Source of the DNA: Scyliorhinus canicula
Taxonomy: Eukaryota
Assembly: GCF_902713615.1 (NCBI RefSeq)
Contig: NC_052172.1
Location: 11,636,185-11,700,184, forward strand
Reading direction: 5' to 3'
DNA length: 64,000 bases
The notes beneath the pieces are model-generated. The model saw only the letters and a list, made by a program, of their open reading frames with translations. It was not told the DNA's origin and did not search any database. Position numbers and translations under genes: made by a program. This document shows, one piece after another, positions 1 to 64,000 of this stretch (within the stretch, counting starts at the first letter, position 1; each line of letters starts with the position of its first letter).

Positions 1-311
1 GGCGGTTGCTCTGGGGACGGGGGTGGTGAAGGCACCAGCCTGGCGAAACTGAGGGGTTGAAAGTTAACGCTGAGCCATGCAGAAACACAAGGCCCTGGGA
101 TTCAGCCTGCCTCCTTCAGCTGCCTGGTGGAGTGGAGCTAAAACAGGAGCTACAGGACATGAAGGGGATGTTGAGGGTATGCGTGGGGAATTAGCATTCA
201 GTATTGGCTGGAAGGTTACAATTCTTGTAAAATGTTGAATTTAATGATGATTGCGATGTACACCGGCACCAATGTGTTCATTCTGTTCTGGTTTCTCTGT
301 AGCTCCTAGGA

Positions 312-692
312 ATGACTTCGCCTGTGATGGTCGTGCGTCTTCCCCGGGGTCCTGATGGACAGAGCCGAGGCTTTGATCCGACATCCCCACGGTACCATGC
401 CCTCGCACCTTCCTCAATCCAAGCTTCAAACAACTGCTGTAGTTCCAACTTCGGGGAGGAGCAACGGTCGCGGTCTGGCCTTCGGGAACGCTTCCTGCGC
501 ACTCTGATCGCAATGGTGGGCAAGCCGGTAGACTTCACCATGTACGAGAGGGTCTCTGTCACTGCGGTGTTTGCGGCTTCGGACATAGACATCCTAAACT
601 TCCAGGTGTCCCATTTGCAGACGCCATTGGGCGTTCAGAAGGAAGCGCTGCTTCGATGTCCAGACATCATTGCCTATGCCTTTGACCTTTAA
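312..692 (+). CDS. GEMIN7: Gem-associated protein 7 (SMN complex, Sm-like fold), complete single coding exon, 126 aa
   Basis: VVRLPRGPDG..RGF, LRERFLRTLIAMVG, FAASDIDILNFQVSHLQTPLGVQKEALLRCPDII match vertebrate GEMIN7. A splice acceptor (tttctctgtag) ends at 302, just before the ATG. Confidence 0.95.
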   Translation: MTSPVMVVRLPRGPDGQSRGFDPTSPRYHALAPSSIQASNNCCSSNFGEEQRSRSGLRERFLRTLIAMVGKPVDFTMYERVSVTAVFAASDIDILNFQVSHLQTPLGVQKEALLRCPDIIAYAFDL

Positions 693-945
693 CCCGGCTA
701 TGCTGCTTGCAAGAAGGGAGATTATAACCCTATTGGATGTTCGGGTCCACTCCGGGTAGGGTCTGGCTTCATTGGCAAGGCCACGAGAAGCAAGCATCAA
801 GGTTTTCCCTTTTCCCTTTGTTCTCAGTTCAGGATTTGCTGGCTGTGGCTGAGTTGTGTACCAAGTTCACTGGTATTGTTTATCGTTACAAACTGATCTC
901 TTCAGTAAAGTCTCTTGGCAATATGCTATACTGTACTGAAAAAGC

Positions 946-951
946 AATAAA
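946..951 (+). terminator. GEMIN7: Polyadenylation signal of GEMIN7
   Basis: AATAAA about 250 nt after the stop codon. Confidence 0.65.
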
Positions 952-1256
952 GGTTTGGATTATATGCGCACACTTTTGAAGTTGCAATCACAGCTCCCTC
1001 ATTTTTACTCTCTTAAAAACCGAGACCCCAATACCATCTCCTACTTGTCCAGGACGTCAATACTGGGGACTCCTTGCTGCTTTAAGTCCTTGCTCCTTCT
1101 ACAACACTACGGGTTATGAAACAACAACCCCACCTGCACCTTTAACATAATAAAACCTCAATGCGAGCAGAATTTGATACTGACGCACGCCAGGCATTAT
1201 TAGGTCATGACCAAACGCTTGGTGAAAGAGGGAGCTTTTAGACGTGCCCTAAATGA

Positions 1257-1472
1257 AGGGCGGCACAGTGGTTAGCACTGCTGCCTAAAGCGCTGAGGCC
1301 CCAGGTTTGAATCCCGGCCCTGGGTCACTGTCCGTGTAGAGTTTGCATATTCTCCTCATGTCTGCGTGGGTTTCACCCCCACAACCCAAAGATGTGCAGG
1401 ATTGGCCACGCTAAAATTGACTCTTAATTAGAAAAAAAAAATTATTGCGTACTCTAAATTTATATTTAAAAA
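1257..1472 (+). mobile_element. V-SINE (HE1-like), short A-tailed variant
   Basis: tRNA-like head with A/B boxes, V-domain (gtgtagagtttgcatattctc...ctgcgtgggttt), A-rich tail. Confidence 0.8.
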
Positions 1473-1616
1473 AATAGACATCCCCTAAAATAGTTAAGAG
1501 CAGCGGTTGACGGAGGGAATTCCAAAGCTCGATGACTTGGCAGCAGAAGGTGTGAGTCGTGGAGCCATTGAGATCGGGGTTGCTCAAGAGGCCTGAATTC
1601 AAGGAGTGCAGAGATC

Positions 1617-1945
1617 AGCACAGTGGTACAGTGGTTAGCACTGCTACCTCACAGCTCCAGAGTCCCAGGTTCAATTCCAGCCTTGGGTTGTCTGTCTGGA
1701 GTTTGCACTGTCTCCCTGTGCCTGCGGGGGTTTTTTCCGGGGGCTCCGGTTACCCTCCACTGTCCAAAGATTTGCAGGTTAGGTGTATTGGCCCTGCTAA
1801 ATTGCCCCTTAGTGTCCAAAAGGTTAGGTGGTGTTGCTGGGTTATGGGGATAGGGTGGCCGTGTGGGCTTAGGTAGGGTGCTCTTTCCAAGGGCCGGTGC
1901 AGACTCGATGGGCCGAATGGCCTCCTTCTGCAGTGTAAATTCTAT
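1617..1945 (+). mobile_element. V-SINE (HE1-like) with CR1/HER1-type tail
   Basis: tRNA head, V-domain, tail gggccgaatggcctccttctgcagtgt. Confidence 0.85.
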
Positions 1946-2310
1946 GGGTAGTGGAGGCTAGCGGAGTTAACATGGGGATGAAGCAAAGCCATGGAGGGGT
2001 TTGAAAACAAGGATGTGAATTTTAAAACGGAACCATTGCTTAACTGGGAATCATCAGAGACCAGGGAGCACAAGGGTGATGGGGGAAAAGAGAGCTGGTG
2101 TGAATTCAGACATGAGCAGCAGGGTTTTGGATGACACCAGGTTTCCAGAGAGTAGGACCTGAGTGGCTGTCCAGGAGTGAGTTGGAATGGTGGCAACACA
2201 GGAATGGATGATGGTTTCGACTGTGAGTGAAGCTGAAATGGGGGTGAACATAGAACATACAGTGCAGAAGGAGGCCATTCGGCCCATCGAGTCTGCACCT
2301 CACTTCCACC

Positions 2311-3114
2311 TGTAGCGATCTCAGATGGCCACCTGCAAAGAACCATGGGAATTATGGCCAACCCACGACTCAGACAGAATCAGAGCCTGTGTGTGTATTT
2401 GCAACCCAGATAGCTAGACACGATCAAAACCCCCCGCTCGTTTTCATTCTAATGGCCCATTTCCCCAGAACAAAAGAACTACTCGGGTAACCAATACAGA
2501 TATAGACTAATCGGCGCCACTCCCTTTACTCAGCGAGCCCAAACAGCCACGGTCAATGACCGCTAAGGACACGCCCAGCCATCAAGGCACCCGCCCCTTT
2601 ATTGGCCAAAATCGAAGGCAATGATTGAAGCCTGTCGAATTATTGGGTCCAAGTTAAGGACCGCCCCAAAGAGCATGAAATCCCAGAGAGATAAGAAGAG
2701 ACAGCCATGTGCTCGGTCTCTCTTGGATCCGCCCTATGCCAACCCAAGTGCAGCACAACGACCAGACAGACAAGTTCAAGACCAACGATCACTACCAGAC
2801 AGATGAGCCCAGCAGAAACAGAGCCACCTCTTCCATCCAGCCATGCAAGACCCGGACAAAGGCCTCAGCCTTGTCCCATAGCATTGAGCTGATTGCCCCG
2901 AAGTTAAGTATATATTATTGTAGTTGTTAGGTGTAGTTTAACTTGTATTGTTTTGTGTTTCATGTCGAAGTAATCCTTGTGTGTAAAGAAACCACCTTTG
3001 AACTTGAACTGACTAATTGGTTGTGTGGTCCTTTGATCGATATCCGGTAAAGCCTTGTGGTGGTATCATTTGATACCTGGCGACTCTAAAGAGCATCGTT
3101 ATTAATTGGCAACA
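2311..3114 (+). mobile_element. 5' LTR of the ERV-like element
   Basis: Begins TGTAGC and ends GCAACA (imperfect terminal inverted repeat, TG...CA). It interrupts a SINE tail fragment (2247-2310) and is followed by a PBS. Confidence 0.75.
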
Positions 3115-3118
3115 TTAT

Positions 3119-3132
3119 TGGTGACTCTGGTG
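3119..3132 (+). promoter_or_regulatory. Primer-binding site complementary to tRNA-Arg(TCT) 3' end
   Basis: TGGTGACTCTGGTG, 4 nt after the LTR end. The recalled vertebrate tRNA-Arg(TCT) end ...CACCAGAGTCG-CCA gives TGGCGACTCTGGTG (one C>T difference). Confidence 0.7.
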
Positions 3133-3445
3133 CCGATTGAACTCCGAAAGAACCCACAAACTTTGAAATCCAATTGCGTGAAAGAGAAAGAACCACAAGT
3201 GCAAGCCCATATCGACCAAATCACCGAATTTCGGAAGTGTGCACTAACCTGCGTGCGTACTAACGGGGATATAAGGTAAACTCTTTCGATTGTGTCAAAA
3301 CTATCGAGGGAATTGTGAACCGGAAAATAGCTTCGGCCATACCCGCAGTTCAAATCTCCGCCTTATCCCCCTGTCCCAAAATAATGATAGGAAACAGAGA
3401 TTAACAGTAGGAAAAGAGATATTGGAAGGAATTGCCACAAAAGCG

Positions 3446-5120
3446 ATGGATCGGTTACTGAACCCACAGGAACCCGAGGTTGAAGCGACCAACAGAGCAG
3501 AGCAGTGCCCCATATTGGAAGAAGAGTTGAGGAATTATTTAAAGGGGAAAGGATGGCACCTTTGCTCCGATTTTTGTTCAAATGAAGAGTCAGGTTCAAG
3601 AAGCATAGGACAAAATTGGTAGGGCAACCTAACCGAGGTACGTAAGAAAAATGCAGCAAAAGTGCGAAAGCATTAGTGTCGTGTTGGGCACTGTTGCGAG
3701 GCACAGAGGAGGTCGTGAGGACGCTCCGCAGGCAGCTAGTTGAGAAAGAGGAGAAGAATGAGGGAAACAATAGTGAAAGTAAAAAGATTATTGAGCAACT
3801 CCGGGAACAGTTGGCAGCTAAAGATAAAGAGATGGCTGATGTCAAACGGGCACACCAATCTTGTTTAGTTCAACTTAGCAGCTTTCAGACCCAGTACGAT
3901 AAAGCCTACCATGCACAGCGTGCAGTCTTGGTACGAAAAGAGACAGAACAGCAGGTAGCACAGTTAACGAGTCAATGCGCAGATTTAAAGGCAGCTTTAC
4001 GAGCGCTCCATAGCTCCACTACAGAACAAAGACAGCACAGTAGACCACGCTAAATGTAGACAACAAATTGAGAAGTTGCAGCCACTGCTTTCAGTGCAAA
4101 ATGGATTTGGGTATACTTTCGGACAAAATTTAGATGAGGAAGGTGCCTCCAATTGGCAAGAACTAAATGAAACCGCCCAGAGAGAGATATGTGGAGGACA
4201 CAGAAAATCACAATAGAGCCCCCCCCCCCATGCCCAAAAAGGAAAGCACCCGCACCACCGACTGCACAGGCAGCACACACCCCCATGAATCCCGTCACCA
4301 CACAGCGCAAGCCATTGGATCGGGAAGAGCCAGATTGCATTTACACCACCCCATTATCCATCACCCATTTGAGATGCCTGTGGTGAAATTGGTCCATTCG
4401 GACCCACCGCAGACTCGCATAATTTCTTTGAGAGAGTATGCTAGCAAAAGGTTATGTACGGTCTAGACGAAAGGGAGGAAGTTAAAATGAGCTTTGACCA
4501 GTCCGTCAGCTCAGCTTTGCCAGAACCCCAGAATGTAGGAGGAGGAACCCGTACAGGAGATGAAAACGGCCATTTTAGACGCAATCGGGTACAACAAGGG
4601 AGACCTGTAGAAGGTTTAAACCGCTGTAGGCAAAAGAAGGGAGAGCATCCGACCCTATTTGCAGGTCGCCTTTGGATCCATTTTAAAGCAGTATTTGGGG
4701 ATTTGAACCGCGCACACTTAGATAACGACGACACAACTAAATGGTCCCGCACTTTAGTCTTGCAGGTCAAAAGGCTTACGACCCCGCAGACCACACACAC
4801 AATGAAGTGTGGGTGTTAAAGAGACTCTCCAGAGTTTGGGAACAATCCCTTCACAGGAAGGCAGATCAGGAGCAGGTCGAAGCAAATATGCACCCAGTTA
4901 GAACTAACCAGGACCCAGCATGGATAAATGAGGGGAGACATGATGGACAGCACCCCAGAGCACAGGCACCATGAGGCTGCTATAATTCTGGACACATGGG
5001 ACGTTACACACGCGAATGCCAACAAAAACCCCCCCGAACTAGCAACACCACCAACAACCTGGCCCCACACCTAGGAACAATGTTCAGCCCATACACAGTG
5101 TTAGCGCCCGTTCAGATTGA
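3446..5120 (+). pseudogene. Degenerate gag: N-terminal region, long coiled coil, capsid-like region, decayed CCHC zinc knuckle
   Basis: Fragmented ORFs 3290-3622, 3676-4053, 4189-4386, 4454-4819, 4741-4974. CRQKKGEHPTLFAGRL is MHR-like. CYNSGHMGRYTREC from 4978 is a decayed CX2CX4HX4C. Multiple stops and frameshifts. Confidence 0.7.
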
Positions 5121-8100
5121 CGATGTTCGGATTCCTCAACTTGAGTCTGGGACAAATCAGGCAGACCAGTAGTCACAGGTACAGTCCGGGGACATCCAGT
5201 AGAATTTCTTTGGGACACAGGAGGGTCCCACACCACTTTAAACTCCTCCACAATGTTCCAGCGTGACAAATGGCCCACCACAGACACCCTTATTGGATTT
5301 ACCAGACACGTACAGCAGGGATACATCACAGCCCCTGTAGATATTCAGATTGGAACCCCATAAACACCAGACACCCTGTTGTTTTAGTCGACTTGCCCCA
5401 AACAGCCGAACACATTCTAGGAATCGATTTTATGAGTTCCCACAACCTTTCCTTTGATCCCGTGAATAGATGTGTATGGAAAATGGCCAAAACAGTGAGA
5501 GCCCCCGCTACGCTTACAGGAGGAGACTATGAACATAGGATTTGCTCAGTAGGAGACTATTGGTTTGATCCGCTAACAATTAGTACAGACCAGACAATTG
5601 GAGAGGTCCTCAGAAAAATAAAGCTTTCTTCACCTGGAAGATCCCAGGAATGGGCTCAATTTCAAGTCCCAATCCTAAGCCACAGAAGCAATACGGTTTC
5701 CCACAACAAGCCGAGGGTGAGATTTCAAAAGTCATCAATAGTTTATTAGATCAAGGAGTAATTCGGCCGGTTGCCTCAACAAATAATGCCCCAATTTGGC
5801 CCGTGTAAAAACCCAATGGTTCTTGGCGACTGACAATCGACTACCGAGAACTTAACAAGGTCACCCCTTTTGCAACCCCACCATTGCCATGAGTCCTGAG
5901 ACCATGCTCAAGCAGGGAGTACAGGCAAAGCACTTCACAGTGCTGGACATCAGCAATGGCTTCTGGTCCATCCCGCTAGACAGGACCTGTCAGTATAAGT
6001 TCGCGTTCACATTTCAAGGGCAGCATTATACATGGACGTGCCTCCCGCAAGGAGGCACAACTCCCCCTCCATTTTCCACCGACAATTGGCCAACGGACTT
6101 TACAAATTCTCCCGAATGCCTTATACAGAATGTAGACAACTTACTCCGACAGACAGACACAAAGGAAGAGCATGTAAAGCTTCTTTCGGAATTACTAGGT
6201 CTTTTGCAATCCATTGTATGCAAGGTCAACCCAAAAAAGCCCAGATCTTAAAAGAAAAGGTCCTTTATTTCGGCACCATTATCACCCACGGGAAGAGAGA
6301 GATCGAACAGAAGTGAATTGTGTCAATAGTTAAATTGCCCCTGCCCCACAATATCAGTGTATTCCGGTCATTCTTACGATTTGTTAGATATTGTAGGAAC
6401 CATATAGATTGTTTTGCCACAAAAGCAGCCCCACTCTCGGAACTCCTTAAAAAGAACGCCCCATGGGAATGGCTTCCTCAGCACACAGACGCTATCAATG
6501 AATTAAAACACTCCCTAGGCACAGCCCCCGTTTTGCAAGTTCTAGACCCACACTCTCCCTCTGCCACAGAAGTAACAACCACCGACCGAACCCTATCAGC
6601 AGTACTCCTACAGGAAAGACATGACTGCTTGGGACCCGTAGCCTATGCCTCACAAATTTTGGATCCCGTAGAGCAAGGATTTACAGCCTGCGAACGGCAC
6701 TTACTAGCAGTCTTTTGGGCAGTGCAGTATTTTGCATACATCACAGGCCTTAACCCAGTAATGATTTTAACCGTGCACACCCCAACACAGCTATTGTTAG
6801 ATGGTAGGTTAAAGGACGGTTCAGTCAGCCAGATCAGAGCAGCTCGCTGGACACTGTTGTTACAAGGAAGGGACATTACAGTCAAACGTATAAAGACCCA
6901 CACATTTCGAGCAGGGACCCCACATGAGTGCCAGATCATAGCAGCCCAACACCACACAGGATCCTTTATTCCGAAGTCACTGCACACACGAGCAGGCAGT
7001 AAAACGCAGAATCCACACACCATAGACAACGCTTTAAAGATTTATGTAGACGGTTCCTCCACCATTGAAAATGGAAAGAGAATAACTGGTTGTGGAATTT
7101 ATGTAGAAGACGCACAGGGAGGCGCTTTGGAAGAAATATCTTTAAAATTACCTGGCTATCTAGGGTCACAAGCAACAGAACTAGCAGCCATAGCAAATGT
7201 AGTGCAGCACCCCAATTCCTTTCCAACCCCTGCAGACATATATTCGGACAGTTTATATGTGTGCAATAGCTTGACAGAATTCCTGCCCCTGTGGGAATCT
7301 CGAGGAAATGAAATGAAAATCGCTTATTGTCACAGGTAGGCTTCAAATGAAGTTACTGTGAAAAACCCCTAGTCGCCACATTCCAGCGCCTGTTCAGGGA
7401 GGCTGGTACGGGAATTGAACCGTGCTGCTGGCCTGCCTTGGTCTGCTTTCAAAACCAGCGATTTAGCCCATTCATATCCGCTGATGGTAAACCCCTACCC
7501 TCAGCCCCATTGTTGAAGCATATTCTTAGAACAGCAAAAGACCGCCTGTATGGTATAATCAAAGTGAGAAGCCATCATCGTTCCTCCCCACCCGGTAATG
7601 TAAAGGCAGACGCCTTAGCTAAGTCAGGATCACGCCACGGTCACTTTTGACAATCCCCCGAAAGTGAACCGATTCACGCAGTCCAGGTTTCTCAGACCAA
7701 TATCGAGGATCTATCCCAGGCCCAAAAGGCAGACGACACTCTCAAACAAGTTTTAGACGGTATCTTCCCAGCCCCCTACGACAAATGCAAGGACTCACTG
7801 ACGGTATAGTTTTTAAAAATTGAATTTGTGTGGTCCCCACCCAGGACAGAAACCAGAAAATTTACCAGTTTCACGACAGACACAGACATCAGGGGATAGA
7901 CAATACCATTGGCCATTTAAAACCTTTGTGTTGGTGGCCCGATTTAAAAGCAGATGTCACGCATTATGTTGAGAATTGTTTCATCTGTGCACAGAACAAT
8001 CCTGAAAGGTACTCCGAGAAGGGACAATTGACACACACCAGACCTGTTAATGGGCCTTGGACAAATTTGCAACTCGACTGCATTGGTCCCCTCCCACCTT

Positions 8101-8235
8101 GCAGAAATGGTTTCAAATACGTATTAGTGGTAATCGACACCTTTACAAAATGGGTAGAAGCATTTCCCTCACGGACAAACACTGCAAAGGCCACAGCTAA
8201 GATTTTGACCCAACAGATATTTACATGCTGGGGAC

Positions 8236-8269
<34 letters not shown>

Positions 8270-8640
8270 ACAGCATTGAGTCAGACCAAGGTTCCCATTT
8301 CACCGGCAGAGTCATGCCCTCACCCATGAAAAAGCGGTCCAACAAGTCACAGACAATATTAAAGCAGCACAGCTCGCTACAGCTGTCCGCACTTTAGGCA
8401 CTAGAAGGAAGCAGAGTAAGGCCTGCTTTGACAAAACCATCCACCCTCCAGAGTATACAGTCGGTCACCAAGTAATGGTTTCCCTTTACAATCCCAGTTC
8501 TTTCCTCTCCCCCAAATTTGCAGGACCCTACACCATTACAGACAAAGAAAGCCCCTCTGTGTACAGATAACGTACCCCAATGGTAAAACTGGTTGGTTCC
8601 ACATCAACCAGCTCAAAGTCTATGGAACCCAATGTAGCCA
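5121..8640 (+). pseudogene. Degenerate pol: protease, RT, tether (degenerate RNase H), RNase H, integrase
   Basis: PR FLWDTGG (D at 5214). RT WRLTIDYRELNK, LDISNGFW, LPQG, and NVDN at 6129-6140 (decayed YVDD). Tether PVAYAS..CERHLLAV. RNase H IYVDGS..ELAA..IYSDS..GNVKADALAK. IN with HHCC, PWTNLQLD.IGPLP, SDQGSHF and a GPY module. Confidence 0.92.
7307..7469 (-). mobile_element. tRNA-derived SINE inserted in the ERV RNase H domain
   Basis: Interrupts LWESRG|FISADGKP. Same family as 51834-52010 and 56659-56833. (CATTT)n tail. Confidence 0.85.
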
Positions 8641-9319
8641 CTCCCACCACATCTCCCTGGTAATAGCAGACGATTCCGTCCTGCCCATCGACAACCTAGT
8701 CCAACCCTCCCCCAGCCCTGACAGCACGTCCACGCCCACAGATGTGACCCCGCCTCTGCCCACAGATACGACCTTCCACCTTGAGCTTGACTCCAATGGC
8801 AGCGAACAGCCCGAATTGACCACGATCACTGACCACTGGTACAACCTCCCTGGCCCCAGTCACTCCCGCCCCCGGTGCCACGACCAAGACATGTTTGGCC
8901 CCCTATACCCCCTTCCACAACCACAGCCAGAGTCACCGCCCGACAACAGTAACTTGCCCTTCACTGCCACCGCCCCTACGCCTCATGATAAACAAACCAA
9001 TTTTTGGCACCGCGACAACTCTTGTAGACTGGCTAGACATGACGATTCGGATTCCACAACGGCCCACGCGGCCACAGCACAAAAATGGCAGACACGAATC
9101 TGGCAACCGACACATGGTGATGATTAGATTCTGACTCTGGTTATGGTAATCCTTTTACAACGCTTTTTGATACAGAACCCTGAGGTGTCCAGATGATGAG
9201 AAAAAGACGCTGCATGAGAATTACCATGCTGCGTTGGATCGTTCGTTACAAAGATAGAATTAGATAGTGTTGATGATGTTGCAGACGCAAACTCAGCGTC
9301 ATCTGATTTACTCTATTAA

Positions 9320-9645
9320 GGGCCGGCACGGTAGCACAGTGGTTATCACAATTGTTTCGCAGTGCAAGGGTCCCAGATTTGTTTCCCGGCTTGGGTCACT
9401 GTGTGGAGTCTGCACGTTCTCCCCGTATCTGCTTGGGTTTCCTCCGGGTGCACTGGTTTCCTCCCACAGTCCAAAGTGCGGGTTAGGTGGATCAGCCATG
9501 CGAAAATTGCTCTTAGTGTCCAAAAAGGTTTGGTGGGGTTATGGGGATAGGGTGGAGGTTCGGGCTTAGGTAGGGTGCCCTTCCAAGGGCTGGTGAAGAG
9601 TCGATGAACCGATTGACCTCCTTCGGCACTATAAATTCTATGAAA
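9320..9645 (+). mobile_element. V-SINE (HE1-like)
   Basis: tRNA head, V-domain, CR1-type tail. Confidence 0.8.
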
Positions 9646-9905
9646 GCTATCACTTTCTTGGCCCATATGTGAAAGGGGTGGAGGGAAGATAAAGGCAGAG
9701 TCTTGACTAATGAGAAAGCTGTTTGAAAGAACTGGCACCGGCATGATGGACTGAATGGCCCCCTGCTGTGTGATTCGCTCTCAGGGCTCCCTCACAGCAG
9801 AATGGCCCAAATGGCCAGTTTCTTCACCTTGCTTTGCAGCATTTACGCCTCTGACAGTGAATGTGGAGAAAGATAAGGTGGCACGTACGTGAGGGCTTTC
9901 GCATG

Positions 9906-10558
9906 GCAAAATGCTAGAATCTATTGTCAGAGACATCGTAACAAGGCACTTTAAAAAATGCATTATATGATTAAAAGGAGTCAACACAAATTTATTGAAG
10001 GGAAATTGGTTTGAGCCTTTTGAGGATGTAAATAGTGGCTCGATGAGGGATAATTGGTGAATGTATGTACGGGTTACGGACCCCTTATACGGCTTCTCAA
10101 AACCTGCAAGGATCCAAAAGCTGATTCCCACTCGAGAAACTACACTCCCTATCCGTCCGTCGCATCTGGGCTGTGGCGTGATGTTCTCCTTCTCTTTGAG
10201 CCCCGCCTTACTTATTCCATGCCAGGATATATGTCGCAGAAGCCGGCCTGGCCCGCCCCTCATCTCGTCCCGGGGCACAGAAATCAACCCGACCTTAAGT
10301 TCAAATTCATTATTAGCCCGTTCCACTCTCCCGCCCCCACCTCAGGATCCAAAACCCGGAAAATCCACAAATCTGGCCCACATTTGGCCGCAGGCGTCCG
10401 GAACACGTCAGGCCCCGGACTTCCCGGACACGGGAAGGTTTCCTGGACACTGGGTCCAGCCCCAGGCTTCCAGGACACAGGGCCTGTATTTAGATATTAA
10501 GGCACTCAAAAATGTGCCGCATAAGAGGTTAGAACAGAAGTTTAGGCACATGGAATTT
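9906..10558 (+). mobile_element. Old CR1-type RT fragment interrupted by an unidentified ~415 bp insert (10070-10485)
   Basis: Degenerate LES.VRD...F.EDV..VNV|YLDIKALKNVPHKRL resembles CR1 VD.VYLDF.KAFDKVPH.RL. Confidence 0.55.
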
Positions 10559-10559
10559 G

Positions 10560-10850
10560 GGTGACACAGTGGTTAGCACTGCTACCTCACAGCTCCAGGG
10601 ACGAGGGTTTGATTCCAGCCTTGATGACTGTGTGGAGTTTACACGTTCTCCCCGTGGCTGTGTGGGTTTCCTCCCGGACCTCTGGTTTCCTCCCAAAGTC
10701 AAAAGATGTGCAGGTTAGGTGGGTTGGCTGTTATCAATGTACGAGGTTACGGGTCTAGGATGGAGGAGTGGGCCTAGATAGAGTGCACTTTTGGAGGGTC
10801 TGTGCAAACTCGATGGGCTGAATGGCCTCCTCGTGCACTGTAGGGATGCA
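10560..10850 (+). mobile_element. V-SINE (HE1-like)
   Basis: V-domain and tail. Confidence 0.8.
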
Positions 10851-10884
10851 ATGGATTCATTTTTAGCATGTAATGAGGATTGTT

Positions 10885-12740
10885 GATGCACACTCTACCT
10901 CCCATGTGAATTCATCTCTGTATCATCACAGCAGTCAACATCCCACCCCAGGCGGAAGTGAAGAAAGCACTTGACAAACTCCACTCCACCATTAACAACC
11001 AAGAAACAAATCACCCAAGAGCCCTGACAGTCGTGGCTGGAGATTTCAACCAGGTCAACCTCAGGAAGGTTCTACCCAAACTCCATCAACATATCTCCTA
11101 CTCCACTAGAGGTGCAAACACCCTGGGCCACTGCTACACGAGCATCAAAGGTGCCTTCCGCATCATTCCCCGACCTCACTTTGGCAAATCCAATGTACCA
11201 AAGAAGACAATATGGGTGTTCCCCAATCGGACAACCTGGCTCGACCAAAGGGTTCACTCCCTGCTAAAGTCCCGGGTGGAGGCGTTCAAGTCTGGCGATC
11301 CTGACCTATATAAGAAATCCAGGAAGGACGTACGGAATCCATCAGGAATGCCAAAACACAATACCGGATCAAACTGGAGTTCCAGGCCAACGACACAAAC
11401 CCACGACGTCTATGGTAGGGCTTACACGAGATCACAGGCTACAAAGCAAGGCCAGGCGAAATCTCTGGGGCTGGAGCATCTCTCCCCGATGAACTGAACA
11501 AGTTCTATGCCCGCTTTGAACAGTCAGCCAATACAAGAGCCCTGGACACACCCATACCCACTATTACAGAAAGTAAACCCATGGAAAACGACGGGCCCTG
11601 TTGGAGTCCCTGGGCGAGCACTCCGAGCCTGTGTTGACCAGCTGGTGAGTGTATTCGCAGATATCTTCAATACCTCACTTCTCCACTCCGAGGTCCCCAC
11701 CTGCTTCAAGAAGACCACCATAATACCAGTACCAAAGAAGAACAAGATAGCCTGCCTCAACGACTACCGACCGGTGGCCCTGACGTCTGTTATTATGAAA
11801 TGCTTTGAACGGCTAGTCATGAGATAGATCAACGCCAACCTCCCAGACGGTCTTGATCCGTTGCAGTTCGCCTACCGTGGCAACCGATCCACACCAAATG
11901 CTATCTCTCTGGCCCTACAATCAACACTCAAACATCTCGAAAACAAGGACACCTCCGTCAAACTGGTGTTCACAGACAACAGCTCCGCCTTCAACACCAT
12001 TATCCCGACAGGACTAATAATCAAACTCTACAATCTTGGACTTAACCCCTCCCTGTGCAGCTGGATCCTTGCCTTCCTCACCAACAGACCGCAATCTGTC
12101 AGGATCGGCAACAGCACCTCCTCCACAATAGTCCTCAACACCAGGGCCCCGCAAGAATGTGTGCTCAGTTCTCTATTGTACTCCCTATACACACACGACT
12201 ATCTGGCAAGATTTAATTCAATCCAGAAGTTTGCAGATGATATGACTGTGGTGAGCCGTATCTCAAACAACGACGAATCAGACTACAGAAGGGGGATAGA
12301 CCACTTGGTTGTATGGTGTACCGAAAACAACCTCTCTCTAAACGTTGGAAAGACCAAGGAACCGATCATCGACTTCAGGAAGCGTAGCACGACACATCCC
12401 CCCCTCTCCCCCCGTCTCATCAATATTTCCGAAGTGGAGATGGTCAATAGCTTTCAGTTCCTGGGGGTCACCATCACCAACAGTCTGTCCTGGTCCACTC
12501 ACGTTGACACAACAGTCAAAAAAGCCCAACAACGTCTCTACTTCCTACAGAAGCTAAAGAAATTTGGCATGTCTGCATCGACTCTCACAAACTTCTACGG
12601 ATGTGCAATAGAGAGCATCCTATCCGGCTGCATCACAGCCTTGTATAGCAACTGCTCGGTCCAAGATCGCAAGCAACTGCAGAGTGTGGTGAACTCAGCC
12701 CAACGCATCACACAAGCTTGCCACCCTCACATTGATTCAG
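10885..12740 (+). mobile_element. Rex1/Babar-clade LINE, degenerate EN-RT ORF
   Basis: VAGDFNQ (EN), [67 protein letters not shown]. Confidence 0.85.
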
Positions 12741-13609
12741 TCTGTCTATCAATCAATCAATCAAAAAATAGGGAGCAGGAATAAACGGGTATTTCTGGGT
12801 TAGCATGTTCACTAGCAGCATGATCAGTATTTGGGCCTCAGCTATTCACAGTGACTTAGATGAAGGGACCAAGTGTAACGTAATGAAGTTTGCTTGATGA
12901 TAGATTGGAAACTAAATGATGAAACTAACTACCAAGCGGAAGTAGACAGATTGGGTGAGTAGGAAAGAACAAGCTGATTGCGGTAAATTGAGAGAACAAT
13001 GGCATAAACCTACTGAGTAAAAACTGTCATGATAATTTTAGCTGTTTTGTGTTATGCTTATTTAATAAAATATTTTTCTCAGTTCGTGGAAAATGCTGAG
13101 GTCAACTAACTTGTAAAAAAAAAGTGAAAACCCATATTTCCATTTTGGACGCAAAATTTTGTTTTTTGCAAAGTCAATCCCTACTTCTTGACATGTGTCC
13201 CTCACGGATGAAAGTGAGTATTTCTCCTCTTCTAAAAGGTTTTCTCATTTGAAACGTAAATTCTCTCATCTCCATTCAACCATCTGGAGACACGTTGCAG
13301 TTAGCTGGTGCAAATTAACCCTGGGAGCAGTTCCAGAGATGTTTAAGGACCCTCCGGTACATCGTGCAATGTGTGAGCTCGCACACCAAGAGTTGGCAGG
13401 CTGTTCAGCTATATCACCGCCAAGTTCCTTGGTGGATGTGTGGAAGTGTCCAGATGCTGTGACTGGCTTTTGATCAATTCTAACAACCCTCACCCCCCAC
13501 TGGAAATATAACAAGCAGTACAACCATTCAGCTCGAAAGGTCAAAGGCATTGTTTATACTCCACCCACACACACACACACACATACTCCTCTCTTCCTGG
13601 GATGTGAGC

Positions 13610-14625
13610 TATGTGGAACACTCCTTATTCCAGTACCCCCCTGCTCTCCGTAACTCTTTGTCGTTACATCAATGACAGTATCGGTGCCATTTCATGCTCT
13701 CATCTGGACCTGGAAAAATATATTCATTTTGCTTCTAATTTTCACCCCTCCCTCCCATACACGTGCTCCATCTTCGACACTTCCCTTCCCTTGACCTCTG
13801 GTGATTGACCGCCAATATTTATTACAAGCCCACCCACTCCCACAGCTACCTCGACGACAGCTCCTCACATCCTCCTGCCTGTAAGGACTCCATCCCATTC
13901 TCCCAGTAACTTCGCCTCCGTCACATGTGTTCTGATGATACCACCTGCAAAAATGGCACTTCAGACATGTCTGTCTTTTGCCTGAACCACTGTTTCCCCC
14001 ATGCTGTGGTTGACAGGGCAGTCAACCATGTCTGACCCAACCCCCACATCTCTGCCCACCCTCCCAGAATCATGAGAGGGTTCCCCTTGTCCTCCGTTTT
14101 CACCCCACCAGCTTCCACATTCAAATAATTATCCTCCGCCCATTCCGGCCAACCCCAGCATGACACCACCAGGAAACACGTCTACCCCTCAACTCCCTGT
14201 CAGCATTACACAGGGACCGTTCCCTCTCTCACACCCTGGTCCACTCCTCTATCTCCCCCAACTCCTCATCCCTTTCTCATGGCACCTTTCATGCATTCAC
14301 CTGTCCTTTTATGTTCTCCCTCCTCGCCATCCAAGGCCCCAGAAGAAGCAGCGTTTCGCTTGCACCTCTTTCAATTTGATCTGCTTTACTCACTGCTCCC
14401 CATGTGACCTCCTCCACATTGGGACTACTTTGCCAGTCATGGCAACCTTCCTGTCGCTTGCCATTTCAACTCGGCACCTTGCTTTCCTGTCCATGTGTTC
14501 ATCCTTGACCTGTGGCAATGCTCCAATCAAGCCCAACGCAAACTGGGGAGGAGCGGCACCTCATCGTCCGATTAAGCACGTTAACGTCTTCTGGACTCAT
14601 CATTGAGTTCAACAACTTCAGGTTG
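13610..14625 (+). mobile_element. Penelope-like element fragment (RT C-terminus plus GIY-YIG endonuclease remnant)
   Basis: RYINDSIG, YKPT.SHSYL..SSHP..CK.SIP.SQ, LRHMCSDD, FACTSFNLI.F..CS.C.LL.IG. Confidence 0.75.
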
Positions 14626-14794
14626 ACACAGCGCAATTCCTCCAGTCATCTCCTTCCCCCACAGATCATCTGTCACTTGTTGAGTTTCACTTTTACATTC
14701 TGCCATCTTACCTTCACGCCACCATCAGCACTTCCTTTAGTCCTTCACTCACATTAATGCTCCCTTTGTCTTTTGCCTTAAATTGCTCTGTGCT

Positions 14795-15150
14795 TACAGA
14801 CCATGAAAATGACAGTCCTCCCCAGATTTCTCTTTATCTTTCAGTGCCTCCCCATCTTCATCCCTAAGGCCTTTTTCAAGCGGGTGAATAAGATCATTTC
14901 GGACTTTATGTGGGCGGGTAAAACCCCGCGAGTGAAGAAAGTGTTGATGGAGCGCAGTCGGGGGGAGGATGGGTTGGCGCTGCCGAACTTCTGCAATTAC
15001 TACTGGGCGGCTAATATAGCCATGATTAGGAAGTGGGTAGTGGGGGAGGGATCGGCATGGGAGCGGATGGAGGCGGCCATGTGAAGGCACAAGTTTGGGG
15101 GCACAGGTCATGGCACCTCTGCCGTTCACGCCGGCCCAATATTCTCTGTG
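14795..15150 (+). mobile_element. L1-clade ORF2 fragment
   Basis: MKMTVLPRFLFIFQCLPIFIPKAFF...GLALPNF..YYWAA, near-identical to the L1 at 40-41 kb. Confidence 0.8.
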
Positions 15151-15399
15151 CAATGTCTCCTAACTCCCACCTATCACTGGCCTTCTCTCTGCTCCACCCC
15201 TCTTAAACAGTATAAAATCCATCCCCTTTCTCCCTCTCTTTAGCTCTGAACAAGAGTCAAACGGACTTCACCAAAGACCTGCTGAGTTTCTCCAGAATTT
15301 TCTGTTTTTACTCCTCCCACCCACTCCACCTCACCCTATCAGCATACACTTCTATCCTTTTCATATGTTCCTCCTGCCCAGGGTCTGAACTTCTAGCTT

Positions 15400-15760
15400 T
15401 CTCTTCTATCTCCACTATTATCCCCTCTGAGCTCATCTTGCCCATGTGATCCATTCCTGCTCTCTCAAACCCTATTATCAATGAGCTCATTCCATGCTGG
15501 CTCCCATTTTGGCCGATATAAAAGATTATTATCTAAATGGCATCCTGCATGTCTGTGACATAGGCAGACTTTCTCTCGTGGTTCTTTTCGACCTGTCTAT
15601 AGCTGTTGACATGGTTGACCACACCACCCTCCTCCCAACACCTCCCACCATCGTCCAGCTAGGGGGAACAGCTCTCACCTGCTTCCATTCTTCTTCATCT
15701 ATCTGTAGCCAGAGAATGATCTTGCACTGGTATTTCCTCCTGCTCCCGCACAGATACCTA
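15400..15760 (+). mobile_element. L2-like RT fragment
   Basis: LSLVVLFDLSIAVDMVDHTTLL resembles the L2 motif LLDLSAAFDTVDH. Confidence 0.5.
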
Positions 15761-16059
15761 TGGGATCATACAATCTCTTCAGCGCAGGAGGAGGTCATTT
15801 GGCCCTTTGAGTCTGTGCCAACACTCTGAAAGAGCACCTTACCTAGGCCCACTCCCCCACCCAATCCCCGTAACCCTAACAAAGGGGCAATTTATCATGG
15901 ATAATCCACCGAACCTGCACATCTTTGGACTGTGGGAGGAAACCAGAGCACCCGGAGGAAACCCACGCAGACATGGGGAGAGTGTGCAAACTCGAAATCG
16001 AACCCGGGTTCCTGGCGCTTTGAGACATCGGTGCTAACCACTTTGCCACCTTGATAATT

Positions 16060-17010
16060 CCGAGGTTATGCACTTTGAAAGAAGAAACAAGACAAGGGAG
16101 TATGAAATGAATGGCAGGATACTCGGAAGCTCAGAGGAACAGATGGATCTTGGGGTACTTGTTCACAGATCTCTAAAGGCAGTAGTGCAGGGAAATAGGG
16201 TAGTTAAGAAGGAATATGGGGACACCTGCCTTTATCAGTCATGGCATAGAATATAAGAGCAAGAAGGTTATGTTACAGAATGTTAGTTAGGCCACAGCTG
16301 GAGTACTGTGTTCAGTTCTGGTCACCTCACTATATGAAGGAAGTTATTGCATTGGAAGGGATATAGAGGAGATTCACCAATATATTGCCTAGGATGGAGC
16401 ATCTGAGCTATGAAGAGGGACTGGATAGACTTGGAGAGAAGGCTGATGGGGGGGGGGGGGGGGGGGGGTGTAACAATTGGGATGTACAAGATTATGTTGG
16501 GTTTGGACAGGGTAAATAGGAAACAGTTGTTCCCATTGGTTGAGGGACCCATAACAAGGGGGCATCGTTTTAGGGTGAGGGACAGGAGATTCCGAGGGGA
16601 TTTGAGAAAAATTAATTTCACTCATAGAGGATGGTGGGAATCTAGAATGCACTGCCTGGGCAGGTAGGTGAGGCTGGAAACCTCACAAAAAGCACCTGGA
16701 TGATGAGCATTTGAAACAAGGTCACGTTCAAGAACTGGGACAAGTGCTGGTAAATGGGATTAGCACAAGATTACATTCATTGGAGTTTAGAAGAGTGAGA
16801 GGGGATCTCATTGAAATTTACAAAATTCTAACAGAATAGACAGGGTAGATTCAGAAAGAACGTTCCCGATGGTGGGGGAGTCCAGAACTAGGGGTGATAA
16901 TTTGAGGATAAGGGGTAATAACCTTTTGGGACTGAGGTGAGGAGAAATTTCTTCACGCAGAGAATGGTGAATCTGTGGAATTCACTACCACAGAAGGCAG
17001 TTGAGGCGAA
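16060..17010 (+). mobile_element. CR1/HER1-type LINE 3' fragments
   Basis: DLGVLVHRSLK, LVRPQLEYCVQFW, FPLVEGPITRGHRFRVR..RFRGD; two adjacent fragments. Confidence 0.8.
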
Positions 17011-17326
17011 AACATAGAACATAGAACATACGTGCAGAAGGAGGCCATTCGGCCGGCCCACTTAAACCCTCACTTCCACCCTAGCCCCCTGACCCAATAA
17101 CCCCTCCTCACCTTTTTGATCACTAAGGGCAATTTAGCATGGCCAATCCACCTAACCTGCACATCTTTGGACTGTGGGAGGAAACCGGAGCACCCGGAGG
17201 AAACCCACGCAGACACGGGGGGAACATGCAGACTCCACACAGACAGTGACCCAGCGGGGAATCGAACCCGGGACCCTGGCGCTGTGAAGCCACAGTGTTA
17301 TCCACTTTTGCTACCGTACTGCCCAC
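17011..17326 (-). mobile_element. V-SINE (HE1-like)
   Basis: V-domain on the minus strand, (ttctatg)n tail. Confidence 0.85.
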
Positions 17327-17610
17327 CTTAAAACTAATGGAATTATGGGGCGGATTCTGTGATCCTGAGGCTAAGTGTTGACACCGTCAGAAACCCGGTC
17401 GCATTTCTCGACGGCATCAACACGGCCTCAGGATGAGCAATTCTGGCCCCTACAGGGGGCCAGCACAGCACTGGAGCGGTTGACGCCGCTCCAGCTGCTG
17501 ATCCTGGCGTGAACTGGGCACCGTGGGATCCGCGCATTGTGTAATTTCAGGAAGGAATTTGATACAGCTCTTGGGGCTAAAGGGATCAAGGGATGTGGGG
17601 GGAGCAGATC

Positions 17611-18685
17611 AAAGAACAAAGAACAAAGAAAAGTACAGCACAGGAACAGGCCCTCGGCCCTCCAAGCCTGTGCCGACCATGCTGCGCGTCTAAGCTAAAA
17701 TCTTCTACAATTCCTGGGTCCGTATCCCTCTATTCCCATCCTATTCATGTATTTGTCAAGATGCCCCTTAAATGCCACTATCGTCCCTGCTTCCACCACC
17801 TCCTCCGGCGGTGAGTTCCAGGCACCCACTTCCCTGTGTAAAAAACTTGCCCCATACATCTCCTCTAAACCTTGCCCCTCGCAACTTAAACCTATGACCC
17901 CTAGTAATTGACCCCTCTACCCTGGGAAAAAGCCTCTGACTATCTACTCTGTCTGTGCCCCTCATAATTTTGTAGACCTCAATTTTGTCGCCCCTCAACC
18001 TCCGCCATTCTAGTGAGAACAAACCGAGTTTATTCAACCGCTCATCATAGCTAATGCCCTCCAAACCAGGCAACATCCTGGTAAATCTCTTCTGCACCCT
18101 CTCTAAAGCCTCACATCCTTCTGGTAGTGTGGCAACCAGAATGGAACACTATACTCCCAAGTGTGGCCTAATTAAGGTTCTATACAGGAATTCTATACAA
18201 TGAAGGGGCAGCAGGGTAGCATGGTGGTTAGCATAAATGCTTCACAGCTCCAGGGTCCCAGGTTCGATTCCCGGCTGGGTCACTGTCTGTGTGGAGTCGG
18301 CACATCCTCTCCCTGTGTGCGTGGGTTTCCTCCGGGTGCTCCGGTTTCCTCCCACAGTCCAAAGATGTGCGGGTTAGGTGGATTGGCCATGCTAAATTGC
18401 CCGTAGTGTCCTAATAAAAGTAAGGTTAAGGGGGGGTTGTTGGGTTACGGGTATAGGGTGGATACGTGGGTTTGAGTAGGGTGATCATGGCTCGGCACAA
18501 CGTTGAGGGCCGAAGGGCCTGTTCTGTGCTGTACTGTTCTATGTTCTACAGCTGCAACATGACTTGCCAATTCTTATTCTCAATGCCCGGCCAATGAAGG
18601 CAAGCATGCCGTATGCCTTCTTGACTACCTTCTCCACCTGTGTTGCCCCTTTCAGTGACCTGTGGACCTGTGCACCTAGATCTCA
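17611..18685 (-). mobile_element. CR1/HER1-type LINE 3' end with a nested V-SINE (~18206-18545, +)
   Basis: ORF 17768-18097 QKRFTRMLPGLEG.SY.ERL..LGLFSLE.RRLRGD; (ttctttg)n tail. Confidence 0.85.
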
Positions 18686-19029
18686 TGACTTTCCGTGATG
18701 ATCAGCCATGATCATAATGAATGTCAGAGTAGGGTCGAAGAGCCGAATGGCCTCCTCCTGCTATTTTCTATGTATGTTATTGTCGGCGCGAGAGCCATCC
18801 GCCCGAAGGGTCCACCACACTTGCAGGCAGTGCATGCCGGAGTTTTATAGAGAAAACACCCCCCACTACCTTCCCTGATGGTTAGAGCTTCTTAATTCTG
18901 GACCTTTTTTTTCTTTGCATCTTTTCTTTCCCCAGGTTGGGAGAGTAAGTGGTGCTGCAGCTGTCACTCACTCTCAGTGATTGACACACCACACAATCTG
19001 GGGCAGGGGTGGAGGAAGGTGCTCCTGTT

Positions 19030-19347
19030 AAAGGGGCATGTCCCGTTGGCCGACCGCGGGCCGCTTTCGATTTATCCGCCGATCCTGGGCCTTTAATTAC
19101 TCCGCCCCCACCCCCCTGAATTTGTGTCGGCGGTTGGAAAAGCGGACGCCGGAGAGGCGGGCGGGCGCGCGCATCACCGCGCGTGCTCATTGGCTCGCGG
19201 TGACGCAGGGGGCGGGGCCCCGTTGCGTCACCGCCGGGAAGACGCCCAGCCGATTGGCGGAGGCCGCTGCCGATCGGCGAGCCCCGCCCCCTGTCTCCAG
19301 CGGTTGGGGCCGAGCCCAGCGCGAGCGGCGGGCGGGACGGTGAAGCG
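19030..19347 (+). promoter_or_regulatory. YIF1B: CpG-island promoter and 5' UTR of YIF1B
   Basis: High CpG density, two ATTGG (reverse CCAAT) boxes, GC boxes, and two inverted TGACG half-CRE sites just upstream of the first coding exon. Confidence 0.8.
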
Positions 19348-19372
19348 ATGGACAACAGCCGCTTTAGACAGC
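19348..19372 (+). CDS. YIF1B: YIF1B coding exon 1 (MDNSRFRQ)
   Basis: gcgATGG context, GTAAGT donor, phase compatible with exon 2. Confidence 0.7.
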
Positions 19373-19546
19373 GTAAGTCACGTACGTGCCCCCCGAGTCT
19401 TTATTGAAATCGGTTGTCCGTGCGACGGCGGAGGCGGCTGCGAAAGTTCTCCTGGCGGCCTCTTTCGGAAAGCCGGCACCGAGCGGGAAGAGGCGAGGCG
19501 GCGGCGTTACCCCCGGGGACCGACTGGGGGAGGGGATGGGATATTC

Positions 19547-20918
19547 CACAGACCCCCCCCCCCGACTAGGAAGTGGCATTGCCTACAGATCCCCCCCCAA
19601 GACTAGGAAGTGGCATCACCCATAGACCCCCCCACCCCCCAGACTAGGTAGTGGCATCACCCATAGACCCCCCCCCTCCCAGACTAGGAAGTGGCATTGC
19701 CCATAGACCCCCCCCCCCCGACTAGGAAGAGGCATTGCCCACAGATCCCCCCCCCCCCGTCCCCCAAGACTAGGAAGTGGCATCACCCATAGACCCCCCC
19801 CAGACTAGGTAGTGGCATCACCCACAGACCCCCCCCCCCAGACGAGGAAGTGGCACCACCCACAGACCCCCCCCCCCCAAAGACTAGGAAGCGGCATTCC
19901 CATAGACCCCCAGATTAGGAAGTGGCATTGCACACAGACCCCCCCCCCCAGACTAGAAAGTGGCATCACCTATAGACCCCCCCCCCCCAAAGACTAGGAA
20001 GTGGCACCACCCATAGACCCCCCCCCCAAGACTAGGAAGTGGCACCACCCACAGACCCACCCTCCCCACCCCCAAGACTAGGAAGTGGCATTGCCCACAG
20101 ACCCCCCCCCAGACTAGGAAGCGACATTGCCCACAGACCCCCCCCCCCAGACTAGGAAGTGGCATCACCCATAGACCCCCCCCCCCCAGACTAGGAAGTG
20201 TAACCACCCACAGACCCCCCCCCCCCCCCCCCCCCAAGACTAGGAAGCGGCATTCCCATAGACCCCCAGATTAGGAAGTGGCATTGCACACAGACCCCCC
20301 CCCCCAAGACTAGAAAGTGGCATCACCCATAGACCCCCCCCCCCCAAGACTAGGAAGTGGCACCACCCATAGACCCCCCCCCCCCCCCCAAGACTAGGAA
20401 GTGGCACCACCCACAGACCCACCCTCCCCACCCCCAAGACTAGGAAGTGGCATTGCCCACAGACCCCCCCCAGACTAGGAAGTGGCATTGCCCACAGACC
20501 CCCCCCCCACAGACTAGGAAGTGGCATCACCCATAGACCCCCCCAGACTAGGAAGTATAACCACCCACAGACCCCCCCCCCCCCAAAGACTAGGAAGCGG
20601 CATTCCCATAGACCCCCAGATTAGGAAGTGGCATTGCACACAGACCCCCCCCCAGACTAGGAAGTGGCATCACCCATAGACCCCACCCCCCCCAAGACTA
20701 GGAAGTGGCACCACCCACAGACCCACCACCCCCCCACCCCCAAGACTAGGAAGTGGCATTGCCCACAGGCCCCCCTCCCACAGACTAGGAAGTGGCATCA
20801 CCCATAGACCCCCCCCCAGACTAGGAAGTGGCACCACCCAGAGACACCCCCCCCCCCCCCCAAGACTAGGAAGTGGCATTCCCATAGACCCCCAGATTAG
20901 GAAGTGGCATTGCCCACA
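19547..20918. repeat. Minisatellite, ~35-45 bp unit AGACTAGGAAGTGGCA(TCA/TTG)CCCA(C/T)AGAC(C)n, roughly 35 copies
   Basis: Directly visible tandem array in YIF1B intron 1. Confidence 0.95.
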
Positions 20919-21527
20919 GTCCAGCGACACCCCTGAAAACTGAGGAGTGGGATATCCCAGGCATGCCCCTCCCCCATACTGAGGGGAAGGTGGAGTTGGG
21001 GGTTGGGATAGCCTGGAGAATGCCTCCCCCAGATTGAGGGCATGGAGTACAGGAGATATCACCCTGCCCCACCACAGACTGAGGGGCAAATGGGGTATGC
21101 TGGACCCCATATTGGAGGAGAGAACATGCTATCAATGGATACCATGGGGGTTACCAATGACCAGACGCTGAACTGGACCAGCCATACATCAGGTCAGAGA
21201 CTGGGGATCCTGTGAGTATCTCACCTCCTGAACCCCCACCCCCACAAAGCCTGTCCACCATCTACAAGGCACAAATCAGGAGCGTGATGGCATACTCTCC
21301 GCTTGCCAGGATTGGTGACGGGTTCAGTGCTGATTTTGGCGTTGTAAAACGCCAAAGTTCCCACACCTACGTCAACTTAGTCGCTAAATCGGAGAATCCA
21401 GCCCCCTGTCTTTCAGTTTTTTTCTACCAAATTGGAGAACTTCACACTTATTCATATTCTAATCCATCTGCCATGATCTTGCCCGTTCATTTAGCTTGTC
21501 CAAGTTTGAGACGTTGGGTGTAGAAAC

Positions 21528-21790
21528 TTGTGGGGGACAGAGAAAGACTGATGGGGGACAGAGATAGAGAGAGACCTGTGGGGGACAAAGAGAGGAGAGA
21601 CCTGTAGGGGACAGAGAGAGATAGACCTGTGGGGGACAGAGAGGGAGAGACCTGTGGGGGACAGAGAGGGAGAGACCTGTGGGGGACAGAGAGGGAGAGA
21701 CCTGTGGGGGACAGAGAGGGAGAGACCTGTGGGGGACAGAGAGGGAGAGACCTGTGGGGGACAGAGAGGGAGAGACCTGTGGGGGACAGA
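21528..21790. repeat. 25-bp minisatellite GTGGGGGACAGAGAGGGAGAGACCT
   Basis: Directly visible tandem copies. Confidence 0.9.
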
Positions 21791-22449
21791 CATACAGAAA
21801 CAGAGAGAGAGATAGAGTGAGACCTGAGGAGACCTTCAACAAATTCAGGTGGGAACCCATAGGAACAACTTTTTCCAGAGAGTGGTAATAATTTGGAACT
21901 TGCTACCATGAAGGAAAGATATATTTAAGGGATATCTAGATGAGTACATGAGGGAGAGAGGAATAGAAGGATATGCTGATAGGACATGATGAAGAAGGGG
22001 ATGAGCTTGTGTGAAGACTAAACACTGGACTAGACCACTTGATCTGAATGGCCTATTTCTATGCTACATACTTTAACTGTACAACACTGTGTGTGACCAT
22101 ACCTCTCTACTTCCCCATTTCTCTATTGACCATCTCACCATCCACCATTCTCCAAGAGCAGCCCTTTTTTTGCTAAGGTCTGCTGGTATTTATGCTTGCT
22201 CTCCCCCTGAGCCATCCGCCCTGGAACAGGTATCTTACATTGAAAAAACATATTTCCCAAAGGCAGAACTCTTCGGGGACCCCCAGACATCCTGTATAAT
22301 CCTCCTTCATGGACCTGCACCCACTTCTAGTCCTCTTACCTTCCTGTGGGAACAAGTGTTCAGGGAATCCAAATCTTAATTATATATTTTGGAGACTATA
22401 CATGGTTCTGATGATTTCAGTAAACGAGGAAGACTTGCATTTATATTTT

Positions 22450-23060
22450 TTTGTTCATTTATGGGATGCGGCCATTGCTGGCTAGGCCAGCATTTATTGC
22501 CCATCCCCAGTTACCCTCAGAGGTGGTGGTGAGCCCCCTTGAACCGCTGCAGTCCATGTGGTGCAGGTGCACCCACTGTGCTGTTAGGGAGGGAGTTCCA
22601 GGATTTTGACCCAGCGAAAGTGAAGTAATGGCCGATATATTTCCAAGTCAGGATGTTGAGTTACTTGGAGGGGATCCTCCAGGTGGTGGGGTTCCCAGGT
22701 ATCTGCCGCTCTTGTCCTTCTAGATGGTAATAGTTGTGAGTTTGGAAAGTGCCTGTCTAAGGAGCGTTGGTGAGTTACTGCAGTGCATCTTGTAGATGGA
22801 CCACACGGCTGCCACTGTGCGTCGGTGGTGGAGGGTTTGAATGTTTGTGGAAGGGGTGCCAATCAAGTGGGCTGCTTTGTCCTGGATGATGTTGAGCTTC
22901 TCGAGTGTTGTTGGAGCTGCACTCACCCAGACAAGTGGATCACAAGTCCATCACACTCCTGACTTTTGTTTTGTAGATGGTGGACAGGCTCTGGGGAATC
23001 CACAGGATTCCCAGCCTCTGACCTCTTTAGAGCCACAGTATTTATACGGCTGGTCCAGTC
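22450..23060 (-). mobile_element. CR1-group LINE 3' fragment
   Basis: MSAAPTTLEKL..IQDKAA.LI...LHHRRTVAA; 3' tail gggcaataaatgctggcc. Confidence 0.6.
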
Positions 23061-23829
23061 AGTGTATGTCTGCGCTCTCAACCTCAGGATGTTCCATAGT
23101 ACTTTACAGACAATGAGGTTTTTTGAAGTCTAGTCATTGTTATTATGTAGGAAACGTGGACGTGCATTTGCGCACAGCAAGCTTCCACAATCAGCAATGT
23201 GATAATGGCTGGATAATCGTTGGCGATGTTGGCTGAGGGATGAATATTGCTCAGGTCATCGGGGAGACCTTTGCCCATCTTTGAAATAGTATCGTGGGGT
23301 CTTTGCATGGACCCTAGTGAGCAGACAGGGCTTCGCTTTATCGTGTCTCAGCCGGGGAGACAGTGCAGCAGTCACTTGGTAAAAGAAAGTCTAAATTCAT
23401 ATACTGTGGCGTGGCCCAATTTATAAATAAAGTCTCTGTGCTGACATGGTAGGAAAATAAGAACCAGGAGCAGGAGTAGGCCATCTGGCCCCTCGAGCCT
23501 GCTCCGCCATTCAATGAGATCATGGCTGATCTTTTGTGGACTCAGCTCCACTTTCCGGCCCGAACACCATAACCCTTAATCTCTTTATTCTTCAAAAAAC
23601 TATCTATCTTTACCTTAAAAACATTTTAATGAAGGAGACTCAACTGCTTCTCTGGGCAAGGAATTCCATAGATTCATAACCCTTTGGGTATAGAACATTC
23701 TACAAGCCGGTATGACCCCCGTCTACAGAAAATGACTCTTTATTGTTTCGGCTCAAGAGGCTGTGGATAATCTGAATTCATAACCTGGTTACAACAACGG
23801 TCACCTTATTCTGTCACTCTCTATTTCAG

Positions 23830-24056
23830 CTGCCAAGACGAGAACGAGGGGGCCGATGCACGCCGAGGGAGGCCCCAGCCATCTCTTTGAAGACACCAGC
23901 GGGAATATGAGTGCCCCAGGAGCAGGATATGAGGACAGCAGCGCTGGCTTTGGCCTCTCGGGACAGGGCTTCCTCAGCGACCCTGTGGTGTCTAACCTGG
24001 CAATGGCTTATGGCAGCAGTTTAGCCAGCCAGGGCAAGAACATTGTCGATCAAAAT
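23830..24056 (+). CDS. YIF1B: YIF1B coding exon 2
   Basis: HLFEDTS...LSDPVVSNLAMAYGSSLASQGKNIVDQN; AG/GT boundaries. Confidence 0.92.
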
Positions 24057-24151
24057 GTAAGCCGGGGGGGGGGGGGGCTATTTTGTTATCCCCTTTAATC
24101 ACATTTTGCTGTGATGTTTTTAACTTTCTGTTGAGATTGTTTAATTTGATG

Positions 24152-24610
24152 CAGTAAAGTCGCTGTGGTCCAAGGTGACCATTGGCTGCTTTCCCCTTTG
24201 ATGTGGAGAGCTGACTGGTGGTGATTTGAAATAAATTTAGAGTACCCAATTATTTTTTTCCAATTAAGGGACAATTTAGCGTGGCCAATCCCCCTACCCT
24301 GCACATATTTGGGCTGTGGGCGTGATATCCATGCAGACACGGGGAGAATGTGCAAACTCCACACGGACAGTGGCCCAGAGCTGGGATCGAACCTGGGACC
24401 TCAGCGCCGTGAGGCAGCAGTGCTAACCACTGCGCCACCGTGCCACCTTGACTGGTGGTGATTTAACCTGAGGATCACCACACCGCAGGTGAGGGGCAAG
24501 GTTGAGAAGGCGGGGCCTTCATGGAGAACCTCAGCCTGTACATCAGTTGAACCTGTTGGTCTCTGTGCATCACAAACCAGCTGAAGAGGCAACTGAGCTA
24601 AACCGGCCCC
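24152..24610 (-). mobile_element. tRNA-derived SINE (second family) with a nested short A-tailed V-SINE (~24228-24447)
   Basis: The nested SINE is flanked by duplicated tgactggtggtgattt. The host family recurs at 45245-45465. Confidence 0.7.
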
Positions 24611-26142
24611 TTCAAGGAACTGCATTTTTAAAAAATACATTTAGAGTACCCAATTAGCAGTCCCATTGCTAATCACTGCGCCGCATGCCGCACCGATGAG
24701 GTACGTTTTACCTGAGCCATTGCCGGATTGGGCGCCAATGTATAGATCAGCAATAGATATACGGCACAGGACAAGTTAGGAGGTGGACAGCAGGGTTTTG
24801 GATGAAGCTGCAAAGTGGGTGCAAGTCCCCTTCTATTTGGTAAATTCCAAGTGGGTGGCAGCAGAACTCTAATCTGGGTAAACTGTTGACTTCAAAAGGA
24901 AAGTGGCGGAGAGAGAGAGAGAAAATGGGCATGTTTGCTTCAGTTTGAATGGAGAGAGAGATGTTTCAGGAATTATTAACCATTTTTCCAGAAAAATTCC
25001 AAGAATGAGGTACAACTGAGCGACGTACTTTGAACCAAAATCCGTTTGTACTGGTGTAAAATGGACAGTCCCGTCATCTTCTGAGACACAGGGCGGGGTT
25101 TTCCCTCCCCTCCCGGCGGGGTGCTCTCCGGTGGCAGAGGAGGCTCTCCAGTGGCCGCCGGCAGGATCTCCCGGTCCCGTCGATGACAGTGGCTAGCCCG
25201 TCCCGCCGCTGGGGCCACCTCTTTGGCGGGCCTGGAAGATCCCACCACCAGCGGGAAGGGCAGCGAGATCCAACCCAAAGGGTTTATTTGTTAACAAGGC
25301 ATTAACAATATATATTCAAAGTTAGATGGTCAGTTTGTGGGGAGTCATCCTGTGATTGGGAGTTAGTCGATTTGTTGCGGGATTCTTTGAACTTGTCCCA
25401 GTGTCATTTGAAGAAAAGGAAGAGATGTTTCCTTGAGATTCCAGACCAAAGTGGGGACAGGCATGTAGCTGCTTTAACAGAAAACGAGAGAAGGCAGAAG
25501 GAGTGAATGGAGGATCCCGAGTCGAAGGCATCAGACATATTCCTTGTTGTGATAAAGCACTGGTAACATCCACCAGCAATATGAACGCCCTCAGCTTCTG
25601 CCCCAGCAGTGTCTACGAGAGTCCTGGAATGTACCCCAGTGAGATTGTAACTGAGGCCAGTACCCACTAGCTTCACCATCTTACCTCCTGCCAATCAGCC
25701 CAGGTACAGTGTACCGAAAGATGGGATTGGCAACCATACCCATGGGTGACTGCAGTGTAAGTGGCCTGGCTAGCTGCATGCCCCCCAGTCACGCCACATC
25801 TTGCCAATCCTCAATGGGACTGCTCTGTATATGGGTTTGGGGATGGTTTGACACTCTGATGTCCCACCTTACAGGAGTATGTCTGATTCCTTCGATGCCA
25901 GAGCCTGATTAGCTCTGAACTTCGGTGTCCTGACCCAGAAATCCTCAGGCCCAGACCCAGACGAGGGATCATTTGAGCATGCCATTATCTTCAATTCCTC
26001 AGCATCAATATTGTACAGATTGACTAAAATGGTTTAATATCATTGGTACTTTTCATTCTGCATTTTGCTTCTTAACCCCCTGTCTGATTCTGATAACTAT
26101 GTAAAGGAACGTGACTGAACCCTTTACCCTTGACTTCTGCAG

Positions 26143-26247
26143 ATTGATCGATTTATTCCGGTGAGCAAATTGAAATATTATTTTGCTGTGGACACCATTT
26201 ATGTTGGGAAGAAACTGGGACTGCTCATCTTTCCCTACATGCACCAG
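26143..26247 (+). CDS. YIF1B: YIF1B coding exon 3
   Basis: [35 protein letters not shown]; AG/GT boundaries. Confidence 0.95.
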
Positions 26248-27195
26248 GTAAGGGAGGTGACCTTTCACTGGTGATTCAGCTGAAAGGGGCATTAATCACG
26301 AAAGCAGAGCTGTCACGTGTAACACGGCGGTTAGAATGCTGAAGCCTTGAAGCTCACTGAACCTTCCCATGGGTGAAGGGATTTGTAAATCTTTGTTGAA
26401 TTGTTGGGGGAGAAGCCGCCGTGCAGTTGCGCATGTCAGTCAGTGGTCCCTGGGAGACACTGAGAATGGGTTCACCATTCACTTGATCAGTTCTCAAGGA
26501 CAGATCTGCACAATTGCTCTGTCAAATACTGTTTCCAGTGGCAAGAAACTATTTGCCGCGATTTCCACTGAGCAACAGGAAAATTGAGTCACATTTTGGA
26601 GGGACGTGGACACTTCTCGTGCAGCGCCATGTCTCTACTTGGTAGCATGAGCATTGGGGACAATAATGTGATGATGCTGGAGCACCAACAGGGACACCTA
26701 AGAAGGGAGAATTGAGCTTGACGGCCATGCACAGAATCTCTACAGTGCAGAAGGAGGCCATTCGGCCCGTCGAGTCTGCACCTACTGTCTGAAAGAGCAC
26801 CCCACCTAGGACCACTCCCCCGTCCAATCCCCGTAATCCCATAACCGCAACTAAAATGCACATCCTCGGGACACCAGGGGGCAGTTTAGCGTGGCCAATC
26901 CACCTAACCTGCTCATCTTTGGACTGAGAGGAAACCGGAGGAAAGACAGGGAGAGAAAGTGCAATCTCCACACAGACAGACACCCGAGATGGGAATCAAA
27001 ATCAGGTCCCTGGCGCTATGAGGCACAACCAGGGATGCAGGTGTTCCTCGGGGTCTCCAGGGTGATCCTCCTCATTCGTATGTTTGTAAACTTTCTCCTG
27101 AAGTGACCGAGAGGAGGTTTTCTTTCTCATTCAATTTGCGTTGGTTATGCACTGATTGTCAGCGATCTAATTGTTGGTTTAATTCTGTGTGACAG

Positions 27196-27274
27196 AATTG
27201 GGAAGTGCGATACCAGCAAGACAGCCCCGTGGCCCCTCGGGTCGAAGTGAATGCTCCTGATTTATATATTCCAG
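27196..27274 (+). CDS. YIF1B: YIF1B coding exon 4
   Basis: [26 protein letters not shown]; AG/GT boundaries. Confidence 0.95.
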
Positions 27275-27353
27275 GTAGGTTACTATCTATAGTCTGAATC
27301 AGTCTTGTGAGGTAGGATTGGGTGGGGAAAGGGGCTGACACTCTAATCAACCC

Positions 27354-27490
27354 AGTTCTGATGAAAGGTCACAGATCTGAAACGCTAGCTCTGTTTCTGT
27401 CTGTGCAGGTGGTGCCAGACTTGCTGAGTATTTTCAGCATTCTCTGTTTTTATTTCAGAACTCCAGCATCTGCAGTATTTTTCTTTTCTG
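27354..27490 (+). mobile_element. Penelope-associated terminal repeat with a minimal hammerhead-like motif
   Basis: CTGATGA-A-AGGTC-ACA-GATCT-GAAA-CGCT, followed by gacttgctgagtattttcagcatt. Confidence 0.6.
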
Positions 27491-27897
27491 TTTATTATGA
27501 TCAGCATGTTTGTGAGGTTCAACCCACACAACAGTGATGGATACCCCTGTCACTGGAGGGAGATTTTACCCCATAGTCTTCAGAGAGGGCGAATTGGGAG
27601 TCATTTCCAGGTTACGGAAAGGGTTCCGCACTCGCTGAGCAGTTGATAAACTTTGCCCCCCGCCCAAAAAAAAAACATGAGACTGGCTTTGTCCTGGCAA
27701 GATTTCCTGAGGGGAGCTGCGTTTCTGGTCAATTTGCAAAGTCTTGGAATTACAGCTACTCGTGCGCCTGCCGCTCTCTGATACCTTCACAACTGCGCGG
27801 ATCAGCGTATTAGCTATCCGTGTACAACATTACCCCTGAGCCCAATCCCACCCACCGTCCACTCGTACAGTGGATAGCGATCAGGAATGGGAACTCT

Positions 27898-28107
27898 GGG
27901 CGACACGGTGGCACAGTGGTTAGCATTGCTGCCTTACGGCATCGAGGTCCCAGATTCACTGTCTGTGTGGAGTTTGCACATTCTCCCCGTGTTTGCATGG
28001 GTTTTGCCCCCAAAACCCAAAGATGTGCAGGGTGGGTGGATTGGCCACACTAAATTGCTTCTTAATTGGAAAAATGAATTGGGCACTCTAAATTTATAAC
28101 AAAAAAG
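27898..28107 (+). mobile_element. Short A-tailed V-SINE with TSD
   Basis: Flanked by duplicated ggaatgggaactctgg. Confidence 0.85.
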
Positions 28108-28491
28108 GGAATGGGAACTCTGGCCATTTCATTCACTCGCATTGAATTTCAATGCTCCCATCCTGGCTGAAATCCGTTAACAGGCCACGGACCAGGATTG
28201 GAAAGTTGGTCTGTACAGCTAAGTCACACACGTGGCTGTGCGTTTGCGCATTGAGCCCTCGGAATATGGGCGGGGCATTGACTTGCTGTTACGCTTAAGC
28301 AAGGCTTGTATTTGATTGTGTGACCACGCATTTCAATTGGTAGGTGATTGCAATTTTGTGAAAGAAGGTCACAAAAATATTCTCGATGGACTTGCAGCAA
28401 TAGTATTGCAGGCTGGCTTAATGGGCTGCAGCACTGTCACTCTCTGTCAAATTCCTGTCTTGTGTCCACTTCTCTCTCTCTCTCTCTCCAG

Positions 28492-28549
28492 CAATGGCGT
28501 TTATCACATATTTACTGGTAGCTGGATTTGCTCTTGGAACTCAAAGCAG
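28492..28549 (+). CDS. YIF1B: YIF1B coding exon 5
   Basis: AMAFITYLLVAGFALGTQSR; AG/GT boundaries. Confidence 0.95.
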
Positions 28550-28821
28550 GTGAGGATCCTCTTGTCACATCATTCCCACTTTCTGTTCTAACCGGTGTTT
28601 AATTCGAATGGCCTTTGGCATTCAACATCATTCATGTTTTTACATGGATGGGGTGTGGGCATTGAAAAAGAACTTGCGTGACCGTAGGACATCTCAAAGT
28701 GCTTTACAGTCAATGAAGTACTTTTGAAATATTGTCATGTGGGAAATGCAGAAGCCAGTTTGCATGGAGTAATCTACCACAATAGCAGCCATCAGGATAT
28801 GTTCAGAGTCTCACCCAAAAG

Positions 28822-30548
28822 ACGGCACCTCCCCTGGCACTGCAACACCCCCTCCTGGAGACTGCGGCACCTCCTCCTGGGGACTGCAACACCCCCTCCT
28901 GGAGACTGTGGCACCTCCTCCTGGAGACTGCGGCACCTCCTCCTGGAGACTGCGGCACCCCCTCCTGGAGACTGCGGCACCCCCTCCTCCTGAAGACTGC
29001 GGCACCTCCTCCTGGGGACTGCGGCACCCCCTCCTGGGGACTGCGGCACCCCCTCCTGGAGACTGCGGCACCCCCTCCTGGAGACTGCGGCACCCCCTCC
29101 TGGAGACTGCGGCACCCCCTCCTGGAGACTGCGGCACCCCCTCCTGGAGACTGCGGCACCCCCTCCTGGAGACTGCGGCACCCCCTCCTGGAGACTGCGG
29201 CACCCCCTCCTGGAGACTGCGGCACCCCCTCCTGGAGACTGCGGCACCCCCTCCTGGAGACTGCGGCACCCCCTCCTGGAGACTGCGGCACCCCCTCCTG
29301 GAGACTGCGGCACCCCCTCCTGGAGACTGCGGCACCCCCTCCTGGAGACTGCGGCACCCCCTCCTGGAGACTGCGGCACCCCCTCCTGGAGACTGCGGCA
29401 CCCCCCTCCTGGAGACTGCGGCACCCCCTCCTGGAGACTGCGGCACCCCCTCCTGGAGACTGCGGCACCCCCTCCTGGAGACTGCGGCACCCCCTCCTGG
29501 GACTGCGGCACCCCCTCCTGGAGACTGCGGCACCCCCTCCTGGAGACTGCGGCACCCCCTCCTGGAGACTGCGGCACCCCCTCCTGGAGACTGCGGCACC
29601 CCCTCCTGGAGACTGCGGCACCCCCTCCTGGAGACTGCGGCACCCCCTCCTGGAGACTGGCGGCACCCCCTCCTGGAGACTGCGGCACCCCCTCCTGGAG
29701 ACTGCGGCACCCCCTCCTGGAGACTGCGGCACCCCCTCCTGGAGACTGCGGCACCCCCTCCTGGAGACTGCGGCACCCCCTCCTGGAGACTGCGGCACCC
29801 CCTCCTGGAGACTGCGGCACCCCCTCCTCCTGGAGACTGCGGCACCCCCTCCTCCTGGAGACTGCGGCACCCCCTCCTCCTGGAGACTGCGGCACCTCCT
29901 CCTCCTGGAGACTGCGGCACCTCCTCCTCCTGGAGACTGCGGCACCTCCTCCTCCTGGAGACTGCGGCACCTCCTCCTCCTGGAGACTGCGGCACCTCCT
30001 CCTGGAGACTGCGGCACCTCCTCCTGGGGACTGCGGCACCTCCTCCTGGGGACTGCGGCACCTCCTCCTGGGGACTGCGGCACCTCCTCCTGGGGACTTG
30101 CGGCACCTCCTCCTGGGGACTGCGGCACCTCCTCCTGGGGACTGCGGCACCTCCTCCTGGGGACTGCGGCACCTCCTCCTGGGGACTGCGGCACCTCCTC
30201 CTGGCGACTGCGGCACCTCCTCCTGGGGACTGCGGCACCTCCTCCTGGGGACTGCGGCACCTCCTCCTGGGGACTGCGGCACCTCCTCCTGGGGTCTGCG
30301 GCACCTCCTCCTGGAGACTGCGGCACCCCCTCCTCCTGAAGACTGCGGCACCTCCTGGAGACTGCGGCACCTCCTCCTGGAGACTGCGGCACCCCCTCCT
30401 CCTGAAGACTGCGGCACCTCCTCCTGGAGACTGCGGCACCTCCTCCTGGAGACTGCGGCACCTCCTCCTGGAGACTGCGGCACCTCCTCCTGGAGACTGC
30501 GGCACCTCCTCCTGGAGACTGCGGCACCTCCTCCTGGACACAGCAGCA
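28822..30548. repeat. 22-bp minisatellite GGAGACTGCGGCACC(C/T)CCTCCT, ~75-80 copies
   Basis: Directly visible. It lacks stop codons, which explains the long overlapping ORFs. Confidence 0.97.
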
Positions 30549-31581
30549 CCCCCCCCCCCCCCCCCCCCAGGCACTCCCTTGTAGAGTTGCCAAGATCTTA
30601 GTGCTCCTGTCTCTGGATCAGGATTTGAACCCACAATCTCCTGGGGGGGGGGGGGGTGAGAATGTTCGCCACTGAGTCAGACAGAGCTGGGGAACACTTT
30701 CTTACTTTAAACACTTCCTCCATTTGTCAGTCTTTATTGTGGTTATTCAATTTTGTTCATTCTCCCATCCCAAAACAATGTGCCATTCCGATGCCGGTGA
30801 CAAACCTGTTGCGGTTTATGCTGTTCTCCAGCTGATTGTGCTGGGAAGTGTACGAGAGAGGATTCTGTTGGGAAGTCATTCCATCGCGGAGTAACTGGAA
30901 TTGACCAAGGATTCAAGGTTAGCGCTGTTGCTTCACAGCGCCAGGGACCCGGGTTCGATTCCCAGTTTGGGTCACTGTCTGTGCGGAATCTGCACGTTCT
31001 CCCCGTGTCTGCGTGGGTTTCCTCCGGGTGCCCCGGTTTCCTCCCACAGTCCAAACGTGTGTGGGTTAGGTGGACTGGTCACGCTAAAGTGTCCAAAGGT
31101 TAGGTGGGGTTGCTGAGTTACGGGGATAGGATGGGGGTGTGGGCTTAGGTGGGGTGCTCTTTCAGGGATCGGTGTAGACTCGATGGGCTGAATGGCACTG
31201 TAAATTCGATGGAATCTTCTCAAAGGAAATTAGGGATGGGCAACAAATGCTGGAAAAGCCAATGGTGCCCACATCCCGTGAGCAAATACGTTTTATAAAG
31301 TATTTGGAAAACCCTTGCAGAAATTCAACCCCAATGTAACTAAAATGGGACATCTGTTTGTCATTTCCTGGTGCATCTTTGGATTTGATGGAGGTTTCTC
31401 AGAACTAGGACAACTCTCGTATCCATGGACTGCAAATTTTAGAATATTGCATTACCGAGTGTCTCTCCCTCTGTTTCGTTCCTGAACAACATGATCAGCA
31501 AGTGACCCAGGACAAACTCTGAATCGACATCCAGCTCCTGCCACCTCCCGACAGATTTCACCAGTCAATAAAGATTATTAT

Positions 31582-31860
31582 TGTTGCTTCACAGCGCCAG
31601 GGTCCCAGGTTCGATCCCCGGCTTCTCGGGTCACTGTCTGTGCGGAGTCTGCACGTTCTCCCCGTGTCTGCGTGGGTTTCCTCCGGGAACTCCGGTTTCC
31701 TCCCACAAGTCCCGAAAGACGTGCTGTTAGGTGAATTGGACATTCTGAATTCTCCCTCGGTGTACCCGAACAGGCGCCGGAGTGTGGGGACTAGGGAATT
31801 TTCACAGTAACTTTATTGCAATGTTAATGTAAGCCTACTTGCGACAATAATATTATTATT
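31582..31860 (+). mobile_element. V-SINE variant with an alternative 3' tail
   Basis: V-domain followed by ttttcacagtaactttattgc...gacaataa(tat)n instead of the CR1 tail. Confidence 0.75.
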
Positions 31861-31980
31861 AAATCTGCATTGTGACTGCACGATAAAAGTGTATCGACCT
31901 CCAGTTCTTTATCGTGCCATGTTTCCAGCCAGAAGCTTATGCACACCCAGCATTTACTTACTAACTTCTCTTACCCACAG

Positions 31981-32136
31981 GTTCTCTCCAGAGGTGTTGG
32001 GGATGCAGGCCAGCTCAGCATTAATCTGGCTGGTCATTGAGGTGCTGGCTATCCTGCTCAGCCTCTACCTGGTCACAGTGAACACAGACTTGACCACCAT
32101 CGACCTCATCGCTTTTGCTGGATACAAGTATGTCGG
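31981..32136 (+). CDS. YIF1B: YIF1B coding exon 6
   Basis: [52 protein letters not shown]; [12 protein letters not shown] distinguishes YIF1B from YIF1A. Confidence 0.96.
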
Positions 32137-32219
32137 GTAGGTGTGGGAGAGATGGACTTGGGCGGGTCTGTGGGCACCAGTGTCAGTGCAGTTAAACGAG
32201 TCTGTAGTCATTTATGAAA

Positions 32220-32669
32220 TAAAGAACAAAGAAAAGTACAGCACAGGAACAGGCCCTTCGGCCCTCCAAGCCTGTGCTGACCATGCTGCCCGTCTAAACT
32301 AAAATCTTCTACACTTCCGGGGTCCGTATCCCTCTATTCCCATCCTATTCATGTATTTGTCAAGATGCCTCTTAAACGTCACTATTGTCCCTGCTTCCAC
32401 CACCTCCTCCGGCAGCGAGTTCCAGGCACCCACAGCTTCTGTTGTAAAAAAAAAACGTGCCTCGTACCTCTCCTCTAAACCTTGCCCCTCGCACCTTTAA
32501 ACCTAGTGCCCCCTAGTAATTGACCCCTCTACCCTCGGAAAAATTCTCTGACAATCCACTCTGTCTATGCCCCTCATCATTTTATGGACCTCTATCAGGT
32601 CGCCCCTCAACCTTCGTCATTCCAGTGAGAACAAACCGAGTTTATTCAACTTCTCCTCATAGCTAATGC
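32220..32669 (-). mobile_element. CR1/HER1-type LINE 3' end
   Basis: Near-identical to 17611-18057. Confidence 0.85.
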
Positions 32670-32693
32670 AAATGTCTGACTTCTTACCCACAG

Positions 32694-32787
32694 GATGATC
32701 ACTGGAGTCGTGGCCGGGCTGATTTTTGGAAGAACGGGATATTACGTTGCACTGGGCTGGTGCTGCATCTCTATTGTGGTGTTCATG
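32694..32787 (+). CDS. YIF1B: YIF1B coding exon 7
   Basis: [31 protein letters not shown]; AG/GT boundaries. Confidence 0.95.
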
Positions 32788-33101
32788 GTGGGTTTAATTA
32801 TTTAGCTTACTTCCCTGGTCACTTCACAACTTGTAAATGGTAACCCACCAATATCATTTCACCTTCCTTGAGGTACTGATGCTCTCAGGGATTGTGGTTA
32901 GCATCGCTGCCTCACGGCGCTGAGGACCTGGGTTCAATTCGTATCCCGGGTCACAGTCCGTGTGGAGTTTGCACATTCCCCCCGTGACTGGGTGGGTTTC
33001 ACCCCCACAACCCAAAGATGTGCAGGTTAGGTGGAATAGCCACACTAAATCGCCCCTTAATTGGAAAAAAATAATTGGGTGCTCTAAATTAAAAAAAAAA
33101 A

Positions 33102-33430
33102 AGAATTGAACACTTACGGTTCTATACAGCTGCAGCATGACTTGCCAGTTTTTATTCTCCAATGCCCCGGCCGATGACCGTATGCCTTCTTGACTAACTT
33201 CTCCACCTACGTTGCCACTTTCAGTGACCTATGGACCTGTACACCCAGATCCCTCTGCCTGTCAATACTCGTAAGGGTTCTGCCATTTACTGTACATTTC
33301 TCACCTGTATTAGACCTTCCAAAATGCATTATCTCACATTTGTCCGGATTAAACCCCATCTCTCCGCCTAAGTCTCCAACCGATCTATATCCTGCTGCAT
33401 CCTCTGATGATCCTCATCGCTGTCCACAAT
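33102..33430 (-). mobile_element. CR1/HER1-type internal fragment
   Basis: Matches 18138-18685 of the same family. Confidence 0.8.
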
Positions 33431-33444
33431 GTTTATTTTTTCAG

Positions 33445-33600
33445 ATTCGAACGTTGAGACTGAAGATTCTGTCTGAAGCTGCGGCCGAGGGCGTTCTGGT
33501 GCGAGGGACGATGAACCAGCTACGCATGTACCTGACCATGGCCATCGCCGCAGTGCAACCAGTCTTCATGTACTGGCTCACGTTTCACTTGGTCAGATAG
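33445..33600 (+). CDS. YIF1B: YIF1B coding exon 8 (last)
   Basis: [51 protein letters not shown]. The joined CDS is 900 nt (299 aa). Confidence 0.96.
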
Positions 33601-34122
33601 GAAAGTTGGATTACCTCTATGTTCCCTGGGGTGGGGATTAGAGGTGTGTCCATCTGCCCCCCCCCAAATGTAGGGCTGAGGGGAGAGCACAATTGGGGGA
33701 ATCTAAATCCCAGCGGTTTGGGGGGTGGGTTGGGGTTAAACGCAGGACAGTATTGTTGCCCCGAGGGGTTAGCCGTCTCCCGTGGCGATGTGGAAGGAGC
33801 CATCTCGCAGAGAGGAGGGGTCCAACTCCCCGAGTAGTGGGGGGTGCAAAAGCGTGATATGGGTGTGGGGGACATGCAGGACAGGTCCATCTCCCCAAGG
33901 GGCGCTTGGTCATGTCCTCTCCCTTCGTGGATATTGGGCTTTTTTCTGTTGAGCTGTCTGTATAATCTGAAACGCAACAAGTTCATTGGTGATGTGTCCG
34001 TCCCAGATAACTAATCTGATCGGAAGGAAAAAGCCGGTGGACATTCCTGCTGTGTGCTGACTTTCCAGTTCGCATGGTGGGAATTTTTAAAAATATCTAT
34101 TTATAAACATTGAAGTTGGGCA

Positions 34123-34128
34123 AATAAA
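34123..34128 (+). terminator. YIF1B: Polyadenylation signal of YIF1B
   Basis: AATAAA followed by a GT-rich downstream element. Confidence 0.7.
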
Positions 34129-35728
34129 ATATGGAAAGTATAATATCTTGTGCAGTTTTGTTGGGATTGTTTCAGGGGAAAGTCTTCTACTGCAGGAGCC
34201 ATTGACCAGGAGTCAACAGTGCCCCAAGGGTCAATAACGTGGTTTCAAGGGGCCCACCAGTATCTCCAGTCTTCACTGTGCACCAATTCAAAGTTGCTTT
34301 AATGCAAATCCCAGAGGCTAACCGCACTGTACCTTCCAGGCCCAGTCGTCGCCAGCACCGTAACTCTAGGCCTGTGCTCATCCGTCCACCATGTTATCGA
34401 AGAGATGGTGACCCGTTTTTGGTAGTTGCACTTGACTTGTTAACGGATAAGAGAAGCAAGAGCTAGTACGGTCATCACTTACCATTGGCCTTATCAGCAC
34501 TCTATACAGCTCCAGCGACACTTTTCAACCTTCGTAACAGTCTAATCAAGTGGGCAACACTCCCGTCAACCTCTGGCCTCCAAACTTGAGTATGGCCAAG
34601 TGAATAAAAATGGTCTTGACAGAATTCTTGCTCGGAGTCAGCAACTAGTTTCAGATTAAAGTCCAACAGAAATAATATATATGTATGTTTAATTGTACAA
34701 TTAAGCTTTATACAGAAAGAGTACTTATGTTTCATGACATTTGAGTCAGTTTATTAATAGACAAAATCTACTGCAATGCCCAAAATTTCTCATAAGAATT
34801 AGAAGTGGGAGTGGACCATACAGCCCCTTTGAGTCTGCTCTGCCATTCAGTACAATCATAGCTGATCTTGAGCCTCAACTCCCATTTCAAATCATGCAAT
34901 CTCAGTAGGGGGGACCATTTAGCCCATTGAATCTGCACTCCAGCCAAGTGCACTCCCTCGCCATATCCCATTAACCTAACCTACACACCGTTGGACACTA
35001 CAGGACAATTTAACATGGTCAAAACTACCTAACCACATCTTTGGACACTTGAAGGGCAATTTAGCGTGGCCAATCCACCTAACCTGCACATCCTTGGACA
35101 GGGGGAGGAAACTGGAGCACCCGGAGGAAACCCACGCAGAAACGGAAAGTACAAACTTCACAATCACCCATGGCTGGAATGGAACCCCAGTCCCTACTGC
35201 TGTGAGGCAGCAGTGCTACCCACTGTGCCATCACATCTCCCCAAATCCATTGATTTCCTCCTTGATATCCATTGCTATTCTCAAATGTGCACAGCCCTCT
35301 AGAGAATTCCAGAGTTCACAACCCTTATGAGATTTCGCCTCAAGCTCAGTCCTAAATAGCTACCCCCTGATACTGTGCCCCCCCCCCCCCCATCTTCTAA
35401 TTCCCCAGCCAGGGGAAATAATCTCTTTCTCTCTCTACCCAATCAAGCCCCTTCAGAATCTTTTTCATTTCAATTAGGTCGCCTCTCAAATCTATCCACC
35501 CTTATCTGGCAGTGCATTCCAAATTTTTTTTAAAATAATTGTTATTGAAAATGTTTTAATTTACACAACATCAAACCATACTAAAATACAAACGATAACA
35601 GTAATAACAACAACCATAAACCTTCGTCCTTCCTCCATGAACAACCCAACATATTAACAACTTAAGTTAACCCATTGTTAAGTTACACAACCGCAGCAAA
35701 AAATATATAGAAACTATAGTTAGGAACA

Positions 35729-38700
35729 CCCCCCCTTCTCTCTCTTTCCCCCCCCCCCCTCTCTCTCCCCCCTCCCCTTCTCTCTCTCCCCCCCTTCTCT
35801 CTCTTTCCCCCCCGCTCTCTCCCCCTCCCCTTCTCTCTCTCTCCCCCCTTCTCTCTCTCCCCTCCCCCTTCTCTCTCCCCCTCCCTCTCTCCCCTCCCCC
35901 CTCTCTCCCCCTCCCCCTTCTCTCTCTCCCCTCCCCCTTCTCTCTCTCCCCCCTTCTCTCTTCCCCCCCTCCCCTCCACCTTCTCTCTTCCCCCCTCCCC
36001 TTCTCTCTCCCCTTCTCTCCCCCTCCCCCTTCTCTCTCCCCCCTCCCTCTCCCCCCTCCCCCCCTCTCTCTCCCCTCCCCCTTCTCGTTCCCTTCCCCCT
36101 TCTCTCTCTCCCCTCCCCCTTCTCTCTCCCCTCCCCCCTCTCTCTCCCCTCCCCTCGCCGTCTCTCTCTCCCCTCCCCTCGCCGTCTCTCNNNNNNNNNN
36201 NNNNNNNNNNNNNNNNNNNNNNNNNNNNNNNNNNNNNNNNNNNNNNNNNNNNNNNNNNNNNNNNNNNNNNNNNNNNNNNNNNNNNNNNNNNNNNNNNNNN
36301 NNNNNNNNNNNNNNNNNNNNNNNNNNNNNNNNNNNNNNNNNNNNNNNNNNNNNNNNNNNNNNNNNNNNNNNNNNNNNNNNNNNNNNNTTCTCTCTCTCTC
36401 CCCCTCCCCCTTCTCTCTCCCCCTCCCCCTTCTCTCTCCCCCTCCCCCTTCTCTCTCCCCCCTCCCCCTTCTCTCTCCCCTCCCCCTTCTCTCTCCCCCT
36501 CCCATTCTCTCTCCCCCTCCCCATTCTCTCTCCCCCTCCCCCTTCTCTCTCCCCCTCCCCTTCTCTCTCCCCCTCCCCCTTCTCTCTCCCCCTCCCCCTT
36601 CTCTCTCCCCCTCCCCCCTTCTCTCTCCCCCTCCCCTTCTCTCTCCCCCTCTCTCTCTTCCCCCTCCCTCCCCTTCTCTCTCTCCCCCCCTTCTCTCTCT
36701 TCCTCCCCCCTCTCTCTCCTCCCCCTCCCCTTCTCTCTCTCCCCCCCTTCTCTCTCTCCCCCCCCCCTCTCTCTCCCCCATACTCTCCCCCCCCTCTCTC
36801 TCCCCCCCCCTCTCTCTCCCCCTCCCCTTCTCTCTCCCCCTCCCTCTTCCCTCTCTCTCCCCTCCCCCCCTCTCTCTCCCCTCCCCCTTCTCTCTCCCCT
36901 CCCCCTTCTCTCTCCCCCCTTCTCTCTTCCCCCCTCCCCTCCACCTTCTCTCTTACCCCCTCCCCTTCTCTCTCCCCCTCCCCTTCTCTCTCCCCCTCCC
37001 CCTTCTCTCTTCCCCCCCTCCCCCTTCTCTCTTCCCCTTCCCCTTCTCTCTCCCCTCCCCTTCTCTCTCCCCTCCCCTTCTCTCCCCCTTCTCTCTCTCC
37101 CCTCCCCCTTCTCTCTCCCCCTCCCCCTTCTTCTCTCCCCCCTCCCCCTTCTCTCTCCCCCCCCTCCCCCTTCTCTCTCCCCTCCCCCTTCTCTCTCCCC
37201 CTCCCCTTCTCTCTCCCCTCCCCCTTCTCTCTCCCCCTCCCCCTTCCTCTCTCCCCCTCCCCCTTCTCTCTCCCCCCTCCCCTTCTCTCTCCCCCTCCCC
37301 TTCTCTCTCCCCCTCCCCCCTTCTCTCTCTCCCCCTCCCCCTTCTCTCTCCCCCTCCCCTTCTCTCTCTCCCCCTCCCCTTCTCTCTCCCCCTCTCTCTC
37401 TTCTTCCCCCTCCCTCCCCCTTCTCTCTCTCCCCCCCTTCTCATCTCTTTTCCCCCCCCCATTCTCTCTCTCCCCCTCCCCTTCTCTCTCTCCCCTCCCC
37501 TTCCTCTCTCTCTCCCCCCCCTTCTTCTCTCTCCCCCCCTTTCTCTCTCTTTCCCCCCCTCTCTCTCCCCCCCCCCTCTCTCTCCCCCCTCTCTACCCCC
37601 CCCTTCTCTCCCCCTCCCCTTCTCTCTCTCTCCCCCTGCTCTCTCTCCCCCTCCCCTTCTCTCTCTCTCTCCCCCTCCCCTTCTCTCTCTTCCCCTTCTC
37701 TCTCTTCCCCTTCTCTCTCTCCCCCCTCCCTCTTCTCTCCCCTCCCCCCTCTTCTCTCCCCCCCCCTCTCCCCTCCCCCCTTCTCTCTCCCCTCCCCCTT
37801 CTCTCTCCCCCTCCCCCTTCTCTCCCTCCCCCTTCTCTCCTCCCCCTCCCCCTTCTCTCTCTCCCTCCCCCTTCTCTCTCCCCTCCCCCTTCTCTCTCCC
37901 CTCCCCCCTTCTCTCTCCCCTCCCCTTCTCTCTCCCCCTCCCCCTTCTCTCTNNNNNNNNNNNNNNNNNNNNNNNNNNNNNNNNNNNNNNNNNNNNNNNN
38001 NNNNNNNNNNNNNNNNNNNNNNNNNNNNNNNNNNNNNNNNNNNNNNNNNNNNNNNNNNNNNNNNNNNNNNNNNNNNNNNNNNNNNNNNCCCTTCTCTCTC
38101 CCCTCCCCCTTCTCTCCCCTCCCCTTCTCTCTCCCCTCCCCCTTCTCTCTCCCCTCCCCCTTCTCTCTCCCCTCCCCCTTCTCTCTCCCTCCCCCTTCTC
38201 TCCTCCCCTCCCCCTTCTCTCTCCCCTCCCCTTCTCTCTCCCCCCTCCCCCTTCTCTCTCTCTCTCCCTCCCCCTTCTCTCTCTCTCCCCCCTCCCCCTT
38301 CTCTCTCTCTCCCCCCCTCCCCCTTCTCTCTCTCTCCCCCCTCCCCTTCTCTCTCTCTCCCTCCCCTCCCCCTTCTTCTCTCTCTCTCCCCCCCTCCCCT
38401 TCTCTCTCTCTCCCCCTCCCCCTTCTCTCTCTCTCTCCCCCCTCCCCCTTCTCTCTCTCTCCTCCCCCCCCCCTCCCCTTCCTCTCTCTCTCCTTCCCCC
38501 TTCTCTCTCTCTTCCCCCCCTCCCCCTTCTCTCTCTCTTCCCCCCTCCCCCCCTTCTCTCTCTCTTCCCCCCCTTCCCTCTCTTCCCCCCTCCCCTTCTC
38601 TCTCTCTCTTCCCCCTCCCCCTTCTCTCTCTTCCCCCCTCCCCCTTCTCTCTCTTCCCCCCCTCCCCCTTCCCTCTCTCTCTCTTCCCCCCCATCCCCTT

Positions 38701-39115
38701 CTCCTCTCTTTCCCCCTCCCCCTTCTATCTCTCTTCCCCCCCTCCCCCTTCTCTCTCTCTTCCCCCCCCTCGCCCTTCTCTCTCTTCTTTCCTCNNNNNN
38801 NNNNNNNNNNNNNNNNNNNNNNNNNNNNNNNNNNNNNNNNNNNNNNNNNNNNNNNNNNNNNNNNNNNNNNNNNNNNNNNNNNNNNNNNNNNNNNNNNNNN
38901 NNNNNNNNNNNNNNNNNNNNNNNNNNNNNNTCTCTCCCCCCCCTCTCTTCCCCCACCCCCTCTCTCTTCCCCCCCCTCTCTCTCTTCCCCCCCCCCTCTC
39001 TCTCTTCCCCCCCCCTCTCTCTCTTCCCCCCCCCCCTCTCTCTCTTCCCCCCCCCCCTCTCTCTCTTCCCCCCCCCCCCCCCCCTCTCTCCCCCCCCCCC
39101 CCCCCCCCCCCCCCG
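35729..39115. repeat. ~3.4 kb polypyrimidine/polypurine (CT-rich) low-complexity array with three N gaps
   Basis: Directly visible; its true length is uncertain because of the assembly gaps. Confidence 0.95.
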
Positions 39116-39191
39116 GGGTTGCTGCTGCTATTGACCAAGATACCTATCTTTGAGCCAGGAAGTCCAGAAAAGGCTGCCATCGTTTATAGAA

Positions 39192-39344
39192 ACGATCGTT
39201 TATAGAAACGATGCTATAGGCTCCACCTGAAGAAGGAGCCGTGCTCCGAAAGCTCGTGTTTGAAACAAACCTGTTGGACTTTAACCTGGTGTTGTAAGAC
39301 TTCTTACTGTGCTCACCCCAGTCCAACGCCGGCATCTCCACATC
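39192..39344 (+). mobile_element. Penelope-type terminal fragment with a minimal hammerhead ribozyme, inserted in the L1 ORF2 end
   Basis: Flanked by duplicated atcgtttatagaa; contains CTGAAGA..GGAGC/GCTCC..GAAA. Confidence 0.75.
39224..39258 (+). ncRNA. Minimal type I hammerhead ribozyme motif
   Basis: Stem I cac/gtg, core CUGAAGA (39227-39233), stem II ggagc-cgt-gctcc, GAAA (39248-39251), very short stem III, UC at 39254-39255. Confidence 0.65.
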
Positions 39345-40547
39345 ATCGTTTATAGAACCCTTGAATTGATCCTCTCAGGGCAAATTTAACCCTTTCCAAC
39401 TTTATAAATCCCGCCATGTCATTGACCCAGGTCTCCACACTTGGGGGCCTCGCATCCTTCCACTGTAGCAAGATCCTCCGCCTGGCTACTAGGGACGCAA
39501 AGGCCAGGACACCGGCCTCTTTCGCCTCCTGCACTCCCGGCTCCACCGCAACTCCAAAAATCGCGAGTCCCCACCCTGGTTTGACCCTGGATTGACCCTG
39601 GATCCAACCACCCTCGACACTGTCCCCGCCACCCCCTTCCAGAATTCTTCCAGTGCCGGACATACCCAGAACACCTGGTGCACCTGTCCTCACCCCCAAA
39701 GAACCTACTCAACCTAGTCCTGGACATGTGGGCCCAGTGCAGCACCTTAAATTGGATGAGGCTAAGCCTCGCACATGAAGAGGAAGAGTTGACTCTCTCC
39801 AAGGCATCCGCCCAAGTCCCATCCTCTATCTGCTCCCCAAGTTCCCCCTTCCATTCAGCCTTCAGCTCCTCCACTGATGACTCCTCCACCTCTTGCATTA
39901 CCTTATAGATGTCAGACACCTTCCCCTCTCCAACCCACATCCCCGAAAGCACTCTGTCCATCGTCCCCCGCGAGGGCAGCAAAGGGAATCCCTCTACCTG
40001 TCGCCTAGCAAACGCCTTTACCTGCAAGTATCTGAACATGTTCCCTTGGGGAAGCCCAAATTTATCTTCCAGTTCCCCCAGGCCTGCAAACCTCCCGCCA
40101 ATAAACAGGTCCCTCAATTTACTGATGCCCGCCCTTTGCCACCCCCTAAATCACCCATCCTTGTTCCCCAGGATGAACAGATGATTGCCACCCAGTGGAG
40201 CCTCCATCGAGCCCCCTGTTTCCCCCCTATGCCGTTTCCACTGTCCCCAGATTCTTAGGGTCGCCACCACCACCGGGCTCGTGGTAAACCTCTTAGGGGA
40301 GAGCGGCAGCGGCGCCGTTACCATGGCACCCAGGCTCGTACCTCTACATGATGCCATCTCCATTCTTTTCCACGCCGCCCCTCCCCCCTCCATCACCCAT
40401 TTACGCACCATTGACACATTGGCTGCCCAATAGTACCCCAAAAGGTTGGGCAGTGCCAGCCCGCCTCTATCCCTCCCTCGCTCCAGGAAAACCCTCTTCA
40501 CTCTCGGAGTCCCATGTGCCCACACAAAGCTCAAGATACTGCTAGTC

Positions 40548-40934
40548 CAGGGGTGGGCAAACTACGGCCCGCGGGCCGCATGCGGCCCGCCAAAGGTCTT
40601 TATGCGGCCCACCAAGTCATTAAAAAAAAAAAAAAAAAAATTTTTTTTAAAAATTTTTTTTAAAAATTTTTAATTTTTTTAAAGGTTAATGGGGGGGGCT
40701 GTTGGGTTACTTACTGGTAGAGGGTGGATATGTTGACTTGAGTAGGGTGATCATTGCTCGGCACAACGTCGAGGGCCGAAGGGCCTGTTCTGTGCTGTAC
40801 TGTTCTATGTTCTATATGAGGCGCCCAGAATCATAACCGGGTGAAGTAATTATTTTACTTAATATACTATGCGGCCCTTTAAAATTGTGAATTTCTGAAT
40901 GTGGCCCTTGCACGGAAAAGTTTGCCCACCCCTG
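40548..40934. mobile_element. hAT (Charlie-like) MITE carrying a SINE tail fragment
   Basis: 16-bp TIR caggggtgggcaaact / agtttgcccacccctg; 8-bp TSD tgctagtc (40540-40547, 40935-40942). Confidence 0.92.
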
Positions 40935-42870
40935 TGCTAGTCACTCTCCTAAAGAAGGCCCTGGGGATAAAGATGGGCAGGCACTGAAAGAGGAACAAGA
41001 ACCTCGGAAGCACTGTCATTTTGATGGACTGCACCCTCCCCGCCAACGACAATGGCAGCATGTCCCACCTCTTGAACTCCTCCTCCATTTGATCTACAAG
41101 TCTGGTGAAATTATGTTTGTGAAGAGTCTCCCAGTCCCTGGCCATCTGCACCCCCAGGTACCTAAAACTCTCCCCTGCCCGCCTAAGCGGGAGCCTACCA
41201 ATTCCTTCCTCCTGGTCTCCAGGGTGCACAACAAACACCTCACTCTTGCCTAAATTTAGTTTATAACCTGAAAAGGTCCCAAACTCAGCTAGCAGCTCCA
41301 TCACCCCCGTCATCCCTCCCACCGGGTCCGCCACATACAGTAACAGGTCATCGGCATACAACGACACCCTATGTTCCTCCCCACCTCGCACTAAACCTCT
41401 CCACCTCTCTGAATCCCTCAACGCTATCGCCAGCGGCTCGATTGCCAATGCAAACAAGGGGGACGGGGGCAACCCTGCCTGGTCCTCGGTAAAGCTGGAA
41501 GTACTCCGACCTCCTCCCATTCGTGGCCACGCACGCCATCGGGGCCTCATGTAGCAGCCTCACCCATCTAATAAACCCTTCACCAAATCCAAACCTCCCC
41601 AACACCTCCCATAAGTACCCCCACTCCACTCTATCGAAGGCCTTCTCCGCATCCAGCGCCACCAGTATCTCTGCCTCCCCCTCAATCGCCGGCATCATGA
41701 TGACGTTCAACTATCTCCGCACATTCGTGTTCAGCTGCCTTCCCTTCACAAAACCTGTCTGGTCCTCGTGTGCAACCCCTGGCACACAGTCCTCTATCCT
41801 GGTGGTCAGGATTTTTGCCAGCACCTTGGCATCTACGTTGAGGAGAGATATGGGCCTGTATGAACCGCACTGCTGGGGGTCCTTGTCCCTCTTTAAGATT
41901 AACGAGATCTCTCCATTCCCCTCCTCTCCCCCGTTGGCTCCGACCGGTACAGTTCCCCGTAAAAGTCCTTGAAGACCTCATTCACCTCTACCCCCTTCCG
42001 CACCACATTCCCACTCTTGTCTCTCGCTCCAGCAATTTCCTTTGCTGCATCCCGCTTGCGGAGCTGATGAGCCAGCATCCTACTCGCCTTTTCACCATGT
42101 TCGTACACTGCCCCTTGTGCCTTCCTCCACTGTGCCTCCGCCTTTCTATTGGTCAACAAATCAAATTTAGCCTGCAGGCTACGCCTCTCCCCCAACAGTC
42201 CCTCCTCTGGTGCCTCTGCGTACCTCCTGTCTACCTCCAGCATCTTTCCCACCAGTCTATCCCGCTCACTCCTCTCGCTCCTCTCCCTGTGTGCCCGGAT
42301 GGATATCAGCTCCCCACGAATCACTGCCTTCAGGGCTTCCCAGACCACCCCCATCTGAACCTCCCCCATATCATTCACCTCGAGGTACCCCTCAATACTT
42401 GCCCAGACCCTCCAACAACACCTCCTCCTCCGCCAACAACCCCACATCCAACCGCCACAACGGACGTTGGTCCCACACCTCCCCCATCTCCAACTCCATC
42501 CAATGCAGAGCGTGGTCGGAGATTGCAATGGCCGAATACTCGGCCTCCACCACACTCGGAATCAGTCCCCTGCTCACCGCGAAGGAAACCAGAGGAAAGC
42601 CCGCGCTTTCGCACTGCCCCACCACACCCTTCTGACGCAGCGCCCAAATACCAGCCCCACTCCATACCCCCAACCCGACATAGAATACACAAACCCCCCA
42701 ACCCTCCCCGCAAGATACAAAACTCAAACAATGCCCCACAGCAAAAAACATAACAGAACAACACCCCCATAAATAACTATATCAAAATTGTAAAAGTACA
42801 GAAAAAGAGAACACAGCAACAGCAGAATCCAGAAATAAAGTATTACAACCGACCCCGCAACCCCCAACCC

Positions 42871-43698
42871 CTAGTTCAAGTCCAGTTTCTCCATCCGCAC
42901 GAAGGCCCACGCCTCCTCCGGGGAATCAAAATAATAATGCCGGTCCGAATAAGTTACCCACAGGCGCACAGGCTGCAATATTCCGAACTTAATCTTCTTG
43001 TAAAGCACCTCTTTCGTCCGATTAAACCCGGACCGCCGCTTACACACCTCCGCACTCCAATCGTGGTAGATCCGTACTACCCCATTCTCCCAGTTGCTGC
43101 TCTTCACCCTCTTGCCCCAGCGCAGCACACACTCCCAATCACTGAACCGGTGGAACCTCACCAGCACCGCACACGGGGGTTCATTCTCCTTAGGCCTCCT
43201 GGCCAGTACTCTGTGTGCTCCCTCCAGCTCCAAGGGCAGATGGAAAGACCCGGCCCCCACTAGCGAGTTCAGCATCGCAGCCACGTAGATTGTTAGGTCC
43301 GACCCCTCCAGCCCCTCCGCAAGGCCCAAGATCCGCAGATTTTTCCACCTCATGCGGTGATCAAGCTCCTCGAAGCGGTCCTGCCACTTCTTGTGGAGCG
43401 CCTCGTGTCCCTCCACCTTACTCACGAGGATCCCGGCCTCTTCCTCTCGTTCAGTGGCCTGCGTCTGCAGCTCCTTGATGGCAGCACCCTGGGTCGTCTG
43501 AATCTCCGAGAGCCTTTTGTTCGTTTCCTGCAGAGAGCTCAGTACCTCAGCCTTGAAGTCTGCAAAACAGCGCAGGAGAGCAGCTTGTTGCTCCAGGCGC
43601 CACTGCTTCCACTCCTCAGGAGCTCCGCCGGCCGCCATCTTGGATTCCTTCCCCCCGTTTTTTCTGGGGAACTGCTGCCGTTTTTTCCCCCTTTCCAC
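42871..43698 (-). CDS. L1 ORF1p (coiled coil plus RRM/CTD), open frame
   Basis: Coiled coil followed by R.KNLRILGLAEG.EG, AHR, VRFHRF and RIY.D.S; the likely start is MAAGG. Confidence 0.85.
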   Translation of the reverse strand: MERGKKRQQFPRKNGGKESKMAAGGAPEEWKQWRLEQQAALLRCFADFKAEVLSSLQETNKRLSEIQTTQGAAIKELQTQATEREEEAGILVSKVEGHEALHKKWQDRFEELDHRMRWKNLRILGLAEGLEGSDLTIYVAAMLNSLVGAGSFHLPLELEGAHRVLARRPKENEPPCAVLVRFHRFSDWECVLRWGKRVKSSNWENGVVRIYHDWSAEVCKRRSGFNRTKEVLYKKIKFGILQPVRLWVTYSDRHYYFDSPEEAWAFVRMEKLDLN

Positions 43699-45493
43699 TC
43701 CGAGTTCGAATCATGAACTGCGGGGAAAGTCGATCAGCACACCTTCTCCCACCGGGAGACGTCGAAAAATTTCCGTTTTGGGCTCTAAAAAGAGCCGAAA
43801 AGTCCGTTTGAAACGGGAGCTCCCAAGTGTGCGGCTTCCTACGTCATCGCCGCCACCGGAAGTCTGTGCATTCCAAATCCTAACCACTCATTGCATTAAA
43901 AATGTTTTACCTCAAGTTGTTAGTTGCTCAGTTAAACTGCGCCCTCTGTTTTTCACCTTTTGGGAGCAATGGGGGGGGGGGGGGGCGGGCGGGTGGGGAG
44001 GGGGGGGCGGGCGGGTGGGGAGGGGGGGGCGGGTGGGGGGGGGGGGAGGGGCGGGCGAGGGGGGGGGGCGGGGAGGGGGCGGGGGAGTGGGGGAGGAATG
44101 TGAAGTTGAGACTGTAGTCAAACCAGACATCTTATTGACTGGCGAAGCAGGCTCGAAGGGCTGAATGCTACCAACTCATTTTTCTACAACCAAAAGGTGG
44201 TAGAAGTTTGGAACATTCTTCAGTGAAGAGCAGGGCGGGCCCACCTGCACCATCCAACTGTCCAGGGTCATTGAGGACCTGTAGCAGAAGCCAAGACTAC
44301 AAGAGAGAAACCTGGCACGGGTTTGTACAACTCCTAACACCACCACCAACTGTTTCGCAGTGAGTGAGCAACTCTGATGGGATCCGAGGCCAGACCATTG
44401 AAGACTAACTGGCACTAATTGGAAATTTGGTTCCAGCGAGCCGGGGGATACAGATGTTACGCTGACAGGAGTGTCAGCCCCCAAATTTTCCCCAGGCTCT
44501 GTGACAGGTGAGCAAAACACTTACACTGAATATATATTTCTGAAAACTTACCACTAAATATTTAAGTGGAGTAAATGATCAAAAGGCTGTACTAGCAATA
44601 GGTGAAGGGGATTTTCACATGCAGCTGAATGAAAGGCAGGGAGTGAGCGAGAGCAAACCAGGGAGAGCGGTTTGCTGCCTCCTTGCAGCTGTTTTATTGG
44701 TGTAAGAGGGTCTGAACTAGATTAAAGGCACCTATGTGATGGCGACTTTAGCAGTCACATTACTTGTGTTATGACACATTGAACACTTGGCACAATCGCC
44801 TTAAAAATGCAGCACCACGTTGCTTTATCTTCCAAGTATGGAGTCTGTGCACAGGTTAAGCAAATTCAATTCCAGATGTTTAGCTTCCCTGGGGTGGAGC
44901 AAGTTGAATCGGTGGTTTGTCATCTCTACCTGAGCACAGGGACTGCTTCACCAACAGAGGACTACCTTACAAATGCAACATGAAGCAGAGTCTGCACTTT
45001 TGGGTGCAATAAGAGGTCCCATGCAGGCCACCATTTTGATGAACAGCAGGGGAGTTGTGGCTAGTGTCCTGGGGTAAATATTTATCCATCAACAATAATT
45101 GGACTAAAACAAATGATCTGGTCACCATCTCATTTATTGTTTGCAAGAGCTTGCTGCATAAACAAAATGATTTGCTTAACAAAAGATACAAAATATCACA
45201 CTTTATATGAAGCACTTTGGGATGGCCTGAGTTTTTGAAAAGTAAGGTAAAGTCGCCATAGTCCCAGATGACCATAGGCTGCTTTCCCCTTTTGAGGGGA
45301 AGAGCTGACTGGTGGTGATTTAAGCTGAGGATCACCACACCTCAGCAGAGGGTCAAGAGTGAGAAGGCAGAGCATGAATAACCTCGGCCAGTATGTGGGA
45401 ATTGAACCCACGCTGCTCGCCTTGCTCTGCATCACGAACCAGCTATCTAGCCACATGAGCTAAAAGCTCTTTCACTACTGCTCGCCAAAGGGG

Positions 45494-45834
45494 CTAACTC
45501 TTGTTTTGTTCCTGAGATAGCGGCTGGAGAAGAACCACTGCCCCACACAGTCCTGATTCCACCCCCCCATCTGGGACCACGTAGACTGTCCCATCGCACT
45601 CTCGCTTGGGGCTAAACTCCCTTAGCTGCACGTTACTCTGGTGCACTCGCTCGTACTGCCACAACTGGTACTTCAGACTCTTCCCTTGCTTGGCCAGCAG
45701 GTGGGTCTCAACAACACAGTTTTCAGGGTAGCTGGCTTCAGGCGCACTAACAAGCCGGTGGAAGAGCCTTGGAGTATCAGGATCCTCTTCGTAGAAATCT
45801 TTTGGCAGTCCACACTTCAGTCCCAGCAGCACTC
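45494..45834 (-). CDS. ACTMAP: ACTMAP coding exon 6 (last)
   Basis: GVLLG...EDPDTPRLF...LLAKQGKSLKYQLWQYERVHQSNVQLREFSPKR..DGTVYVVPDGGV.SGLCG; the joined CDS is 963 nt (320 aa). Confidence 0.95.
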
Positions 45835-46109
45835 CTACATAGCAATCAGAAGCAATATGTAAGCTGCCAGAAAGCTAGCACGCACTGAATCAACCTGTTC
45901 ATATTTTGAGTGTTTGTGCCAGAGCTATTTGTTTTTAAAAAGTGCCCTATTCTGAAGTAGACACAACCAATTACAATCAGTCTAAACCCACCGATCAACA
46001 ATTGAATGCATTAAGCTTGGGGCATGTTTAGATCATCTCTACACAGAGGGAAGGACCTGAGTATTAATGATACAGCAACTGGCCAGGTTTGCCAAGAAAT
46101 ATTGCAAAG

Positions 46110-46340
46110 GGGCCAGCACGGTGGCACAGTGGTTAGCATTGTTGCCTACGGCGCTGAGGACCCGGGTTCGAATCCCGGCCCTGGGTCACTGTCTGTGTGG
46201 AGTTTGCACATTCTCCCCGTGTCTGCGTGGGTTTCGTCCCCACAACCCAAAAGATGTGCAGGGGTAGGTGGATTGGCCACACTAAATTGCCCCTTAATTG
46301 GAAAAAATAATTGGGTACACTAAATTTATTTAAAAAAAGA
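46110..46340 (+). mobile_element. Short A-tailed V-SINE with TSD
   Basis: Flanked by duplicated aagaaatattgcaaag. Confidence 0.85.
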
Positions 46341-59385: not shown

Positions 59386-59606
59386 GGCAGGACCTGGTCA
59401 AGCCACCTTTGGACCTCAGGCTGATAAATTTGACCATCCCGTGGCTACGACTCTTTTCGCTGGTCAGTTCGCTCCAAGGTCAGGGCATCGAGGGTCAGAG
59501 ATCCGGCACTTGCATAGGGGGGGAAAAAGAGCACATCAGTCCGGCTTACAATTCCAAAAACTAGTCCTCCATCTGGGTGACGAATAGGTGGGAGAGACGG
59601 TGGAGT

Positions 59607-61897
59607 GGAAGGGGGAAAGCGGGGGGGGGGGGGGGGGGGGGGGGGAGTTGGGGGAAAGCGGGGGAGTTGGGGGAAAGCGGGGGGGGGAGTTGGGGGAAAG
59701 CGGGGGGGGGGGGGAGTTGGGGGAAAGCGGGGGGGGGGGAGTTGGGGGAAAGCGGGGGGGGAGTTGGGGGAAAGCGGGGGGGGGAGTTGGGGGAAAGCGG
59801 GGGGGAGTTGGGGGAAAGCGGGGGGGGAGTTGGGGGAAAGCGGGGGGGTTGGGGAAAAGCGGGGGGGGTTGGGGAAAAGCTGGTGGGGTTGGGGAAAGCT
59901 GGGGGGGTTGGGGAAAGCTGGGGGGGTTGGGGAAAGCTGGGGGGGTTGGGGAAAGCTGGGGGGGTTGGGGAAAGCTGGGGGGGGTGGGGGAAAGCTGGGG
60001 GGTTGGGGGAAAGCTGGGGGGTTGGGGGAAAGCTGGGGGGGTTGGGGGAAAGCTGGGGGGGTTGGGGGAAAGCTGGGGGGGTTGGGGGAAAGCTGGGGAG
60101 GTGGTTGGGGGAAAGCGGGGGGGGGTTGGGGGAAAGCGGGGGGGGTTGGGGGAAAGCGGGGGGGGTTGGGGGGAAAGCGGGGGGGGTTGGGGGAAAGCGG
60201 GGGGGGGTTGGGGGAAAGCGGGGGGGGTTGGGGGAAAGCGGGGGGGGTGGGGGAAAGCGGGGGGGGTGGGGGGAAAGCGGGGGGGGGGGGGGGTTGGGGG
60301 AAAGCGGGGGGGGGGAGTTGGGGGAAAGCGGGGGGGAGTGGGGGAAAGCGGGGGGGGAGTTGGGGGAAGCGGGGGGGAGTTGGGGGAAAGCGGGGGGGAG
60401 TTGGGGGAAAGCGGGGGGGAGTGGGGGAAAGCGGGGGGGTTGGGGAAAAGCGGGGGGGGTGGGGGAAAAGCTGGTGGGGTTGGGGAAAGCTGGGGGGGTT
60501 GGGGAAAGCTGGGGGGGTTGGGGAAAGCTGGGGGGGTTGGGGAAAGCTGGGGGGGTTGGGGGAAAGCTGGGGGGTTGGGGGGAAGCTGGGGGGGTTGGGG
60601 GAAAGCTGGGGGGGTTGGGGGAAAGCTGGGGGGGTTGGGGGAAAGCTGGGGGGGTTGGGGGAAAGCTGGGGAGGTGGTTGGGGGAAAGCGGGGGGGGTTG
60701 GGGGAAAGCGGGGGGGGTTGGGGGAAAGCGGGGGGGGGGGGGGGGGAAAGCGGGGGGGGGTTGGGGGAAAGCGGGGGGGATTGGGGGAAAGCGGGGGGGG
60801 TTGGGGGAAAGCGGGGGGGTTGGGGGAAAGCGGGGGGGGGGGTTGGGGGAAAGCGGGGGGGGGGTGGGGGGAAAGCGGGGGGGGGGTGGGGGGGAAAGCG
60901 GGGGGGGTTGGGGGGAAAGCGGGGGGGGTTGGGGGAAAGCGGGGGGGGTTGGGGAAAGCGGGGGGGGTTGGGGGAAAGCGGGGGGGGGGGGGTTGGGGGG
61001 ACGCGGGGGGGGTGGGGGAACGCGGGGGGGGTTGGGGGAAAGCGGGGGGGGGGTTGGGGGAAAGCGGGGGGGTTGAGGGAAAGCGGGGGGGTTGGGGGAA
61101 AGCGGGGGGGGGGTTGGGGGAAAGCGGGGGGGGTTGGGGGAAAGCGGGGGGGGTTGGGGGAAAGCGGGGGGTTGGGGGAAAGCGGGGGGGTTGGGGGAGA
61201 GAGGGGAGGGGGTTGGGGGAAAGTGGGGGGGGCAGTGGGGGAGTTGGGGAAGTGGGGGGGCTGGGGGGAATTGGGGGGGTTGGGGGAAAGCGGGGGGGTT
61301 GGGGGAAAGCGGGGGAGGGTTGGGGGAAAGCGGGGGAGGGTTGGGGGAAAGCGGGGGAGCAGTGGGGGGGTTGGGGAAGCGGGGGGGGCAGGGGGGGGGG
61401 TTGGGGGAAGTGGGGGGAAGGGGAAGTGGGGGGTTGGGGGGAAGCGGGGGGGTTGGGGGGAAGCGGGGGGCAGTGGGGTGGGTTGGGGAAGTTGGGGGGG
61501 GCAGTGGGGGGGGGGCTGGGGAAGTTGGGGGGGCAGTGGGGGGGGGCTGGGGAAGTTGGGCGGGCAGTGGGGGGGGCTGGGGAAGTTGGGCGGGCAGTGG
61601 GGGGGGCTGGGGAAGTGGGGGGCAGTGGGGGGGGGGGTTGGGGGGAAGCGGGGGGGCAGTGGGGGGGTTGGGGGGAAGCGGGGGGGCAGTGGGGGGGTTG
61701 GGGGGAAGCGGGGGGGCAGTGGGGGGGGTTAGGGGGAAACGGGGGGGTTAGGGGGAAACGGGGGGGGCAGTGGGGGGGTTGGGGGGCAGTGGGGGGGTTG
61801 GGGGGAAGCGGGGGGGAAAGCGGGGGGCAGTGGGGGGGGTTGGGGGGAAGAGGGGGGCAGTGGGGGGGTTGGGGGGAAACGGGGGGGGATTGGGGGG
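59607..61897. repeat. G-rich minisatellite ~(GGGGGAAAGC(T)GGGGGGGTT)n, ~2.3 kb
   Basis: Directly visible. Confidence 0.95.
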
Positions 61898-62312
61898 CGT
61901 TTTCCCGTGGGGGGAGGCTCACGTGAGGCGGGGCGGGGCTCTTTGTCCCGCTTCGCCGAGTGGCAGGTGACGGGGGCCAATCGGAGAGCAGCCGGCGGGC
62001 GGAGCTGACCAATCAGGGTGAGGAGGGAAGGCGGGATTTCCGGTCAGGCTCGGGGCCAGCGGCGCTGTCCGGCGGTTGGAATCCGGGACAATCCGCCTCC
62101 ATCGGTAATTTCCCGGCGCCATCGGCGGTCCCGAGCCCGCTGGGCGGCCTCCAAACTGCGCACACCGTGGGTGCCGGAATATATCGCGGCCCAAACCCTT
62201 GGCCCGCGGCCTTACCCGGAGAGCAGCGCTCTTACCGTCTAGCCGGAGCGGCCACTGGGGGCGGAGGACGGAGAAGGTTCCGCCGCCGGCTGCCAACTTC
62301 CGGTTGGTGCAG
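61898..62312. promoter_or_regulatory. CpG-island, probably bidirectional promoter (ACTMAP plus a divergent gene)
   Basis: CpG-rich; TCACGTGA (61919-61926), GC box, CCAAT at 61977 and 62009, several CCGGAA/TTCCGG ETS cores. Confidence 0.7.
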
Positions 62313-62317
62313 GGAAT

Positions 62318-63325
62318 GGGGTTAGGGGGGCCTGCCCTGTGTCTGGGGTTAGGGGGGCCTGCCCTGTGTCTGGGGTTAGGGGGGCCTGCCCTGTGTCTGG
62401 GGTTAGGGGGGCCTGCCCTGTGTCTGGGGTTAGGGGGGCCTGCCCTGTGTCTGGGGTTAGGGGGGCCTGCCCTGTGTCTGGGGTTAGGGGGGCCTGCCCT
62501 GTGTCTGGGGTTAGGGGGGCCTGCCCTGTGTCTGGGGTTAGGGGGGCCTGCCCTGTGTCTGGGGTTAGGGGGGCCTGCCCTGTGTCTGGGGTTAGGGGGG
62601 CCTGCCCTGTGTCTGGGGTTAGGGGGGCCTGCCCTGTGTCTGGGGTTAGGGGGGCCTGTCCTGTGTCTGGGGGGAATGGGGTTAGAGGCAATGCCCTGTG
62701 TCTGGGGGGAATGGGGTTAGGGGGGCCTGCCCTGTGTCTGGGGGGAATGGGGTTAGGGGGGCCTGCCCTGTGTCTGGGGGGAATGGGGTTAGGGGGGCCT
62801 GTGTCTGGGGGGAATGGGGTTAGGGGGGCCTGCCCTGTGTCTGGGGGGAATGGGGTTAGGGGGGCCTGCCCTGTGTCTGGGGGGAATGGGGTTAGGGGGG
62901 CCTGTGTCTGGGGGGAATGGGGTTAGGGGGGCCTGCCCTGTGTCTGGGGGGAATGGGGTTAGGGGGTCTGCCCTGTGTCTGGGGGGGAATGGGGTTAGAG
63001 GGAATGCCCTGTGTCTGGGGGGAATGGGGTTAGGAGGCCTTGCCCTGTGTCTGGGGGGAGGGGAATGGGTTTAGGAGGCCTTGCCCTGTGTCTGGAGGAG
63101 GGGTAGGGGACCTGCCCTGTGTCCGGGGGGGGGGGGGGGGGGGGGAATGGGGTTAGATGGCCTTGCCCTGTGTCTGGGGTTAGGAGACCTGCCCTGTGTC
63201 TGGGGTTAGGAGACCTGCCCTGTGTCTGGGGTTAGGAGACCTGCCCTGTGTCTGGGGTTAGGAGACCTGCCCTGTGTCTGGGGAGGGGAATGAGGTTAGG
63301 GGGTCTTGCCCTGTGTCTGGGGGGG
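62318..63325. repeat. 27-bp minisatellite GGGGTTAGGGGGGCCTGCCCTGTGTCT and derivatives
   Basis: About 12 near-perfect copies, then diverged units. Confidence 0.95.
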
Positions 63326-63979
63326 GGGGGAATCCTGCCTTGTCTCCATGGGTCATATCCGCCCTGGCTCCCATCTTTCCCCTATCCCTGAATCGACCCT
63401 ATGCTGTAACCCGTTGCAGCCTGCAAGCGGTATTAGTTGGCTGGGTTTGGTAGTGGCAGGCAGCCTGGCTCTCTTTGAAAGCAAATTATTGCGGATGCTG
63501 GAAAATCCCTGCAGTCTGGCAGCATCTGCAAGGAGAAGAAAAAGCTAAACCAAGGGTCATCTGGACTTGAAACGTTAGCTCTTTTTTCTCTCTACAGATG
63601 CTGCCAGACCTGCTGAGATTTTCCAGCATTTTCCCTTTTGGAGCCTGGCTCTCTGTTGTCTTTTTACAGTGCAGAAAGAGGCCAGGGTGGGCTTGCTTCA
63701 GTCTGCTTGTACAGAATTTACAGTGCAGAAAGAGGCCAGGGCTTGCTTCAATGTTCTGGTTGTGTTTTGCTGATTAACTTTAGGCCTCCTGTTTCTTGGT
63801 CTGGGCCAAAAACGATTTCAGATTTATCGAATTTCATGATTTACCACAGTTGGATTTGATTTCATGACTTTTAAGTAGCGTTTAAAACCGTGAGGTTTAC
63901 CTACTGCAGTTGAAGAGCTTATTTTGCAGAGTGACTGCTGAGACTTGCTTTGATTTCTACTTTTTTCTCTTATTTTCAG

Positions 63980-64000
63980 TTAACGTCAGTGGAGAGCCAT
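63980..64000 (+). other. Probable start of an exon of a divergent + strand gene, cut off by the window edge
   Basis: Strong polypyrimidine tract plus CAG acceptor ending at 63979; the window ends GCCAT, which could be a Kozak gccATG. Confidence 0.4.

Follow-up and report, generated by a model that had tools for sequence, protein, structure and literature searches.

A decayed retroviral element in the catshark Scyliorhinus canicula probably belongs to an envelope-less, SnRV-related family that encodes a small predicted membrane protein

The retroviral element at 2311..9225 of a 64,000-nucleotide stretch of the Scyliorhinus canicula genome (contig NC_052172.1, positions 11,636,185 to 11,700,184; the window) raises the question of which retroviral lineage it represents and how that lineage spreads. 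A sequence-only reading had described an LTR-PBS-gag-pol layout in which no env or 3' LTR is visible, and had proposed a deep-branching, lokiretrovirus-like lineage that would extend the host range of that group to cartilaginous fish. The account that we regard as probable is a different one: the element is a decayed copy, cut short at its 3' end, from a large catshark family of endogenous retroviruses that lacks an envelope gene and belongs to the SnRV-related clade Huo. This family probably multiplies by germ-line copying, and a small predicted membrane protein likely helps it to do so. The features of the window copy are as follows.

2307..2310, + strand: likely left 4-bp target-site duplication (TSD), its right copy gone with the 3' end
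2311..3139, + strand: 5' LTR, beginning TGTAG, with its final bases and the true primer-binding site (PBS) deleted near 3140
3119..3136, + strand: PBS-like stretch, by alignment a duplicate within the LTR end of the subfamily, present in both LTRs of copies L039 and L041
3431..5117, + strand: gag, disrupted by stops and frameshifts, with a coiled coil at about 3700-4130, a capsid-like helical region and a decayed CCHC knuckle at 4978-5019
5118..5123, + strand: gag stop (TGA, next codon CGA), in the same frame as pol, a putative readthrough site
5121..5450, + strand: protease, WDTG at 5211, Pfam protease match at 5145-5360
5715..6460, + strand: reverse transcriptase (RT), frameshifted, core NVDN at 6129, LPQG at 6042, RVT_1 match at 5856-6248
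6464..6880, + strand: tether, a Ty3/gypsy-type RNase H fold (PF17919/PF17917) with its catalytic acidic residues replaced, according to site counts across copies
7034..7630, + strand: second RNase H (PF00075) with four acidic motifs (YVDGS 7043, ELAA 7178, YSDS 7241, GNVKAD 7594), split by an insertion
7306..7470, + strand: 165-bp dispersed repeat, a later insertion in the RNase H, absent from sister copies
7824..8625, + strand: integrase (Pfam and motifs), with HHCC finger, first part of the core, a poly-C run at 8237-8269 and a GPY module at 8523
8626..9183, + strand: C-terminal tail of pol, rich in Pro, Ser and Thr, up to the TGA at 9181-9183
9184..9225, + strand: truncated end, lacking the small membrane ORF, polypurine tract and 3' LTR that sister copies carry

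Pfam searches of the unaltered open reading frame pieces of the window found RT_RNaseH_2/RT_RNaseH followed by RNase_H within a single open frame (6317-7336), bearing out the earlier description of a dead Ty3/gypsy-type tether ahead of a second, cellular-type RNase H. The integrase zinc finger and core were matched at 7824-8276, and the GPY module that had also been recognized falls in a weak SH3/GPY match at 8280-8567, below the Pfam cut-off; about 96 codons of the core are gone at 8316/8317 through an internal deletion. The RT core had rightly been derived from YVDD, the commonest form among family copies (38 matches). The coiled coil read ahead of the capsid region is supported by heptad scoring, and Gag 119-237 is predicted to form long helices, the only part of an AlphaFold model built from five sequences to reach a pLDDT of 60-74 (with a mean pLDDT of 39, the model is too poor to be searched for similar folds). 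The knuckle, correctly read as decayed here, is intact as zf-CCHC in an unbroken natural copy of the family, and the gag stop reads TGA-CGG in 35 of the 40 copies in which this site was called. Of the proposed layout the LTR, gag and pol stand, but the PBS does not, as the stretch read as such lies within the LTR end; env and 3' LTR are indeed absent from the window, but the cause is truncation at about 9225.

The window copy is one of many. Its LTR matches other places at 89-93% identity, itself excluded, in the 40 that were scored out of 4760 candidates, and the 165-bp repeat at 96-98%, again excluding itself, in the 40 that were scored out of 1640 candidates. Four-bp TSDs were found in 18 of 24 family copies with both ends scored, and the family is both large and young: the two LTRs differ by 1.3% or less in 26 of 31 pairs. 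No env is present in any of the 34 copies in which the pol end and 3' LTR could both be mapped; no env-size frame, and so no fusion-type Env, was found there, the gap from pol to 3' LTR measuring 1.4-2.0 kb with no frame above 160 aa in 33 of the 34 and the remaining copy carrying an unrelated insertion. The set of 50 copies consists of the top search matches, partly picked for long open frames, and a rare env-bearing relative could have escaped it. Two long frames considered as env were rejected: the endonuclease and RT motifs of the 650-aa post-pol frame in L130 mark it as a CR1-like LINE, whilst the frame in L125 runs into an unrelated repeat. Twelve late reference ORFs, Env proteins among them, gave no match to the 3' regions of the family copies; a search of genome G000 with SnRV Env also gave no match, under a stricter first pass that makes it uninformative, and one with Fusion_gly (PF00523) was blank, but its controls were also silent. 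Family RNA spans all 30 bins in four of four raw-read runs. RNA depth rises at 7500-8100 of copy L051, with loose read ends near 7424, a pattern that may reflect 3' bias, subfamily indels or subgenomic RNA.

By RT, the family lies inside the canonical Retroviridae and not among the lokiretroviruses. In an RT tree of 59 rows, the canonical retroviruses including the family form a clade supported at 100/98, with the lokiretroviruses (100/100) outside it, and the family is sister to row P0006 (98/92) within a 13-row clade that includes frog and coelacanth endogenous retroviruses (93/96). A quick mixture-model tree of RT and tether that uses the window's own open frame agrees (canonical placement, 98). 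These trees hold no class II, named ERV-L or Odin rows, their fish foamy-like rows are not identified, and their lokiretrovirus anchors (P0028-P0047) were recognized by a peptide common to the Loki rows of a published supplement; the base of the canonical retroviruses is weakly ordered in them. Approximately unbiased (AU) tests reject joining the family or its wider clade to the lokiretroviruses, to gypsy, to foamy viruses or to the Ovex1 clade. Union with SnRV is not rejected (p=0.34), though SnRV is not the sister in the best trees. RT identity to the family is 49% for SnRV, 42-46% for Ovex1, SpeV and CrocERV37-39, and 38-39% for lokiretroviruses.

The proposal that the element is a lokiretrovirus or an Odin-like retrotransposon, and thus carries that group into cartilaginous fish, draws on real likenesses. 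Loki and Odin elements, which group together at 100% (PMC9040795), also combine a tether with an acquired RNase H and have a similar integrase, and Odin elements have an env-less gag-pol layout like that of the family (PMC7947760, PMC9040795); the integrase shares 44-47% identity with those of loki elements, and the capsid features score nearest to the Retrotrans_gag/Ty3 clusters (0.94, a lead only). The paired RNase H domains, however, are common to all retroviruses and not diagnostic. The RT and integrase phylogenies called for by the sequence-only reading answer unequally: RT rejects the union of loki with the family (p=0.003) and with its wider clade (p=0.013), and two RT-based trees, which lack an Odin row, stand against it, whereas the best integrase tree does not join the two but leaves the join unrejected (p=0.12). 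Lokiretroviruses further differ in an RT outside the canonical retroviruses, an Env resembling that of paramyxoviruses and, in some cases, an smc-like ORF (PMC7947760, PMC9040795). Searching G000 with loki Pol returned only RT-RNase H matches of 35-36%, with the frame lengths of the catshark family. Wang and Han report no lokiretrovirus in three chondrichthyan genomes, their genome table including S. torazame, and the family's Gag occurs in S. torazame. Lokiretroviral affinity is thus scarcely credible, and the host-range extension falls with it. Very improbable, too, is membership of the shark foamy-like elements (CmiFLERV, ERV-Spuma.0-Sca), although the top PDB sequence matches are foamy Pol and integrase, and the published shark elements group with a Xenopus element much as the family groups with frog endogenous retroviruses. 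MLV and Ty3 score almost equally in the PDB comparison, joining the wider clade to foamy viruses is rejected (p=0.030), the RT of the family lies outside the foamy clade, and the family keeps an in-frame gag-pol and an intact CCHC knuckle, which foamy viruses lack. ERV-Spuma.0-Sca itself (Jing, 2023) is another family, with a different LTR start and different ORF sizes.

The earlier view that the element fits neither Gypsy nor the gamma- and epsilonretroviruses holds: Ty3/Gypsy elements (Metaviridae) have a single active RNase H, against tether plus RNase H here, and their union with the family is rejected (p=0.010). ERV4 was likewise set aside, having a 5-bp TSD, no zinc finger and no GPF/Y (Chong et al., 2014) against the family's 4-bp TSD, knuckle and GPY. 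Ovex1, SpeV and CrocERV37-39 resemble the family in their coiled-coil Gag, in-frame gag-pol and tether plus RNase H. Ovex1, though, has no knuckle (PMC2717909), its RT is dead and its ORF3 resembles env, and joining it to the clade of the family is rejected (p=0.001). SnRV has an unmyristylated coiled-coil Gag, one zinc finger and gag-pol in a single frame across a stop (PMC2717909), and the family, in a comparison that included copy L057, likewise has an unmyristylated coiled-coil Gag, one CCHC knuckle and gag-pol in frame across the stop. Its Gag is barely alignable with that of SnRV except at the knuckle, and SnRV is further distinguished by a 1134-aa env frame, accessory ORFs and a TAG stop, in contrast to the TGA-CGG, missing env and small membrane ORF of the family. 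SnRV uses tRNA-Arg as primer, and the predicted primer of the family is tRNA-Arg(TCT).

The lineage is likely already catalogued. The S2 Fig of Xu et al. (2018; PMC6001957), in its PDF text, lists the whale-shark element Rh_ty_ERV2 beside SnRV in clade Huo, and by eye this element has motifs of the Gag capsid, knuckle and protease in the same order as the family; the RT of the little-skate element le_er_ERV4 is a close match to row P0006, sister to the family. The clade Huo assignment follows from the order of labels in that figure and from comparing, by eye, an excerpt of 400 characters. Nesting within a lineage already known from sharks, which the sequence-only reading had named as what would refute it, is thus largely what was found. 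In the parts of that paper drawn on here, both elements appear as data-set entries, and neither the loss of env nor the number of copies, recent activity or a small ORF at the 3' end is mentioned.

That ORF, of about 115 aa, is present whole or as a remnant in 47 of 50 family copies, at the place of env and downstream of a conserved splice-acceptor-like site. It is 85-119 aa long and combines an N-terminal hydrophobic stretch resembling a cleaved signal peptide, a Thr/Pro-rich stalk of about 30-46 aa with a predicted, invariant N-glycan site, one strong membrane helix by hydropathy and a basic tail with 5-8 K/R within 15 residues past the helix in the eight unbroken frames among 11 scored. Homologues were found only in catsharks and none outside Scyliorhinus, and its profile has no similarity to the SnRV Env tail or the 12 late reference ORFs; an origin from env is unproven. 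Atlas and Pfam searches returned weak look-alikes only (TMIE, Flu M2 and TMEM156 below cut-off), all atlas scores being below 0.9 and the matches unrelated. The family's splice acceptor is also present in annotated host-ERV chimeric gene models, through which the family may shape host transcripts.

Gag, pol and the small ORF are all under purifying selection. For the small ORF, dN/dS is 0.19 (0.08-0.38) and 0.08 (0.01-0.17) between young subfamilies and 0.19-0.31 across deep ones, where dS is near saturation; gag and pol stand at 0.09-0.10 by comparison. Values of 0.44 and 0.54 for the small ORF come from two pairs in which both old copies belong to the same subfamily. It is quite improbable that the ORF is a passenger, kept for an RNA signal or by shared recent ancestry and serving no function as a protein, as might be supposed from its restriction to Scyliorhinus and from four RNA runs that list no splice joint between leader and acceptor: bootstrap dN/dS intervals stay under 1 for all 12 pairs, and subfamilies whose small proteins are only 38-49% identical retain the start codon, both hydrophobic segments, the glycan site and, despite length changes, the frame. 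A bolder proposal leaves the identity of the family as it is and makes the small protein an envelope-independent cell-cell fusogen, by analogy with sORF2 of Drosophila MDG1 and the reovirus FAST proteins. Such proteins are defined by a length of 60-210 aa, one membrane helix and at least 3 K/R within 15 residues after it, all of which the small protein shows, and commonly, not universally, carry an N-terminal myristoylation motif, according to the portion of the preprint consulted (bioRxiv 10.1101/2025.03.14.642691). The sORF2 host, moreover, is an env-less LTR element, the ORF occupies the place of env and is conserved across subfamilies, and it is hard to see what use a surface protein would have if the cycle were wholly intracellular. 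Against this, an MGxxxS/T motif is absent from all 11 small ORFs, no sequence similarity to sORF2 or FAST proteins is shown, and the atlas matches are unrelated. FAST proteins are not known to have a cleaved signal peptide or an N-glycan site, such as the signal-like N-terminus and glycosylated stalk suggest here. The host is also a retrovirus, a group absent from the sORF2 hosts in the same portion of that preprint. It is therefore doubtful that the small protein is a fusogen serving passage from soma to germ line, and equally doubtful that env was replaced by a single-pass protein, expressed from the old env splice site, that would move capsids from cell to cell, soma to oocyte, with no envelope fusogen. 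An accessory surface glycoprotein, encoded by either a reduced env or an independent accessory gene, that would act on host membranes or defence and not as a full entry protein has about an even chance.

In the account that we favour, of an SnRV-related family copying itself within the germ line, reverse transcription would be primed by tRNA-Arg(TCT), Pol would be produced by readthrough of the UGA-CGG gag stop, and the small membrane protein, probably translated from an env-type spliced RNA, would aid the spread. Loss of env is usually taken as a plain switch to intracellular copying. Here, a large, young and transcribed shark family has lost env, yet a small membrane gene under selection has persisted in it across deep splits between subfamilies, and a conserved surface protein is at odds with that simple picture. 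Should the fusogen proposal be true, it would be the first sORF2/FAST-like strategy inside the Retroviridae, used by a catshark family whose expansion continues; the family offers, in any case, one small gene in which envelope-independent spread or defence antagonism may be probed in a vertebrate.

Within the window, the following features were recognised:
303-692: open frame of 129 aa that strongly matches Gemin7 (PF11095, E 1e-32), likely the coding exon of host GEMIN7; this candidate exon shares the strand of the LTR and precedes it by 1.6 kb
2311 to about 9225, plus strand: retroviral layout
3119-3136: PBS-like stretch
10910-12784: decayed LINE-type endonuclease/RT frames, recognised by motifs, amid many SINE-like repeat copies
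35.7-39.2 kb and 59.6-61.9 kb: extended tracts of low complexity, G-rich and C-rich, beside the minisatellites listed next
62236-63330: 26-36-bp minisatellites containing the telomere-like word GGGTTAGGG

The retroviral anatomy proposed by the sequence-only reading holds, as Pfam searches of the unaltered window ORF pieces matched a protease, RT, the integrase zinc finger and core, and, in a single open frame, a Ty3/gypsy-type RNase H-like domain (tether) followed by a cellular-type RNase H, with a weak match to the SH3/GPY module. The LTR-PBS-gag-pol order claimed there stands as a layout but not in its PBS: the stretch at 3119-3136 is a duplicate, found within both LTRs in sister copies, and the window copy has lost its true LTR end and PBS. 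In an older subfamily (L039, L041 and window 3119-3136), the end of the LTR contains a PBS-like copy, as though its boundary had shifted past an old PBS. Comparison with an unbroken natural sister copy, against which the window motifs were placed, revealed many stops and frameshifts; the RT core reads NVDN, a 165-bp foreign repeat interrupts the RNase H, about 96 codons of the integrase core are deleted, and the element ends about 40 bases past pol. The window copy itself is dead.

Across the S. canicula genome, a search with the tether-RNase H frame scored 119 matches among 41,918 candidates, many in open frames of 1408-1411 aa. Fifty copies from this list were examined; their selection favoured long frames and similarity to the window, so the sample is non-random. 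Full copies span 9.2-9.9 kb: between two LTRs lie gag (about 600 aa), a single stop, an in-frame pol and a 3' region. LTR pairs diverge by 0-1.3% in 26 of 31 copies (three without any substitution) and by 2.8-7.2% in five, and both pairs nearest the window belong to the older, more divergent group. Target-site duplications of 4 bp were present in 18 of the 24 copies scored at both ends. The PBS, called in 33/50 copies, matches the 3' end of host tRNA-Arg(TCT) at 18/18 bases in five, ARAGORN having called that tRNA at one of six loci. Young copies (L103-L132) show many PBS variants in which one or two bases are inserted beside the exact tRNA-Arg match, a hint of slippage or of additional primer tRNAs. 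The TGA-CGG context is a basis for inferring stop readthrough, and its presence at 35 of 40 called gag stops suggests readthrough here. Tether motif matches hold Val (48/48), His (43/43) and Glu (43/45) at the positions taken to correspond to the Asp, Glu and Asp of Gypsy RNase H. Searches for Gag homologues returned proteins from Scyliorhinus torazame only (four, at 71-79%). In one old copy, the RT is interrupted by a 1211-aa open frame that belongs to a different element (L049:3322-6954).

Downstream of pol, whose end was located in 47/50 copies and the 3' LTR start too in 34, the gap to the LTR measures 1.4-2.0 kb and holds no frame longer than 160 aa in 33 of 34 copies, the remaining one having an insertion there; searches using 12 late reference ORFs found no env similarity. 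In 47/50 copies this region contains a small ORF (about 113-119 aa), whole or as a remnant. The encoded protein has a signal-peptide-like hydrophobic N-terminus; a stalk rich in Ser/Thr/Pro, which bears an invariant N-glycan site; Trp-Cys and Trp-Tyr-Ser motifs; and one predicted membrane helix followed by a basic patch and a short tail. Among the copies nearest the window, the ORF is whole in L135 and L137 and broken in L039, L041 and L043. Two stretches (C12:78943460-78961738 and C12:82920897-82939175) each hold three small-ORF matches at intervals of about 8.97 kb, either LTR-sharing tandem arrays or assembly duplication.

The young form of this ORF is stop-free in all of the best 150 of 6445 genomic candidates. 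Between young subfamilies, pairwise dN/dS values of 0.19 and 0.08 were obtained; comparisons of deep subfamilies, one pair of which was saturated, gave 0.19-0.31. Intervals lie below 1 in 12/12 pairs, and the values for pol and gag are 0.09 and 0.10. That the ORF has no protein function is accordingly very improbable. Apart from one repeat artefact, HMM searches recovered the ORF solely from gene models of S. canicula and S. torazame. In four of six gene models (P0126, P0127, P0128, P0131) similarity starts at or adjoining the same AG, P0125 fits this site by eye, and P0129 enters mid-ORF; in 10/10 copies shown, this AG follows a conserved tract about 25-80 bases 5' of the ATG. This arrangement points to a putative working splice acceptor in the position of env. 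Two S. torazame models, P0129 and P0131, are HEPACAM2-like and UGT8-like isoforms ending in the small ORF, which in P0129 gives an Ig-domain protein its membrane anchor; these chimeras are possible exonizations or annotation artefacts. In all four poly(A) RNA runs (two studies), every one of a young copy's 30 bins is covered by reads, and in the three single-end runs family reads lie nearly all on one strand, which means sense RNA if the libraries were stranded as usual; no leader-to-acceptor splice joint was listed among the reads of the four runs.

For phylogenetic placement, SnRV (snakehead retrovirus; L057/P0027) and lokiretroviruses (P0028-P0047) were identified via peptides common to named rows in the supplement of PMC7947760, and Ovex1 (P0013/20/22) via motifs quoted in PMC2717909. 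L097 was recognised as a foamy virus through a PDB match. Other reference rows are presumed, from genome length and tree position, to be gamma, WDSV, SSSV and further foamy viruses. Of 79 candidate rows, 59 entered the RT tree once near-duplicates, short pieces and two deltaretrovirus-like rows had been removed. In it, canonical retroviruses group together as a clade (100/98) with lokiretroviruses outside it (100/100); the family groups with protein row P0006 (98/92) in a 13-row clade with frog and coelacanth ERVs (93/96). AU tests on RT, with this wider clade defined post hoc from the tree, reject joining the family to lokiretroviruses (p=0.003) or gypsy (p=0.010), and the wider clade to lokiretroviruses (p=0.013), foamy viruses (p=0.030) or the Ovex1 group (p=0.001); a join of the wider clade with SnRV is not rejected (p=0.34). 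A 35-row RT+tether tree (mixture model, quick search) that includes the window's own frame agrees. The lokiretrovirus-like affinity first proposed is thus refuted by RT, whereas the 53-row integrase tree, without resolution at its base, does not reject it (p=0.12). In that tree, lokiretroviral integrases fall among those typical of clade Huo, the SnRV-related ERV group of Xu et al. (2018), weakly beside ERVs of frog and coelacanth (89/63), and NYNRIN-like annotations prevail among relatives; lokiretroviruses, CGIN1/NYNRIN and the clade-Huo-type group may share one integrase lineage. A lokiretroviral Pol query against the genome, in a stricter first-pass search, returned only 35-36% RT-RH matches, in frames of the family's length.

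The Ovex1 paper describes for SnRV an unmyristylated coiled-coil Gag, one zinc finger and an in-frame gag-pol (PMC2717909), so the traits behind the lokiretrovirus reading are those of the SnRV group. In a 400-character excerpt of the S1 data of PMC6001957, whale shark Rh_ty_ERV2 shares by eye with the family the ordered Gag motifs DITYTTP, GGGTL, NRGDPVE, EHPTAFA and NEGK, the knuckle, and the protease motif LWDTGGS. Rh_ty_ERV2 is listed beside SnRV in clade Huo (S2 Fig; Xu et al., 2018). The lineage is thus on record from sharks already, which removes the suggested extension of host range. Skate le_er_ERV4, from the same study (PMC6001957), matches P0006 and is absent from S2 Fig. Wang and Han (PMC7947760) report no lokiretroviruses in three chondrichthyan genomes, their genome table including S. 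torazame, and clade III ERVs are reported as most shark ERV RT hits.

For the small protein, an accessory or env-remnant role has roughly an even chance. A fusogen like sORF2 of Drosophila MDG1 elements or the FAST proteins of reoviruses is unlikely: the protein agrees with the size, single helix and polybasic patch described in the sORF2 preprint (bioRxiv 10.1101/2025.03.14.642691), but it has no myristoylation motif and appears to carry a signal peptide. A search of the open literature found no account of an env-less family of catsharks that carries such an ORF; the literature covered included PMC7947760, PMC9040795, PMC6001957, PMC10699275, PMC4422223, PMC2717909, PMC4299795, PMC5512871, PMC11089739, PMC10435555, PMC12440569 and the sORF2 preprint. 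Within the open literature searched, the combination of an absent env with a small membrane gene under selection is new. The family most likely copies itself within germ-line cells, where tRNA-Arg would prime RT, Pol would be made by stop readthrough, integration would leave 4-bp duplications, and the small protein would be retained as helpful to the element.
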